In this document: piece by piece, positions 1 to 64,000 of the stretch
Numbering within the stretch: position 1 is the stretch's first letter
Layout of the letters: every line of letters begins with the position of its first letter
Assembly (NCBI GenBank): GCA_002010065.2
Contig: MTMD02000011.1
Span: 1 to 64,000, forward strand
Reading direction: 5' to 3'
Source: Candidatus Pyrohabitans jungbluthii
Lineage (GTDB): Archaea; Hydrothermarchaeota; Hydrothermarchaeia; Hydrothermarchaeales; BMS3B
Length of the DNA: 64,000 nucleotides
Program-made: the position numbers and the translations under genes
The notes under the pieces: generated by a model
The model's database searches: none
Seen by the model: the letters and a program-made list of their open reading frames with translations, nothing else
Told to the model about the DNA's origin: nothing

Positions 1-72
1 GTCTCCACCGCCATGGTGCTCATACTGCTTTTCAGCATCTTCAAACCCAGCTTTCTTATGGCAGGTGGTTGA
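1..72 (+). CDS. 3' end of a hydrophobic (membrane) protein, truncated by the window edge
   Basis: Frame 1 is open from base 1 (VSTAMVLILLFSIFKPSFLMAGG*) and the TGA directly abuts the ATG at 73. Confidence 0.55.
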   Translation, partial: VSTAMVLILLFSIFKPSFLMAGG

Positions 73-705
73 ATGGACCTGGAGACTAGGAGGCAGCTTA
101 TCCACATGAGCGGGGCTGTTACGCCTTTCTACCTTCAGTTCTTCTACGAGCGCTTCTCCTCCTGGCTCGCCCCCGAGGCACTCGTTGCGGGGATGCTGGC
201 AGTGGGCTACTGTATTGCCTACCTGTACAAGCGCGGGGTTCGCATACCAGTGTTTGCGACGCTTGTGGACATCGCCGAGCGTGAGGAGGTTAAGGCGCAT
301 TCCCCCGGCAAGGGTACCTTCAGGTTCTTCCTCGGTGTCCTAGCAACGATGGTGGTATTCGGCTCGCTGCTGGGCGCACCCTTCTTCGTCGTGGGCTCTG
401 GCATTTTAGTGCTAGCACTGGGCGATTCGATGTCCACCCTTGCGGGGAAAAAGTTGGGCAGGAGAAAGCTGCCCTACAACAGGGAGAAAAGCGTGGAAGG
501 CTCGCTTATAGGCGCAGGCTACGCGTTTTTGGGTGTTCTTCTCTACCTGAGCATCTTCCATGGAGTTGGGTTGGGGCATACGGTCAAGCTGGCGCTTGCA
601 GCGGCTGCAGTGGGCATGTTTGTTGAGTCGCTCCCGCTGAAGGTGGACGATAACTTCCTCATCCCCCTCGCGAGCAGCGCTGCGGTGTATGCTGTTTTTC
701 TATAA
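73..705 (+). CDS. Dolichol/phytol kinase-like (CTP-dependent polyprenol kinase family) membrane protein
   Basis: RQLIH at the N-terminus, LALGDSMSTLAGK, KSVEGS and DDNFLIP motifs, multiple TM segments. Confidence 0.8.
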   Translation: MDLETRRQLIHMSGAVTPFYLQFFYERFSSWLAPEALVAGMLAVGYCIAYLYKRGVRIPVFATLVDIAEREEVKAHSPGKGTFRFFLGVLATMVVFGSLLGAPFFVVGSGILVLALGDSMSTLAGKKLGRRKLPYNREKSVEGSLIGAGYAFLGVLLYLSIFHGVGLGHTVKLALAAAAVGMFVESLPLKVDDNFLIPLASSAAVYAVFL

Positions 706-760
706 ACCATTACACACGTTACTGCTCTCACAAACCCACATCACATGCTTGTGACGAACC

Positions 761-780
761 AAACGAAATATATATATACC
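761..780 (+). promoter_or_regulatory. Putative BRE/TATA promoter of the ribosomal protein superoperon
   Basis: AAACGAAATATATATATACC (purine-rich BRE plus TATA) about 115 bp upstream of the rpl3 start; SD GAGGTGA lies just before the ATG. Confidence 0.55.
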
Positions 781-891
781 AGTAATACATCTTTTCAGTA
801 AGCCATCCCCCTCTGAGCCGGAAAGCTCGGGGGATTTTGTTCTTGGTGCAACTTTAAAAGAGAAGGCACCAGATTGTGATGAGGTGAAGAA

Positions 892-1887
892 ATGGGAAAG
901 AGAGCGCATCATCCGCATCGCGGAAGCCTTGGATTCAGCCCGCGCAAGCGTGCAGCTTCGCCAGTGCCAAAGATAAAGCGCTGGGTAGTTGAAGATAGAG
1001 TGAGAATGCAGGGTTTTGCGGGCTACAAGGCGGGAATGACTCATGTTGTGCTCATTGACGACTACCCGCACAGCCTTACCCATGGAGAGGAGATAACCAA
1101 GCCGGTGACTGTGGTTGAGGTACCGCCCCTTAAAGTTTTCGGGGTGAGGCTCTACGAAAGGAACACCTTCGGGCTGCGCACCCTGAGCGAGGCATGGGCG
1201 AAAGAGCTTGAGAAGGACCTTGCGAGGCGGCTTCCGCTTCCAAAGAAACTGGAGAAGAGTGTTGAAGAGCTTGAATCTTACCTGGATAAAGTAGAGCAGG
1301 TTCGTCTTCTTGTTCATACTCAGCCGAGAGTTACCGGCATTGGGAAGAAGAAGCCGGAGGTTATGGAATACCTGGTCTCCGGTAATGTGAGCGAAGCCTT
1401 TGAGTATGCAAAGGAGAAGCTGGGCAAGGAGCTCAGAATAGGCGATGTGTTTGAGGAAGGCGAATTCGTAGATGTGATGGCGGTTACAAAGGGCAAGGGA
1501 TTCCAGAGCCCCGTGCGCAGATGGGGTGTGAAGATTCTGCACCACAAGACGCGCAAGGGCAGGCGCACCGCGGGTACGCTGGGGCCGTGGCATCCCTCTG
1601 CCATGATGTGGTCAGTGCCCCAGAGTGGTCAGATGGGTTACCATCACCGCACCGAGTACAACAAGCGCATTCTGAAGATTGGCGAGAATGGCGAGGAGGT
1701 AACGCCCAAAGGTGGATTTCTGGGCTATGGTATTGTGCGTGGCGATTACATAATTCTCGAGGGCTCTATACCTGGGCCGAGGAAGAGGCTTGTGCGCTTC
1801 AGGCCTGCGATTCGCCCGCCAGAGCACCTGCCAGAGGGCAAGCCTCAGCTTACCTACATAAGCCTTGAGTCCAAGCAGGGTGTGTGA
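892..1887 (+). CDS. rpl3: 50S ribosomal protein uL3
   Basis: [39 protein letters not shown]. Confidence 0.98.
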
Positions 1888-2669
1888 AGATGGAAGCTAC
1901 TGTTTATTCTCTCGATGGTAAAGCTAAGGGGAAGGTGACGCTTCCCAGAGTGTTCGCCACAGAGTACCGTCCGGATATTATAAAGCGTGCTGTAATAGTC
2001 CAGCAGTCTCATCGGCTACAGCCTTATGGTAGCGACTGGTACGCTGGTAAGCGCACCTCTGCTGAGTCCTGGGGTCCTGGGCATGGCGTATCTCGCGTGC
2101 CCCGCATGAAGGGCTCCCGCTACCCAGGAGCGGGGAGAGCGGCCTTCGTGCCTCAGGCTGTGGGTGGGCGAAGGGCGCATCCGCCTAAAGTTGAGAAGAG
2201 GATATATGAGAAGATAAACCGCAAGGAGAGGCTCAAGGCCATAGCCTCTGCGATCGCCGCGACCGCAAGGCGAGAACTCGTCTTGGCGAGAGGTCATCGT
2301 GTGCCTGAGGATATAGAGCTTCCTGTTGTGGTTGAGGACGCCTTTGAAAAGCTATCCAAGGTTAAGGATGTAAAAGAGGTGTTTGCCTCCCTCAAGCTTC
2401 TTGACGATGTGGAGCGCGCGTCCAAGCGCAAAGTGCGAGCTGGCGTGGGCAAGCGCCGCGGAAGGCGCTACAAGAATAGAAAGAGTGTTCTCATAGTTGT
2501 TGGTGAGGATAAGGGCGTAGTCAAAGCTGCGCGCAACCTACCAGGCGTGGACGTGATTCTCGCCAGAAACCTGAGCGCCGAAGACCTTGCGCCAGGCACG
2601 CACGCTGGAAGGCTTACGCTTTACACCGAAAACGCCTTAAAGGTGCTGGAAGAGAGGTTTGGAGCATGA
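1884..2669 (+). CDS. rpl4: 50S ribosomal protein uL4
   Basis: [27 protein letters not shown]; operon position. Confidence 0.98.
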
Positions 2670-2926
2670 ACCCCCACGAAATAATTATTTCCCCGGACGT
2701 TACTGAGAAGTCGATGAAGATGCTTGAGAATGAGAACAAGCTTGTGTTCGTTGTGAGAAGGGACGCTAACAAGAAGCAGGTGAAGGAAGCCGTGGAGAAG
2801 CTGTATGAAGTAAAGGTGGAAGAGGTTAACACTTCCATAAATCCAAAGGGTGTAAAGAAAGCGTACGTCAGGCTTGCGCCCGAGTATCGTGCCGACGAGG
2901 TGGCTACAAGGATAGGAATATTTTAG
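2666..2926 (+). CDS. rpl23: 50S ribosomal protein uL23
   Basis: TEKSM..LENENKLVFVV, KKAYVRL. Confidence 0.97.
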   Translation: MNPHEIIISPDVTEKSMKMLENENKLVFVVRRDANKKQVKEAVEKLYEVKVEEVNTSINPKGVKKAYVRLAPEYRADEVATRIGIF

Positions 2927-2935
2927 GTGATTGAA

Positions 2936-3655
2936 ATGGGTAAGCGTATAATTTCACAGCGCCGTGGAAAGGGAAGCATCGTATTCAGGGCACCCTCTCA
3001 TCGCTATCGCTGCGAACTTAAGTATCGCAAATACGACGAGAAGGAGAAGAATGGAAAAGTTGTAGGGAAGGTAATAGACATACTACACGATCCGGCGCGC
3101 ACTGCGCCTCTGCTAAGAGTGGTGTTCGAGGGGAGGGAAAAGATGTATCTTCTTGCTCAGGAGGGGATTAAGGTTGGCGACACCATTGAGGCTGGTGCAG
3201 AGGCTGCTATTTCTCCCGGTAATGTTCTTCCCCTCGGAAATATCCCAGAAGGTACGCCTGTTTGCAACATTGAGAACCACCCGGGCGATGGTGGCAAGCT
3301 TATAAGGAGCGCAGGTGCCTATGGTCTTGTAGTCTCCCACGAAGGTCCGAGAACCGTAGTTCAGCTCCCCAGTGGTAATCTTAAAATCCTGGACTCGAGA
3401 TGCAGGGCTACAATAGGTGTGGTCGCTGGAGGAGGGCGCAGGGATAAGCCAATTATGAAGGCAGGGAAGCGATTCCACATGCTGCGCTCCAAGGCCAAAT
3501 ACTGGCCTATTGTTAGAAAGGTTGCTATGAACCCTGTGGACCACCCATTCGGTGGAGGTTCGCATTCACCCGGTAAGCCCACTACCATCTCGCGCAGAAT
3601 GCCTCCAGGCAAGAAGGTTGGCCTTATATCTGCGCGCAGGACTGGGAGGCGATAG
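2936..3655 (+). CDS. rpl2: 50S ribosomal protein uL2
   Basis: [33 protein letters not shown]; ATG start chosen after the GGTGA SD. Confidence 0.98.
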
Positions 3656-3657
3656 AT

Positions 3658-4053
3658 ATGGCAAGGAAGGAGTTTACATATCGCGGTTACACCCTTGAAG
3701 AGCTCCAGAAGATGAGCTTGGATGAGCTCATAGAGCTTCTTCCCGCGCGGCAGAGGCGATCGCTTAAGCGCGGTTTAACCCCTCTACAGAAGAAGTTAAT
3801 GGAAAAGGTGAAGAAGGCTCTCAACGGCGAGAGGGTTAAGCTTCGCACCCATGCGAGGGATATGGTAATCCTGCCCAACATGGTGGGCTTGACCTTCGAG
3901 GTGCACAATGGCAAAGAGTGGACGCGCGTGGAGGTAAAGCCTGAGATGATTGGTCATTATTTGGGCGAGTTCTCCCTCACGAGGAAGAGGGTGCAGCATG
4001 GCTCGCCCGGTATGGGAGCTACACGAAGCTCAATGTATGTGCCGCTTAAGTAG
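3658..4053 (+). CDS. rps19: 30S ribosomal protein uS19
   Basis: [36 protein letters not shown]. Confidence 0.98.
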
Positions 4054-4062
4054 GTGATTTCC

Positions 4063-4524
4063 GTGGCGAAGCTGGGCTACTCCTTCAGGGTTGAAAATGA
4101 AGAAAAAATCGCCAAGGCGATGGGCAGAGCTATGCGAATTTCGCCAAAGTGGAGCATAGAGATAGCCCGCGAACTTCGCGGAATGAAGCTAGAAAAAGCC
4201 AAGCGCTATCTTGAGGATATAATAGCCATGCGCCGCCCCCTGCCCCTGCGCAGGTTCAAGAAGGGCGTTGCCCACCGCAGGGGTTTGGTTAAGGCTTACG
4301 CGGGCAGGTATCCTCAAAAGGCAGCGAAACACGTGCTCAAGCTCCTGGAGAGTGCCCAGGCGAATGCCGAGTACAAGGGTTTAGACCCTGAGAGGCTGTT
4401 CATTAAGCACATTGCGGCGCAGCGTGGCCCTGTAATTAGAGGCTGGCTTCCCCGCGCCTATGGCAGGGCTACGCCTCACAACACTCCTACCACGCATATG
4501 GAAGTGATTCTCGAGGAAAGGTGA
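4063..4524 (+). CDS. rpl22: 50S ribosomal protein uL22
   Basis: ISPKWSIEI, GRYPQKAA, PRAYGRATP; the GTG start could be 4054 or 4063. Confidence 0.97.
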   Translation: MAKLGYSFRVENEEKIAKAMGRAMRISPKWSIEIARELRGMKLEKAKRYLEDIIAMRRPLPLRRFKKGVAHRRGLVKAYAGRYPQKAAKHVLKLLESAQANAEYKGLDPERLFIKHIAAQRGPVIRGWLPRAYGRATPHNTPTTHMEVILEER

Positions 4525-4528
4525 TTTC

Positions 4529-5335
4529 ATGGCGCTGGAGAGGAAGTTCATCGAGGACAACATCCGCAAGTTTGAAGTAAAGGAGTTCCTGCAACGCGAG
4601 CTGGAGCGCGCTGGCTGTGGTGAGATAGACATCCAGCGCACACCTCTTGGTACGCGTGTTATTGTGCATGTGCAGCGTCCTGGTCTTGTTATAGGTCGCA
4701 AGGGGCAGGCGATACGCAAGCTTACCACCATACTCAAAACTCGCTTTGGTCTGGATAATCCCCAGATTGAGGTAAACGAGCTCGAAGTACCTGAGCTTAA
4801 TCCAAATGTTATGGCAAGGAGCATAGCCAATGCACTGGAGCGGGGCATACATTTCCGCAGGGCAGCTTATACAGCGCTGCGCAGGATAATGGAAGCCGGT
4901 GCAAGAGGTGCGGAGATAACCATCTCCGGTAAGCTCACAGGCGAACGGGCGAAGACTGTGAAGTTCGTTGATGGTTATCTGAAGCACTGTGGCGAGCCTG
5001 CGATGATGTTCGTGAAGGAGGGCTATGCCGTCGCTGCACCCAAACCAGGGGTTATAGGCGTTAAGGTAAAGATAATGCCTCCGGGCACGCGCTTGCCTGA
5101 TGACATAATATACAAGGAGCAGCCTGAAGTACCCTCTAAGGGTGAAGAGGAAGAGAAGGGTGAGATAGAGGAGATTGTGGAGCAGCTTCAGGAGGAGATT
5201 GCAGAAGAGGGTGAGAGCAAGGAGAAGGTAAGCGAGGAGAGCGCTGAGGAGAAGAAGGCTGCAGAGGAAGCTTCGTCAGAGGCGTCTGAGGAGAAGCAGC
5301 CTGAGGAGAGCAGTGAGGAGACGAAGGAGGCTTAA
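4529..5335 (+). CDS. rps3: 30S ribosomal protein uS3 with long acidic C-terminal tail
   Basis: RPGLVIGRKG KH motif, ISGKLTGERA, GVIGVKVKIM; about 70-aa Glu-rich tail. Confidence 0.97.
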   Translation: MALERKFIEDNIRKFEVKEFLQRELERAGCGEIDIQRTPLGTRVIVHVQRPGLVIGRKGQAIRKLTTILKTRFGLDNPQIEVNELEVPELNPNVMARSIANALERGIHFRRAAYTALRRIMEAGARGAEITISGKLTGERAKTVKFVDGYLKHCGEPAMMFVKEGYAVAAPKPGVIGVKVKIMPPGTRLPDDIIYKEQPEVPSKGEEEEKGEIEEIVEQLQEEIAEEGESKEKVSEESAEEKKAAEEASSEASEEKQPEESSEETKEA

Positions 5336-5337
5336 CA

Positions 5338-5544
5338 ATGGCGATACTCAGGGCAAGTGAGATTAGGGACATGGGCATGGAGGAGCTGAAGGAGAAGCTG
5401 GAAGAGCTGAGAATGGAACTCCTCAGGGAGCGCTCTAAAGCGGCGGCGGTGGGCGTGCCTGACAATCCTGGCAGAGTGCGCGAGCTTCGCAGAACAATCG
5501 CCAGACTACTGACAATAATGAAGGAGAAGGAAAAATCTTCATAG
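5338..5544 (+). CDS. rpl29: 50S ribosomal protein uL29
   Basis: LRASEIRDM, NPGRVRELRRTIARLLT. Confidence 0.97.
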   Translation: MAILRASEIRDMGMEELKEKLEELRMELLRERSKAAAVGVPDNPGRVRELRRTIARLLTIMKEKEKSS

Positions 5545-5557
5545 TTACTGAGCCGTT

Positions 5558-5821
5558 ATGAATCTCCGGGCAAAGTACATAACAAAACATGAATTAATTG
5601 GCCTCGAATGCGAAATCGTGGCTGCCACCGACCCTACCTTGGTAGGGCTCCGCGGTGTGGTGGTGGATGAGACCAGAAATATGCTCACCCTCGAAATTGA
5701 GGGTAAGCGCAAGAAGGTAGCCAAGGCAATAGCCACATTTCGCTTTCGCGTGGGCAATCGATTGGTTGAGGTTGAGGGCAAGACCCTCGTTGCCAGACCT
5801 GAAGATAGGATAAAAAGGTGA
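5558..5821 (+). CDS. rnp1: Ribonuclease P protein component 1 (aRpp29/Pop4)
   Basis: HELIGL, GVVVDETRNML, RPEDRIK; conserved position in the operon. Confidence 0.93.
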   Translation: MNLRAKYITKHELIGLECEIVAATDPTLVGLRGVVVDETRNMLTLEIEGKRKKVAKAIATFRFRVGNRLVEVEGKTLVARPEDRIKR

Positions 5822-5827
5822 AAAAGT

Positions 5828-6151
5828 ATGCGCGACATAGGCGTTGACGTCAAGCCTCCGGAAAAAAGCTGCGAGGATAAAAACTGTCCCTTCCACGGGC
5901 ACCTTAAGGTTAGAGGGCAGATTATAGAAGGCAAAGTGGTTAGCAACGGCATGCACAACAGCGTTGTAGTCCAAAAAGATTACCTTCGTTACATTAAGAA
6001 ATACGAAAGATACGAGAAGCGCAGAAGCAGAATACTCGCCCACAATCCACCCTGCATCTCCGCAAAGGTGGGTGACAGGGTAAAGATTATGGAGTGCAGA
6101 CCCATCAGTAAAGCCAAGAGTTTTGTGGTGATTGAGAAGGAGGCAGAGTGA
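5828..6151 (+). CDS. rps17: 30S ribosomal protein uS17
   Basis: [29 protein letters not shown]. Confidence 0.97.
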
Positions 6152-6152
6152 G

Positions 6153-6551
6153 ATGCAGGGCATCAAGGCTAACGTTACAAGGGCACTTCCGAGTGGCGCT
6201 CGTTTGGATGTGGTGGACAACACGGGCGCAAAGGAGATAGAGATAATCCAGGTTATTGGATTCAAGGGTACGAGAAGACGCTACCCCAGTGCTGGTGTGG
6301 GCGACATGGTGGTGGCGTCGGTTAAGAAGGGCACCCCGGAGATGCGCAAACAGGTTGTGCGGGCGGTGATAATACGCCAGCGCAAGGAGTACCGCCGCCG
6401 CGATGGCACGCGCATTAAATTTGAGGACAACGCTGCGGTGATAACCAACGAGAAGGGCGAGCCCAAGGGCAGTGAGATTAAGGGCCCCGTCGCAAAGGAG
6501 GCGGCGGAGCGCTGGTCGAAGATAGCGAGTGTTGCCAGCATAATAGTTTAA
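6153..6551 (+). CDS. rpl14: 50S ribosomal protein uL14
   Basis: [32 protein letters not shown]. Confidence 0.98.
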
Positions 6552-6561
6552 GGTGATTGTC

Positions 6562-6912
6562 ATGCCGAGTAAGCAGCCGAGAAAACAGAGGAAGGCGCTG
6601 TTCCGCGCACCTCTCCATCGCAGGCAGAAGCTGGTGAGTGCTCATCTCAGCGAAGAGCTTCGCAAGGAGTATGGCAGGCGAAGCTTACCTGTGCGTAAAG
6701 GAGATACGGTGCGAGTGCTCCGCGGTGATTTTCGCGGGCATGAGGGTTTGGTTGAGAGAGTGGATTTAAAGAGGATGCGCATCTACGTGACCGGTGTAAC
6801 AGTGCAGCGCAGTGATGGAAGTGAGCGCCTCTATCCTGTTCATCCCTCAAATGTGGAGATAGTAAAGCTGGAACTTAAAGACGAGGAAAGAAAGAACGTA
6901 CTTGAGAGGTAG
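6562..6912 (+). CDS. rpl24: 50S ribosomal protein uL24
   Basis: [26 protein letters not shown]. Confidence 0.97.
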
Positions 6913-6917
6913 TGCTC

Positions 6918-7652
6918 ATGAGCAAGCATGCAAAGCGTTTAACGGCACCTAAGGCGGTGAAGATTCCGCGCCGTGCGAGCAAGTTCATAGTGAAGCCCCG
7001 CCCAGGGCCACACCCTCAGGAGCGTAGCATGGCCCTTCTGGTAGTGGTAAGAGATATGCTTGGGTATGCGAAGAACTCCCGTGAAGCGAAGAAGATAATC
7101 AAAGCCGGGAAGGTGCTCGTCGATGCGAGGCCGCGCAAGGACCATAAATTCCCCGTGGGTTTGATGGACATAATCCACATTCCCGAGGCGGGGCTCTACA
7201 AAATTGTGCTCTTTGACAGAAAGGGCAGGCTTGTGCTTAAAGACCTGCCTGAAGAGCGTGCAAGTGCGAAGCTGTGCAGGATAAACAACAAGACCATCGT
7301 GAAGGGTGGGCACATCCAGCTTAACCTGCACGACGGCAGGAATGTTCTTATCCGTGTAAAGGATCCCGCTAAGCCGGAGGAGGATGTGTACTCCACCAAG
7401 GACACTGTGCTTCTCGATCTGAATAGTGGTAGCATAGTAAAGCACCTGGAGTACAAGGAAGGAAACCTAGCTTACATTATCGGCGGGAGCCACATGGGCG
7501 AGGTTGCAAAGATTAAAGAGATAAAGAAGGTGCGCTCGCCGCAACCAAACGTTGTTGTGCTCACCAGAGATGGTGAAGAGTTTGAGACCATTGAGGATTA
7601 CGTGTTTGTTGTAGGCGAGGAAGAGCCAGTTCTTCCGGAGGTGCTGAATTGA
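6918..7652 (+). CDS. rps4e: 30S ribosomal protein eS4
   Basis: KHAKRL, PGPH, FPVGLMD, QLNLHDGRN. Confidence 0.97.
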   Translation: MSKHAKRLTAPKAVKIPRRASKFIVKPRPGPHPQERSMALLVVVRDMLGYAKNSREAKKIIKAGKVLVDARPRKDHKFPVGLMDIIHIPEAGLYKIVLFDRKGRLVLKDLPEERASAKLCRINNKTIVKGGHIQLNLHDGRNVLIRVKDPAKPEEDVYSTKDTVLLDLNSGSIVKHLEYKEGNLAYIIGGSHMGEVAKIKEIKKVRSPQPNVVVLTRDGEEFETIEDYVFVVGEEEPVLPEVLN

Positions 7653-8158
7653 ACCCCATGCGCAGGCTTCGTATAGCCAAGGTTACTGTGAACATGGGTG
7701 TCGGCGAGGCAGGTGAGCGCTTAGCTAAGGGAGTCCAGCTTCTGGAGGAGCTTACAGGGCAGAAGCCGGTGCACACCATAGCAAAACGCACCATTCAGCC
7801 CTTCGGGATAAGGAAAGGCTTAGCCATAGGCTGCAAGGTAACTCTTCGCGGCGAAAAGGCGATGAAGTTCCTGCGCGATGCTTTTGCGGCTGTCGATAAT
7901 CGCATTAAGGCGAGCAACTTTGATGAGCAGGGCAACTTCGCTTTCGGTATACGGGAGCACATAGACTTGCCTGGTGTAAAGTACGACCCCATGGTGGGTA
8001 TCTACGGCATGGATGTGTGCGTTGCCATTGAGCGCCCTGGCTATCGCGTGAAGCATCGTAAGCTTAAGAAGAGCAAGGTTGGCAAGAAGCACCTGGTTAC
8101 CAAGGAGGAAGCGATCAACTTTATTAAGGAGACCTTCAACGTTGAGGTGGAGGCGTAG
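7649..8158 (+). CDS. rpl5: 50S ribosomal protein uL5
   Basis: [28 protein letters not shown]; TTG start overlapping the previous stop. Confidence 0.97.
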
Positions 8159-8160
8159 CC

Positions 8161-8304
8161 GTGGTGAAGAAAATAGGCAAAGGAGCGAGGAAGTGCAGAA
8201 GGTGTGGCTCTCATGGCCCGGTGATAAGAAGGTATGGGCTTTACATATGCAGACACTGCTTCCGTGAGGTAGCCCCTGAGATAGGATTTAAAAAGTACGA
8301 ATAG
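8161..8304 (+). CDS. rps14: 30S ribosomal protein uS14 (zinc-binding), absent from the ORF track
   Basis: Manual translation [47 protein letters not shown]; CxxC...CxxC; lies between rpl5 and rps8. Confidence 0.95.
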
Positions 8305-8316
8305 AGGTGTTTGACG

Positions 8317-8706
8317 ATGCGCTTTGATACTCTGGCGGATGCTCTCTCAACCATAAAGAACAGTGAGTACAACGGTAACTTGAGATGCGTGGTTAAGCCG
8401 GCGTCGAAGATAATAGCGCAGGTGCTGCGCGTCATGCAGGAGTACGGCTACGTCAAGGAGTACGAGTTCGTGGACGACGGCAGGGCAGGGCTGTTCAAGG
8501 TGACGCTTACAGGCAAGATAAACGACTGTGGCGTAATACGCCCGCGCTACGCTGTTGGCAAGGATAATATTGAGAAGTACGAGAAGCGCTTCCTCCCGGC
8601 GAGCGGCTTTGGAGTTATAATAATCTCCACCTCTCAGGGAGTAATGAGTCACTACGAAGCCAAGGAGCGAGGAATAGGCGGCAGACTTCTCGCCTACGTT
8701 TACTGA
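8317..8706 (+). CDS. rps8: 30S ribosomal protein uS8
   Basis: [33 protein letters not shown]. Confidence 0.98.
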
Positions 8707-8716
8707 GGTGATGCTC

Positions 8717-9262
8717 ATGGCAATACCGCTGCTTAAAGAGGTCGTGGAAATTCCCGAGGGCGTTGATGTGGAGCTGCGCGGTGAGATAGTGGTGGTTCGT
8801 GGTCCAAAGGGCGAACTTCAGAAGCGCCTTGCTTACCCCGGAATAAGGCTCTACAAGGAAGACTCTACAGTAGCCATAGAGGCGAGCTTTCCAAAGAAAA
8901 GGCAGCGTGCCATGATAGGAACCTTCGCAGCGCATATAAGAAATATGATAAAGGGTGTAACTCAGGGCTTCACTTATAAAATGAAGGTGGTTTATTCTCA
9001 TTTCCCTATAACCGTGAAGGTTCAGGGTAGAGAGGTAATAGTTGAGAACTTCCTTGGTGAGAAGGTTCCTAGGAAGACGGAGATATTTGGGAACTGCACA
9101 GTCAAGGTTTCAGGGCAGGAGATAACCATCGAGGGAATAAACAAGGAAGAGGTGGGTCAAACGGCTGCTAGGATAGAGCAGCTAACCAGAGTGAGGAACC
9201 GCGACCCCCGTGTGTTTCAGGATGGCGTTTATCTCGTGGAGCGCGATGGCGTACCTGTGTAG
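8717..9262 (+). CDS. rpl6: 50S ribosomal protein uL6
   Basis: [27 protein letters not shown]; start uncertain (8708-8717). Confidence 0.97.
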
Positions 9263-9271
9263 GTGGTGCAG

Positions 9272-9625
9272 ATGAGGACAAAGAAAAAGCCGGAGTTTAA
9301 GCGAGTGGATTATCATCGCCACAAGAAGTTGAGCCGCAGCTCTTGGCGGAAGCCAAGAGGTAGGCACAACAAGACGCGCTTACACAAGAAAGGCAAGTTC
9401 CTTTCGCCAAGCATAGGTTATGGTAACGATGCATCGCTTCGCGGCCTTCACCCTTCTGGTTACCGTGAAGTGCTGGTGTACAACGTTAAGGAGCTTGAGG
9501 GAATTGATGCAAGCAGCGAGGCGGTGCGCATCGCCGCTAGTGTGGGTAGAAGAAAGCGCCTGCAGATTCTCGCAAGGGCAAAGGAGCTGAACATTAAAGT
9601 TCTTAATCCACCTGTGGAGGCTTAA
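9272..9625 (+). CDS. rpl32e: 50S ribosomal protein eL32
   Basis: KKPEFKR, WRKPRG, RGLHPSG, KVLNP. Confidence 0.96.
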
Positions 9626-9629
9626 GGTC

Positions 9630-10082
9630 ATGACGCTAAGGACTCAGCGCAGATTGGCGGCAGCACTGCTTAAGGTGGGAGAGAATAGGATATGGATAGA
9701 CCCCGAAACCATAGACGATGTGAGCGAGGCAGTTACCCGGGATGATGTGCGCAGGCTGATCAAAGAGGGTGTTATACGCGCAAAGCAGAAGCGAGGAATC
9801 AGCAGCTACCGCAGGAAGAAGCAGGTGCTCCAGAAGAAGAAGGGAAGGAGACGGGGTCACGGCAGCAGGAAAGGCGCGAAGTACGCAAGGTATGGGAAGA
9901 AGGAGAGATGGATGTCAACCATACGCGCACTTCGAAAAATGCTGCGCGAGCTGCGCGACAGCGGCGAGCTTAAACCCAGAGACTACCGCAAGCTCTACCG
10001 CATGGCCAAGGGTGGTGCCTTCAGGAGCAGGGCGCACCTCCGCAGCTACATAGCGGAGCATAATCTACTAACCAAGAGGTGA
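9630..10082 (+). CDS. rpl19e: 50S ribosomal protein eL19
   Basis: [36 protein letters not shown]. Confidence 0.97.
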
Positions 10083-10089
10083 TTGTTTC

Positions 10090-10662
10090 ATGGCAACTGG
10101 TGCGAGATATCGAGTGCCCTTCAGAAGGAGAAGGGAAAGCAAAACAGACTACAGACGCAGGTTAAAGCTTCTGCTTTCCGGCAAACCCAGGGCGGTTGTG
10201 AGGTTTACAAATAAGCATGTGATTGCCCAGATGGTTGAATACTCACCTAAAGGTGATGTAACAAAGGCGTCGGCTCACTCTAAGGAGCTGGCAAAGTTTG
10301 GCTGGAAGGGTGGAACCTCCAACCTGTGCGCCGCTTACCTGGTGGGCTATCTCCTTGGGAAGCGCGCCCTTGAGAAGGGCATATCTGAGGCGGTGCTCGA
10401 TCTTGGGCTGCTGCACCCCATCGCTGGTGGTAAAGCCTTCGCTGCCCTCAAGGGCATTATCGACGCTGGCTTGGAAGTACCTGCTAACGAGGAGGTGTTC
10501 CCCAGTATGGAGCGTATCCGCGGGGAGCACATCGCAGAGTATGCCAAGCTCCTTGGCGAGGAAAAGCAGAAGCGCTTTAGCGATTATCTTAAGCGCGGTC
10601 TCGACCCGGAGAAGCTGCCGGAGCACTTCGATGAGGTGCTAGCTAAGATAAGAGGTGCATGA
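10090..10662 (+). CDS. rpl18: 50S ribosomal protein uL18
   Basis: [28 protein letters not shown]. Confidence 0.97.
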
Positions 10663-10665
10663 GGC

Positions 10666-11316
10666 ATGGTGGAGGAGCTTGAGTGGGAGCCCCGCACACG
10701 CATTGGGGCGATGGTGAAGAACGGAGAAATTACGAAGATAAGTGAGATTTTTAAGCTTGGCTTGCCCATTATGGAGCCTGAGATAGTTGATATTCTCCTG
10801 CCAGACATCACCGAAGAGGTTCTCGACATAAACATAGTGCAGCGAATGCACAAGTCTGGAAGAAGGGTGCGCTTCCGCGCCACTGTTGCGGTGGGCAACA
10901 AGAATGGTTATATAGGCTTGGGTAAGGGTGTTGCCAAGGAGGTAGGTCCCGCGATACGAAAGGCTATTCGTGATGCCAAGCTCAATTTAATTCAGGTTGC
11001 ACGAGGCTGTGGAAGCTGGGAATGCGGTTGTGGCACTAGTCACAGCGTGCCCTTTGCAGTTACCGGTAGAGCAGGAAGCGTGCGGGTAACTCTCCTGCCG
11101 GCGCCCCGTGGCGTTGGTCTGGTCACCAACAATGTGAGCAAGAAGATTCTCACCCTTGCGGGTATCACGGACGTGTGGAGCAAAACCTTCGGGCAGACAC
11201 GCACTACCATAAACACCGCCAAGGCAACCTATGAGGCACTTCGCAACACCACGCGCATGAAGCTTACAGAGAGCGAAGCCAAAGCAGTGAGCATGGTTGA
11301 GGGCGAGGTGGAGTAG
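10666..11316 (+). CDS. rps5: 30S ribosomal protein uS5
   Basis: [32 protein letters not shown]. Confidence 0.97.
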
Positions 11317-11784
11317 ATGCGCCGTTTGGCTGTGGTTAGGGTGCGCGGACACGTGGGCGTATCGCGAGAGGTTGAAGATACCCTTAGGATGTTAAGACTC
11401 ACCCGCGTAAACCACTGTGTTTTCATAGATGACCGCCCAACCTACGCGGGGATGCTCCAGAAGGCGAAGGACTACATAACCTGGGGTGAGGTCAGTGCCG
11501 AGGAGGTGGCGCTCATCCTTCGTAATAGAGGTGAACTTGTAGGTGGCAAAAAGCTCACCGATGCCTACATTAAGGAGCACACCAAGTTTAAGAGCATAGA
11601 CGACTTTGCCAAGGCTTTTGTGGAGTTCAAGGCAGAGTTGAGCGACATCCCCAATCTGAAGCCAGTGTTTCGCCTGCATCCGCCGCGCAAGGGCTACCGT
11701 GGGATAAAGCGCAGCTTCGTTGAGGGCGGTGCTCTGGGCTATAGAGGCGAGGCGATGAAGGAGCTTCTCAGGAGGATGAGGTAG
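11317..11784 (+). CDS. rpl30: 50S ribosomal protein uL30
   Basis: AVVRVRG, DYITWGE, FRLHPPRKG, GGALGYRG. Confidence 0.97.
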   Translation: MRRLAVVRVRGHVGVSREVEDTLRMLRLTRVNHCVFIDDRPTYAGMLQKAKDYITWGEVSAEEVALILRNRGELVGGKKLTDAYIKEHTKFKSIDDFAKAFVEFKAELSDIPNLKPVFRLHPPRKGYRGIKRSFVEGGALGYRGEAMKELLRRMR

Positions 11785-12225
11785 GTGGCGCTGAAAAACA
11801 GGAAGATACGCAAGAAGCGCGGGTCTCGAACCTGCGGGCGTGGATCTCACAAAAAAGCCAGAGGCTCTGGGAATAGAGGCGGTACAGGTATGGCTGGAAC
11901 CCACAAGGGCAAGTGGACATGGGTTATCAAGTATGCCCCCGACTACTTCGGGCGCAGGGGCTTCGACGTGCCCGAGGAAGTTAAGGATGTCTACGAGACA
12001 ATAAATATAGGCGAGCTGGACGAGATCGCCGAAGAGCTCGTAGCAAAGGGCATAGCCAGAGAGGTTGACGGTAGAATAGAGGTGGACGTTACTGCGCTTA
12101 ACGTGGAAAAGGTACTTGGCGCCGGCAAGGTTACCCGAGCGCTAGTGGTTAAGGCGCCGAGGTTCTCTTCGCTTGCTGTTAAGAAGATAACTGAAGCTGG
12201 TGGCGAGGCAATAGTGCTGGAGTGA
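11785..12225 (+). CDS. rpl15: 50S ribosomal protein uL15
   Basis: RGSRTCG, GNRGGTGMAG, KVLGAG. Confidence 0.97.
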   Translation: MALKNRKIRKKRGSRTCGRGSHKKARGSGNRGGTGMAGTHKGKWTWVIKYAPDYFGRRGFDVPEEVKDVYETINIGELDEIAEELVAKGIAREVDGRIEVDVTALNVEKVLGAGKVTRALVVKAPRFSSLAVKKITEAGGEAIVLE

Positions 12226-12232
12226 AGCCGTA

Positions 12233-13591
12233 ATGGGCATTCTGCACCAATTTGAAGGCCTTTTGACCAGCCTGCCAGAGGTGGAACGTCCTCGTGTAAT
12301 CCTCAGCTTTAAGGATCGCCTCAAGTGGGTGGTTCTTGTCCTGGTAGTCTACCTTCTCCTTGCAAACACTATGCTCTATGGCTTGGATCATGAGCGAGCG
12401 GTGAACTACTTCGCTACGCTCCAAACTATAATGGCGAGCAAGTTCGGCACGCTGATGACGCTTGGCATAGGCCCCATCGTAACGGGCTCGATAATCCTCC
12501 AGATCCTTGTGGGAGGCAAGTTGATCGACCTTGACCTCTCTCAGCCGAGGGATAAGGCAATCTACATGGGCACGCAGAAGCTGCTCTCCCTCTTCTTCAC
12601 GGTCTTTGAGGCTACAGTAATGGTGCTTATGGGAGCGCTGCCCGCGCAGGGCAATGACCCCTTCTACCAGTTTCTCATAGTAGCGCAGCTCGTGGTTGCG
12701 GGTGCGCTGCTCATATACATGGATGAAGTCGTTTCGAGATGGGGTTTCGGTTCAGGTATTGGCTTATTCATCGTAGCTGGCGTGTGCGAGGAGATAGCTT
12801 GGCGCGGCTTTAACCCCTTCTTCAGCGGTGGCGCTCCGGCTGGCATAATACCCAAGTTCTTCTATACCCTATTCAAGGGTTACCCTGACTTTTACTCTCT
12901 CATCCCGCTGCTTGGCACCCTCGTGGTGTTTGGTGTGGTGGTCTACTTTGAGAGCATGCGGGTGGAGATACCCCTCACCTATGGCAGGTTTCGCGGCGCG
13001 CGCGGAAGGTATCCCATAAAGTTCATCTACGCCAGTAACATTCCTGTAATCTTCGCGAGCATTTTAATGGCGAACGTTCAGCTTTGGGCGACAGTGCTCC
13101 AGAGCTTGGGCTACCCGCTGCTTGGCACTGTGGACCAGGCTACGGGGATTGCTACTGGCATAGTTAAGTACTTCACCTTCCCGACGCCTATTTACCGCGC
13201 AGACTTTGACCCTGTGCATGCGATTGTGTTCGCCATCCTGCTCATCTCCCTCTCGGTGCTCTTCTCCATATTTTGGGTTGAAACCGCCGGCATGGACGCC
13301 AAGACCGTGGCGAGGCAGCTCCAGCAGGGCGGGATGAAGATTCCGGGCTTCAGGGGCGATATACGCATAATAGAGCGCGTGCTCCAGCGCTACATACCAG
13401 CGGTTACCGTGCTAGGCGGCGCCGCCGTGGGCGCGCTTGCGGCTTTTGGTGACCTCACCGGTGCTCTCGGTGGTGGCACAGGAGTGCTCCTCACCGTGGG
13501 TATACTCTACCGCTTATACGAGGAGATAGCAAAGCAGCAGATAATGGAGATTCACCCCATGCTTAGAAAGGTGGTGGGCGATCTGTTTTGA
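12233..13591 (+). CDS. secY: Preprotein translocase subunit SecY
   Basis: LGIGPIVT, WGFGSGIGLFI, YASNIP, IPGFR, GTGVLLTV; about 10 TM segments. Confidence 0.98.
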   Translation: MGILHQFEGLLTSLPEVERPRVILSFKDRLKWVVLVLVVYLLLANTMLYGLDHERAVNYFATLQTIMASKFGTLMTLGIGPIVTGSIILQILVGGKLIDLDLSQPRDKAIYMGTQKLLSLFFTVFEATVMVLMGALPAQGNDPFYQFLIVAQLVVAGALLIYMDEVVSRWGFGSGIGLFIVAGVCEEIAWRGFNPFFSGGAPAGIIPKFFYTLFKGYPDFYSLIPLLGTLVVFGVVVYFESMRVEIPLTYGRFRGARGRYPIKFIYASNIPVIFASILMANVQLWATVLQSLGYPLLGTVDQATGIATGIVKYFTFPTPIYRADFDPVHAIVFAILLISLSVLFSIFWVETAGMDAKTVARQLQQGGMKIPGFRGDIRIIERVLQRYIPAVTVLGGAAVGALAAFGDLTGALGGGTGVLLTVGILYRLYEEIAKQQIMEIHPMLRKVVGDLF

Positions 13592-13603
13592 GGAGGTTAA
13601 TGG

Positions 13604-14164
13604 ATGAAGTGCGTTGTAGTTACTGGGATTCCAGGAGTCGGAAAAACCACTGTGCTCAACGCTGCGCTTGAGAAGCTTGAGGAGAAATTTGAGATTATAA
13701 ATTTTGGAGATAAGATGTTCGAAGTAGCTGGCAAGGAAGGTCTTGTGAGCAACCGCGACGAGATGCGGAAGCTCCCGCCCGAGGTGCAGAAGGACATCCA
13801 GAAGCTTGCTGCAATAGCTATAGCCAAGAGGGCTGAGGAGAACAACGTAATAGTGGATACCCATTGCACAGTTAAGACGCCCTCGGGCTACCTTCCTGGT
13901 CTGCCGCGCTGGGTGCTGGAGGAGCTCAAGCCAACCCATATAGTGCTCGTGGAGGCAGACCCTGAGGAGATTCAGAGGCGGCGCACTAGCGATGCGACGC
14001 GCGTGAGGGACGAAGATAGTGTGGAGGAGATAGCGCAGCATCAGGAGATAAACCGCGCTGCTGCCATGGCTTACGCTATGTTTACAGGTGCAACCGTCAA
14101 GATCGTTGAGAACCACGACAACCGCCTTGAGGAGGCGGTGGATCAGCTTGTGAAGGCGATGTAA
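13604..14164 (+). CDS. adkA: Adenylate kinase (archaeal type)
   Basis: GIPGVGKTT P-loop, RDEMRKL, VDTH, GYLPGLP. Confidence 0.95.
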   Translation: MKCVVVTGIPGVGKTTVLNAALEKLEEKFEIINFGDKMFEVAGKEGLVSNRDEMRKLPPEVQKDIQKLAAIAIAKRAEENNVIVDTHCTVKTPSGYLPGLPRWVLEELKPTHIVLVEADPEEIQRRRTSDATRVRDEDSVEEIAQHQEINRAAAMAYAMFTGATVKIVENHDNRLEEAVDQLVKAM

Positions 14165-14165
14165 G

Positions 14166-14678
14166 ATGCCAGCACTTCTTGAGCCTGTGTATGCTGTTAT
14201 GGACGCTACCTTAGGGTTGGTCTTCCATCTCACGGCGAATGAGAAAACGAACTACATGCTGGGCATCTTCATAATCTCCGCTTTGGTTTCCCTGTTCATC
14301 ACTCTGGTCACAGCGCGTGTTGTGGACCAGCGCAAGATGCGCGAGGCGAAGGAGAAGATGAGGGTTCTGCAGGAGCGGCTGAAGAAGGCGCAGAAAGCAG
14401 GAGATTCCAAGGAGATGGCAAAGGTTAACAGGCAGATGCTGGAGATACAGCGCGAGATGATGGGAATCTCCTTCAAGCCTATGTTCTACACCATGATACC
14501 CATATTCCTTGTCTTCTCGTGGCTGCGCTACGCTATACCCCCCAACGTAACTGTGGTAACGCTACCATTTGCGTTGCCCCACTATGGCACCACGCTGGGG
14601 TGGTTCGGCTGGTACATACTTAGCTCCTTTGCTGTTTCACCACTGCTTAAGAAGATTATGAATATAGAAGGACCTTAG
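14166..14678 (+). CDS. DUF106/EMC3-TMCO1 (YidC/Oxa1 superfamily) membrane protein
   Basis: TM, coiled coil, FKPM, then GWFGWYIL.SF; conserved position after adk. Confidence 0.88.
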   Translation: MPALLEPVYAVMDATLGLVFHLTANEKTNYMLGIFIISALVSLFITLVTARVVDQRKMREAKEKMRVLQERLKKAQKAGDSKEMAKVNRQMLEIQREMMGISFKPMFYTMIPIFLVFSWLRYAIPPNVTVVTLPFALPHYGTTLGWFGWYILSSFAVSPLLKKIMNIEGP

Positions 14679-14734
14679 AAATCTTTATATCACATAATTG
14701 CAAACAGAAAACTTCTCACTGGAGGTAAAGAGCC

Positions 14735-15001
14735 ATGGAACCCAGCAAAAGGTCACGTTCCGTAAAGAGGATAGCAAAGCGAACACCCGGAGGAAGGGTG
14801 GTAATCCACTTCAGGAAGAAGCGCCCAGGCTATGCGAAGTGCGCTGTGTGCAAGCGCGAGCTGCATGGAATTCCCAGAGGTAGGGTCTCTGAAATTCGCA
14901 AGCTTCCGCGCTCCCAGCGCAGGGTTTCTCGTCCCTATGGCGGCTATCTGTGCTCCGCATGCATGCGTGCTGAGATTAAGAGGCTTGTGAGAGGAGAATG
15001 A
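14735..15001 (+). CDS. rpl34e: 50S ribosomal protein eL34
   Basis: RTPGG, CAVC..LHG, RPYGGYLCSAC. Confidence 0.96.
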   Translation: MEPSKRSRSVKRIAKRTPGGRVVIHFRKKRPGYAKCAVCKRELHGIPRGRVSEIRKLPRSQRRVSRPYGGYLCSACMRAEIKRLVRGE

Positions 15002-15558
15002 TAGTAACCGTTAGCGGCCCCATAGGCTCGGGAAAAACAACCGTAGCTAAGGCCATAGCCTCGCGCTTTAACCTGCGCCACGTGAGCGCAGGAGAGGTTT
15101 TCAGGGCGCTTGCGAAGGAGCGAGGCATGACGCTAGCGGAGTTCTCAAAGTATGCGGAGGAGCACCACGAGATAGACCGCCTCGTGGACGAGCGCCAGGT
15201 AGAACTGGCTAAGCAGGGCAACGCCGTCGTAGATGGCAGGCTTACCGCCTGGCTTCTCCCTGAGGCAGAAATCAAAATATGGCTTAAGGCTCCGCTGGAG
15301 GTTAGGGCGGAGCGCGTGGCTAAGCGCGAGGGTATAAGCTATGAGCAGGCACTCCGCGAAACGAAGCTGCGCGAGAAGAGTGAGGCAAAGCGCTACCGGG
15401 AGATATACGGAATAAACCTCGAGGATCTCTCCCCTTACGATATAGTGCTGAATACCAGCCTTTACGAAGCTGAAGACGTTATCGAGATAATCTCTCTGTG
15501 TATATCATTGTCGCCCTATTATGAGGGTGCAAAAAAACCAGCTCCAGAGCAAGGATGA
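14998..15558 (+). CDS. cmk: Cytidylate kinase (archaeal)
   Basis: SGPIGSGKTT, SAGEVFR, DGRL, RYREIYGI. Confidence 0.94.
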   Translation: MIVTVSGPIGSGKTTVAKAIASRFNLRHVSAGEVFRALAKERGMTLAEFSKYAEEHHEIDRLVDERQVELAKQGNAVVDGRLTAWLLPEAEIKIWLKAPLEVRAERVAKREGISYEQALRETKLREKSEAKRYREIYGINLEDLSPYDIVLNTSLYEAEDVIEIISLCISLSPYYEGAKKPAPEQG

Positions 15559-15601
15559 ACTCGGAAGGCGACTGAAGAGGGACGAGCTTTGGAAAGAGTG
15601 A
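15552..15601 (+). ncRNA. Candidate C/D-box guide sRNA
   Basis: AGGATGA (C-like, overlapping the cmk stop), 13 nt, CTGA (D'), GGACGA (C'-like), 12 nt, GTGA (D-like); the boxes are degenerate. Confidence 0.3.
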
Positions 15602-15611
15602 GGTGATAAAC

Positions 15612-15845
15612 ATGTTTGAAGTGGGAAGAGTTTGTGTGAAGCTTGCAGGCAGAGAAGCTGGTAAGAAGGCAGTTGTGGTTGAGCAGATAGACAAGAACTT
15701 TGTGCTTGTAGATTCGCCTTGGATAAAGCGCCGAAGGTGCAACGTCAAGCACCTTGAGCCTCTCGATGTTGTGGTGAACATAAAGAAGGGCGCTTCCAAG
15801 GAGGAGATTGAGAAGGCACTGAAGGAAGCAGGAATTGAGGCATGA
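15612..15845 (+). CDS. rpl14e: 50S ribosomal protein eL14
   Basis: [26 protein letters not shown]. Confidence 0.96.
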
Positions 15846-16837
15846 ACAAGCTACCTTCCGAAATTGAGAGGAAACTGATAACCCGCGCTAAGGCAAAGAC
15901 CAGCGATAAGTTTGGGAAGCGCCCTGAGGAGCGCACCATAGAGGAGCACATAACCTACGGGTTTGTGAACCTCGATAAGCCCCGTGGCCCCACCTCGCAT
16001 GAGGTTGTTGCCTGGGTCAAGAAGATGCTTAATGTTAAGAAGGCTGGTCACGGGGGCACCCTGGACCCTAAGGTTTCTGGAGTCCTTCCTATAGGTCTCG
16101 AGAAGTCCACCCGCATACTCCAGGTGCTACTCCCAGCGGGCAAAGAGTACATCTGCGTGATGCGCTTGCATGGTGATGTTTCTGAGCAACGCCTTAGGGA
16201 GGTTTTTGCGGAGTTCACAGGTACAATAGTGCAGCGCCCGCCGGTGAAGAGTGCCGTGAAGCGCCAGCTTCGCACGCGAAAAATCTACTACCTTGAGCTT
16301 CTTGAGTTAGATGCTCGAGACGTGCTCTTCCGCGTGGGGTGCGAGGCGGGCACATACATACGCAAGCTGTGCCACGATATGGGCGAGGTGCTTGGCGTGG
16401 GGGCGCACATGCTTGAGCTCCGCCGTACAAAGAGCGGAAGTTTCACCGAGGAAACGCTGGTTACGCTTCACGACCTCTGCGACGCTTACCACTTCTGGCG
16501 TGAGGACGGCGATGAGAGCTTCCTTCGCAAAGTGATTTTGCCAGTAGAATTTGCAGTTAAGCATCTCGCAAAGGTGGTAGTGCGCGACTCTGCCGTAGAC
16601 GCACTCTGCCACGGTGCCGACCTGGCGATACCCGGTATAGCTAAGGTGGACAGCGAGTTAAACCCGGGCGATTTAGTGGCGATGTTCACCCTGAAGGGCG
16701 AACTTATCGCCCTAGGTAAAGCAAAGCTTGACACAAAGACCATACTCACAGAAAACTCGGGAATAGCGGTTAAGACAACACGGGTGCTCATGAGTCCTGG
16801 CACTTACCCGAGGGGATGGAAAGGGAAGGGGGAGTAG
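15842..16837 (+). CDS. cbf5: H/ACA RNA-guided pseudouridine synthase Cbf5 (TruB family)
   Basis: [33 protein letters not shown] domain. Confidence 0.96.
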
Positions 16838-16910
16838 GCTGTGAGGCTTTATTAACCGGTGTAGCCTAATTTATTTTACCTTTGTTATCCACCGCAATTA
16901 CGTTGAGCAT

Positions 16911-16993
16911 GCCGGGGTAGCCTAGCCCGGAAAGGCGCCAGACTTGAGATCTGGTGCGCTCTGCGCTCAGGAGTTCAAATCTCCTCCCCGGCG
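16911..16993 (+). tRNA. tRNA-Ser(UGA)
   Basis: GCCGGGG/CCCCGGC acceptor stem, CCAGA-CTTGAGA-TCTGG anticodon arm, long variable arm, AGGAG-TTCAAAT-CTCCT T arm; CCA not encoded. Confidence 0.93.
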
Positions 16994-17122
16994 TTCATTT
17001 TACCTGCATCATCCAACATTGAGGAGACCACTGAGAACTTAAAGATACCAAAAGAAGCGGTTGTTTATGCAACCCTTGAAAAAATAAAAATGTTTATGGA
17101 GGGGTTTATTATTTAATGAAGC

Positions 17123-17809
17123 TCAAATCCCGCTGGCTAAGTCCAGGAGCACCGCTTTTGGGTCCTTAGCTTTAACCACACCACTGGCTAAAAGCACGCC
17201 CTCCGCGCCAAGCTCAATGGCTGCGCGCACATCCTCGCCCGAGCTTATTCCAGCGCCGCACAGCACCGCAATATCCTTGTTGATGTTCTTCACCGCCTCA
17301 ACGCTGCGCTGCACCACCTCGGGCTCAGCCTTTGACACAGGTATGCCGGTGCCTATTAAGTCGGGAGGCTCCACCGCTATGCAACTCGGTCCAAGCTCTG
17401 CGCAGGCCTTGCTGGTGGCGATGTTGTTGGTGCAGACGACGGTGTAGAGGTCCAGCTCTTTCGCCCGGCTAACTATCGCGTCTATATCTGCGATTCGCAT
17501 GCGGTGCTCGCTGTGGTTGACCAGCGTTCCCACTGCGCCAGCTTCCTTAACTGCCTCCAGCACCACATAGCCTGTGTGCGAACCAGGAGAGAAAGCTTCC
17601 ACGTGCTGTGCCAGCACCGGTATGTTAACTTCTCTTGCAACAAGCGCCAGGTCAACCTGCTGAGGGCAGTAGGCTATGCTCACCCCTGTCTCCTCAGCAA
17701 CACTCTCGCAGAGCCTCGCAAGCTCTATATCGCGAGCGCCCATACTTTCGCTGTACGCTTTCACATTGAGCATTATCACAGGCGTTTTTATTCTCATTCG
17801 CTCACCCAC
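17123..17809 (-). CDS. tpiA: Triosephosphate isomerase (archaeal type)
   Basis: NVKAY, AQH, NHSEHR, AVEPPDLIGTG, LCGAGI, LLASG. Confidence 0.95.
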   Translation of the reverse strand: MGERMRIKTPVIMLNVKAYSESMGARDIELARLCESVAEETGVSIAYCPQQVDLALVAREVNIPVLAQHVEAFSPGSHTGYVVLEAVKEAGAVGTLVNHSEHRMRIADIDAIVSRAKELDLYTVVCTNNIATSKACAELGPSCIAVEPPDLIGTGIPVSKAEPEVVQRSVEAVKNINKDIAVLCGAGISSGEDVRAAIELGAEGVLLASGVVKAKDPKAVLLDLASGI

Positions 17810-17830
17810 ATCAATTGGTTGCAGGAGGAT

Positions 17831-18946
17831 TCACTCCACCTTCTCAAAGCGCTTCTCGAGGCGTTTGAGCACGCCTGGCAGAGTGGTGTACTCCATGTCC
17901 TCCAGGGGTAGGCGGTGGGGTTCGAAGGGGCCGTGGCGGCGCATGTATTCGGCGACCTCCTGCGCTTTCCTGCGGGTGTAATCAAAGCCGGGGTCGTCGA
18001 AGAGATCCACTGGTCCAACAAGCTTGCCGTTTGCCACCTGGAAGCCCGCTGCAACTACGCGGGGCGGGCCGTCAAAGCGCGTGCACCTCGCATCTTTAAA
18101 GCTAACCGGCATTATTGGTCCATTGTGCGAACCCCGCATCCACCCGCTCACCAGGTGTGGGAAGGCAAAAGCCTCAAGAACCTCACCCAGCGCGGGCAAG
18201 CCGGACTGCGACCTCACGAGAGCGACAGGATCGTCCTTGCCAACGTACTCGCCTGCGATCTGGTACAGCTTCTCTGTGCTCACAACAGCGACGGCTTCAT
18301 CCTTATCTATCTTGTGCCCTTCCTTGGGGTAAACCCGCTTAATCACATAGCGCGACTTGGCGCCGATTAGTGCCAGAAGGTCATACATCTCCTCAGGGGT
18401 GCTGAGTATTACGCGGCGGTGCTCCATGATATCCCATACCTCAAAGCGGAAGCCCATGTGGCAGCTGGGGTCTATGACCAAGCCTGCGGTGTTGAAGGGG
18501 TCAGCGAATATTTTAAATATGGGCAGATTGAAGGCACCTGGCTCTGTCTTGTCCATCATGAACGCAACAAGGGGCTCAGACTTGCGCTCCTTAAACTCAA
18601 GCTCCGCCACACCCGGACCCATGCCGCGGATGTTGCCTGAGAAGGCGTCGCTCAGCAAATCCTGACCAGCGCCGTACAGCTTCAGCTCCTTGGCTCTAGC
18701 TGTGGCTGCCTCAAAGGCGCGCCACGCCAAGCCGTGCACCTCTTCGCTGTCCACGCCGCGATAGTGGCTCATAACCAGCTCCAGGTCATCGCCAGCACTC
18801 AGCACGTGGAAGTCGGCGATAACACCAGTCTCCTTTCCTTCGCTGAGAACCTTCTCAGCCTCCTGCTTGAGCTCCTCGTGCACTGAAACGTGCCCGGGAT
18901 AGCCACCCACATCTGCCTTAATCAGGCTTACAGTAACCTTGCTCAT
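17831..18946 (-). CDS. fbp: Bifunctional fructose-1,6-bisphosphate aldolase/phosphatase
   Basis: IKADVGG.PGH, YGAGQDLL.DAFSGN, YVGKDDP, GWMRGSH, MEYTTLP. Confidence 0.97.
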   Translation of the reverse strand: MSKVTVSLIKADVGGYPGHVSVHEELKQEAEKVLSEGKETGVIADFHVLSAGDDLELVMSHYRGVDSEEVHGLAWRAFEAATARAKELKLYGAGQDLLSDAFSGNIRGMGPGVAELEFKERKSEPLVAFMMDKTEPGAFNLPIFKIFADPFNTAGLVIDPSCHMGFRFEVWDIMEHRRVILSTPEEMYDLLALIGAKSRYVIKRVYPKEGHKIDKDEAVAVVSTEKLYQIAGEYVGKDDPVALVRSQSGLPALGEVLEAFAFPHLVSGWMRGSHNGPIMPVSFKDARCTRFDGPPRVVAAGFQVANGKLVGPVDLFDDPGFDYTRRKAQEVAEYMRRHGPFEPHRLPLEDMEYTTLPGVLKRLEKRFEKVE

Positions 18947-18958
18947 TCTTATCTCCTC

Positions 18959-19762
18959 CTACTTCTTACCTCCAAAGTATATCTTCTGACCTGCGGCATT
19001 GCGCCAGTATCTTCCAAACTCAGGCGATTTCCTGAGCTCCTTATCCCTGAAGGTGGGCCCCTCCTTGCATACGCGCAGGCCAATTCCATCGAGCACGCAC
19101 TGCCCGCAGATTCCAATACCGCACTTGAAGTAGCGGTGAAGCGAAGCCTGAGTTGGAATCTTCTTCTCCCTCGTAATGTCCAGCACCTTGGCCATCATTA
19201 TCTCGGGGCCGCAGGTAAAGCACTGGTCGAAGGTCTCCTCCTCCAGAAGCTCGCGAAGCACGTCGGTGGTAAAGCCCTTCTTGCCCGCGCTGCCGTCATC
19301 GGTGGAGATAAGCACTCTTCCGCCTGCCTTCTCAATGCGGTCTACGAACAGAAGCTCGCTCTTGGTTATCGCCCCGATTATCGCCGTAACCTCTTTGCCT
19401 TCTGCTAAGGCTTCTTCGGCGAGAGGTGCAAGCGGAGCGACGCCTACACCGCCGCCTACGAGTAAAAGCTTGTCCCCATAAACCTTAAAGCCTCTGCCCA
19501 TGGGTCCGCGTATGCCCAGCATGTCTCCAGGGCTAAGCTCGAAGAGGCGGCGAGTAAAATCGCCGAGGCGGAGCACAGTTATACCCAGGTCGCCTTTTGT
19601 GTATGAAACGCTCATAGGCTTCTCATCCACTCCCGGGAGCCAGACCATTACAAACTGCCCCGGGATTGCGCTCACGTCTAGGTCGAGAATGAACGTCTTT
19701 ATCCGCTTTGTCTCCTTGATAATCTTCTTTATCTTCACAACCTGCATCTCATGCATTGCCAC
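18959..19762 (-). CDS. pyrK: Dihydroorotate dehydrogenase electron-transfer subunit (PyrK family, FAD/[2Fe-2S])
   Basis: PGQFVMVW, RGPMGRGF, GGGVGVAP, CGPEIM, KCGIGICGQC...CKEGP. Confidence 0.9.
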   Translation of the reverse strand: MAMHEMQVVKIKKIIKETKRIKTFILDLDVSAIPGQFVMVWLPGVDEKPMSVSYTKGDLGITVLRLGDFTRRLFELSPGDMLGIRGPMGRGFKVYGDKLLLVGGGVGVAPLAPLAEEALAEGKEVTAIIGAITKSELLFVDRIEKAGGRVLISTDDGSAGKKGFTTDVLRELLEEETFDQCFTCGPEIMMAKVLDITREKKIPTQASLHRYFKCGIGICGQCVLDGIGLRVCKEGPTFRDKELRKSPEFGRYWRNAAGQKIYFGGKK

Positions 19763-20667
19763 TACCTCAGCGCCAGCCCTACTATCTCATCAACGCTACT
19801 GTAACCGTTCTCTTCCAGATATTCCTTAATCTCCTGAGAAACCTTTTTAAAGATGGTTATGCCGCGGTAGAGCACCCCTGTACCTATCTGCACCGCCCTC
19901 GCGCCAGCGAGGAAGAACTCCACTGCATCTTCGCCGGTGGTTATGCCTCCACATCCTATTACTGGAATATCCACCTCCCGCGCTATCTCATAAACGCAGC
20001 GCAGAGCAATGGGCTTGATACACGGCCCTGACAAACCGCCCACCTCGTTGCCAAGTATCGGCTTGCCCGTAATCAGGTCTATCTTCATGGCGCGGAGTGC
20101 GCCTATTGCGGTTATGGCATCTGCGCCAGCGTCTTCACAAGCTTTGGCGATTGCCACTATATCCCCTGCGCCCGCGGTGAGTTTCGCAAACACAGGTAAG
20201 CTCACCCGCTTCTTTACCTCCTTAACCACCTCGTGGCTGAGTTCCTCGCTGTACCCGAAGAAGGCTCCTGCTTTGCCCACATTGGGGTAAGAGATGTTCA
20301 GCTCAATTGCATCGACGCCATACTTCTGCAGCGTCTCAGCAACGGCGGCATATTCACCAAAGTTGAAGCCGTAGACGCTCCCGATTACGGGAACGCCGCC
20401 CTCCTTGGCTACGCGAATCTCGTCGCCGAACTCCTCATAGCCGGGGTTCGCTAAGCCAATTGCGCTTATAAGTCCGCCGTTTATCTCAACTACGGTAGGA
20501 TTCCTGTGCCCCTCCCTCGGCGTGAGCCCTATCGATTTGGTTACAATTGCGCCAGCGCCTCCGCTCAGCGCTACACGCTTCAGGGCAGCGCCGCTTGTGC
20601 CTAAGATACCGGAGGCAAGCATGGTGGGGTTTCTCAGCTTTATTCCGCAGAGCTCAACCTCTAGCAT
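19762..20667 (-). CDS. Dihydroorotate dehydrogenase family 1B-like FMN protein with non-canonical active site
   Basis: NPTMLASG, VTKS, GGLSGPCIKP, GCGGI, VQIGT fit the PyrD fold, but it has NISYPN (not SCPN), KLTAG (not KLxPN) and AIGA (not INT). Confidence 0.8.
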   Translation of the reverse strand: MLEVELCGIKLRNPTMLASGILGTSGAALKRVALSGGAGAIVTKSIGLTPREGHRNPTVVEINGGLISAIGLANPGYEEFGDEIRVAKEGGVPVIGSVYGFNFGEYAAVAETLQKYGVDAIELNISYPNVGKAGAFFGYSEELSHEVVKEVKKRVSLPVFAKLTAGAGDIVAIAKACEDAGADAITAIGALRAMKIDLITGKPILGNEVGGLSGPCIKPIALRCVYEIAREVDIPVIGCGGITTGEDAVEFFLAGARAVQIGTGVLYRGITIFKKVSQEIKEYLEENGYSSVDEIVGLALR

Positions 20668-20673
20668 GCTCGC

Positions 20674-21741
<1,068 letters not shown>

Positions 21742-21755
21742 TTAAAGTTTTTCAT

Positions 21756-21930
21756 ATAAGGGCGCCGCACCCGCCCTTATCAACCCATCCTCACCAGATA
21801 GGGGCGCCTTCCCCGCCCCTGTTACCCCTTCCGAACCAGATATGGGCGTCGCGCCCGCTTCGTCACCCGGAACAGAGTTCCGGGCAACCTCTATCACACC
21901 TTCCGTACCTTATATGGGGACGCTTACCCC
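21756..21930. repeat. Cluster of 42-bp hairpin (REP-like) repeats, cluster 1
   Basis: Units start at 21756, 21798 and 21840 (exact 42-bp period) with a 9-bp stem ATA(A/G)GGGCG-N7-CGCCC(T/C)T(A/G)T and a C-rich tail; the third and fourth units are degenerate. Confidence 0.8.
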
Positions 21931-21975
21931 AAGCGGAGCGCAAGCGTTATATAACCACGCCACCCAGGGTTATGC

Positions 21976-22245
21976 ATGAGCGAAGGTATAGGAGTATTTC
22001 TGCCAAAAAAGGAGAACGTGAGCGAGGAGGAATTCCTCTTTTCTGTTTTTAAGGCGAAGGAGATTAGGAAGATAGAGGGTGAGGATTACGTCATTCTTGA
22101 TTCGGACGTGGGAGAGCTGAGAATACCAGTAAAAAAGATCTTCGGGTATTTTATTGAGATGTTTGAAACACTTGGTAAGGAGGATAAAGAAAAGCTGCTC
22201 AGGCTTATTAAGGGGTATGTGGAGGAGGGCATCTCTACCCTATAA
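21976..22245 (+). CDS. Hypothetical protein (89 aa)
   Basis: ATG-started ORF with natural composition; TTATATAA element upstream; no recognised motif. Confidence 0.6.
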   Translation: MSEGIGVFLPKKENVSEEEFLFSVFKAKEIRKIEGEDYVILDSDVGELRIPVKKIFGYFIEMFETLGKEDKEKLLRLIKGYVEEGISTL

Positions 22246-23053
22246 ATTCGGGCTCAACGTATTTCGGGAGTATTCCCTCTTCATAGCCTCTCTTTAAGAA
22301 CAACTTTATAGCCTGCCTGCCCTTTTCGCCGTAGTCGAGGGTGTACTCGTTTACATACATCCTTACGAACTTCCTGTTCTTCTCCCTGTCAAGTCCCCGC
22401 CCAAACTGCAGCGCGTATTCCAGGGCTTCTTCTTCGTGCTCTAGGGCATAGCGTATGCTCTGCTTGAGGTAAGAAGCTACCTTGCGGATAACCTCATCGC
22501 CAAGGTCTCGCCTTATGGCGTTACCACCCAGAGGTAGGGGAAGCGAGGTCTCGCTATGCCACCACTCTCCTAAATCTACCACCTTCACCAGGCCCAGCTC
22601 AGGGTAGGTAAGCTGCCCCTCATGGATGAGCAAGCCAGCGTCGACCTCACCCTTCGCCACTGCCTCGGGGATGCGGTCGAAGGGTACCTCCACAGGCGAG
22701 AAGTTGCGCTCGTACAGCTTCAGGGCGAGGTAAGCTGAGGTGAGCTTCCCTGGTATGGCGATTCGCTTCCCTTCCAGAGAATCCAGCTTTTCCCTGGCGA
22801 CAACGATTGGGCCATAGTTATCCCCCATGCTCGCCCCGCAGTTGAGCAGGGCATAGCGCTCCGCCAGGTAGGGATACGCGTGGATTGATATAGCTGTAAC
22901 CTCGTACTCACCCTGCATTGCCTTTCTGTTCAGCGTCTCTATGTCTGCCATCACATCCACGAATTCAAACTCGCTCTGTATTTTACCTGTCGCGAGGGCG
23001 TAGAACATGAAGGCGTCGTCTGGATCAGGGCTATGAGCTATTGCTACTCTCAT
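22235..23053 (-). CDS. mqnD: 1,4-dihydroxy-6-naphthoate synthase MqnD (futalosine menaquinone pathway)
   Basis: HSPDPDDAFMF, DIETLN, GASMGDNYGP, LIHEGQLTY, DLGEWW, PLPLG, MYVN. Confidence 0.88.
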   Translation of the reverse strand: MRVAIAHSPDPDDAFMFYALATGKIQSEFEFVDVMADIETLNRKAMQGEYEVTAISIHAYPYLAERYALLNCGASMGDNYGPIVVAREKLDSLEGKRIAIPGKLTSAYLALKLYERNFSPVEVPFDRIPEAVAKGEVDAGLLIHEGQLTYPELGLVKVVDLGEWWHSETSLPLPLGGNAIRRDLGDEVIRKVASYLKQSIRYALEHEEEALEYALQFGRGLDREKNRKFVRMYVNEYTLDYGEKGRQAIKLFLKRGYEEGILPKYVEPEFIG

Positions 23054-23925
23054 ACGCCTAGCCTCTCGCTTATGGTATTTATTATTTTCTCAAACGCTGT
23101 GCTCTTAACAAAAGGGGAGCCGAGGATAACCTGCTCCACGCCGAGCTTCGCCAGCTCCTCTATCCTCTCCACCACCTCGTCAACGCTCCCGGAGAGGGTA
23201 AAGTGCTCCAGGAGGAAGCTCTCATGTTCTGCAAGCCCGCTCCATCTGCCTCGCTTCACTATATCTCTGACCTCAGCCACCTTCTCGTCAATGCCCATAT
23301 CTGCGATAAACACGGGATTTGCGCCACTCGCTATGACTGCGGCTGCGCCCCTGAGCTCAGCAATATTTTCCTTATCTGGCAGAACAAGCGCAGGTGCGAT
23401 GCAGGCGATGTATGTCTTCCTCCTTACATGGCGGAGAGCCCACTTTATGAACTCAGGGTGAGCGTAGTTGAGTATCACACCCTCGCTCCTCATGCTGGCT
23501 AACTCTATCAGCTTTGGCCCAGAGGCTCCAACAAAGACGGGTACCACTCCCTCTATTTTGGAGATGCACTTCTCAAGGCGCACCACCACACCCCTGCTCG
23601 CGATGCACTCCACCCTCAGCCCGTGCAAGTCCCCCGGTGCAATGCCTGCGATAAAGCGCTCCCCGTATACTTCCTTAAGCACTGTAAATGCCTTTGCGAT
23701 GTGGAAGCAGCGGTTGCTCATCGCTGAAAGTATCGCAGAGCCTATTGTGGCATGCGTTGTGCTCTCCGCAAGGAGTGTCATTATCGGAAAAGGATGCACA
23801 AGCGGCTTGGATTCGCCCACCCACAGGTAGCGAACACCGCTGCGCTCGGCTGCAGCTGCCCTCGCAGCAGCTTCTTCCCTGCCCAAGTCGCCGTTGAAGT
23901 TAATGCCAAGCTCAGGCGCTGCCAA
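23050..23925 (-). CDS. LLM (luciferase-like, Mer-related) F420/flavin-dependent oxidoreductase, divergent
   Basis: AERSG..LWVGE, RFIAGIAPGD, VFVGASGPKLIELA, GVEQVILGSP. Confidence 0.75.
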   Translation of the reverse strand: MAAPELGINFNGDLGREEAAARAAAAERSGVRYLWVGESKPLVHPFPIMTLLAESTTHATIGSAILSAMSNRCFHIAKAFTVLKEVYGERFIAGIAPGDLHGLRVECIASRGVVVRLEKCISKIEGVVPVFVGASGPKLIELASMRSEGVILNYAHPEFIKWALRHVRRKTYIACIAPALVLPDKENIAELRGAAAVIASGANPVFIADMGIDEKVAEVRDIVKRGRWSGLAEHESFLLEHFTLSGSVDEVVERIEELAKLGVEQVILGSPFVKSTAFEKIINTISERLGV

Positions 23926-24868
23926 AGCTGCGCACCACCTCTATAGCAGAGTCGCCGAAGGGCGGGCCGACAATGAACTCTTCGAAGCCCAGACGGTGGA
24001 GCTCTTCCATCGCATCCAGAATCTCCTCTCTTGTGCCAAAAAAGCAGAACTCCCGCAGGGCTCTGTCCGGCACAAGCTTTGACGCGAGAGCGTAGTCCCG
24101 CCTGAGAAAAGCCTGCTTTATCTCCTCCGCCACCTCTTCCAGCTCCAGCATACGGAGCACCTCTCTGGGGGAGCTTGCAATCATCGTTGCAGTAATATGC
24201 TTCGCTTTTTTTACATCATCGCCAAGTACAAAGCCCTTCCACACCACCCTGTGCATGTTTGCGAACCTTCTCCCTGCCTTTTTCGCCGCTTTTCTAACCA
24301 CTTCAATCGCCTGTCTGAGGTACTCGTTGGGGCCGCTGAAGATTACGCCGTCGCTGACCTCACCTGCGAGGGCAAGGAGCTTTTTTCCGCGCACACCGAA
24401 CAGAATCTCAGGTGTTGCCACGCCCTTTATGCGAAGCCTGTAGCCTCGGAGGCACGCCTTTCTGCCCTCGTATCTGACCTCCTCGCCGCGGAATATTCTG
24501 CGCAGCACCTCAGCGGTTTCCCTCAGCATCGCCACAGCGTTGCGTGGCTCTTTGCCTGTGAGCTTCACAATCTCAGGAATGCCCCCAACACCAATGCCCA
24601 GAGAAAAGCGGTTTCCTGTAATCATCTGCAGCCCCGCCGTGGCTGAGGCGATGAGCACAAGGCTTCTGAGATAGGGGGATAATATTCCAGAGGCTATGGG
24701 TATACCCTGCGTTTTAACGGCGATGGTGGAGAGATACGTGAAAATCTCGCGGGATAGCGCATCTTCGCCCACGAATATTCTTGCATAACTCTGGGCTTCA
24801 GCAAGCCTTGCAAGCTCCACCCCCTGCGTCACGGGCATGCTCGTCGTAAGCCCCAGTGAGATTTTCAT
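23912..24868 (-). CDS. LLM (Mer-like) F420/flavin-dependent oxidoreductase
   Basis: ARLAE, IASGILSPY.R, RFSLGIG, GKKLLALAGEVSDGV, FIVGPP. Confidence 0.8.
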   Translation of the reverse strand: MKISLGLTTSMPVTQGVELARLAEAQSYARIFVGEDALSREIFTYLSTIAVKTQGIPIASGILSPYLRSLVLIASATAGLQMITGNRFSLGIGVGGIPEIVKLTGKEPRNAVAMLRETAEVLRRIFRGEEVRYEGRKACLRGYRLRIKGVATPEILFGVRGKKLLALAGEVSDGVIFSGPNEYLRQAIEVVRKAAKKAGRRFANMHRVVWKGFVLGDDVKKAKHITATMIASSPREVLRMLELEEVAEEIKQAFLRRDYALASKLVPDRALREFCFFGTREEILDAMEELHRLGFEEFIVGPPFGDSAIEVVRSFGSA

Positions 24869-24901
24869 TGCCCCGTATCCCCAAAGATGACATGGAAAAA
24901 G

Positions 24902-25411
24902 CTAAATTATTGTTAGCCTCTTTACCCCCTCGAGCGCCTTTAGCTCCTTTATAAGCTCCCCCGGCAGCTCCCCCTCGGTTATTATGGTTAGCTTGGGTTC
25001 CTCGAAAAGGTATGGGTCGTCTGCTATGGCTTGCCTTATTGGTATGCCCCACTCAGATATCTTCGACGCCACGCTGCCTATTATCCCGGGCTTCGATGCG
25101 TCGTCCGGCGTTATTATCACCACACTGAGCCCCAGCATGGGCGCCACGTCGCGGAGGAATGCCACGCAGCTAAGGTTGCTGAATATCCTGTAGAGGCTCT
25201 CTTCCTTCTTAATCCTCTCCGCCGTAGCGTCTACCACGCGGCGATCTATGCCCAGCTCTTTCGCAATCTGGGTATGGGGTATCTCTATCCCGCCCACGCA
25301 GACACGGGCTTGCTCATTCACCTGGAAGCCCTTGCGAAGAAGAAAAAGTGCTACCCGCTTCTGCATCGGAAATTTTTTGAAGTGCTTCTCTATCTCGCTC
25401 CACATTGGCAT
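24902..25411 (-). CDS. Predicted amino-acid metabolism regulator, ACT-domain (COG2150-like)
   Basis: IAKELGIDRRVV HTH-like segment plus C-terminal ACT (PGIIG, IRQAIADDP, LTII). Confidence 0.8.
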   Translation of the reverse strand: MPMWSEIEKHFKKFPMQKRVALFLLRKGFQVNEQARVCVGGIEIPHTQIAKELGIDRRVVDATAERIKKEESLYRIFSNLSCVAFLRDVAPMLGLSVVIITPDDASKPGIIGSVASKISEWGIPIRQAIADDPYLFEEPKLTIITEGELPGELIKELKALEGVKRLTII

Positions 25412-25495
25412 CTATTAATTGTCGGAGTGTGGATTAATAAATTTATCTGTTTTTGGGCAGTAAACAGATAAAGCGGGAGGCACCTTTTATGAGGG

Positions 25496-25963
25496 TTAGT
25501 ACAGGACATATAGAAGGAGATAAACTGCTATACCAGACATGAATGAGAGGACCCATGTGGTCAATGTTATCTTCCCGAACTTCCGATGCTTTAACACATT
25601 TTCTGTTCTCATAGTCATTGTTTTTTTATCAAAGTTTTTTATTCCATTGTAAACCATGAAAGCCGCCAATAAAAGAACAACTATGGATATTATGGAGTGA
25701 AATACTACCGTTGGCAGGTATACAAACTTATAAACTCCAGGAGGTCCCATGAATTTTGTTCTTCCTTCGACAAGGGATTTTATCATATAGCTTACAAGGA
25801 AGGCGATGTCGAGCACAAAAGCAGTTCCCATGAACTTCGGGTGCAGAGAAAAATTCCTTTTTCTGGCAAAATAGTATCCAGCCAGAAACATAGCTGTTAC
25901 GAGAAATTCCAATGTTAAGGATAAATCAGAGTATAAGCTGGCTTTTGTTCCGTATATCCCCAT
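25496..25963 (-). CDS. DUF420-family membrane protein
   Basis: Four TM helices with H..M, FH...S and HRKFG...W..S..SG.VY.LLY; AT-rich coding sequence. Confidence 0.75.
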   Translation of the reverse strand: MGIYGTKASLYSDLSLTLEFLVTAMFLAGYYFARKRNFSLHPKFMGTAFVLDIAFLVSYMIKSLVEGRTKFMGPPGVYKFVYLPTVVFHSIISIVVLLLAAFMVYNGIKNFDKKTMTMRTENVLKHRKFGKITLTTWVLSFMSGIAVYLLLYVLY

Positions 25964-26141
25964 GGTTAAATTATAAATTAGGTTCGGTATTTATAGGTTT
26001 CAGCTTCGCGGTTTTGGGTGTTCCAAAAGGAACCTCTTTTCTGAACAAAAGTGTAAAATTTACTGATGTCACGTTTCAATTATTAAACGTTATAAAGGGG
26101 GTTTGGCCTGAGACTCTATATTACTTTGCCTGAGTGGTAGT

Positions 26142-26564
26142 ATGGTTAAAATCAGAAAAAATAAGAAAGGAGATAAATATATAATAATAGAAAAGGAAAA
26201 AAATGGACTTCATATATCTGTTCATAAAAGCGGTCATGTTCACGTAAAAAGTGACAAACTAGGCATTCATTCCGATGTAAAAAGCGAAACTGTCAGAAAA
26301 TTCTTATTACATCCACAGACAGAACCGCTAATATTAGACCACACCCTAAAAACGACACCGTGTGATAAGTATCCAGAGTGTATCTGTGTCCATTTGGAGA
26401 TGAATCCCCAACTCATTGAAAGTGGAGAATATGGGAAACTGTGTATAAAACTAAAAAAATTGATTGGTGGGGGCCCATGTCCAGAATATGGTGGCACATT
26501 TTGTATGTGGGCAGGATTTTGCCGTCGTGGCATTGACCCAACACCATATGTTAAGATGCTATGA
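26142..26564 (+). CDS. Hypothetical Cys/His-rich protein (AT-rich island)
   Basis: 140-aa ORF with HxSxHxSGHxH and seven Cys in the C-terminal half. Confidence 0.6.
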   Translation: MVKIRKNKKGDKYIIIEKEKNGLHISVHKSGHVHVKSDKLGIHSDVKSETVRKFLLHPQTEPLILDHTLKTTPCDKYPECICVHLEMNPQLIESGEYGKLCIKLKKLIGGGPCPEYGGTFCMWAGFCRRGIDPTPYVKML

Positions 26565-26704
26565 TCTATCTATATACATACCTGACGGTCAACATTCACT
26601 TTCTTTTTATTCTCCTCCGTCCCGGTGGTTTTGTTGCTGGCAGCCTAAGATCTTATGGAGTACTCGTGCACAATCCTACAAAGGCAACGGAAAAAGAAGG
26701 TGAG

Positions 26705-26779
26705 CGGGCCCGGGGGGATTTGAACCCCCGATCTACAGCTTAGGAGGCTGCCGCCTTGTCCAGGCTAGGCTACGAGCCC
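26705..26779 (-). tRNA. tRNA-Arg(CCU)
   Basis: Reverse complement GGGCTCG...GCAGC-CTCCTAA-GCTGT...GGGGG-TTCAAAT-CCCCC-CGGGCCC-G folds as a cloverleaf. Confidence 0.93.
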
Positions 26780-26856
26780 TACTCGCGAAGGGTGATGTTC
26801 CCGTTTTTAAGAATATCTAAAGATACCTTTTTATTCATGTCCGCAGATTTTTTTTC

Positions 26857-27768
26857 ATGACAAAGCTTGAGCTTAACGGCATAGAGGTTGAGGACACATA
26901 CTGCGAGGCCTTCGACGGGCTCTTTGTGAGGATGATAATCACCGCGAAGAATGAGCGCTACCTTCGCCGCGCCGCCTTCGGCGCAACCTGCCTCCCAAGC
27001 ACTGTGGTTGGAAGGACTGAGGGTGGAGTCGAGGCGTGGCTAAGTGAATCTGAGACACCAGACCAGCGAATAGGCGCTGTTGTGCAGGTGTGGGGCAACG
27101 CTGGCGGGAAAAGCGCTCTGGAAAAGTTTGAGTATGAGCTTTCCCTGCGCATTCGCCAGGGTGTGCTTGTGGTGCCCACAACGCGGATTTTCAACGCGTG
27201 GGAAGGTGAGGAGTTTATAGACACAATGCGTCGCGTTGGTCACTGTGGCGACGGCTACGAATGGGTGGAGACGCGCTTCGGCAGGGAGATGATTAATGTG
27301 CCCCTCATGATGGGGGAGTGGCTGATTGAGCGCAGGCTTGGCGTTGGTAAGGGCGTCGCTGGCGGCAACGTGTGGTTCTTCGCAACCAGTGAGGACGCCG
27401 CGCTGGAAGCGGGAGAACGCGCCGTCGAAGCCGTTGCCAGCGTGGAGGGTGCCGTCACAACCTTCGATGTCTGCAGCGCAGGCTCCAAGGTGGAGACGAA
27501 CTACCCTGAAATTGGTCCCACGACGAATCACCCCTACTGCCCCACGCTGCGCGGCAGGATTCCCGACTCCCGCGTACCCGAGGGCGTGGTCTCAATACCC
27601 GAGGTGGTTATAAACGGCATTAATCTTGAGGCTGTAGAGCGAGCGATGCTGGCGGCGATGAAGGCGGGGAGTGAGGTTGAGGGCATAGTAAAGATAAGTG
27701 CCGGCAACTACGGCGGGAAGCTGGGGAAGCACAAGATTTACCTGAGGGAGCTTCTGAAAAAGCGGTAG
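26857..27768 (+). CDS. ftr: Formylmethanofuran:tetrahydromethanopterin formyltransferase (Ftr family)
   Basis: GIEVEDTYCEAF, TPD.R.G, GVAGGN, GSKV, PTTNHPYCPTL, ISAGNYGGKLG. Confidence 0.88.
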   Translation: MTKLELNGIEVEDTYCEAFDGLFVRMIITAKNERYLRRAAFGATCLPSTVVGRTEGGVEAWLSESETPDQRIGAVVQVWGNAGGKSALEKFEYELSLRIRQGVLVVPTTRIFNAWEGEEFIDTMRRVGHCGDGYEWVETRFGREMINVPLMMGEWLIERRLGVGKGVAGGNVWFFATSEDAALEAGERAVEAVASVEGAVTTFDVCSAGSKVETNYPEIGPTTNHPYCPTLRGRIPDSRVPEGVVSIPEVVINGINLEAVERAMLAAMKAGSEVEGIVKISAGNYGGKLGKHKIYLRELLKKR

Positions 27769-27823
27769 TCACCAGGCTTTACCCGCCGCTAAGACACCTT
27801 TCGCTCTCAATAGGCACATGCAG

Positions 27824-28051
27824 CTATTCTTTCCCTCCAATCCTGTAGTACTTCCAGGTTTTAACCAGTATATATCCCATAATACCAAAAAAATTAAAGG
27901 TAAACATCGTCATAATCCAGAAGGTTTTTTCAAGGTCGGAGATGTCCCTCCTTCTAACAGCGTCGTGCACATAGAAGGCGAGCAGAAGAAAGTAAAGAAG
28001 AGTTAGAGAAAATAAGACAAATTCTGAGGCACCCAATACCACCCTGCTCAC
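27824..28051 (-). CDS. Small two-TM protein (PLDc_N-like)
   Basis: DA.RR....EK.FW......FFG..GY pattern; SD-like GAGGT upstream. Confidence 0.55.
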   Translation of the reverse strand: MSRVVLGASEFVLFSLTLLYFLLLAFYVHDAVRRRDISDLEKTFWIMTMFTFNFFGIMGYILVKTWKYYRIGGKE

Positions 28052-28150
28052 CCCTTTAACCTCTAAGCGTAAATCCTATAAAAACTTAGTGTGGAGTACA
28101 TTCTGGTTAGTTGCTCAACGATTTTATATCTACCCTCATATATAGTACCG

Positions 28151-28591
28151 ATGTGGAAGGCGGAGGCGCTGAAGATGATGCAGGAGGAGAGAGAAGGGCC
28201 AGCTCTGGTGATTATTTTATCTCTGATCTACATAATACTTTCCTATGCGATTTCTAAAAGTTTAGGTGGTGGCTTGATGGAATTTATTGCTCTCCTGCTT
28301 CTTCTCATCCCAGTCCCAGGCGTGGCTGCCTTCCTATACGGTATGCGGAAAGGCAGCAGCCTTGGTTCATTCCTGGTGGGTTTCGTGCCGGTCTTTATAT
28401 TCTTCATGTCAGGTGCACTTTTTGGAGGGTTTGAGCGTGTTCCCCTCTTTTCCGGACTATTTCTGGGGATTTGCTCCGGTGTGGTGGGCTACAGCGGAGC
28501 GGTAAAAAAGAGAGGGGAGAGGGACTGGATTGTTTTTGCACTCATCGCCGTGTTGCTTTGGATATTTGTGATGCTGGGCGGCATGCTGTGA
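28151..28591 (+). CDS. Hypothetical multi-pass membrane protein
   Basis: About five hydrophobic segments; start uncertain (28091, 28151 or 28175). Confidence 0.6.
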   Translation: MWKAEALKMMQEEREGPALVIILSLIYIILSYAISKSLGGGLMEFIALLLLLIPVPGVAAFLYGMRKGSSLGSFLVGFVPVFIFFMSGALFGGFERVPLFSGLFLGICSGVVGYSGAVKKRGERDWIVFALIAVLLWIFVMLGGML

Positions 28592-28631
28592 TAAAATCTT
28601 AACTCCAGCGCGGGAGTTTAATCCGAAGACG

Positions 28632-29873
28632 TTATATGCACAGCACCAGCGGCTTGGCTAGGTGGCGCATCGCTATGGGCGGCACAGAGTAAAGCTTCTC
28701 TTCGATGCTTCTCTCCAGCTTTTCCCTCACCTTTTCTTTAGCCTTTGTCTTGCACCGCCTGCAACGATAGCCCTGACCTCTGCCGGCGCTCTCCATGCGC
28801 TTTCCGCACCTCTCGCAGCGAGGGTTGGCTAGTCTCTCTCTCTTGAGCTTGAGCACCTCAAGCTTTTCAAGATTTATCGTCTTACTCTCGTCCACGCCCC
28901 CGTATACCTTCACTCTGTCGCCCGGAATTAAGGCGCGCACCACGTTGCGAAATTGCTTCGTGGGCTCGTAGGCGGCGCAGGTAATCTCCTCGCCATAGGC
29001 ATCGCGAAGCTGGAAGAAGACGTGCCCACCCGGTATTACTCTTGGCACAGAAGCAACCTCACCGGTGAGGATAACTGAGGAGAAGGGTTCAACCTCTGCC
29101 ACGCGGGAGACTTCCTGGAGATGCGCGTCGGTGCCCTGGTTAGTTTTGTAAATAACGCTCAGCGCAATCTCTTCGCCGGGCAGTACCATCTTCGCCGCCT
29201 CTTCCACAACCTGCGCGCTAACCCCGCGAATGCCGAAGAGCACTGGGCAGGGCGTGTGTGGAGCGATAAGCATGCGACGCTCGCGGTAATCGAAGTTGTT
29301 GAAGGTGAGGGGGAAGGTAAGGGCGTCCATCTTGAGCACAGAATCAACGTCGAGGTTACGAGGTGTACCCCAGCGCTGGCGCGTGCGGTAGGCGATGTAC
29401 TCGTAGGTGGCCTGGGTTAGCTCGGCGCCTATCGCCGCGAGGGCACCTACAATACCTCGACCTAGCTTGTACTTGACATATTCAGCACCGTATGCCTCGA
29501 GAAGCTTCTCTGCTTCGTCAATCTCAACAACGCTGTGTAGGGCGCGGTGATAAAATTCATTAAACTCCTTCGGGGGTTTGCCCTCGTAAAACACTATGCC
29601 TGGGTTTGTGTTCGCATCGTCAAAAACTGCGAATTCCTCAACCGTTCGTTTTGCGATGCGCTTTGCTTCCTCGACCTTCTTCGTTCTAACCGTGAGCGCC
29701 ACCGCAGCGTTGCCTCGGGTTTTGTATTTGATGTTTGGGTTGAGACGCACCAGCTTGGCTTCTTCAACCTCACCAACCTTGGCCAGACGCTTGATGAGCA
29801 GGGCACCTATATAGGTGGTGCACATTCCATGCTTAGCCGAATCTGTGTCGTCAATGCCTATGTGGAGGAGCAT
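28632..29873 (-). CDS. tiaS: tRNA(Ile2) agmatinylcytidine synthase TiaS
   Basis: IGIDDTDS..GMCTT, LVRLNPN..KTRGN, PVLFGIRG, TNQGTD.H, C-terminal Zn ribbon, HLAKP. Confidence 0.95.
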   Translation of the reverse strand: MLLHIGIDDTDSAKHGMCTTYIGALLIKRLAKVGEVEEAKLVRLNPNIKYKTRGNAAVALTVRTKKVEEAKRIAKRTVEEFAVFDDANTNPGIVFYEGKPPKEFNEFYHRALHSVVEIDEAEKLLEAYGAEYVKYKLGRGIVGALAAIGAELTQATYEYIAYRTRQRWGTPRNLDVDSVLKMDALTFPLTFNNFDYRERRMLIAPHTPCPVLFGIRGVSAQVVEEAAKMVLPGEEIALSVIYKTNQGTDAHLQEVSRVAEVEPFSSVILTGEVASVPRVIPGGHVFFQLRDAYGEEITCAAYEPTKQFRNVVRALIPGDRVKVYGGVDESKTINLEKLEVLKLKRERLANPRCERCGKRMESAGRGQGYRCRRCKTKAKEKVREKLERSIEEKLYSVPPIAMRHLAKPLVLCI

Positions 29874-29936
29874 GTCCTATTCACAGCAAGATAACGGGGG
29901 TAAGCGATTTATAGGAGAAAGAATAAAAGAGATGCG

Positions 29937-30881
29937 GTGAAAATGCAGGAGAGGCTGAATTTATTCCTCAGGGTGCTGGAAATTTTTGAGAATCGTGGCT
30001 ATGAGATTTCTGAGGCGTGCGTGTTGAGCAACTCCTGCTTTGACTTTTTTGCTCGCAAAGGGGAGCAACTCCTTCTTGTAAAGGTGCTGAGGAACATAGA
30101 CAGCCTGACAGAGACGCAGGCTGAGGACATAACCAAAGTTGCAGCTACGCTGGGCGCCGCCCCTGTGATTGTGGGTGAGAGGAAGACGGCTGAAGCCCTG
30201 CATGAAGGCGTGGTGTATCTGAGGCATGGCTTAGCCTGCATCAGCGAGGAGACGCTGGAAAATGCCTTGGATAGCGAGTATCCGGCGTTGTTATGCTATC
30301 GAGGCGGGTATTATGCCAGCATCGACGGCGCGCTATTGAGAAACCTGAGGCAGGCTCACAAGCTGAGCAGGCCTGCTCTGGCGAAGCTCGTCGGGGTCTC
30401 GCCGAAGGCTATTTACAAGTACGAAGAGGGCGAAGCCAGCGCCACCTTTGAAACAGCGCTGAAGCTTGAGGATATTTTCGGCACCCCGCTGGTAAAGCCT
30501 CTCAACATCTTTCGCGTGCCTGAGATGAAGGTTCATGCTACGCCGTCAGCAAGCTTAGCCACGCTTCGCAGCCTGGGCTTCGACGTGCTCCCCGTCAAGA
30601 AGGCACCTTTTTCAGCGCTTACGAAGGGCGAGGGTGAGGTGCTTTTAACAAAGGTTGCGAGGTGCTGCACCCGGGAAGTGGTGGAGAGAGCGAAGCTGCT
30701 TCGGAGCATCTCCGCCACGGTTAAGCGTGAAGCATTTATTCTGCTCGATTCTGGTAGAGCTAAAAATATCGCTGGCGTAGCCACGGTTACTAAGCGGGAA
30801 GTTGAAGAGATGGAGGATCCGCGCCACCTGCTGGAGCTTATCGAGGAAAGGGCTACGCAAGACCGAGATGCTGGCGGATAA
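29937..30881 (+). CDS. Conserved archaeal XRE-HTH transcriptional regulator (COG1395-like)
   Basis: CFDFFAR, LLVKVL.NIDSL, GVVYLRHG, central HTH (LAKLVGVSPKAIYKYEEG); divergent from tiaS. Confidence 0.85.
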   Translation: MKMQERLNLFLRVLEIFENRGYEISEACVLSNSCFDFFARKGEQLLLVKVLRNIDSLTETQAEDITKVAATLGAAPVIVGERKTAEALHEGVVYLRHGLACISEETLENALDSEYPALLCYRGGYYASIDGALLRNLRQAHKLSRPALAKLVGVSPKAIYKYEEGEASATFETALKLEDIFGTPLVKPLNIFRVPEMKVHATPSASLATLRSLGFDVLPVKKAPFSALTKGEGEVLLTKVARCCTREVVERAKLLRSISATVKREAFILLDSGRAKNIAGVATVTKREVEEMEDPRHLLELIEERATQDRDAGG

Positions 30882-31878
30882 GCGCCTTGTCCTCCTCGTT
30901 GGGGAGGAAGGGGAAGTTTCTGAGCACCTCGCTGGGGCGCTCATTGCCGTATGGACGGTTGCACGCAACCTCGCCGTCTCTACCTCTGCACCCGGAGGTC
31001 ATGAAGGCCTTACCCTCTTCTATAACCTCTTCCAGCACCTCTCGGCTTACTCCAAAATCCACAACCTCGCCTCTGGTAGAGAAGCGCATATCCTCGTATC
31101 GCGCCAGGTTGCGGTGGATTAAATATCGCGCAAGCTGCACTCTGCGGTACTGCTCAACACTCGGACGCTCGTGCTCCTGCATCGGCGAGCCCGCCTCAGG
31201 ATAAAAAGCGAAGAGGTGAGCCTCAGCTCCCGCGTCGTAAGCGCGCTGTATTGTTGCGAGCATCTCCCGCTCGCTTTCGCCGAGTCCAACTATCAGATGA
31301 ACGCTAACGTTGTATCTGCCAAAGCTCTCCACAGCCCAGTCCACAACGCGCCAGTAGTGGTCCCACCTGTGAGGTCCACCCATCCCACGCCCACGAAGTG
31401 CGTCGAAGAGCTCCGGCGTTGCGCAGTCCACAGCTATGCCACACATATCTGCGCCCGCCCGCTTCAGCTCAGCTACCATCTCTCTGCTCTTCATGAGCGT
31501 AGGCGAGATAAGCGTGGATATAGCGAGGGGCGTCTCCTCGTGGAAGCGCCTCACTAAGGTGAGGGTGTCCTCATACGCCCGGCGATGGGTTATCATTGAG
31601 ATGCACACCCTCTCAAGGGAAGAGCCGTACATATTTACCCGGGCGATTATCTCGTCCGTGGCGAAGACTGGCCAGTCTACGCGGATGAATGTTTTGCTGC
31701 TGACTGGCACACGCTTGCTGCTCAAACCACAGTAGGCACAGCTTGCCTTGCATCCATCGCTATAGGTGAGGAGGAGGTTCAGAGCCTTGAGCTTGGCGCC
31801 ACGATAAAACCTGCCCGGGAACAGCTTAAGCGTCATCGCCGCCGCCGTGGAGGTCTGCACATACTCAGGGCTCTCCAC
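30853..31878 (-). CDS. lipS2: Radical SAM lipoyl synthase component LipS2-like
   Basis: CKASCAYC radical SAM motif, HLIVGLGE, and C-terminal TSGC...CNRP resembling the LipS2 TxGCPxCNRP signature. Confidence 0.8.
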   Translation of the reverse strand: MESPEYVQTSTAAAMTLKLFPGRFYRGAKLKALNLLLTYSDGCKASCAYCGLSSKRVPVSSKTFIRVDWPVFATDEIIARVNMYGSSLERVCISMITHRRAYEDTLTLVRRFHEETPLAISTLISPTLMKSREMVAELKRAGADMCGIAVDCATPELFDALRGRGMGGPHRWDHYWRVVDWAVESFGRYNVSVHLIVGLGESEREMLATIQRAYDAGAEAHLFAFYPEAGSPMQEHERPSVEQYRRVQLARYLIHRNLARYEDMRFSTRGEVVDFGVSREVLEEVIEEGKAFMTSGCRGRDGEVACNRPYGNERPSEVLRNFPFLPNEEDKALIRQHLGLA

Positions 31879-32330
31879 TACTCTTCCTCCAGCCTTGCTA
31901 TCTCTTCCTCAATCCAGGCAGTGAGCTTCTCCCTGTCGCTGAGCAGGTCCTCTTGCTTCAGCTCGTCCTCGCTGGCAAGCTTTACCCTTACTATCCACGC
32001 CTCGTAGGGCGACTCATTTATAAGCCTAGGGTTTTCTATTACCTCCTGGTTAATCTCCAGGATTTCCCCACTTACAGGCGAATAAAGCTTGCTCACAAAC
32101 TTGGCTGACTCCACATTTGCAAAAGCTTCGCCCTTCTCAAGCTTCTCCGCGGTTATTGAAAGGTAGTTGAGATAACCAGCGCTCTCCGCAAGGAAGGCGT
32201 CTATCCCAATAAGCGCAGTCTCACCTTCCCGCTTCACCCACAGGTGGGCATTTCTCCCTTTGTAGTAAAGCCTGTCCAGAGGAAATTCATACTCCTTAAC
32301 CTTCAAAACCTGCTCTGCCTTGAGTTCCAT
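31878..32330 (-). CDS. Lipoyl-carrier protein (GcvH/LbpA-like)
   Basis: HLWVK, VESAK (lipoyl-Lys), SPVSGEI..IN, N.SPY..WI. Confidence 0.85.
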   Translation of the reverse strand: MELKAEQVLKVKEYEFPLDRLYYKGRNAHLWVKREGETALIGIDAFLAESAGYLNYLSITAEKLEKGEAFANVESAKFVSKLYSPVSGEILEINQEVIENPRLINESPYEAWIVRVKLASEDELKQEDLLSDREKLTAWIEEEIARLEEE

Positions 32331-33335
32331 TCAGTTACCTCCTGCAATAACCCTGGCTGCCTCTTCCACGCTGGGGCTATATTCTAAGGACTCCCTCAGG
32401 ATATTTAAGATTTTCTCGTAGCTCGCGCTTTCTCCGGTGAGGCTCTCCTCAAGCTTGCTCATTCGTGCGCCATTTATCGTGGCTCTTACCCAAGCTAGCT
32501 CGCCCTCTCTGCGCTCTGCGATTATCTCCACCTCACCCACGGGAGCGAAAACCAGGTAGCAGCCTTCGGCAATTTTAAGCTCTCTACCATTTACTCCCCT
32601 TCCCGGCATGTTCAGCCACTCCGGCGAGAGATACTTCTTCTCCAGGCGGCGCATCTCCCGCTCTATCTCAGGCGTAAGTTCAGCCTTCTCAAGGCTTCCG
32701 AAAAGACTCTCAAAATTTTCAATGAGAATGCGCTTCACTTCGCTGGCTGAGAAGCTTCCAAGCTGCTCCCTAAGCGTGGTGAGCCTCTCCTCCATGAGTT
32801 CTTTCGCACGGGCTCTGAAAACCTCATTGGGCAGACGCAGCACTCGCGCCATGAGCTCGCGGTTGAAGTCGAAGAGGATACTGCCGCTCAGCACCTTGCA
32901 CTCGCCGATTAAACCAGCGCCGTTGCCTGAGATTTTTCTCTCCCCGACCACGAGATCGTTCGCAGGCTTGTAGCGTGCCTCTAAGCCGAGCTCTTTATAC
33001 GTTGCAATTACTGGGGCTAAAAACTTCCTGTAGAAAGAGTCGGTTTTAACCGGCGTGTGGGCGCTGTCCCTGTGAACAATAACATGGTAGAAAAGCTGCT
33101 CGCTATCGAGGAGAACTATGCCACCACCTATCTCGCGCCTGAAGTAGGGTATCCCATGGCTGCGCATGTATTCCAGGTCAAGCTCCTGCGGGGTGTTGAA
33201 CAGCCCCAGGGAGACGTAGCACTCGCGCGTGCGCTGCACCACGAGGGCTTCGATTCCCAGCTTAGCGAGAGCGTGATACACAAGCTGTGTGTCCTTCCAG
33301 GGCATAAAACCAAGGTCAAAGAGTTTAACCGCCAT
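32331..33335 (-). CDS. Lipoate-protein ligase / octanoyltransferase (LplA family)
   Basis: RREIGGG.V.LD, NDL.V..RKISGNG. Confidence 0.85.
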   Translation of the reverse strand: MAVKLFDLGFMPWKDTQLVYHALAKLGIEALVVQRTRECYVSLGLFNTPQELDLEYMRSHGIPYFRREIGGGIVLLDSEQLFYHVIVHRDSAHTPVKTDSFYRKFLAPVIATYKELGLEARYKPANDLVVGERKISGNGAGLIGECKVLSGSILFDFNRELMARVLRLPNEVFRARAKELMEERLTTLREQLGSFSASEVKRILIENFESLFGSLEKAELTPEIEREMRRLEKKYLSPEWLNMPGRGVNGRELKIAEGCYLVFAPVGEVEIIAERREGELAWVRATINGARMSKLEESLTGESASYEKILNILRESLEYSPSVEEAARVIAGGN

Positions 33336-33338
33336 CGC

Positions 33339-34298
33339 CTACACCAGTGTACAGCACAGCTCTGAGAATCTCAGCTCAAGTCCGCGCTCCTCAGCGTAGC
33401 TTAGCGCCTCCTCGCTGGGGTATGCGATGGTGTTAACACCAGCGTCTATTGCGAGAGTCTCAATCTCAGCTTTTGCTTTAGCAGGCTTTGCACATCCCAG
33501 GTTCAGCTTTGCGCGCGGATTTAAAATTCTCGCAATTGCTATTAGCCTGGCAATCTCTCGAGGTGGAGGTGGAGCCACGCCTTCGAAGGGTGTTCCATAG
33601 AGCGGTGAGAGCACCACTATAACGATAACCTCAGCATTCGCTTCTGTTATCATGCGAAGCGCCTCATACTCGCCGCGAATCTCTCCGCGATGCAAGCCAA
33701 CGACGATGTGCGGCGCTATGCTGAGCCCTTCTCGCTTCAAATGCTCAAGGGCTCTGGAGTAGTCCGCTGGCTTTTTGTTTAGATGGTAAACCTCGGTTAT
33801 CGTGGCTGAGTCGCCTATAATGTCGAGGAGCACCTGCTCCACGCCAGCGCGCTTCAGAGAGAGAGCGTCTTCTTCACCAACCAAACCAGAGTGCACAATC
33901 ACCTTAAGCCCCATCTCTCTGAGTTTTTTCATTGCCTGTGCAAAGCGGCGCAGAGGTACGCGCCCTTCGCTATCCGCACCGCCACTTATCAGCATGCCCT
34001 CACATCCCTGCTCAATGAGCCTCTTTCCTAGGATTAGGAGTTCTTCAGGGCTTGTCACGTGGTGCATGCTCTCCAGGAGCTTTCCCTGACAGTGCTCGCA
34101 CTTTAGCGCACATGCGCTGCCTGTGATGCTCACATTCACAAATCTGCGGGGAGAGTTTTTAAAGCTGGCAATTTCATAACGCTTTGCGCTTGGTGCAGAG
34201 ACGTAGAGCACATCCTCAAAATTATCCTGTCTCAGCTGCCATGCCCTTTGCAAAAGCTCATCAAGGGGCTTTTCCCTGAGCTCTTCCAAAGCGATCAT
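33339..34298 (-). CDS. lipS1: Radical SAM lipoyl synthase component LipS1-like
   Basis: SITGSACALKCEHC, LISGG, PHIVVGL, LGCAK and terminal CC as in LipS1. Confidence 0.8.
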   Translation of the reverse strand: MIALEELREKPLDELLQRAWQLRQDNFEDVLYVSAPSAKRYEIASFKNSPRRFVNVSITGSACALKCEHCQGKLLESMHHVTSPEELLILGKRLIEQGCEGMLISGGADSEGRVPLRRFAQAMKKLREMGLKVIVHSGLVGEEDALSLKRAGVEQVLLDIIGDSATITEVYHLNKKPADYSRALEHLKREGLSIAPHIVVGLHRGEIRGEYEALRMITEANAEVIVIVVLSPLYGTPFEGVAPPPPREIARLIAIARILNPRAKLNLGCAKPAKAKAEIETLAIDAGVNTIAYPSEEALSYAEERGLELRFSELCCTLV

Positions 34299-34329
34299 CG
34301 CCAGAAGCTATGCAGGAGTAGTTAAATAT

Positions 34330-35040
34330 TTATCGCAGCAGGTAGAGCGCAGCGCCGGCTCCGAAAATTCCGCCAGCCATGCTGGAAATGAAGTTAACCC
34401 CAGCGTTGCTGAGCAAGCCGCGGCGTTCAAAGGTGGCACCGAGGAGGCTGTCGAAGTTGAAGCCCAGAATGCCACCGACTAGCGATGAGATCAAACAAAG
34501 CGCAAGGGAGCCCATGCCCAGGGCGTAGGCTACGATGCCAATAAACAGCGCCCCCCCAATGCCTGCGAGTTCTCCGAGAAGGGTTACCCCACCGTTTGTG
34601 CCATGGGGCACTTCCTTGAGGGTGGTTATGAGCACAGGATTTCTCCTGCTCAGCACCCCAAGCTCAGACGATAGTGTGTCTGCGGTTACTGTAGCAACAC
34701 TGGCGAGGTAGCCCGCAAGAAAAAAGGTAGAAGAGCTGTCCAGATAATAAAGCCCCGCGAAGACTGTGGGAAGCGCCCCATTGGCGATCACATTAATCGC
34801 CTTTCTCCGCCCCCCATGGGGCTCAGAAACGTTGAGCTCCTTCTTGTAGGAGTATTTGTACTTCGTGGTGGCAAAGCCAAGAAAAAGAAAGCACAGCAGG
34901 AGAGTCAGCCACTTGTATCCGGCGAAAAAGTAGACAAGAATGCCCATGAGCACAGCAACGGCAGTGCCGAGGGCGTCCAGCACCCTCTTTTTGTATATCA
35001 AAACACCTAAGGCAAGGCAAATTAAAAGGGCAAGATACAT
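34330..35040 (-). CDS. DUF92/TMEM19 family membrane protein
   Basis: GRR..NV.ANG, ADTLSSELG, GTNGGVT..G, DSLLGAT, VNF. Confidence 0.88.
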   Translation of the reverse strand: MYLALLICLALGVLIYKKRVLDALGTAVAVLMGILVYFFAGYKWLTLLLCFLFLGFATTKYKYSYKKELNVSEPHGGRRKAINVIANGALPTVFAGLYYLDSSSTFFLAGYLASVATVTADTLSSELGVLSRRNPVLITTLKEVPHGTNGGVTLLGELAGIGGALFIGIVAYALGMGSLALCLISSLVGGILGFNFDSLLGATFERRGLLSNAGVNFISSMAGGIFGAGAALYLLR

Positions 35041-35069
35041 AATTATAACCTCCGTAGCGGAGGTTTGTT

Positions 35070-35705
35070 TTACGCTTCGGCTGCAGAAGCCTCTTGCGAA
35101 ACCTGCTGCACCTGCTGCGCAGGATACTCCAGAACCTTTATCTTTCTTACCTCAACCCGCTTAAGCGGGTATATCTTGCTTGCTTCCCGGTACATGCTCG
35201 CGGAGATCTTACCAGCCACAACCTCCTGCACAAAGGTATCGAGGTCCCTCTCCTCAGCCGCAGCCTTTACCATGTCCACCAGTATTTTCCTTATGGCGCG
35301 CTCCTGCGATGTCTGTGCTCTGCCAAAGGCAAGGGCGATGACACGAATTCTGAGCTTATGACCGTCTTTGGTTGTCACATCCACTATACCTTCGACGCGC
35401 GTACTCTTCCTGCGAATCTGGCTGCGCATGTACTCCCGTGAAAGGCTCTGGCCCTTGAAGCGCGTGTAGGCGTTGTTTCCGCGAACCTCTGTAATCTGGA
35501 ACCTGAGCTTGATGTGCTGCTTTGTGAAGTCACCGGAGATGTCCTTCATTGTGGTCTCTATAACTCTCCCTATAAGCTGCTCGGGGCTGCTTGCGAGGGT
35601 TTCGCCGACCTTTACCTCACCAAACATCTTTGGAGCTAAGATATCATACCACTTCTTTGTCTTCCAGGTATCTATCTTCCTTCTCTTTACCGCAACTCTT
35701 GCCAA
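35070..35705 (-). CDS. rps3ae: 30S ribosomal protein eS1 (S3Ae)
   Basis: DTWKTKKWY..AP..FG, GRVIETT, TKDG, KIYPL.RVEVRK; TTG start. Confidence 0.96.
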   Translation of the reverse strand: MARVAVKRRKIDTWKTKKWYDILAPKMFGEVKVGETLASSPEQLIGRVIETTMKDISGDFTKQHIKLRFQITEVRGNNAYTRFKGQSLSREYMRSQIRRKSTRVEGIVDVTTKDGHKLRIRVIALAFGRAQTSQERAIRKILVDMVKAAAEERDLDTFVQEVVAGKISASMYREASKIYPLKRVEVRKIKVLEYPAQQVQQVSQEASAAEA

Positions 35706-35908
35706 TAAAATTCCTCCATCAGAGTGATTCAGATAAAAATCTCTTAAGGTCTTTACTGCCCTACCGTTAAAAAAGTTTTTGGAGAGGCTTGGTATGTTTG
35801 AGTGGTAGCCAAAGTTAAAAAACTCTCAAATGATACAAAATATATAAATAAGTGTTAAGTAAAACCCTATATATACATGCATATTATTGGATAATGGGGG
35901 TGAGGGAA

Positions 35909-36463
35909 ATGGAAGATTCCACTGAAAATGCGGCTGTTCAAGCCTGCGAGGTGAGGAAGAAAACTCAGTGGCGTGTTTTTTGGGCGCTTGTGATTCTTGT
36001 AGTGGGTCTTGTCCTATTTATGCCGGTGAAGCTTATAACAACTGAGCGGGGCTACCCTGCTTTGTGGTTCATTGCCTACACAGCATTTGCGATTTCAGCC
36101 TTCATAGTTCTTGGCGGGCTTATAATGAAAAAGCGCTGCCTGCCTGCGGTTCCACCTCCTTTTATTAAGAGCGTGAGTGAGGTGGAACAACCTTTACCTG
36201 GCGATGTCGAAGTGGAGCTTTCACCTGAGGATAGGGAACTCCTTTACAGCATAAAGGAGCTTATTAACTGGTTTGAAGAGGAAAAAATCAGGAAAGCAAG
36301 GTACCACGATTACCGTGCTCGCGTTGCCGAACTTGAGCGCTGGTTGAGGATGGGTATAAAGAAGGACATCGAGATAAGAAATCTCAGAAAGGAACTAAAG
36401 CAGCTTAAGGAGGAGCTTGAGAGGGTGAGGGCAGCCCACAATGAAGGTAGAGAAACTTCTTGA
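35909..36463 (+). CDS. Two-TM membrane protein with C-terminal ELERW coiled coil (paralog of 41300-41860)
   Basis: Two hydrophobic helices followed by PEDRELL...ELERW...KDIEIRNL; the stop overlaps the globin gene start. Confidence 0.75.
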   Translation: MEDSTENAAVQACEVRKKTQWRVFWALVILVVGLVLFMPVKLITTERGYPALWFIAYTAFAISAFIVLGGLIMKKRCLPAVPPPFIKSVSEVEQPLPGDVEVELSPEDRELLYSIKELINWFEEEKIRKARYHDYRARVAELERWLRMGIKKDIEIRNLRKELKQLKEELERVRAAHNEGRETS

Positions 36464-37472
36464 AAAAGACTGGGAGACTCTTAAAAGCTACCTTGAAATC
36501 ACTAGAGAGGATGAAAAGAGGCTGGAGAAAATAGGTGAGGTGCTGCTCAGGCAACATAAGGAGATACTCGATCTTTTTTATGAGCACCTCTTGAGCTTCG
36601 ACGAGACATCGCGTTTTTTCCCCAGGGAGGTGAGCGTAGAGAAGGTTAAACTCAAGCAGATGGAATACTTCAAGAGACTGACTCAGGGCAACTACGACTT
36701 GGAATACCTTAGGGATAGAACCAGAGTTGGCATAGCCCACGACCGCATCACCTTGCCTGCGCGTTGGTACCTTGGCGCCTACAGGAAGTACCTGGAGCTG
36801 CTGATGCCCCAGATATGTAAAGCTCTGTTTCCGGGCAGTGAAAAGGTGCTCCATTATATTGAGAGCCTGCTGAAGGTGATCTTCCTCGACATGGTTGTTG
36901 CGATAGAGACCTACATCGCTCTGCGCGAAGGCAAGCTGCAGGAAAGCAGGGAGCACTTCAAGAGGATATTCGAAGGCGCAAACGATGCTATATTCCTCAT
37001 CCGCACCGATTATGTAATAGAGGATGCAAATCCCGCCGCACTAAAATTGCTGAAGCTTGACAGAAGCGACGTGGTGGGAAAGAAATGTTATGAGATTATC
37101 CACGGGAGTAAGAGCATGTGCACTCAGGTGCCATGCACAATTAAAGAGGTGCTGGAGAAGGGTGAGGTGCATGGAGTTATACACAAACATTACGACTGCG
37201 ATGGCAATGCAATAACCGTCGAGATATCCGCCTCAGGGATAAGGGACAGCGAGGGCAACATAGTAAAAGTGGTTGAGTCTGCAAGGGATATAACTCCGAG
37301 GGAGATGGTGAGGAAGGAACTTGAAAAGCACATCGCCGAGCTTGAGCGCTGGCAAAAGATGACCGTGGAAAGGGAATTGAGGATGGTTGAGCTTAAGGAG
37401 GAGAACCGCAGGTTAAGAGAGGAGCTGAACAGGCTGAAGAAGCTGTGTGCCAATATAGAAGGGGATGAGTAG
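36441..37472 (+). CDS. Globin-coupled sensor: protoglobin domain + PAS + coiled coil, no output domain
   Basis: FYEHL..F, LKQMEYF, RVGIAHDRI.L...WYLGAY (sensor globin), PAS (NPAA, GKKCYEIIH), RELRMVELKEE tail. Confidence 0.85.
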   Translation: MKVEKLLEKDWETLKSYLEITREDEKRLEKIGEVLLRQHKEILDLFYEHLLSFDETSRFFPREVSVEKVKLKQMEYFKRLTQGNYDLEYLRDRTRVGIAHDRITLPARWYLGAYRKYLELLMPQICKALFPGSEKVLHYIESLLKVIFLDMVVAIETYIALREGKLQESREHFKRIFEGANDAIFLIRTDYVIEDANPAALKLLKLDRSDVVGKKCYEIIHGSKSMCTQVPCTIKEVLEKGEVHGVIHKHYDCDGNAITVEISASGIRDSEGNIVKVVESARDITPREMVRKELEKHIAELERWQKMTVERELRMVELKEENRRLREELNRLKKLCANIEGDE

Positions 37473-39495
37473 CACGCCGACCCAGAGAAGAAGTACCGAA
37501 AAGGAGATTCTTAAAAGGATGTACGCCACCCTGAGCGGGATAAACCATGCGATTATCCATGCGAAGACGCGAGAAGAACTCTTCGAGGAGGCGTGCAGAG
37601 TAGCGGTTGAAAAGGGCAGGTTCAGGATGGCATGGATTGGCGTGGTAGAGGGAAGCGTGGTCAAGCCGGTTGCAGTGCGTGGACATGTGGCTGGTTACCT
37701 TGACAAAGTAAAAATTTCTTTAGAAGCTGTGTCTTCAGGGAGAGAACCTACGGGAAGGGCGATAAAGGAAGGCAGGATAGTTATAAACCCGGACACCAGA
37801 ACCAACCCCGAGGTGGGGCCATGGAGGGAGGAGATGCTCAAGCGGGGCTATCTCTCCTCTGCGGCTATCCCTCTCAGGGAGGGGGACAGGGTAATAGGCG
37901 CTTTCAACCTCTATGCCTCTGAGCCTGGTTTTTTCGATGAGGAAGAGGTTGCCCTGGTTGAGCAGCTCGCCCAGGACATATCCTTTGGTCTGGACCATAT
38001 TAAAAAGCTGGAGGAGCTCAGGGAAAGCGAATTAAGGTACAGAATGCTGGTGGAAACCTCACCCTTCGCTGTGGTACTCTTCTCTGAAGGCAGGATTGTA
38101 TATGCCAATCCGGCGGCAGTGAAGCTTGCGGAGGCATCGAGTTTGGAGGAGCTTCTGGACAAGCATGTGCTTGAGTTTGTACTCCCCAAATATCATTCCC
38201 TTGTTCAGGAGAGAATCAAGCGGGTGGGAAGGGGTGAGATTGCCCCTCCTGCGGAGATGGAGCTACTAACGCTGAGGGGCAATGTTGTTGTGGCTGAGGT
38301 GATGGGTTCGCCTGTAATCTACCAGGGAAAGCCTGCGATTCAGTTAGTTATCCGCGACATCACCGAACACAAAAAGGCGGAGGAGAGGATTAAGGAGCTA
38401 TCCCAGTTTCCTGAGAAGAACCCAAATCCAATTTTCAGGGTGAGAAAAGACGGCGAAATTCTGTACCACAACCCAGGGGTGTTTAACTATGTCAGCGACG
38501 CCAAGGATGTCAGGAACCTCCTGCCCCCCAACTACGAAGAGCTGGTGAGAAGGGCATGTGACTCAGGAGAGGAAATCAGAGCAGAGCACAGGTTCGGAGA
38601 CAGGTACATCGATTACATCATTTTACCTGTTTCTAAAACAGTGGCTCATATTTATGGGAGGGATATAACCGAGAAGAAGCGAGCCGAAGAGGAGCTAAAG
38701 AGGTATGCGGAGGAGCTTGAGAAGAGCCAGAAGGCTCTTCTGAACATACTCGAAGATGAGCGTGAGGCAAGGGAGAAATTGGAGAAGGCTTATGGGGAAC
38801 TCAAGACGCTGGATACGCTGAAGGATGACATCATCGCCAACGTGAGCCACGAACTTCGCACTCCGATGACCATAGCCAAGGGTTTTGCGGAACTCGCCCT
38901 AGATGAGCAGAATGAAGAGGAACGCAAAAAAGAGCTTATGAAGATACTCGAGGCACTTGAAAAGCAGAACGCAATAATAGGCGACCTCATTGCCATGGCA
39001 GAAGCATCCAAAGAAAAGCTTAAGCTTCGCAGTTCCCACTTCTCCATTAAAGATTTAATTTCGCATGCCATTGTGGAGAAAAAGAAGGACATATCCAAGA
39101 AGGGCATTAAACTGGAGCTTCAGGTGGAAGATTTTGATGTTAAGGGAGATTTCGACAAACTCAAGCATGCGCTTATAAATCTCATAGACAACGCCATAAA
39201 GTTTAACCGTCCGCAGGGTAAAATATTAATAAAAGCCCGAAAGGGGAAGAACAGTGCAATTATCTCGGTGAGCGACACGGGTATAGGGATACCTGAGAAC
39301 CTCTTACCAAAGATCTTTGAGCCTCTCTTCCAGGGTGATGCCTCCATAAAGCGCAAGTATGGAGGCACGGGAATGGGGCTTGCAGTGGTAAGAACCATAG
39401 TCGAGGCACATGGCGGTGAAGTTTATGCGGAGAGCACCCCTGGTGAGGGTTCAACATTTACACTGGTGCTCCCTTTGGGGGCTGGAGGTGGATGA
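37465..39495 (+). CDS. GAF-PAS-PAS sensor histidine kinase
   Basis: GAF (SSAAIPL, GAFNLY), PAS domains, H-box SHELRTP, NLIDNAIKF, DTGIGI, GGTGMGL, GSTF. Confidence 0.93.
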   Translation: MSSTPTQRRSTEKEILKRMYATLSGINHAIIHAKTREELFEEACRVAVEKGRFRMAWIGVVEGSVVKPVAVRGHVAGYLDKVKISLEAVSSGREPTGRAIKEGRIVINPDTRTNPEVGPWREEMLKRGYLSSAAIPLREGDRVIGAFNLYASEPGFFDEEEVALVEQLAQDISFGLDHIKKLEELRESELRYRMLVETSPFAVVLFSEGRIVYANPAAVKLAEASSLEELLDKHVLEFVLPKYHSLVQERIKRVGRGEIAPPAEMELLTLRGNVVVAEVMGSPVIYQGKPAIQLVIRDITEHKKAEERIKELSQFPEKNPNPIFRVRKDGEILYHNPGVFNYVSDAKDVRNLLPPNYEELVRRACDSGEEIRAEHRFGDRYIDYIILPVSKTVAHIYGRDITEKKRAEEELKRYAEELEKSQKALLNILEDEREAREKLEKAYGELKTLDTLKDDIIANVSHELRTPMTIAKGFAELALDEQNEEERKKELMKILEALEKQNAIIGDLIAMAEASKEKLKLRSSHFSIKDLISHAIVEKKKDISKKGIKLELQVEDFDVKGDFDKLKHALINLIDNAIKFNRPQGKILIKARKGKNSAIISVSDTGIGIPENLLPKIFEPLFQGDASIKRKYGGTGMGLAVVRTIVEAHGGEVYAESTPGEGSTFTLVLPLGAGGG

Positions 39496-39866
39496 AAATG
39501 CCAAAGGTTCTGGTGGTGGATGACGAGCGTGACATGCTGAGGCTCGTAAAGAATATACTTAGTGGAGAGTTTGAGGTAATTGAGGCTGAGAGTGGAGAGA
39601 AAGCCCTGAAGCTTGTAGAAAAGGAGATGCCTGACATAATCCTTCTCGACATAATGATGCCGGGCATGGACGGGTGGGATTTTCTGGAGAAGTTCCGCAG
39701 GCTCGAAGGCGCGGAGCGTGTGCCTGTGATAATGTTCACTATACGCAGTGAAGCCAGCGAGGTGCTCTCAGGCATGGCTGTGGAGGGTGTGGTGGACTAC
39801 ATAACAAAGCCCTTTGACCCTGAAGACCTTAAGATGCGCATTAGGCGGGCGATAAAAAATGAGTGA
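39492..39866 (+). CDS. Single-domain response regulator (receiver)
   Basis: VLVVDD, LLDIMMPGMDG, VIMFT, YITKPF. Confidence 0.93.
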   Translation: MKMPKVLVVDDERDMLRLVKNILSGEFEVIEAESGEKALKLVEKEMPDIILLDIMMPGMDGWDFLEKFRRLEGAERVPVIMFTIRSEASEVLSGMAVEGVVDYITKPFDPEDLKMRIRRAIKNE

Positions 39867-41322
39867 TATTGAGTCGCGGGTAGTTACTGTGGGAAACAGA
39901 TATTTCTACAAGATTGAATTTCCCACCCTCACGCCTAAAGAGATGAAGTTTCTGAAGAAGGTGAAAGAGGCAGCGATAAAGGAGGCGAGGGTTGATCTGC
40001 AAGGTTTAACGAAGGAGCAGATGAAGCAGCGCATGCTATTCGCAGTGCTTGAGATAATGGACAGGCTTAATGGCGACCTGGAGCTCTCGCCAGAGAAGAG
40101 GCAAAAGCTTGCGGAGCTTATTGTCAATGACATGGTGGGCTACGGCTTGCTAGAACCCATTCTCGAAGACGACGAGATTGAGGAGATAATGGTAATTGGC
40201 CCCAAGCGCCCGGTGTATGTGTTTCACAGGAAGTACGGAATGCTTGAAACGAACGTGGTTTTCCAAGATCCCAGGGAGATTGTGAACATCGTACAGCGAA
40301 TAGCTTCCAGCATTGGCAGGCGCATAGACGCATCTTCGCCTCTCCTGGATGCTCGTCTTCCAGACGGCTCCCGCGTCAACGCCACTCTAAGCCCACCCGC
40401 CCTTGATGGACCAACAGTAACCATAAGGAAGTTCAAAAAGGATCCGCTCACGATAGTTGACCTGCTGAAGTTCAACACCCTCAATAGCGAGGTCGCAGCC
40501 TTTTTGTGGCTCATGGTCGAGGGGATGGGGGTATGGCCTAAGAACATCCTTGTGGCTGGCGGCACCGGAAGCGGAAAAACCACTACTCTAAACGCCCTTG
40601 CAATTTTCATCCGCGAGCGCGAGCGCGTTATTACCATTGAAGATACCGCAGAGCTTCAGCTTCCAATAAAGCATCTCATAAGGTTTGAGGTACGCCCCCC
40701 GAGCATAGAGGGGAAGGGCGAGATAGACATGGACACCCTGCTTAAAAACACGCTGCGAATGCGCCCCGATAGAATAATCATAGGCGAGGTCCGTGGAAGT
40801 GAGGCAAAAACGCTTTTCACAGCCATGAACACTGGGCACAACGGCACCCTAGCGACGCTTCATGCAAACAGCGCGAGAGAATGCATTACGCGCTTGACAA
40901 ATGAACCCATGGGTGTTCCAATGATAATGATTCCTGCACTGGATTTGATTGTGATGCAGGCGAGGTACGCCCATGAAAAGAAAGGGTTAATAAGAAGAGT
41001 AACAGAGGTAACAGAGGTTGGTGGGATTACTGACAGTACCGTGGCTCTCAGCAAAATTTACGAGTGGGACCCGGGCAGTGATGTTATAAGGAGCACTGGC
41101 ACGCCAAGCACGCTGAAGCAGGAGCTTGCCAAGCAGGTTGGCATCTCCATAGAGGAGGTGAATGAAGAGTTTGAGAAGAGGAGGCTTGTTCTGGATTACC
41201 TGCTTGAAAACAACATTAGGGAGATTTACGAGGTGCGCAGGTGGGTGGAGAGCTATTACACCAACCCTGAGGCCACGCTGAAGAAGATTGAGGAATCCCT
41301 TAAGGCTTCGACTCGCTCATAG
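39859..41322 (+). CDS. CpaF/TadA/VirB11-family type IV pilus/secretion ATPase
   Basis: DARLPDGSRVNA, TIRKF, GGTGSGKTT, TIEDTAEL, LRMRPDRIIIGEVRG, MNTGH, TLHAN. Confidence 0.93.
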   Translation: MSDIESRVVTVGNRYFYKIEFPTLTPKEMKFLKKVKEAAIKEARVDLQGLTKEQMKQRMLFAVLEIMDRLNGDLELSPEKRQKLAELIVNDMVGYGLLEPILEDDEIEEIMVIGPKRPVYVFHRKYGMLETNVVFQDPREIVNIVQRIASSIGRRIDASSPLLDARLPDGSRVNATLSPPALDGPTVTIRKFKKDPLTIVDLLKFNTLNSEVAAFLWLMVEGMGVWPKNILVAGGTGSGKTTTLNALAIFIRERERVITIEDTAELQLPIKHLIRFEVRPPSIEGKGEIDMDTLLKNTLRMRPDRIIIGEVRGSEAKTLFTAMNTGHNGTLATLHANSARECITRLTNEPMGVPMIMIPALDLIVMQARYAHEKKGLIRRVTEVTEVGGITDSTVALSKIYEWDPGSDVIRSTGTPSTLKQELAKQVGISIEEVNEEFEKRRLVLDYLLENNIREIYEVRRWVESYYTNPEATLKKIEESLKASTRS

Positions 41323-41860
41323 ACTTCGACTCGTGCTTCTTACTAAGCTCCCTTACCTTTCTTTTCAGGTTGCGTATTGTTATGTCCTTGCTTATCCCCA
41401 GTCTGTACCACCGCTCTATCTCTTTAATCCTCTCCTGTGGATTTCTGAGTCGAATTTCCTTTATCAACGCCTCCCGATACCAGCGCTCAAGCTCCTTTAG
41501 GCTTTCCAGAAGTTCTTGGTCTTCCGGGTCGAGCCTAATCTTCTCGTATCCATTCCCTGCGGCTCTCTTTTCTAGGTCCTCTATCTGCTTTCTTACATTG
41601 TAGAGGGATTCTCCTGCGATGTGCATGTGACTTCTTACCATACCTCCGTAAAGTAGAAATGTTCCAAAAGCAATGGCGGTGTAGACAACAAACCAGGTTT
41701 TAACCTCACCCCCTGCTATTACGGCATCGAGGGGTAGAAGGAGCAAAAGTCCTATAAAGATTGCTACATTCAGCCAGAAAATTCGCCATATAATCTTTTT
41801 CTTTCTTTCCACTCTTCTTAGCTCTTTTTCAAGTATAAGTTCTGCTGCATCTTCACCCAT
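41300..41860 (-). CDS. Two-TM membrane protein with duplicated E(L/I)ERW coiled coil (paralog of 35909-36463)
   Basis: WRIFW...W..YTA.A TM pair, then PEDQELL..LKELERWY...IKEIERWY..GISKDITIRNL. Confidence 0.75.
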   Translation of the reverse strand: MGEDAAELILEKELRRVERKKKIIWRIFWLNVAIFIGLLLLLPLDAVIAGGEVKTWFVVYTAIAFGTFLLYGGMVRSHMHIAGESLYNVRKQIEDLEKRAAGNGYEKIRLDPEDQELLESLKELERWYREALIKEIRLRNPQERIKEIERWYRLGISKDITIRNLKRKVRELSKKHESKSMSESKP

Positions 41861-41929
41861 TATCCCACACCTTCTGGTCACCTATGTAGGTTATGGTATT
41901 TAAAAATTTTCGTATAGCTATTTCTTTCT

Positions 41930-41945
41930 GTGAACATGTGTTCAC
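41930..41945. promoter_or_regulatory. Palindromic putative operator in a divergent promoter
   Basis: GTGAACA-TG-TGTTCAC perfect 7-bp inverted repeat between two AT-rich TATA-like boxes. Confidence 0.4.
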
Positions 41946-42005
41946 GAAATCAGGTATGAGAAGCTTTATATGGAGATAATAAGTAAATTACTTTGAGGCC
42001 TTGAG

Positions 42006-42602
42006 ATGAGAGTGGTGCGCGCTGTTGGGGTTCTCAATCTTCTGCTGGGCTTGGTGGCGCTTTTAGCTCCGGTTAAGTTTTACTCCTTTGCGATGCGTCT
42101 CTTTACGCCAGACGTCTCTCCGCCCTTTGGTGTTGGTGCAATCCGCCTGACCACCTTTATGCTCTTTATTCCCAGCTTGGTGCTAATAGCCAACGGCGTT
42201 GCACTGCTTTTCTTGAGCTACAGACTTGAAACTCCTGCTAAGACCGCTTCACCCGCAACGCAGGAGTATTTGAGAAGGTTGAGGAAAGAGGAAGGTTTAG
42301 AGCCTGGCGAAGCTGAGAAGGATTTTGAGCTCTTTGAAGGAGAAGCGAGGGAGGAGCTTGAGGAGACCCCGGGCTATGCACTCTCCCAAGGCGAGGAGTA
42401 CGTGAAGGTCAGGCACGAGATGATAGGGAAGGAAGTATACGACAGAAGGGGCAACTACTACGGCAAGGTTGTGAGCGTTACCCTGAGCGAGGAGGGCGAT
42501 GTGAAGGAGTTTCTGGTCAAGCGTGGTGAAAGGAAAAAGGTTTTCAGTGGTGAAGACATAGAGAGCAACAATGGTGTGATTCTGGTTAGGCGTCAGGAGT
42601 AG
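42006..42602 (+). CDS. Membrane-anchored protein with C-terminal PRC-barrel-like domain
   Basis: Two N-terminal hydrophobic helices, acidic linker, then EMIGKEVYDRRGNYYGKV...I....GVILV. Confidence 0.65.
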   Translation: MRVVRAVGVLNLLLGLVALLAPVKFYSFAMRLFTPDVSPPFGVGAIRLTTFMLFIPSLVLIANGVALLFLSYRLETPAKTASPATQEYLRRLRKEEGLEPGEAEKDFELFEGEAREELEETPGYALSQGEEYVKVRHEMIGKEVYDRRGNYYGKVVSVTLSEEGDVKEFLVKRGERKKVFSGEDIESNNGVILVRRQE

Positions 42603-42655
42603 CTTCCGCATACTTTTTATATCCCTTTTGCATTACACTGAGCAGAGGCTTTACC

Positions 42656-42889
42656 ATGGAGGAAAAGGAGGAGATTCGTCGCGAGGCGGAGCGCGTGCTC
42701 AAAGAGCTTTCTGAAGCCCTGGGAGAGATAAGCCTGGAGGAAACATACTACGTGGTGGAGGAGATTAACGTTACCCGCGGTGACGCTGAACCAGAGCTAA
42801 GGCCGGAGTTCCGCGAGGCGGCGCTGAAGATTGCACCTCGCAAAGACGAGGAGGGCAACTACATCGCTGAAGTAGGAAGCTGGGTGTAG
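42656..42889 (+). CDS. gatC: Asp-tRNA(Asn)/Glu-tRNA(Gln) amidotransferase subunit C
   Basis: ETYYVV...NVTR.D, AP; lies directly upstream of gatA. Confidence 0.8.
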   Translation: MEEKEEIRREAERVLKELSEALGEISLEETYYVVEEINVTRGDAEPELRPEFREAALKIAPRKDEEGNYIAEVGSWV

Positions 42890-42895
42890 TTAGCC

Positions 42896-44245
42896 ATGAG
42901 CGCTGTGGAGGAGCTAAGGAGTGGAGCGCTGACTGCAGAGGAGAACGTGGCGCGCTACTTAGAGGCGATTGAGGCTAGAGATAGGGAGATAAACGCCTTC
43001 ATCGAGGTTAATCTGCGCGCAATTGAAGATGCCCAGGCGGTGGATAAAAAGATAGAGCGCGGTACCGCCGGGAAGCTCGCTGGCTTAGCTATAGCTGTGA
43101 AGTCCAACATCAATGTCCGTGGGCTTCGCGCCACCTGCGCTTCGAAAACCCTGGAGAACTACGTCTCGCCCTACGATGCTACGGTGATAGAGCGCATACG
43201 CCGCGAGGATGGGGTTATCATAGGCATGACCAACATGGATGAGTTCGCGTGCGGTAGCAGTGGCGAGACCTCATACTTTGGGCCAACGCAGAATCCTGCC
43301 GCAATGGGGAGAATACCGGGTGGCTCCTCCTCGGGAAGCGCCGCCGCAATAGCCGCGAACTTCGCAGACGTTGCTCTTGGAAGCGACACTGGGGGGAGTA
43401 TCCGCAATCCGGCATCGCATTGCGGAGTTGTGGGAATAAAGCCCACATATGGCTTGGTGCCCCGCTATGGCTTGATAGACTTGGCCATGAGCCTCGACCA
43501 GATAGGTCCCCTCGCCAAGGATGTTTACTCTGCAGCCCTTCTCCTTGAGGTGATCGCGGGATATAATCCAAAAGAGGCGACGACGCTGCGCGTTGAGAGT
43601 GTGGACTACACCTCAAAGCTAAACGCCGACCTCTCGGGCTACACCATAGGCTTCGCAAGGGAGTTCGAGGAGTACACCTCCCCTGAGATAATCCGCGAGG
43701 TTAAGCACGCGCTGGCAAAGCTCGAGGCGCAGGGTGCCAGCGTGGTGGAGGTGGAGCTTCCAAACCTTGCAAAAGCCCTGCCCACCTACTATCTGACGGT
43801 CTTCGTGGAGTTCTTCTCAGCAACTCGCCGCTATGATGGTCGCCGCTACGGTTACCGCATTGAAGAGGTGTGCGGCGAGGAGGTGCTGCGCAGGATAATG
43901 CTGGGGCGCTATATAAGCCAGAAGGAGTACTCTGGCAAATACTACAAGAAAGCCCTCCAGTTCCGCTCGCTTATCAAGAAGGAGTTGCTCGAGGCTTTGA
44001 GCGGCGTCGATTTAATCGCAGGTCCGACGACGCCCAAGCTTCCCCACAGGCTGGGAGAAGAGATTGATCCCCTGGCTATGTACGCCTACGATTTGCTCAC
44101 AGTGCCTGCGAACTTAGCCGGGATACCCGCAGGCGTCATAAAATCCGGCGAGGTAAAAGGCATACCCGTGGGTTTGCAGCTCCAGGCAAAGCCGCTGGAT
44201 GAGCAGAAGATACTCAATGCCATGTACGCGCTTGAGGGTGGCTGA
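42896..44245 (+). CDS. gatA: Amidotransferase subunit A
   Basis: TNMDEFACGSS, PGGSSSGSAAA, GSDTGGSIRNPA, ANLAG.P. Confidence 0.95.
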   Translation: MSAVEELRSGALTAEENVARYLEAIEARDREINAFIEVNLRAIEDAQAVDKKIERGTAGKLAGLAIAVKSNINVRGLRATCASKTLENYVSPYDATVIERIRREDGVIIGMTNMDEFACGSSGETSYFGPTQNPAAMGRIPGGSSSGSAAAIAANFADVALGSDTGGSIRNPASHCGVVGIKPTYGLVPRYGLIDLAMSLDQIGPLAKDVYSAALLLEVIAGYNPKEATTLRVESVDYTSKLNADLSGYTIGFAREFEEYTSPEIIREVKHALAKLEAQGASVVEVELPNLAKALPTYYLTVFVEFFSATRRYDGRRYGYRIEEVCGEEVLRRIMLGRYISQKEYSGKYYKKALQFRSLIKKELLEALSGVDLIAGPTTPKLPHRLGEEIDPLAMYAYDLLTVPANLAGIPAGVIKSGEVKGIPVGLQLQAKPLDEQKILNAMYALEGG

Positions 44246-44248
44246 ACT

Positions 44249-45619
44249 ATGAAGGTAACCATCGGCTTCGAGATTCACGAGCAGCTGGCAACGAAGACAA
44301 AGCTATTCTGTAGGTCGCCCACGAATTACCGCGACGCACCGCCCAACACCAACATCTGTGAGGTATGCACAGGCATGCCCGGGGCAAAGCCGATGCCGGT
44401 AAACCAGGAGGCGGTGGATGCGGTAATTGCGATAGCTCTCATGCTCAACTGCGAAATCGTAAAGGAGCCCATCTACATCCTGCGAAAGCACTATGATTAC
44501 CCTGACCTGCCCAGCGGCTACCAGCGCACCTCCATGCCCATTGGCAAAAATGGCGAGCTCGCCGGCGTAAGAATATGGGAGGTGCACCTTGAGGAAGATC
44601 CGGGTAAATACGACCCCACCACTGGCAAGGTGGACTACAACCGTTCCGGCGTGCCCCTGGTGGAGATAGTAACCGCCCCCGATATGCACTCACCGGAGGA
44701 GGCGAGGGAGTTTTTGAAAGAACTCGTGAAGGTGCTGCGCTACACTCAAAGAGTGCGTGAGGAAGGCGGAACAATGCGCGTTGACACCAACGTGAGCATC
44801 GAGGGCGGAGCACGCGTGGAGATAAAGAACATAAACAGCATCCGCGGTGCCTACCGCGCGCTGAAGTTTGAGATTACCCGCCAGAAGAATTTGATGAAGC
44901 GGGGTAAGGTGGTGAAGCGCGAGACCCGCGCCTATCTCGAGGCGCAGATGATAACCAAAGGGATGCGAACAAAGGAAGAGGCTGAGGATTACCGCTACAT
45001 TCCAGACCCGGACATTCCACCCCTGCTCATCACCGAGGAGAAAATCGCAGAAATAAGGGCTACCCTACCCGAGGCTCCCCACCTCAAGGAAAAGCGCTTT
45101 ATAAAGCAGTACGGCATCAAAAGCGATGACGCCAAGATAATAGCTAGCGAGCTTGAGCTGGCGAACGCCTTTGAGGAGGTTGCCAAGGTAATCCCACCGC
45201 AGCTTGCTGCGACGTGGATACGCGACGAGGTGAAACGCGTACTCGAGTACAACGGCATTACCTTTAAGGAGAGCGGGATAACGCCTGCTCACTTAATAGA
45301 GCTGCTCCAGCTTGTGCTCAATGACGAGATTACTCTTAAGACAGCGAAGAAGGTGATGGAACTCCTGCCCGAGAAGCGCACCTCGCCGAAGAAGATTATC
45401 GAGGAGCTTGGTCTTAAGAAGCTCCGCGAGGACAGCGCCGTCGCCAAAGCTTGCGAGGAGGCAATAGCTGAGAACCCCAAGGCAGTGGAGGACTACCTCT
45501 CGGGCAAAAAGGAAGCCCTGAACTTCCTTGTGGGGCAGGTGATGCGCAAGACTCGAGGCAGGGCAGACCCTGCCAAGGTTCTGGAGATGCTGAGGGAGAG
45601 GGTGGAAGGGAGGGAGTGA
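44249..45619 (+). CDS. gatB: Amidotransferase subunit B
   Basis: IGFEIH, TKLFC, YPDLPSGYQ, HLEEDPG, VEIKNINS, DYRY.PDPD, GQVMR.TRGRADP. Confidence 0.96.
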   Translation: MKVTIGFEIHEQLATKTKLFCRSPTNYRDAPPNTNICEVCTGMPGAKPMPVNQEAVDAVIAIALMLNCEIVKEPIYILRKHYDYPDLPSGYQRTSMPIGKNGELAGVRIWEVHLEEDPGKYDPTTGKVDYNRSGVPLVEIVTAPDMHSPEEAREFLKELVKVLRYTQRVREEGGTMRVDTNVSIEGGARVEIKNINSIRGAYRALKFEITRQKNLMKRGKVVKRETRAYLEAQMITKGMRTKEEAEDYRYIPDPDIPPLLITEEKIAEIRATLPEAPHLKEKRFIKQYGIKSDDAKIIASELELANAFEEVAKVIPPQLAATWIRDEVKRVLEYNGITFKESGITPAHLIELLQLVLNDEITLKTAKKVMELLPEKRTSPKKIIEELGLKKLREDSAVAKACEEAIAENPKAVEDYLSGKKEALNFLVGQVMRKTRGRADPAKVLEMLRERVEGRE

Positions 45620-45700
45620 AGCAAACTTTTGACAACTTCATGGAACTACCCTTTTTCCTTGAAGAGTTATTCGGAAGGAAAGTCGATTTAATCACCACCA
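45616..45700 (+). pseudogene. Fragment of a minimal nucleotidyltransferase (MNT, HEPN-MNT antitoxin) gene
   Basis: Reads KQTFDNFMELPFFLEELFGRKVDLIT, the C-terminal half of MNT; the GS/DxD half is missing and the frame runs into AT-rich sequence. Confidence 0.65.
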
Positions 45701-45916
45701 AGGGGCCGGGGATTATAAAGATTAAAATTTTAATGTTGATGAAAGTAGAACCTCATTAAGGTAGAAATTTTTATTAATTATAGAAAAAATTTTGAATAAT
45801 CCAGATGATGAAGAATACAAGAGAAATATAAGAAAAAAGATTTTAAGTTGTGTAGGAGACTTTAATCCTGATTAATGCTCCTTTCACGACTTATGGAAAT
45901 AGCTTTTTCTACATAA

Positions 45917-47191
45917 CTATTTCCCACCCAGAAACTCCTGCGTCAGCTTCATCGCGCAGAAGCTGCCGCACATTGTGCACGCGTCGCTTTTCTTGGGCAG
46001 TCTTCGCCTGCGGTACTCCATCGCTCGCTCAGGGTCCAGGCAAAGCTTGAACTGCTTCTCCCAGTTGAGCTCAACCCTCGCCTTGGACATCTCTTCGTCT
46101 ATCTCTCTGCCTCTTCCCCTCGCCAGGTCCGCTGCGTGGGCTGCGATTTTGCTCGCCACAACGCCAACGCGCACATCCTCGACGCTGGGCAAAGCGAGGT
46201 GCTCCGCGGGCGTAACGTAGCACAGGAAGTCTGCGCCCGCGTAGGCGGCGATTGCCCCGCCTATCGCCGCTGCTATATGATCGTAACCGGCGGCGATGTC
46301 GGTAACCAGGGGGCCGAGCACATAGAAGGGTGCGCCGTCGCAGAGGCGCTTCTCCAGCAAGACGTTTGCCTCAATCTGGTTCAGAGGCACATGCCCTGGC
46401 CCTTCAACCATGCACTGCACTCCCGCTTCTCGGCAGCGCTTAACCAGCCTGCCCAGAATCATTAGCTCGCGGAGCTGCGCCTCGTCGGTAGCGTCGGCTG
46501 TGCTACCCGGGCGCAGGGCATCGCCAAGGCTTAGGGTAACGTCGTGCTCCCTGGCTATCTCCAGCAGGTAGTCGAAGTTCTCATACAGGGGGTTCTCCCT
46601 TTCGTTGTGCTTCATCCACGCTGCCAGAAAGCTTCCGCCCCTGCTCACTATCCCAGTTACGCGGGGGCTCTTCTCGAGCGCATCCAGAGCTTCTCGCGTA
46701 ATTCCGGCGTGCACCGTCATGAAGTCCACGCCTTCTCTCGCCTGAGCCTCTATAACTGAGAAGAGCTCATCCTCGCTCATATCTACGACGCTACCTCGCT
46801 TCGCCGCGAGCACGCCAGCCTCGTAAATAGGCACAGTGCCCAGAGGTACAGGAATCTTGAGAATCTCCCTCCTTATCTTCTTCAAATCCCCGCCGGTGCT
46901 CAGGTCCATAAGCGTGTCCGCGCCATATTTCACCGCCACTCTAGCCTTTTCCAGCTCCTCTTCTATGCTAACATGCTCCGGTGAGGTACCGATGTTGGCA
47001 TTCACCTTCACCCTAAGCCCTTCGCCTATTCCAACTGGCGCAAATTCTCTCCCTGAGCTGTTCTTGGGTATAACCACCCTTCCCTTCGCCAACCTTCGGA
47101 GCAGAACCTTCTCGTCTATTCCCTCTGCTCTGCTCACCTGGCGTATTTCCTCGCTGACAACGCCTCGCCTTGCCTCAAGCATTAAAGTCAT
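45917..47191 (-). CDS. thiC: Phosphomethylpyrimidine synthase ThiC (ThiC/BzaAB family)
   Basis: KVNANIGTS, MDLSTGG, GTVPIY, SRGGS, EGPGH, GYDHI, CTMCGSFC. Confidence 0.9.
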   Translation of the reverse strand: MTLMLEARRGVVSEEIRQVSRAEGIDEKVLLRRLAKGRVVIPKNSSGREFAPVGIGEGLRVKVNANIGTSPEHVSIEEELEKARVAVKYGADTLMDLSTGGDLKKIRREILKIPVPLGTVPIYEAGVLAAKRGSVVDMSEDELFSVIEAQAREGVDFMTVHAGITREALDALEKSPRVTGIVSRGGSFLAAWMKHNERENPLYENFDYLLEIAREHDVTLSLGDALRPGSTADATDEAQLRELMILGRLVKRCREAGVQCMVEGPGHVPLNQIEANVLLEKRLCDGAPFYVLGPLVTDIAAGYDHIAAAIGGAIAAYAGADFLCYVTPAEHLALPSVEDVRVGVVASKIAAHAADLARGRGREIDEEMSKARVELNWEKQFKLCLDPERAMEYRRRRLPKKSDACTMCGSFCAMKLTQEFLGGK

Positions 47192-47238
47192 GTGTTCCTA
47201 CTCCAATTATAACATTTATAAAGGGTTGTGAGACATAG

Positions 47239-48093
47239 CTAATACTCCTTCAGTATCCTGTAAATTACAGAAAAGTCAAGGCTGTCCATATTTTTTGGGA
47301 ACGTCATGGCAAAAAGCTCTTTGGCAATGCTTCCCATAAATAAGGGTCTTTTTAAGGTTCTTGCCAAATCCTGCAGGTAGTGAAGGTCCTTGTAAATTAG
47401 CGCAGAGGAGAAATGCGTCGTAAAATCCTCCTTGAGCAGTTTTTCTTTCTTGGCATTTAAAACCATGGAATTTCCTGCGCCTGCGGAAAGAATCTCCAGC
47501 ACCTTCTCCTTGCTTAGCCCAACGGCCTCGCCGAAGGCGAGAGCTTCTGCAATGGTTGCCATGAATGAGCCGAGGGCAAGGTTATTAATAAGCTTCATCT
47601 TCGTTGCCAGGGTTGGCTCGCCCAGGTAGAAGATGTTCTCGCCTATCTTTTCAATATATGGCAGAGCTCTTTCGTACGCTTGTTTCTCACCGCTAACCAG
47701 AACCGTAAGCTTCCCCAGGGATGCAGGTATAACACTCCCGAGCACAGGAGCCTCAAGATAATAGGCGCCATGCTCTTTAAACACCTCGTGGAAGTATGTC
47801 ACCGCCTCAAAGTGGTTTGTTGTGGTATCAATTATAACTTTTCCTTCACACTCGCCCTCCAGAAGCCCGTCCTTGCTTGTGGCGACTGATTTAACAGCAT
47901 CGCTATCAAAGAGGCACAGAAAGACAAAGTCAACCTCAGATAAGAGCGAAGCCGGGCTTTCTGCTATCTCAACCCCCAGCTCCTGAGCTTTCTCCCTGGT
48001 TCTGTTCCAGACAACCAGCTCCACGCCCTGAGAAATCAGCCTCTTTGCCATCGCCTTGCCGAGGTTACCAAGACCGATAAATCCTGCCTTCAT
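47239..48093 (-). CDS. 3-hydroxyisobutyrate/beta-hydroxyacid dehydrogenase family NAD(P) oxidoreductase
   Basis: GFIGLG.LG, WNRT, EAPVLGS, MKLINN, KDL. Confidence 0.88.
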   Translation of the reverse strand: MKAGFIGLGNLGKAMAKRLISQGVELVVWNRTREKAQELGVEIAESPASLLSEVDFVFLCLFDSDAVKSVATSKDGLLEGECEGKVIIDTTTNHFEAVTYFHEVFKEHGAYYLEAPVLGSVIPASLGKLTVLVSGEKQAYERALPYIEKIGENIFYLGEPTLATKMKLINNLALGSFMATIAEALAFGEAVGLSKEKVLEILSAGAGNSMVLNAKKEKLLKEDFTTHFSSALIYKDLHYLQDLARTLKRPLFMGSIAKELFAMTFPKNMDSLDFSVIYRILKEY

Positions 48094-48154
48094 GTCAGCG
48101 CCTCCTGTCACCTATATCCAAGCGGTAACGTAATAATTTCTGATTGCTTCCTTA

Positions 48155-48296
48155 CTGGTACGGAAGGGGTAATAGGGGCGGGGAAGGCGCCCCTATATAG
48201 CTGAGAATCATGAGGTTCCTGGAGGGAATGGGAACCCGGTGGAGGTTCCCGTTATAGGTGAGGATGGGGTAATAGGGGCGGGCGTGGCGCCCCTAT
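48155..48296. repeat. Cluster of 42-bp hairpin (REP-like) repeats, cluster 2 (inverted relative to cluster 1)
   Basis: 48155-48196 is 40/42 identical (reverse complement) to 21798-21839; 48255-48296 is 34/42 identical to 21756-21797; a variant hairpin lies between them at 48212-48254. Confidence 0.85.
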
Positions 48297-48331
48297 CTGC
48301 AAAAAGGTTATATTTTCAGCAGTGCTAAAGC

Positions 48332-49270
48332 GTGAGCATGACCCTGACCACGGTTATACTCAACGACCCTGAGCTGGGCAGACTTCTGGGTAAGCGGGGC
48401 ACCGCCAGCGACATAACCCTGTACAACCGCAAGATGGGCGAGGAGATTTTCATTTTCGTGGAGCCTAATCAGGAGAAGCTCGGAGCAATGCTTCAGGCTA
48501 TAGCAATGGCCGACGCGGCAATAGTGCGAATAGATGCTCTCACCCCAGAGATTGGTGAGATGCTCCTTGCTCTGGATATGCTCGGAAAGAGGCAAGGCTT
48601 AGTTATCCTTGAGGGCTTGGTAAGGGAGCAGGTGCTTCCTGTGCTCAAGGGCACAGTGACTGAGGGCTATGCAGTAGTCGAGAGAGACTTCAACGCGATA
48701 ATCTCTAAGCTCAGAGGCTTTTCCCATGAAAGCAAGCCACCTACCCACGTGGAGGTGGACCACGCCTTCACAGTGAAGAGCGTTGGTACTGTGGTTCTGG
48801 GCTGTGTAAAGGGTGATAGGATAGAAAAACATGCAAAGCTCACCCTTTTGCCTCAGGGCAAAGAGGTGCTCGTCAAGTCGATTCAGATTCAGGATGAGAA
48901 TGTAGCCTACGCGGAGGCAGGCGACCGTGTGGGGCTTGCGCTTAAAGGGGTGAGCAGTGATGAGATTGAGAGGGGGAGTGTGCTAACACCTGAGCCTGAA
49001 AGCTTCAGCGTGACAAGGGAAGTGGAGCTGGACTTTGTCATGTGTCCCTACTTCAAGGGCGAGCTGAAAGCTGGCATAAAATGCATGCTCAGCGCGGGGC
49101 TGAGCTACAGGGCTGCGGTAATAAAAGATATATATGAAGCGGGTGACAATAAACTTAGGTTAGTGGTGGAAACTGAGAAGCCTGTTGTGTTAACACCAGG
49201 CGATACCGTTGTGATTGCCCGCCCAGAGGTTCGTGGACTGAGGCTTGCTGGCAGTGGAAGCGTGATTTAA
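48332..49270 (+). CDS. SelB/EF-Tu-like protein with degenerate G domain (archaeal SelB-II-domain family)
   Basis: LGKRGTASDITLYN, VDHAFTVKSVGTV.LG, VKSIQ, GDRVGLALKG; no GxxxxGK P-loop. Confidence 0.8.
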   Translation: MSMTLTTVILNDPELGRLLGKRGTASDITLYNRKMGEEIFIFVEPNQEKLGAMLQAIAMADAAIVRIDALTPEIGEMLLALDMLGKRQGLVILEGLVREQVLPVLKGTVTEGYAVVERDFNAIISKLRGFSHESKPPTHVEVDHAFTVKSVGTVVLGCVKGDRIEKHAKLTLLPQGKEVLVKSIQIQDENVAYAEAGDRVGLALKGVSSDEIERGSVLTPEPESFSVTREVELDFVMCPYFKGELKAGIKCMLSAGLSYRAAVIKDIYEAGDNKLRLVVETEKPVVLTPGDTVVIARPEVRGLRLAGSGSVI

Positions 49271-49281
49271 GAGGTGCTCTT

Positions 49282-49989
49282 ATGGAGGTGGTCAAGACTG
49301 GGATTCCGGGGTTGGATAATCTGTTCGCGATTGGAGGGTTCCCAAAGGGGAACACCATCCTACTTATAGGTGGCCCCGGAAGTGGGAAGTCCATATTCGG
49401 GATGCAATACCTGTATTCTGGAATAACAGAATACGACGAGCCCGGGATATTCATAACCTTTGAAGAGACCCCGGAGAAGATAAGGAGGAACATGCTCTCT
49501 TTTGGCTGGAACCTTGAGGAGCTAGAAAATCAGGACAAGCTCATAATAATGGATGCGGTAACTTACAGGATCTCAGGCGAAGCGGATGAAGAAACGCTCC
49601 GCTCGGGCTTGGATGTGGACAACCTAATCGCCAATCTCGATGACGCTATCTCTGCGATAAGCGCTGAGCGTGTGGTCATAGACTCGCTTTCTGTAATGGG
49701 TCTCTACGCCCATGACGAGTTTGAGAAGCGCACGAAGTTGCTACGCCTCTCCAACCTGCTGAGCATGCGCAATGTCACAAGCCTAGTGATCACAGAGGCA
49801 AGGAGTGCGGATATAGGCATAAAGGAGTTTCCCATCGAAACCTTCATGTTCGACGGAGTAATAAGCCTTCGCCTTGACACAGAAACCCAGGAGAGGAAGA
49901 TTTCAATAAGAAAGATGCGCGGTACAAAGCATGTGATTGGCTCCTTCAAGTTCTCGATAACCGACTACGGAATAGAACTTTCCCCCTAA
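49282..49989 (+). CDS. KaiC-like (RecA superfamily) single-domain ATPase
   Basis: TGIPGLD, GGPGSGKS, FEE, RVVIDSL, DGVI.L, KMRGT.H. Confidence 0.9.
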   Translation: MEVVKTGIPGLDNLFAIGGFPKGNTILLIGGPGSGKSIFGMQYLYSGITEYDEPGIFITFEETPEKIRRNMLSFGWNLEELENQDKLIIMDAVTYRISGEADEETLRSGLDVDNLIANLDDAISAISAERVVIDSLSVMGLYAHDEFEKRTKLLRLSNLLSMRNVTSLVITEARSADIGIKEFPIETFMFDGVISLRLDTETQERKISIRKMRGTKHVIGSFKFSITDYGIELSP

Positions 49990-49998
49990 GGTGTCTCT

Positions 49999-50661
49999 AT
50001 GGAAGAGAAAGAGATTATAGGCATAAGTGTGTTTGCGAACGACCGCAAGGGCCTGCTTCGCGATGTGAGCACGGTTATAGCTGAGCATGATGTGAACATA
50101 ACCTACATCCAGCAGTTCATGCAGGATGACGTGGTGCAGATATACTTTGAGCTTGATGGCGTGCGTGACTTAGATAAGCTTAAGGCAGACCTGCTCAGGG
50201 TTAACGATGTCATTGAGGTTGAGGTGCACAAGCCCTTCGAGGAGATCTACGGCAAGCGCGTTATAGTTATAGGAGGCGGCGCTCAGGTGGCGCAGGTGGT
50301 GCTCGGCGCTGTGAGCGAGGCAGACCGCCATAACCTTCGTGGCGAAAGGATAAGTGTTGATACAATTCCGCTGGTGGGTGAGGAGAAGATTGCCGAAGCC
50401 GTGCGCGCAGTTGGTCGCCTCCACCGTGCAGCCATACTGGTGCTAGCGGGCTCCCTTATGGGCGGCGAAGTCACAGAGGCGGTGCAGGAGCTTAAGGCAG
50501 ACTATGGCATACCCGTAATCTCCCTGAACATGGCAGGCTCTGTGCCCGAGGTGGCTGACCTGGTTGTTACTGACCCTGTACAGGCAGGGGTCATGGCTGT
50601 TATGGCAATAGCAAAAACAGCGAGCTTCGATCTGGAAAAAGTGAAGGGGAAGAGGTTTTAA
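49999..50661 (+). CDS. ACT-domain protein with DUF5612-type C-terminal domain
   Basis: N-terminal ACT, then YGKRVIVIGGGAQVAQV, EADRHNLRGERISVDTIP, DPVQAG. Confidence 0.8.
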   Translation: MEEKEIIGISVFANDRKGLLRDVSTVIAEHDVNITYIQQFMQDDVVQIYFELDGVRDLDKLKADLLRVNDVIEVEVHKPFEEIYGKRVIVIGGGAQVAQVVLGAVSEADRHNLRGERISVDTIPLVGEEKIAEAVRAVGRLHRAAILVLAGSLMGGEVTEAVQELKADYGIPVISLNMAGSVPEVADLVVTDPVQAGVMAVMAIAKTASFDLEKVKGKRF

Positions 50662-50668
50662 AGACAGA

Positions 50669-53305
50669 GTGAGGAGTATGAGAAAAGGAGAGCTGATTCT
50701 TTACCTTGCGGTGCTTGTGGCGCTTCTCTCCACGAGCTTCGTAGGCATCGCCACCGATTATCTATGGTTCAGCAGCCTTGGCTATGCGCAGGTTTTTATT
50801 AAAATCTGGAAGACGAGGCTTCTGCTCGCATTTCTGGTGGCGTTGCTCTTTTTCACCGCGGCCTACATAAACCTTCTCGCCTCGAGGAAGTTCTCAGGCG
50901 TAGCGCCACCGCGAGCGCTCTACACGGCTGTTTCCCTCCTTCTCAGCCTTTTCCTTGCCCTAGCTGCGTCGCGAGGGTGGGAGCTTTTCCTGTGGTACTC
51001 GCAAGCGACGCCTTTTAACATAGCTGACCCCGTTTTTCAGAAGGACATCTCCTTCTATGTGTTTCGCTTACCCTTCTATGAATTTCTCTGGAACCTTGCC
51101 TTTCTCTTCCTCGTTTTCATAGCAGCGCTTACGGCGCTCATATACCTCTATGGCGCAGGTGCTGTGCTGCGCGAGCGCATTTTCGGCGAAATCGTGGCGC
51201 TGCTTCCCATCCAAGCGAAGTTTCACGCAGGTGCAATCGCTGGCTTGTTTGCTCTGCTCTTCGCCACCAAATTTTACCTCTCCCGCTACCGCGTGCTCTT
51301 CACAGCTAAAGACACCTTCTTTGGCGCTGGTTATGCCGAGATTAATGTGTACCTCCCTGTGCTTTCTCTCTTAGCTGTAATAGCCGTGGCTGTGGCGGTG
51401 CTCTTCTTTGCAGCGAGGTGGGTGGGCTTTAAGATACCTGTTGCCATGGTTGCGCTTGCTGTGATAGTAGCGATAGGAGGCAGCTTTTTAACAGGCACAG
51501 TGCAGCACTACCAGGTGGCGCCAGACGAATTCAACTATGAGCGCCCGTATATAGAGCAGAGCATAAAGTTCACCCGCATTGCGTACAACCTGGATAAAAT
51601 AAAAGAGGTGGAGTTTCCTGCCACGCAGAATTTAACCATTGAGGACATTAAAAATAACGAGGAGACCATAAGAAATATCCGCCTGTGGGACTACCGCCCG
51701 CTGAAGCGCACCCTGGAGCAGCTTCAGCTCATCCGCACCTACTATGCCTTCCAAGACGTCGACGTCGACCGCTATGTTTTGAACGGGGAATACAAGCAGG
51801 TTATGCTGGCTGCGAGAGAACTCAACACAGAGCTTCTGGCTGAGCAGTCCCTCACCTGGATAAATAAGCACCTATTTTACACCCACGGTTATGGCATAGC
51901 GATGAGCCTTGTTAATGAGGTTTCAAGCGAAGGCTTACCCGTGTTTGTGGTGAAGGATATCCCGCCAAGGTCGCCATACATTAATATCACCAGACCTGAG
52001 ATATACTACGGGGAGCTTATCGATACCTACGTGATAGTTAAGACTAAGACGGAGGAGTTTGACTATCCAAAGGGGGATGAGAACGTCTACACCACCTACG
52101 AAGGCGAGGGTGGGGTAGTGCTTGACTCAGGCTTAAAGAGGCTCGCCTATGCCCTGCGCTTTGGAAGCGCTAAGATATTTCTTAGCAACTCAATAACCCA
52201 TGATAGCAGGATAATGTACCACAGGAACATAAGGGAGAGGGTGGCCAAGCTCGCCCCATTCCTGGTCTACGACAGCGACCCCTACCTTGTTGTTGCAGAG
52301 GGCAAGCTGTACTGGATAATAGACGCATATACGGTTAGCAGCGACTTCCCCTACTCAGAGCCCACGAGGGGGATAAACTATGTGCGCAACGCTGTAAAGG
52401 CGGTGGTGGACGCGTATTCAGGTAAGGTGAACTTCTACATCGCTGACCCCAGCGATGCGATAATCAAAACCTATGCAAAAGCCTTCCCGGAGCTCTTTAA
52501 ACCCCTTGAAGAGATGCCCCCCGAGCTAAGAATGCACCTCCGCTACCCTGTAGACTACTTTTTGATACAGGCAAATAAGTACGCCACCTACCATATGCTG
52601 GATCCGCGAGTGTTCTACAACCGCGAGGACGTGTGGAACATCCCAGAGGAGCTTTACGAGGGTGACAGGGTAAAAATGGAGCCGTATTATCTGATAACCA
52701 AGCTACCTGGCGAGGAGAAGGCGGAGTTCATTCTAATGCTGCCATTTACACCCAGGAATAAAAACAACCTCGTTGCCTGGCTCGCTGCCAGAAGCGATGG
52801 CGAGCACTACGGCGAGCGCATAGTGTATATCTTCCCTAAGGATAAGCTCATCTATGGACCGATGCAGATTGAGGCGAGGATAGACCAGAATCCGGAGATT
52901 TCCCAGTACTTCACTCTCTGGGATCAGGCAGGCACCCGGGTTATAAGGGGCAACCTGCTTGTCATACCAATTCGCGAGTCGCTCCTCTATGTTGAGCCAG
53001 TGTTCCTGCGGGCAGAGCAGCGCGACTCTCTGCCAGAGCTCAAGCGGGTTATCGTAGCCTTTGGGGAGAGGATTGCCATGGAGGAGACGCTGGATGCTGC
53101 AATAGAGAAGGTGTTCGGCAGGGCTCCGGAGGAGGTTGAAGAGGTGGCTCTACCACCCACCACCGGAGACAGGGAGGAAATAATAAGGCAGCTACTCCAG
53201 CACTACTCCGCCGCCAGGGAGGCGCTCCGCAACGAGGATTTAGTTGGCTTTGGAAAGGAGTTTGAAGCAATAGGCAGGCTACTTGAAGAGCTTGAAGGGA
53301 GGTAG
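50669..53305 (+). CDS. UPF0182 family membrane protein
   Basis: WF.SLGY, DPVF.KDISFYVF.LP, NIRLWD, YTHGYG, PEIYYGE, NYVRN.VK.VVDAY.G, GNLLVIP, LYVEP. Confidence 0.92.
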   Translation: MRSMRKGELILYLAVLVALLSTSFVGIATDYLWFSSLGYAQVFIKIWKTRLLLAFLVALLFFTAAYINLLASRKFSGVAPPRALYTAVSLLLSLFLALAASRGWELFLWYSQATPFNIADPVFQKDISFYVFRLPFYEFLWNLAFLFLVFIAALTALIYLYGAGAVLRERIFGEIVALLPIQAKFHAGAIAGLFALLFATKFYLSRYRVLFTAKDTFFGAGYAEINVYLPVLSLLAVIAVAVAVLFFAARWVGFKIPVAMVALAVIVAIGGSFLTGTVQHYQVAPDEFNYERPYIEQSIKFTRIAYNLDKIKEVEFPATQNLTIEDIKNNEETIRNIRLWDYRPLKRTLEQLQLIRTYYAFQDVDVDRYVLNGEYKQVMLAARELNTELLAEQSLTWINKHLFYTHGYGIAMSLVNEVSSEGLPVFVVKDIPPRSPYINITRPEIYYGELIDTYVIVKTKTEEFDYPKGDENVYTTYEGEGGVVLDSGLKRLAYALRFGSAKIFLSNSITHDSRIMYHRNIRERVAKLAPFLVYDSDPYLVVAEGKLYWIIDAYTVSSDFPYSEPTRGINYVRNAVKAVVDAYSGKVNFYIADPSDAIIKTYAKAFPELFKPLEEMPPELRMHLRYPVDYFLIQANKYATYHMLDPRVFYNREDVWNIPEELYEGDRVKMEPYYLITKLPGEEKAEFILMLPFTPRNKNNLVAWLAARSDGEHYGERIVYIFPKDKLIYGPMQIEARIDQNPEISQYFTLWDQAGTRVIRGNLLVIPIRESLLYVEPVFLRAEQRDSLPELKRVIVAFGERIAMEETLDAAIEKVFGRAPEEVEEVALPPTTGDREEIIRQLLQHYSAAREALRNEDLVGFGKEFEAIGRLLEELEGR

Positions 53306-53309
53306 CTGC

Positions 53310-53666
53310 ATGCTATTTCTGCTACGCATCGCAATTTTTGCTCTCGCCTTGTTCCTGCTCTGGCGGATTCTGCGCGAATACTACGATACTCTGAAGGAAC
53401 GACTGCCAAGAAGGGCGGAGAAGGGAAAGAAAGTGGTTGAGCCGAGGGTGGAGAGCTTCAAAAAGGGCGAGAAGATGGTCATGCGCATCTACCTGCCGGG
53501 CGTGACTTCTGAGAGGGATATAAGCCTGAGGATACTGCAGGAATCCATAGAGGTGCGCGCAGATGGCAGGCAAGAATCCTTCTTCAAAATTATACCCATA
53601 AATTCGAAAAACAGGGTGCACTCAAAAAAATTTGAGCCGCCAGTACTTGAAATAGAGATGGGGTAA
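53310..53666 (+). CDS. Membrane-anchored Hsp20/alpha-crystallin-like protein
   Basis: N-terminal TM, then EP......IYLPGV...DI......IEVRA....FFK......F...VLEI. Confidence 0.55.
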   Translation: MLFLLRIAIFALALFLLWRILREYYDTLKERLPRRAEKGKKVVEPRVESFKKGEKMVMRIYLPGVTSERDISLRILQESIEVRADGRQESFFKIIPINSKNRVHSKKFEPPVLEIEMG

Positions 53667-53688
53667 AATAATAAAATAAAAAAGGGAG

Positions 53689-53859
53689 CTACCACCAGCT
53701 TATAACCTTGTCCGCTGCGAATATCTCATCCACAAGAGCGTCGTAGTCTTTATTCTTGTAAAGCTCAAAGATTTTCACATCGTGCTCCTTCTTGTGCACC
53801 TCTATTATCTCCTTCACCCTGTCGCTGGGCTCTGACCTGAGAATCTCCAGTATCTTCAT
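53689..53859 (-). CDS. Small DsrH/TusB-like protein (56 aa), absent from the ORF track
   Basis: Manual translation MKILEILRSEPSDRVKEIIEVHKKEHDVKIFELYKNKDYDALVDEIFAADKVISWW*; GAGGTGA SD upstream; DY..LVD.I...D.VISW tail. Confidence 0.7.
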   Translation of the reverse strand: MKILEILRSEPSDRVKEIIEVHKKEHDVKIFELYKNKDYDALVDEIFAADKVISWW

Positions 53860-53869
53860 CTACATCACC

Positions 53870-54175
53870 TCAGTAGGGTATAATCACATCGAACTCCAGC
53901 ATCTTCTTTGCCATTTCCTCAACGCTCATCTCTTCGATGTACTCGCTCTTCTCGACGTTCTTTGGATTGTTGGAAACCACCAGCCCGTCGTTGTCTCTTA
54001 TCCACTCCAGGTTCTCTGCTGTATCTCCGCGATCAACATCGTAGTCCACATCTATAATCATTAAGCTTGGGTCATTACCGCCGAGCATTGTTCCAAGGGC
54101 TGAGCGGCTTGCCTCTTCCTGAACATATCCATCCTCGCTATTGGTTATAAACACTACAGAGACCATCCTCTTCAC
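53870..54175 (-). CDS. DsrF/DsrE-fold-like protein without Cys
   Basis: EA.RSA.G, S.EE.A.....D.IIPY terminus; middle gene of the three-gene cluster. Confidence 0.55.
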   Translation of the reverse strand: MKRMVSVVFITNSEDGYVQEEASRSALGTMLGGNDPSLMIIDVDYDVDRGDTAENLEWIRDNDGLVVSNNPKNVEKSEYIEEMSVEEMAKKMLEFDVIIPY

Positions 54176-54178
54176 CTC

Positions 54179-54481
54179 CTATAGCACCACATACCTATCC
54201 ACATTCTTCAGCATGTCTGCATTGTAGTCCTGGCTACTCTTCTTTATCCCTTCTGGAACCTCGTCCTCCTTGAAACCAAGTTCCTCAAAGCTGTGGAGAC
54301 ACATCGCAACGTCTGCCCCTGCTTTGACCAGTTCCTTCGCCTGCTCTGTAGGAACAAGCTTAACCCCTGGACCTGTGAAGAAAACTCTAACCTCATGCCC
54401 CTTGGCTATTGCAGCCTTGGTCAGGCCCACCAAATCTTCCGCATGCCTGTCGGTGCACACAAATATGCCAAGCTTTCCCAT
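54179..54481 (-). CDS. DsrE-family sulfur-relay/peroxiredoxin-like protein
   Basis: AA.AKGHEV.VFFTG.GV, conserved Cys in VAMCLHS, terminal DRYVVL. Confidence 0.75.
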   Translation of the reverse strand: MGKLGIFVCTDRHAEDLVGLTKAAIAKGHEVRVFFTGPGVKLVPTEQAKELVKAGADVAMCLHSFEELGFKEDEVPEGIKKSSQDYNADMLKNVDRYVVL

Positions 54482-54643
54482 GTCAATCACCGATTACAAC
54501 TATGCTTGCTTTTATTTAAACTTTATTTTCACAAAAATCGAACTCTGTTCAGGTTGTGCTTTCGCTTATACTACGCTTGTGATTCTCCGTCCTGAAGTAA
54601 AATTTAAATATCTCAACCACGAGGACAAGGACGAGGTGGTAGG

Positions 54644-54940
54644 ATGAAGCTGGGTGTCTTTATCAGTGACTTTAAATACGACGCAGAGCTTTTCGACCGC
54701 ATAGCAAGCGATGAGACAGGCGTATTTCTGGTGCACGATGGGGTTTACAATGCCGTTGTTAAGGAGAACGGCAAACCCTCACCGCTTCTCGAGAAGGTGT
54801 CCAAAATCTTTGTGCTGAAGGACGACCTCAAGCTTCGCGGCTTCACCGAAGATGCCGTGCCAAGCAATGTGGAGGTTGTGGACTACGGTGATATTGTGGA
54901 CAAGCTCATGGAAGAGTACAAGAGGGCGATATGGCTTTAA
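54644..54940 (+). CDS. DsrH/TusB family sulfur-relay protein
   Basis: FLVHDGVY, LKDDLKLRG, VVDYGDIVD, terminal IW. Confidence 0.8.
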   Translation: MKLGVFISDFKYDAELFDRIASDETGVFLVHDGVYNAVVKENGKPSPLLEKVSKIFVLKDDLKLRGFTEDAVPSNVEVVDYGDIVDKLMEEYKRAIWL

Positions 54941-54955
54941 GGAGGAGGTAGGAGA

Positions 54956-55315
54956 ATGGGAACCCTGACAATAGGACTTCTTACCAGACCGTACGGCTCA
55001 AAGAACATAGCTTTTGTTCTCAGGTTGGCGAAGGCTGCTCTGGAGAAGGGGCACAGTGTCAAGCTCTGGCTGAGTGGTGATGCAACCACGGTTGCGAAGA
55101 AAGGGCAGCACAAGTACCAGAAGAGCTTCAACTTCGAGGCAGACCTCAAGGAGCTTATAGAGAGGGGCCTCGAGGTGGTTAACTGCGAGAGCTGCGTTTA
55201 CATCCGTGGAATAAACGATGAGGAGATGATTGACGGGGTGCAGGTAAAGACCATGACTTGGTTCATGGAGAACGCGCTCTCAAGCGATGCTGCGCTTATG
55301 ATAGGAGAGGAGTGA
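54956..55315 (+). CDS. DsrE/TusD family sulfur-relay protein
   Basis: PYGS, LA.AALEKGH.V..W..GD, CESC..RG. Confidence 0.82.
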   Translation: MGTLTIGLLTRPYGSKNIAFVLRLAKAALEKGHSVKLWLSGDATTVAKKGQHKYQKSFNFEADLKELIERGLEVVNCESCVYIRGINDEEMIDGVQVKTMTWFMENALSSDAALMIGEE

Positions 55316-55316
55316 A

Positions 55317-55709
55317 ATGGCGGATAAGAGTGTATTCTTTCTGGTAAGGAAGACGTTCAAGGAGGAGGTTCCCAACACTGCCATTGACCACGCCCTCGGC
55401 TGCCTCACAGTGCTGGAGTTCGAGGTTGAGCCCATCGTAGCTTTCATTGAGGAAGGTGTGCTTAACTGCCTTCGCGGGCAGGATGGGCTAGGCACTTACG
55501 GCATTGAGAGCCCTGAGGACCGCATAAAGATGCTGCTTATGAGCGAGGTAAAGGTGCTCGCGTGCAAGGAGGACATGGAGCGCTATGGCATAACCGAAGA
55601 TATGCTCTGCGATGCCAAGGAGTTCGACGTAGAAGAGACCATTCAGCCGGTGAGCTTCGAAGAAATCAAGAAGGGCATGGAAAGCGCAGACATGGTGATG
55701 GTTTTCTAA
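55317..55709 (+). CDS. DsrF/TusC family sulfur-relay protein
   Basis: FIEEGV...L.GQ, ACKEDMERYGI, terminal ADMVMVF. Confidence 0.75.
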   Translation: MADKSVFFLVRKTFKEEVPNTAIDHALGCLTVLEFEVEPIVAFIEEGVLNCLRGQDGLGTYGIESPEDRIKMLLMSEVKVLACKEDMERYGITEDMLCDAKEFDVEETIQPVSFEEIKKGMESADMVMVF

Positions 55710-55737
55710 GCCCTCCAGGTTTTTTGCTTTTTGTGGA
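55710..55737 (+). terminator. T-rich putative terminator after the dsrHEF-like genes
   Basis: CTCCAGGTTTTTTGCTTTTTGTGGAG oligo-T tract, followed by a new AT-rich promoter-like stretch before dsrM. Confidence 0.4.
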
Positions 55738-55816
55738 GATGCAACAGAAAAAGGGACTGTTAAAAAATAGTAAAGTATTTATATTAAATTTAAAAACATC
55801 TGAGTGAGGTGGTACT

Positions 55817-56554
55817 ATGGGAGTCCTGGCAAACTTTGTTGTGAATGTGTTGCCGTATATAACCTTCATAGTTTTTGTCGTGGGGGTTATATACCGCATT
55901 GCGGTGTGGTGGAGCAGACCATCGCCGATACCCATTGCCGTCTTCCCGGGACAGCGAAGCGTTGGCAGCGCAATAGTGAGGGTGCTAAGCGATGTGATTT
56001 TCTTCCGCTCTCTGCTGCAGTTCAAGGGGAATCAGATCCTGTGGCTTGGCGCGTGGCTATTCCACATAAGCTTTGGCCTCATTCTGCTGCGCCACCTGCG
56101 ATACTTCCTGGGTGCTGAGGCGGTGCCCGGCTGGGTGGCAGCGGTTCAGGGAATAGGCATAGCTGCTGCGCTTGTGATAAGCATACCCTTGCTCTACCTG
56201 CTGCTACGCAGGATAGTGCACGCGGACATAAAGTGGATTTCTACGCCCGCTGACTACTTCGTGCTTCTGCTGATACTCAGCGTGGTGCTCTCAGGGTTAT
56301 ACGCCAAGTACTTTGCCCGCCCCTTCGTGGTCGACGTTAAGTACGTGATACGCAGCTTGATGGCGCTCAAGCCAGTGGACCTAAGCACCGTGACCCTGAA
56401 CACAGCATTCCTGGTGCACTTCTTCTTGGTGCAAGTGCTGGCGATGTACATACCCTTCAGCAAGGTGATGCACTTCGGCGGGATATTCTTCTCGCCCACG
56501 CGAACCCACCACTTCGGTGGTGAGGCGCACACCAAGCAGCTTGAGGAGGCGTGA
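55817..56554 (+). CDS. dsrM: DsrM/HmeC (NarI-like b-type cytochrome) membrane subunit
   Basis: FFRSL, W.FH.....LRHLRYF, RR.....IS...DY..L.L, HF.L...L..Y.PFSK.MH..G.FFSPTR. Confidence 0.9.
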   Translation: MGVLANFVVNVLPYITFIVFVVGVIYRIAVWWSRPSPIPIAVFPGQRSVGSAIVRVLSDVIFFRSLLQFKGNQILWLGAWLFHISFGLILLRHLRYFLGAEAVPGWVAAVQGIGIAAALVISIPLLYLLLRRIVHADIKWISTPADYFVLLLILSVVLSGLYAKYFARPFVVDVKYVIRSLMALKPVDLSTVTLNTAFLVHFFLVQVLAMYIPFSKVMHFGGIFFSPTRTHHFGGEAHTKQLEEA

Positions 56555-58173
56555 GAATGGGAGAGGAGCTTGATAAAGTATATAATGTGGAGCTCAAGCC
56601 TGGCGCTGGCGAGAATTACGTTTGTCATCTCACAAAGCCAGAGTTCGCTGAGAAGATGGCCAACAAGATGCCCACCGAGCCCCTGCCAGACGACCAGATG
56701 GTGGAGGTAGCGTTAAAGCGCCTTGACCAGCTACGCAAGGAGAGGAAGAGCCTGCAGCTTTACCTTGACATATGCGTGCGCTGCGGTGCCTGCGTGAAGC
56801 AGTGCCACTACTTCCTTGGTACGGGTGACCCGAAAAATACGCCTGTGGGCAGGGCAGAACTCCTGCGCAAGGTTTACAGGGCGCACTTCACCATAAGCGG
56901 TAAGCTGTTTGGCTCGCTGGTGGGCGCCCAGAAGCTTACCCCTGAGGTTCTGAAGAACGAGTGGTACAAATACTTCTACCAGTGCTCAGAGTGCAGGCGC
57001 TGTTCAGTTTTCTGCCCCTACGGTATAGACCAGGCGGAAATAACGATGGCGGGCAGAGAGGTGCTGAACAGCGTGGGCCTAGCCACGAAATACATCACCC
57101 AGGTTATATCCCAGGTTTACAAGCACGGCAACAACCTTGGTATACCCGAGGCGGCGTTTAAGGCAAACTGTGAGTTCCTTGAGGAGGAGATTAAGGAGCT
57201 TACTGGAGTTGATGTGAAGATACCTGTGAACAAGGAGAAGGCGGAAATCCTCTACCTCCCTCCGAGCGCAGACCTCTTCACCAACACTGACACCATGATG
57301 GGCGTGGCCAAGGTGTTCCACGCCGTTGGTGCCGACTGGACAATGAGCACCTACGCCAGCGAGGCTGCCAACTTCGGTCTGTTCTTCAGCTACGACGATA
57401 TCAAGGCGATAAACCTGCGCGTTGTTGAGGTTGCGAAGAAGATAGGCGCTAAGCTGGTGATCTTCGGTGAGTGTGGCCACGCATGGCGTGCTGCGAGGCA
57501 GTACATGGAGGCGATGAATGGCCCGTTGCCCTTCAAGTTCATGAATATTCTGGAGTACACCGCAGAGATGATACGCCAGGGCAAGCTCAAGTTAGACAAA
57601 TCACGCAACGACGACGTTATCGTCACAATGCACGACCCATGCAACATGGCGAGAGCTGGTGACCTTGTGGAGGAGGGCAGATTCATAATTAAATCTGTGT
57701 GCAACAACTTCGTGGACATGGACCCCAATGCAATTAAGGAGAAGACCTTCTGCTGCGGTGGCGGCGGTGGCCTGCTCACAGAGGAGATAATGGAGCTCAG
57801 AATGAAGGGCGGCCTGCCGCGCGCAACGGCTGTGAAAGAGGTGGTCAAGTCGCACAACGTCAACTACCTCGCTGCTCCCTGCGCCATAGACAAGGCTCAG
57901 CTACCGCTGGTTATGGAGCATTATGAGATTCCAGTGCAGGTTGGCGGAATCCATGACCTGGTGGGCAAGGCGCTCATCCTTGAAGGTCAGGAAGAGTTCG
58001 AGGCAGAGCAGGCAGCAAAGGCAGAGGCTGAGGCAGCCGCTGCAGAGGGACCAAGCGTCTGCGGTCTGTGCGACGCGGAGTTCGCTACCATGGAAGAGTG
58101 CTGCGAGCACGCGGAGAAGGAGCACAAGATTTCAAAGGCGCAGTGCGACATGGCATGTGAGCCGAAAAAATGA
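56551..58173 (+). CDS. dsrK: DsrK/HmeD Fe-S (HdrD-like) subunit with C-terminal C2H2-finger extension
   Basis: CVRCGACVKQCH, YQCSECRRCSVFCPYGID, GECGH, HDPCN, FCCGGGGG, CAID. Confidence 0.9.
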   Translation: MRMGEELDKVYNVELKPGAGENYVCHLTKPEFAEKMANKMPTEPLPDDQMVEVALKRLDQLRKERKSLQLYLDICVRCGACVKQCHYFLGTGDPKNTPVGRAELLRKVYRAHFTISGKLFGSLVGAQKLTPEVLKNEWYKYFYQCSECRRCSVFCPYGIDQAEITMAGREVLNSVGLATKYITQVISQVYKHGNNLGIPEAAFKANCEFLEEEIKELTGVDVKIPVNKEKAEILYLPPSADLFTNTDTMMGVAKVFHAVGADWTMSTYASEAANFGLFFSYDDIKAINLRVVEVAKKIGAKLVIFGECGHAWRAARQYMEAMNGPLPFKFMNILEYTAEMIRQGKLKLDKSRNDDVIVTMHDPCNMARAGDLVEEGRFIIKSVCNNFVDMDPNAIKEKTFCCGGGGGLLTEEIMELRMKGGLPRATAVKEVVKSHNVNYLAAPCAIDKAQLPLVMEHYEIPVQVGGIHDLVGKALILEGQEEFEAEQAAKAEAEAAAAEGPSVCGLCDAEFATMEECCEHAEKEHKISKAQCDMACEPKK

Positions 58174-58532
58174 AAGAGATTAGCGAAGCAACCTGGTTCA
58201 CAGAGGTGACCTGTTCAAGTACACCCGTGGCGGTGCACTTCTACGCGGAGTGGTCGCCAGCGTGCAGGGACATAGAATGTCTGCTCGAGGAGTACGAGCA
58301 GCGTTTCGCGGGCAAGCTCAAGTTCGTGAAGATAGACATCGACGCGAATGAGGCGGTGCGTATTGCTAACAGGATAATTGCACCGCCCACCTTAATAATT
58401 TACTACAAAGGCATACCTGTGAACGGCGTACCCGGACCGCAGCCAAGATGGGTGTACGAGAACAGGATCCTTCGCGCTATTAGACTTTACGAGAGAAGGC
58501 TGAAAAATAAGATGGCAAACAGGAGGAGGTAA
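58170..58532 (+). CDS. Thioredoxin-fold protein with SxxC motif
   Basis: VAVHFYAEWSPAC, FVKIDID, PTLI.Y.G. Confidence 0.8.
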   Translation: MKEISEATWFTEVTCSSTPVAVHFYAEWSPACRDIECLLEEYEQRFAGKLKFVKIDIDANEAVRIANRIIAPPTLIIYYKGIPVNGVPGPQPRWVYENRILRAIRLYERRLKNKMANRRR

Positions 58533-58534
58533 AC

Positions 58535-59071
58535 ATGAAAAAGGTGTTGATATTCATTGCGATGCTGGGCATCCTTCTGCTCAGCGGATGTGTGGCACCA
58601 CCGGAGAAGCCTGTTAAGGATACGTCGCTGAAGGAGCATCCCTCGCCTAAGGTGGACATGGTATACTGGAAGGCGAACCACGGCAACGAGATCGCCAGCG
58701 GCAAGGCGAGCGAGGAGAACTGCAAGAACTGCCACCAGCCAGATAAGTTCTGCAACAAATGCCACGCCTACGTGGGAGTTAAGCTGATAGAGGGCGGCGC
58801 TCCCGCCGCTGCAGCACCTGCGCAGGAGGAGGTGGCTGAGGAGAAAGCGACTGAAGCCAAAGAGGAGGCAGGTGAAACAAAGGCAGCAGCGCTCCACGGC
58901 GAGGGCAAGTGCGATATGTGCCACGACGCTCCTACCTTAGCTGACATGCGCACAGGCTTGCACAAGCAGGCGTTTGAGAAGTTCGACGGGCACAAGAACT
59001 TCTGCAGTGAGTGTCACGATATCCAGACGACCTGCACCAAGTGCCACGAGCTTCCTGCAATAATGCAGTGA
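58535..59071 (+). CDS. Pentaheme c-type cytochrome lipoprotein (partly DsrJ-like)
   Basis: Lipobox LLSGC; five CxxCH motifs (CKNCH, CNKCH, CDMCH, CSECH, CTKCH); Ala/Glu linker. Confidence 0.85.
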   Translation: MKKVLIFIAMLGILLLSGCVAPPEKPVKDTSLKEHPSPKVDMVYWKANHGNEIASGKASEENCKNCHQPDKFCNKCHAYVGVKLIEGGAPAAAAPAQEEVAEEKATEAKEEAGETKAAALHGEGKCDMCHDAPTLADMRTGLHKQAFEKFDGHKNFCSECHDIQTTCTKCHELPAIMQ

Positions 59072-59227
59072 AGTTCTTTCCCCTCTCTTCTTCTTTTTTG
59101 GTTTAGTTTTAATCTATTAAAGAGATGCTTTTTCGGATAATTTCACTTTAGAGACTCTAGGTCTCCAATGTCGTAACGGAGGGAGATGTTCTACAGCTTT
59201 AGCTGGTTACTATCTTCGTATAATACA

Positions 59228-60343
59228 TTACACCCTCAAATTCTCCTTATACTCAAGCAGCTTCTCCCCAAATATCAGCGTTACAATTGCCGTAAGGGCA
59301 AGGAGCGCAAAACCCGGGAGCACCTCCCTTAAGGGAACCGCTGGATTCGAGGCGAGCTTTGCAATAAGGTTTACTGGTGAAATTTCGTAAAGCGTATTTT
59401 TAAGGGAAACGGGGGCGAAAAAAGCGAGGGAGGCGACTATCAGCAACACCGTAACCCCGACGTTGGCATCCTTTATGCTGTCTGAGAGCGCGGAGAGAGC
59501 AACACCCAAGGCAATAAAGAGGATGTCAAGGAGGGCGAGCAGGAGTAAGAGCAGGGGGAGGTTGTACACGGGAATCCCTCTGAAAATAAGTAGCAGCGCC
59601 CAGAGCAGAGCCTGCACAAGGGCGATGCCAGCGATGGGCAGGGCTTTGCCCAGGATTATCTCGCGATAGCTCAGGGGCGCAACCACCAGCAGCTCGTAGG
59701 TTCTGCGCTCCTTCTCGCCCACAATCGCGTCGGTGGTCATGTTGGTTGCGAGAAAGGTGGGGAGAAGGAGAATAAAGGGCACAAGCAAGCCGTACATGAG
59801 TTCAACAAATTCCGCTGGTCTCTGAGATGGGCTGCCTACAATCTCAAGCTTAATTGGGTTAAGAATCGCCTCCGGAGAGCCCGCAAGCTTTGCCGCAGTC
59901 TCCCGCCTGAGGTTCTCCTCTAGCTTAACAATCGCCCTCGTTACAATTGCGTCTGCATAGCCAGATAATACGTTGGTGTTGTCTATGTAGAGCGTCAGCT
60001 CAGCTTTGCCCTGAGCTATTGCCGCGCTCAGATTCGCTGGTGCTACAAGCACAGCCACAAGGCGCTTTGTCTTCAACGCGCGCCAGTAATCTTCGTCCTC
60101 GCTGAGGCTCACAATTCTGAGGTTTTCAAGCTCCAGAAGCGACGCATCGCCCGCTATACCGAGGCTCACCTGCTGGGGTGGCACATACCTTTGCATCACC
60201 TCTGGGTTTGCGATTGATGTGTAGAGCAGAGCCACGAAGGTTACGCTCACAACAATAAAAAGCTGCACCACGAAGGCGAGGAGGTAGAGCCTCTCATTGA
60301 GAATGTCCTCAAGCTCCTTTCTTGCTAGGGCGAGGAGCCTCAC
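59228..60343 (-). CDS. ABC-2 type exporter permease (NatB-like)
   Basis: LARKEL, AIVGEKERRTYELL..PL...EIILGK. Confidence 0.85.
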   Translation of the reverse strand: MRLLALARKELEDILNERLYLLAFVVQLFIVVSVTFVALLYTSIANPEVMQRYVPPQQVSLGIAGDASLLELENLRIVSLSEDEDYWRALKTKRLVAVLVAPANLSAAIAQGKAELTLYIDNTNVLSGYADAIVTRAIVKLEENLRRETAAKLAGSPEAILNPIKLEIVGSPSQRPAEFVELMYGLLVPFILLLPTFLATNMTTDAIVGEKERRTYELLVVAPLSYREIILGKALPIAGIALVQALLWALLLIFRGIPVYNLPLLLLLLALLDILFIALGVALSALSDSIKDANVGVTVLLIVASLAFFAPVSLKNTLYEISPVNLIAKLASNPAVPLREVLPGFALLALTAIVTLIFGEKLLEYKENLRV

Positions 60344-62034
60344 AGCACCACCCCCGCAATTGCGATGTTGAAGAGGGCGTGAGCTGCTACAGCGAGGGTA
60401 AACAACGCAATGCCTACCCTTCCTCTGTGGTAGAGCCCCACGCCGGCTATAGAGCTTGCTGCGAGGTGCATTACAAGCGTTGTGGCAACCCTCTGGTAGA
60501 GCAGCGATGTGAAGGGTATTCTGAAGAGCATGCTGGCGAGCACGCCAGCTAGTAAAGTTTCCACGAGGAAGAATCCAGCTCCCGCTGTAGCTGCAATCAG
60601 CGCGATGCTCCTTATATTAACCCATTCCCGCTTTCTCCTGAGAATTAAAAATATAGGGAGCAGTTTTAGGCTCTCCTCGACTGCGGTGGAGATGAAAATC
60701 AGAAGATAGAGGCTTGGCAGAGAGTATCCAAGCAGCCAGATTAAACCCACTGCCACAGCCACTTCTATTGCCGCGGATGCCAAAAATACAGCCGGAGACA
60801 GGAGCAACGCAGTAGCTATGCCAGCTATGCGCGGGTGTTTATAGGCAAGCATCGCCTCTATGGCGTCTTCGAGGAGTTTTATCACGCTCGGTCTGGGTCC
60901 GAATATTACATCGTCACGATAGCTCAGTCTGGCGGCTACGCCAACGACGCTCAGAGCCGCTACGCTAAGCACACTGAGCAAAAGGGCAAAGGCACTGTTT
61001 GAGAATGTCTCACCCGAAACGGCCCGCGAGAGCAGGTTGAAGGGCACATAGGAGAAAAACTCCCTCGGGGAGAAGAACTCTATGGTAAGCGCATATATTA
61101 AGGCTACAAAGAGAGGAACGTAGAAAACCATTAGAGCTATGTTTGCCTCCTTGAGGTTTCGTGAGTATAAAGCGAGGGCGGTGGCGATGGCGATTACAAG
61201 AGCGTTAAGCGCGGCGAGCAGCAGAAAGGCTTCCACAGGCTTTGCAATAGGGATACCGATTGCTATAATGCCGACTATCCACACAGCACATTCTGCGGTG
61301 ACAAAGCTCCAGAGGGAGAGAAACTTCCCAGCGATAATCTCGTACCTGTGGAAGGGCGCTGCAATGAGCGCTTCTATTGTCTTGCGATCCTTCTCACCCA
61401 CTATCGCATCTATAACCAGCCCGCCGGACATGAAGAGGGGGAAGAAGAGCACTAAGGGCACGAGGTAGGCGAGGAAGAAGCTGGAAAACTGCTCACCTCC
61501 ACGCTGCACCACCACTGGCTTGAGAAACTCCCTTTTGAGAGTAACTAAATTTCCCAAGTTTGCTCTCAACCTCTCCTGCCTCTCTCTTGAAAGTTCTGCG
61601 CTTGCCGCCTCAACACTCTCCCTCACCGCATCAAGAGCACTGGAGCTTTTCACTCTATCTGAGAGGAAGAGCCAGACCTCTTGCGCTGAGAGTTCGCTCT
61701 CCCTGTAATTTCGCGGAATTAGAAGGTAACCTGCAATTAACCCCTTGCTCAGCTCTTCATCAGGTGGCTTAGCGTATCGGTAAAGCTTCAGCCTCTCATT
61801 CCTCTCCAGAGATGCGAGAAGCACCTCGCAGTCGTCGCTCTCCACCACCACGCCAAGGGGAATAAACTCGCGCAGGGATGGTGTGGGAAGGGCGAGGTTA
61901 CCCTCGGCGAAGAGATTTCCAAAGGCGGGAAGCAGCGCGAGAAGAAGCAGCGTCTGAGCAATGAAGGCGATCATAAATTTTCTGTTGCTCAGTATCTCCC
62001 ACAGCTCCCGTTTTGCGATTGCGAGGACTCTCAA
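60340..62034 (-). CDS. ABC-2 permease fused to a PrsW-family intramembrane protease
   Basis: GEKDRKTIEAL.AP permease motif; C-terminal VEESLK, GAGF..VE, MH, AH.LFN PrsW motifs. Confidence 0.8.
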   Translation of the reverse strand: MRVLAIAKRELWEILSNRKFMIAFIAQTLLLLALLPAFGNLFAEGNLALPTPSLREFIPLGVVVESDDCEVLLASLERNERLKLYRYAKPPDEELSKGLIAGYLLIPRNYRESELSAQEVWLFLSDRVKSSSALDAVRESVEAASAELSRERQERLRANLGNLVTLKREFLKPVVVQRGGEQFSSFFLAYLVPLVLFFPLFMSGGLVIDAIVGEKDRKTIEALIAAPFHRYEIIAGKFLSLWSFVTAECAVWIVGIIAIGIPIAKPVEAFLLLAALNALVIAIATALALYSRNLKEANIALMVFYVPLFVALIYALTIEFFSPREFFSYVPFNLLSRAVSGETFSNSAFALLLSVLSVAALSVVGVAARLSYRDDVIFGPRPSVIKLLEDAIEAMLAYKHPRIAGIATALLLSPAVFLASAAIEVAVAVGLIWLLGYSLPSLYLLIFISTAVEESLKLLPIFLILRRKREWVNIRSIALIAATAGAGFFLVETLLAGVLASMLFRIPFTSLLYQRVATTLVMHLAASSIAGVGLYHRGRVGIALFTLAVAAHALFNIAIAGVVL

Positions 62035-62786
62035 CTCACAACCCCTCTTGTATACTTCAGGAAGACATCCTCAAGGGTTGGAGACTCATATCCCTCTTTT
62101 TTGAGTTCTGCCTTAAGCTTCTCAGGCTCACCCAAAGCTACAAGCTCGCCCCGCTGGAGTATCCCCAGCCTGTTGCACAGCTGCTCCGCCTCGGGCATGT
62201 AGTGGGTGCACAGCAACACAGTCTTCCTCCCGCGCAGGGAGGCGATGAACTCCCGTATCTCCCTCGCGGTTAGAGGGTCAAGCCCCATGGTGGGCTCGTC
62301 CAGAATAAGTATCTCCGGGTCGTGGAGAAGGGCGCGCGCTATTGCGATGCGCTGCCTCATACCCTTAGAAAAGGTGGCTATCCTCACGTCGGCTTTGTCC
62401 TGCATACCCACCATGGCGAGGAGCTCCTCTATCCTTGCCTCTGCATCCTCAACGCCGTAAAGCGAGGCAAAGAAGCGCAAAAGCTGCTTTGGGGTCATGC
62501 GTTCATAGAGGTTTGGCTCTTCTGGTAAGTAGCCGATGAGGCGCTTCACTTCAAGACTACGCTTTCCAACCTCCATGCCCGCGACGAGCACCCTTCCTGA
62601 GCTTGGTCTGAGGGCTCCGCATAGAATGCGAATCGCAGTGGTCTTGCCGGCACCGTTCGGTCCAACCAAACCAAAAATCTCCCCCTTCGCGATACTCAGT
62701 GTGAGCTCTCTAAGTGCCGTTAGGCTGCCAAACCTCTTTGTCACGCGCTCAAACTCGATCATCGCCTTTTTTTTCAAAGCTAACAA
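62031..62786 (-). CDS. ABC transporter ATP-binding protein
   Basis: GPNGAGKTT, FSKGMRQR, LILDEPT, THYM; the real start is probably 62762. Confidence 0.93.
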   Translation of the reverse strand: MLALKKKAMIEFERVTKRFGSLTALRELTLSIAKGEIFGLVGPNGAGKTTAIRILCGALRPSSGRVLVAGMEVGKRSLEVKRLIGYLPEEPNLYERMTPKQLLRFFASLYGVEDAEARIEELLAMVGMQDKADVRIATFSKGMRQRIAIARALLHDPEILILDEPTMGLDPLTAREIREFIASLRGRKTVLLCTHYMPEAEQLCNRLGILQRGELVALGEPEKLKAELKKEGYESPTLEDVFLKYTRGVVS

Positions 62787-64000
62787 CTATAACCTCCCCT
62801 TTCTTCTAAGCTGCCTTTCGTATATTTCTCTCAGAGTGCTCAGGGTATCAACCTCCTCCACACCCTTATCGCGGCGAAGGCGCTTAACGCGGGCAAATCG
62901 CAGCGCGAAGCCACTCTCATAGCGCGGAGAGCGCTGCACCTCATCGAAGGCTACCTCTACCACAAGCGTGGGGGTAACCCTAACCACGTTGCCCTCCTGG
63001 GCAATCTTATGCTTGAGAAGCTCTCGGGTTATCTCCTCCAGCATGGCTTCGCTCAAACCTTTAAAGGTCTTCCCAACCATCACAAAGCGCTCAGTAGCGT
63101 CGTCGCGTACCGCTAAATGAAGGTTGCTAAGCCAACCTCGCCGCTTACCGTGCCCCCACTCCGCGGCGATAACAGCGAGATCAAGGGTTACGAAGGGCTT
63201 TACCTTGAGCCACGCGCGGCTGCGCTTCCCTGGCTCATACTCTGCATCCAGCTTCTTCACCACGACGCCTTCATGACCCTCACTAAGGGCCTCTTCGTAG
63301 AATCGCTTGGCTTCAGCTACATCGTCGCTCACCACTTGCCTTGAGGCGAGAATTTCTCTACTGGCTATTTCCTCCAGCTTCGCCCACCTCTCCTTGTAAG
63401 CAATGTTGAGCAGGTCTGTGCCATTGATGTGCAGGATGTCAAAAAGGAAGAGCCTGAGCGCTGGCTTGACTTCTTTATCCATGGCAAAGGCACGCATGAT
63501 GTCCTGAAAGGGTAGAGGTTTTCCATCTCTATCAAGCGCTATAACCTCGCCCTCCACCACAAGCTGCTCCGCTTCAAGCTGCGCTATGGTGCTCCTAACC
63601 TCCTCCAGGCTTAGCTCGCGCAGCCTTCGCGAGAATATTTTCACCTTATTGCGACGCTTGTGAATCTGCACCCTCGCTCCGTCGTATTTATACTCCAGTG
63701 CCACCTCGCCTTGTAAGGCTTCTTCGATGCTTGCCGCAGACTCCGCGAGCATGGGCTTAATTGGAGTAAAAAGCCTTATCTTTGCCTCGGGCAGCCTGCC
63801 TTTGCGAGCAAGCATGTCTGCAACTTCGCTCAGGTCGCTGAGCAGCGCATGGGCGAGGCGCACATTCTCCGGCTTTGCTCTGAATGCCCTCGCTATAGCT
63901 TCCACCATTAAACCCTCGTTTACGCCAGTTCGCATCTCCCCGAGAATGCTCCTCGCAAGGTATCTCACCTCCCTATCGCTAGCTCTTGAAAAGAGCCCCA
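62787..64000 (-). CDS. lig: ATP-dependent DNA ligase (5' part outside the window)
   Basis: PMLA, EYKYDGARVQIH, FDIL, EGVVVK, WLKVK, ALRF.R..R.DK; the frame stays open to the window edge. Confidence 0.93.
   Translation of the reverse strand, partial: GLFSRASDREVRYLARSILGEMRTGVNEGLMVEAIARAFRAKPENVRLAHALLSDLSEVADMLARKGRLPEAKIRLFTPIKPMLAESAASIEEALQGEVALEYKYDGARVQIHKRRNKVKIFSRRLRELSLEEVRSTIAQLEAEQLVVEGEVIALDRDGKPLPFQDIMRAFAMDKEVKPALRLFLFDILHINGTDLLNIAYKERWAKLEEIASREILASRQVVSDDVAEAKRFYEEALSEGHEGVVVKKLDAEYEPGKRSRAWLKVKPFVTLDLAVIAAEWGHGKRRGWLSNLHLAVRDDATERFVMVGKTFKGLSEAMLEEITRELLKHKIAQEGNVVRVTPTLVVEVAFDEVQRSPRYESGFALRFARVKRLRRDKGVEEVDTLSTLREIYERQLRRKGRL

Follow-up and report, generated by a model that had tools for sequence, protein, structure and literature searches.

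The globin-PAS protein encoded in this archaeal gene block ends in a tail of about 45 residues. Tails of this family, a very large one, are C-terminal and are carried by kinase-less sensors. Judged from sequence, the likely candidate socket for this tail is a short segment of the adjacent histidine kinase (residues 419-442), named here the LNILED segment, and the helix-and-socket pair, widespread in bacteria and archaea, is seemingly undescribed. We moderately favour a reading of the gene block, referred to below as the cassette, as a multi-input, split two-component system, and we infer each of the three activities that it would comprise, namely binding, gas sensing and filament control.

All coordinates are positions within a stretch of 64,000 nucleotides of contig MTMD02000011.1, forward strand, and this whole stretch is called the window. 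The sequence-only reading had described a block of six genes, and all six ORFs are present in the ORF list with the overlaps claimed for them. The five plus-strand genes overlap successively by 23, 8, 4 and 8 nucleotides, and the 3' end of the ATPase gene overlaps the convergent 2TM-B gene by 23 nucleotides. The features are as follows:

35909 to 36463, plus strand: 2TM-A, 184 aa, predicted transmembrane hairpin, disordered linker and two cytoplasmic helices
36314 to 36442, plus strand: divergent tail helix of 2TM-A, ELERWLRMGIKKDIEIRNLRKEL..., detected with the tail profile
36441 to 37472, plus strand: globin-PAS-tail protein, 343 aa, Pfam Protoglobin and PAS
37314 to 37451, plus strand: canonical C-terminal tail helix of the globin-PAS protein, residues 292-337 of 343, ELERWQKMTVERELRMVELKEENRRL
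37465 to 39495, plus strand: histidine kinase, 676 aa, Pfam domains
38719 to 38790, plus strand: LNILED segment, proposed tail socket, kinase residues 419-442, EKSQKALLNILEDEREAREKLEKA
39492 to 39866, plus strand: stand-alone receiver (CheY-like), 124 aa, Pfam Response_reg, E = 1e-28
39859 to 41322, plus strand: TadA/FlaI/VirB11-superfamily secretion ATPase, 487 aa, Pfam T2SSE
41300 to 41881, minus strand: 2TM-B, 193 aa, convergent paralog of 2TM-A
41330 to 41437, minus strand: divergent tail of 2TM-B, residues 149-184

The Pfam analysis agreed with the domains proposed earlier for a protoglobin-PAS protein without an output domain, a kinase, a receiver and an ATPase, but not with the second PAS domain proposed for the kinase, in which only one PAS is detected by Pfam.

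In the globin-PAS protein, the Protoglobin domain (PF11563, residues 8-159) was identified with E = 1.2e-34 and 120.1 bits against a curated cut-off of 25, and it is followed by a PAS domain (residues 171-288; PAS_9, E = 2.5e-17). The globin aligns with that of the Geobacter globin-coupled sensor 2w31 (E = 1.3e-11), with His100 (GIAHDRI) paired with the His of GHAHVRV at the conserved AH.R position and Tyr47 (LFYEHLL) paired with QFYDYLL at the conserved FY position. We take these two residues to be F8 and B10, the proximal His and the distal Tyr. The tail lies at the extreme C-terminus and matches the tail profile with E = 1.2e-21 to 1.5e-21, and the LNILED-bearing kinase gene is located directly downstream, with an overlap of 8 nucleotides.

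The shared helix had been reported to align without gaps between the globin tail and the tails of both membrane proteins, and pairwise comparison supports this (E = 5e-7 and 0.006). It had also been read as a docking module shared by parts of the cassette. The helix is indeed real and specific, but it is not private to the cassette: a profile built from 10 tails matches approximately 9,850 clusters (50% identity) at E<=1e-3. When the globin tail was used as the sole query of a word-indexed search, close orthologs only were recovered (10 matches from 21 candidates). An HMM of 146 unrelated tails, run against the 12,639 ORFs of the genome, matched only the two PAS-tail proteins and all five membrane paralogs; the paralogs scored E = 5e-6 to 7e-4, and the next genome match had E = 0.015. 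With a similar tail profile, no match better than E = 0.031 (17 bits) was obtained among 177,635 PDB sequences, which include many coiled coils. By both the genome and the PDB scans, the match exceeds the generic coiled-coil likeness that the sequence-only reading had named as the danger to its proposal.

The position of the tail is highly constrained. It ends no more than 35 residues from the C-terminus in 143 of the 146 best matches and no more than 10 residues in 127 of them, and all of the 100 tail ORFs from 80 genome loci stop 0-32 residues past the motif. The domains found in 84 tail carriers are mainly sensory (PAS 47, HAMP 18, receiver 8, GAF 8, dCache 7), and neither HisKA nor HATPase_c was found in any of the 120 carriers among those listed. 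The tail signature is ELE[RK][FW]..LTVGRELKM.ELK. S-helix and HAMP linkers are helical coiled coils that carry signals between sensor and output, and the S-helix has an ERT signature and is internal to one chain. KERT-type S-helix motifs lie ahead of the tail in HAMP-type carriers; the tail itself, unlike the S-helix, is terminal and has another signature, the ERT signature being absent from it by eye. No record of the tail or of the LNILED module was found in Pfam, NCBIfam or the PDB, and a literature search (titles and the beginnings of abstracts) on the two motifs, split kinases, docking domains and output-less sensors returned no account of either module.

The cassette kinase contains GAF (34-177), PAS (191-303), HisKA (453-513; 53 bits) and HATPase_c (561-671; 111 bits) domains according to Pfam, and an H-box SHELRTP is present. 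About 100 residues without domain assignment lie between the PAS domain and the LNILED segment, which occurs in one copy, 10 residues before HisKA, directly N-terminal of the DHp helix. The LNILED profile was defined as a 24-residue repeat; in relatives, a search with the alignment of the kinase segment responded mostly to the DHp domain and is for that reason excluded from the LNILED counts. Among the 12,639 genome ORFs, the LNILED HMM matches the cassette kinase only (E = 1.3e-4; next, 2.6). Because this is the only LNILED match in the genome, the globin-PAS protein can be read from sequence as a detachable sensor that probably docks on the cassette kinase. Contig C5 of the same genome has a second pair, in which a gene with four PAS domains and a tail precedes a kinase gene whose motif is the variant FNMLQD. 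The LNILED segment is kept in the kinase orthologs of the four other genomes of the genus (G001, G002, G003 and G004).

The kinase had been guessed to be the partner of the helix, and comparative genomics indicates the kinase as well. Among 97 tail genes in the loci examined, 44 have a kinase gene as their immediate downstream neighbour on the same strand, with a 4-nucleotide overlap at 16 of these 44 junctions, and in another 13 cases the next gene is again a tail gene. Of the 44 downstream kinases, 40 bear one to five LNILED motifs, at a spacing of 21 residues, ahead of the phospho-acceptor helix. In the reverse search, starting from LNILED, a tail gene was found directly upstream in 8/8 published loci, and in five whole genomes (2.8-7.4 Mb) all six LNILED places are directly downstream of a tail. 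The cultured bacteria Ramlibacter albus and Duganella violaceipulchra have one tail match and one LNILED match each, and these are adjacent. LNILED motifs are also found ahead of HisKA_2/HWE kinases and an HD-GYP domain; therefore, LNILED follows the tail and not the kinase type. The number of LNILED repeats (1-5) was considered as a one-to-one counterpart of the number of upstream tail genes, and it does not track that number. At locus L090, H-NOX genes lie between the tail genes and the LNILED kinases. A complex prediction for two copies of kinase residues 400-520 with two tails, performed with our own alignments and without controls, gave a score of 0.06 against a mark of 0.32.

Both segments are predicted to be helical with heptad-like patterning, and dimerising helices at the C-terminus have been described for short PAS and LOV proteins. 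The tail could be a coiled coil that only homodimerises, stabilising the sensors as dimers, and LNILED only a linker helix. The sensors would then act on the kinase through other surfaces, or would not act on it, and the gene adjacency would reflect ordinary operon order. The loci in which no LNILED gene was found near the tail, 27 of the 74 informative ones within the sequence examined, fit such an explanation, and in G045 two of three tail matches have no adjacent LNILED match. We nevertheless consider this explanation improbable. A plain dimer helix would be unlikely to keep the tail sequence LTVGRELKMIELKKEI near-identical from Acidobacteria to CPR bacteria to archaea, and neither the confinement of the tail to the extreme C-terminus of output-less proteins nor its genome-wide one-to-one pairing with LNILED would be expected; the occurrence of LNILED before HisKA_2/HWE kinases and HD-GYP also speaks against it.

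Conservation of the gene neighbourhood, a point raised by the sequence-only reading, was established in relatives, as the cassette is present in 4/4 other genomes of the genus. At the cassette, 2TM-B is present in G001 and G004 and missing in G002 and G003. The ortholog of the globin protein in G002 is shorter (304 aa) and has no Pfam match to protoglobin. A rearranged version is present in G019, which belongs to another family of the same order; its genes encode, in this sequence, a dCache-HAMP-PAS-GAF-tail protein, a Protoglobin-LNILED-kinase, a kinase, a receiver and an ATPase. A receiver gene followed by an ATPase gene is found in G006, and a kinase gene followed by an ATPase gene in G036.

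The fused protein of G019, together with the 8-nucleotide overlap of the globin-PAS and kinase genes, might suggest that the latter are halves of one sensor kinase gene that was recently split or frameshifted, leaving the tail without function. We regard this as very improbable: the split is kept in all five genomes of the genus, in which the neighbouring 2TM-A gene shows 51-76% identity, thousands of clusters have the tail at the C-terminus, and 100 ORFs with a tail and 52 with LNILED included none with both modules. Moreover, the distances at the tail-kinase junctions vary (-4, -1, +1, +2 ... nucleotides), so there is no single frameshift site.

The role of the two membrane proteins is more difficult to assign. 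The 2TM-A ORF was taken from the ATG at 35909, which is preceded by a GGTGA-like Shine-Dalgarno sequence and lies inside a GTG ORF starting at 35852. It is modelled as a transmembrane hairpin with two cytoplasmic helices (AF2 helices 3-37, 52-74, 106-128 and 135-183; mean pLDDT 73). The closing gene had been called a paralog of the first one, and this holds, with 34% identity between 2TM-A and 2TM-B (E = 6e-26). No family of Pfam or NCBIfam is matched by either protein, and Pfam detected no kinase or other enzymatic output domain in them. The 2TM-A family comprises 17 clusters, all unnamed, among 5.8 billion proteins, and an ESM Atlas search with 2TM-A gave best scores of 0.77-0.78, which is noise level. 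The tails match the tail profile with E = 7.7e-9 to 6e-8 (2TM-A, ending 7 residues before the C-terminus) and E = 8.6e-8 (2TM-B, ending 9 residues before it), and the profile-profile comparison of the 18-member membrane family with 10 tails (hhalign) gave a probability of 96.7% and E = 4e-10. At 17.5-24 bits, the lowest three of the 2TM tail scores approach the 17 bits that the best chance match to a coiled coil reached in the PDB. The 2TM helix 106-128 was considered as a LNILED mimic, and the LNILED HMM gives no match there.

From sequence comparison, docking of 2TM-A and 2TM-B on the kinase is plausible. Neither gene has a LNILED-bearing gene directly downstream, since 2TM-A lies one gene further upstream and 2TM-B is convergent, and three of the five 2TM paralogs are in loci without a LNILED kinase: one (C8) between cheD and arlCDE, and two (C9-type) upstream of a TM-GAF kinase with no LNILED, so that the 2TM tail may interact with a different partner. 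Alternatively, the 2TM proteins might scaffold motor complexes at the membrane or anchor them there, namely the cassette ATPase and, at C8, the archaellum switch proteins, with the tail-like helix used for self-assembly or for another partner; docking between globin protein and kinase could still hold. Crenarchaeal ArlX/FlaX would be a possible parallel for such a role. The scaffold reading would accommodate the paralog that is kept directly upstream of arlCDE, and overlapping it, next to cheD in G000, G001, G002 and G004, the 2TM match directly after cheD in G003, the overlap of 2TM-B with the 3' end of the ATPase gene, the C9-type paralogs beside a kinase without LNILED, and the distinct and strongly conserved motif of the family, WYRLGIxKEIxIRNL. 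It is opposed by the observations that 2TM-A fills the upstream tail-gene slot of the tail-tail-kinase arrays, of which 13 were seen elsewhere, that the sole LNILED of the genome is in the cassette, and that hhalign favours homology of the 2TM tails with true tails. On balance, we judge a purely scaffolding role unlikely, though less so than the two rivals above.

The ATPase had been proposed to be a pilus ATPase. Its superfamily is supported by the match to PF00437 T2SSE (E = 4.5e-51, 174 bits), but its scores are below the equivalog cut-offs for ArlI/FlaI (NF058587, 329 bits against 550) and TadA (TIGR03819, 256 bits against 373), and no T2SSF platform or pilin gene was found by Pfam in the cassette. 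Such genes are found on contig C2, at a type IV pilus-like locus with a tandem ATPase, each half of which is 56-57% identical to the cassette ATPase. Two better ArlI-like genes are located on C6 beside arlH and arlJ-like genes, named by eye from the ORFs.

Under the docking reading, the tail would bind the LNILED helix, probably as a helical bundle, and the haem and PAS state of the sensor would be passed to the kinase in addition to the kinase's own GAF and PAS inputs. We have some preference for O2, CO, NO or redox state, sensed at the haem, as the signal. With about even chances, the kinase would phosphorylate the stand-alone receiver, which would in turn modulate the neighbouring hexameric ATPase of the TadA/FlaI type, itself paralogous to the type IV pilus motor of the cell. 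More tentatively, 2TM-A, from the same operon, and 2TM-B could use their divergent tails as membrane-anchored extra plugs, either tethering the kinase or competing with the globin sensor. Whether the tail and LNILED form a universal plug and socket, by which separate sensors are joined non-covalently to one output enzyme, is in our estimation evenly balanced; the cassette would then have three plugs for one socket, with a haem sensor and two membrane anchors acting on a filament-type ATPase. In such a universal reading, the plugs would include PAS, HAMP, Cache, GAF, receiver, globin, flavodoxin-like and 2TM proteins, and the outputs HisKA kinases, HisKA_2/HWE kinases or HD-GYP. With as many as seven plugs and five sockets in an array, input could be combinatorial or competitive.

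The cassette can be compared with several known systems. As in AfGcHK (PDB 5ohe), GsGCS (2w31) and HemAT (1or4), a sensor globin with conserved His and Tyr is placed upstream of a histidine kinase pathway. The directly fused protoglobin-kinase of G019 resembles the globin-coupled sensor kinases, whereas the cassette globin is on a separate polypeptide with a PAS domain and a tail, and the kinase has its own GAF and PAS domains. Stand-alone sensors that act in trans on a neighbouring kinase include H-NOX proteins and periplasmic binding proteins (LuxP-LuxQ), and the cassette kinase would likewise be controlled by a separately encoded sensor. No conserved and portable pairing of helix and socket is known to us from systems of this type; here, in contrast to them, two short modules are found again and again on diverse kinds of sensor and output. 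In polyketide and non-ribosomal peptide synthases, a C-terminal helix and the N-terminal segment of the next subunit, encoded by consecutive genes, order the subunits. A helix pair from consecutive genes would similarly join polypeptides in order here, but the analogy is one of logic only, as the sequences are unrelated and the link would carry a signal and not a substrate. Published split histidine kinases reportedly divide the DHp from the catalytic domain, whereas in the cassette the split is between sensor modules and an intact DHp-CA kinase. The distribution of kinase function over two polypeptides is common to the cassette and to split histidine kinases (PMC3591291, PMC7656254). Single-domain response regulators act on the type IV pilus ATPase PilB (PMC11181946, PMC11656802). 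The cassette receiver is similarly encoded with an ATPase of the PilB/TadA superfamily, on which it presumably acts, and the pair is also found in G006 and G019; unlike in the PilB systems, the cassette ATPase is archaeal, and its gene has neither a pilin nor a platform gene beside it.

Two-component systems are commonly depicted with one sensor kinase per signal and with sensor and kinase on one chain. If true, a portable docking pair would explain the role of thousands of output-less proteins that are named "PAS domain S-box" or hypothetical, would show how inputs to a single kinase can be added, exchanged or stacked, and would offer a natural connector for synthetic biology. In this archaeon, the docking reading suggests that oxygen or redox status may be linked to a pilus- or archaellum-type motor.

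The window lies on contig C11 of an archaeal genome of 1.99 Mb in 15 contigs; NCBI assigns a close ortholog of its globin protein to Candidatus Pyrohabitans, phylum Hydrothermarchaeota. The six open reading frames that the sequence-only reading had placed in the cassette were all recovered by ORF calling, at window positions 35909-41881. They encode, in order, a two-TM membrane protein (2TM-A), a globin-PAS protein, a histidine kinase, a stand-alone receiver, a T2SSE-family ATPase (both of the latter assigned by Pfam) and, convergently, a second two-TM protein (2TM-B). Successive same-strand genes overlap by 23, 8, 4 and 8 nt; the converging ATPase and 2TM-B genes share 23 nt. The start codon ATG 35909 of 2TM-A is favoured over GTG 35852 because AT-rich TATA-like stretches and the Shine-Dalgarno-like sequence GGGGGTGAGGG lie just 5' of it, at 35840-35905. 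Using Pfam, only a Protoglobin and a PAS domain were detected in the 343-aa globin-PAS protein, in agreement with the proposed lack of an output domain. The 676-aa kinase had been described as GAF-PAS-PAS; the GAF domain, one PAS, HisKA and HATPase_c were identified, and the second PAS was not detected by Pfam. No match to 2TM-A or 2TM-B was found in Pfam or NCBIfam; the two are indeed paralogs (34% identity, E 6e-26). In an AlphaFold2 model of 2TM-A, based on an 18-sequence alignment, a disordered linker joins a TM hairpin to two cytoplasmic helices, and the second of these is the helix shared with the globin-PAS protein.

This C-terminal helix, named here the tail, had been proposed to align without gaps between the globin-PAS protein and both membrane proteins, and pairwise BLASTP reproduced the alignment. 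In a profile-profile comparison, the membrane family matched ten tails with a probability of 96.7% (E 4e-10). Specificity was analyzed with a tail HMM that was derived from 146 tails occurring in unrelated database proteins and scanned against all 12,639 six-frame ORFs of the genome; it matched only two PAS-tail proteins and all five 2TM paralogs, the next match having an E of 0.015. No PDB chain matched the tail profile better than E 0.031. Both cassette 2TM copies scored about 31 bits, and the three weakest paralogs 17.5-24 bits, which is close to the PDB chance level. These comparisons indicate that the likeness of the shared helices exceeds that of mere coiled coils.

An exhaustive profile search with the tail (E<=1e-3) reached 9,850 clusters formed at 50% identity, in hosts that include CPR bacteria, Nitrospirota, Acidobacteriota, Proteobacteria, Planctomycetota and several archaeal phyla; among 41 relatives, 17 have tails. 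The consensus is approximately ELE[RK][FW]xKLTVGRELKMIELKKEIxxLKxEL. In 143 of the 146 best matches, at most 35 residues separate the end of the tail from the C-terminus, and 0-32 residues follow it in all 100 tail ORFs of 80 loci from public genomes. Judged from their domains, the carriers are sensor proteins: PAS was found in 47 of the 84 scanned, HAMP in 18, receiver and GAF in 8 each and dCache in 7. Among the 120 matches listed, neither HisKA nor HATPase_c was found in any carrier, and the only annotations are "PAS domain S-box protein", "response regulator" and hypothetical. On a Paceibacterota MAG contig (L056, 1-7222), seven genes for tail-bearing sensors (294-355 aa) follow one another in the same direction, and the locus sequence examined revealed no LNILED gene.

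The LNILED segment, a kinase motif located before the DHp domain, is the proposed socket for the tail. In these loci, the gene following a tail gene is a same-strand histidine kinase gene in 44 of 97 cases, and in 16 of the 44 the two genes overlap by 4 nt; the others are followed by a further tail gene (13), a receiver (4), another same-strand gene (26), an opposite-strand gene (9) or the contig end (1). The motif, with the consensus EDTQRAVLNILEDFAEERARLEEA, is present in 40 of these 44 kinases, in one to five copies spaced by exactly 21 residues, N-terminal to DHp. It is covered by no Pfam family and is present in no PDB chain. Ten of 60 other kinase-like ORFs of the examined loci also contain it, four of which (L035, L042, L065, L099) have a tail gene no more than 3 kb upstream. 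Counted per locus, an LNILED gene directly follows the last tail gene in 37 and lies within 3 kb in 10, and none is present in the examined sequence of 27; four loci were too short to judge. No ORF of the examined loci contains both modules. In five whole genomes, all six LNILED places are directly downstream of a tail, and two of the eight tail places, both in one genome, have no adjacent LNILED match. Ramlibacter albus and Duganella violaceipulchra are cultured bacteria that carry a single tail-LNILED pair each. Of 151 genomes from one bacterial order and 201 from one class, LNILED itself occurs in 2 and 7, respectively; starting from LNILED, a tail gene was located directly upstream in 8/8 loci, a count that omits two matches in the unpublished genome G270.

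The outputs preceded by LNILED are HisKA, HisKA_2/HWE and one HD-GYP domain. The last occurs in a 249-aa protein (L040, 7551-8300) in which one LNMLED motif precedes an HD-GYP-type HD_5 domain, directly after two tail genes, and thus the socket is not limited to kinases. Stand-alone H-NOX, FIST and approximately 200-aa V4R-like genes were also observed between tail genes and LNILED kinases (L090, 6156-6704; L035, 6145-6747 and 7358-8539; L052, L053, L042, L065, L099). In L161 (G395:C51), the tail ORF 5' of the kinase extends about 45 unrelated residues past the tail and overlaps the kinase ORF, which may reflect a frameshift or a sequencing error.

In the P. jungbluthii genome, the LNILED HMM matched a single ORF, the cassette kinase, at residues 419-442, ten residues before HisKA, and the segment is retained in the orthologs of the four other genomes of the genus (G001, G002, G003, G004). 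The kinase gene starts within the end of the globin-PAS gene, whose product has a canonical tail at its C-terminus. In a second pair, on contig C5, the gene after a 4xPAS-tail gene encodes a membrane kinase with the variant AYFNMLQD, and in one related genome a GAF-PAS-tail gene precedes a 270-aa kinase that starts with LAVLNILED. Strong comparative evidence supports the predicted docking of the globin sensor on the cassette kinase.

The role of the 2TM proteins in the cassette is one that we infer: their tails may plausibly dock on the same kinase, 2TM-A occupying, upstream of the globin-PAS gene, the slot of the first tail gene in the tail-tail-kinase arrays of other loci. That the 2TM proteins are scaffolds instead is a live alternative. 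Two other 2TM paralogs lie upstream of a TM-GAF kinase and a receiver, and that kinase has no LNILED; a further non-cassette paralog has a conserved position between cheD and arlCDE. Among 41 relatives, only this genus yielded full-length 2TM proteins, and the family comprises just 17 clusters in a collection of 5.8 billion proteins. The gene neighbours of its paralogs thus link the family to signalling and motility loci generally.

The gene neighbourhood is kept in relatives, and all four further genomes of the genus have the cassette; G002 and G003 lack 2TM-B in it, and the G002 globin ortholog is shortened, without a Pfam protoglobin. In G019, from another family, the order is dCache-HAMP-PAS-GAF-tail, Protoglobin-LNILED-HisKA-HATPase, PAS-GAF-kinase, receiver, ATPase and GAF-kinase. 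Here the globin is on the socket side, an arrangement consistent with the shuffling of modules about a docking junction. Outside the genus, the nearest single-domain ATPase homologs have signalling genes as neighbours too, a receiver preceding the ATPase in G006, and a kinase, the ATPase and a KaiC-like gene following one another in G036.

The structural observation of the earlier reading (genes, overlaps and shared helix) was confirmed. The nearest known systems are globin-coupled kinases, trans-acting sensors such as H-NOX, split kinases and S-helices; to our knowledge, none of them uses a portable terminal helix together with a repeat socket. No entry for the tail or LNILED modules was found in Pfam, NCBIfam or PDB, and neither the motifs nor matching descriptions were found in a search of non-subscription papers, without their supplements.

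Receiver and ATPase genes were also observed elsewhere in the genome. On contig C8 (363017-364335, L030), the gene for a stand-alone receiver closely paralogous to that of the cassette is overlapped by a MEDS-PadR regulator gene; these two genes adjoin archaellin and arlCDE genes and are kept together in G004. On contig C9 (8499-9601, L031), just before the contig end, the genes for a MinD/ParA-like ATPase and for another close paralog of that receiver overlap; we take this pair to resemble a split TadZ/CpaE. Contig C6 (13808-17124) carries side by side the genes for two ArlI-like ATPases of 541 and 564 aa, with a KaiC/ArlH-like gene (233 aa) on one side and a membrane gene (576 aa) on the other, all named by eye. 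The cassette ATPase itself scored best with FlaI (329 bits, cut-off 550) and TadA (256 bits, cut-off 373), and since both scores are under the cut-off, it belongs to neither equivalog. Each half of a 1,084-aa tandem TadA/FlaI-like ATPase on contig C2 (229060-232314, L032) is 56-57% identical to it, and the tandem gene adjoins two T2SSF platform genes and a class-III-signal pilin. Most genomes of the order have tandem ATPases of about 1,000-1,190 aa. Single-domain receivers control PilB-type ATPases in bacteria, according to two studies (PMC11181946, PMC11656802). Read from gene order, the cassette receiver would likewise control the cassette ATPase, with gas as the putative signal and a filament as the putative output of the cassette.
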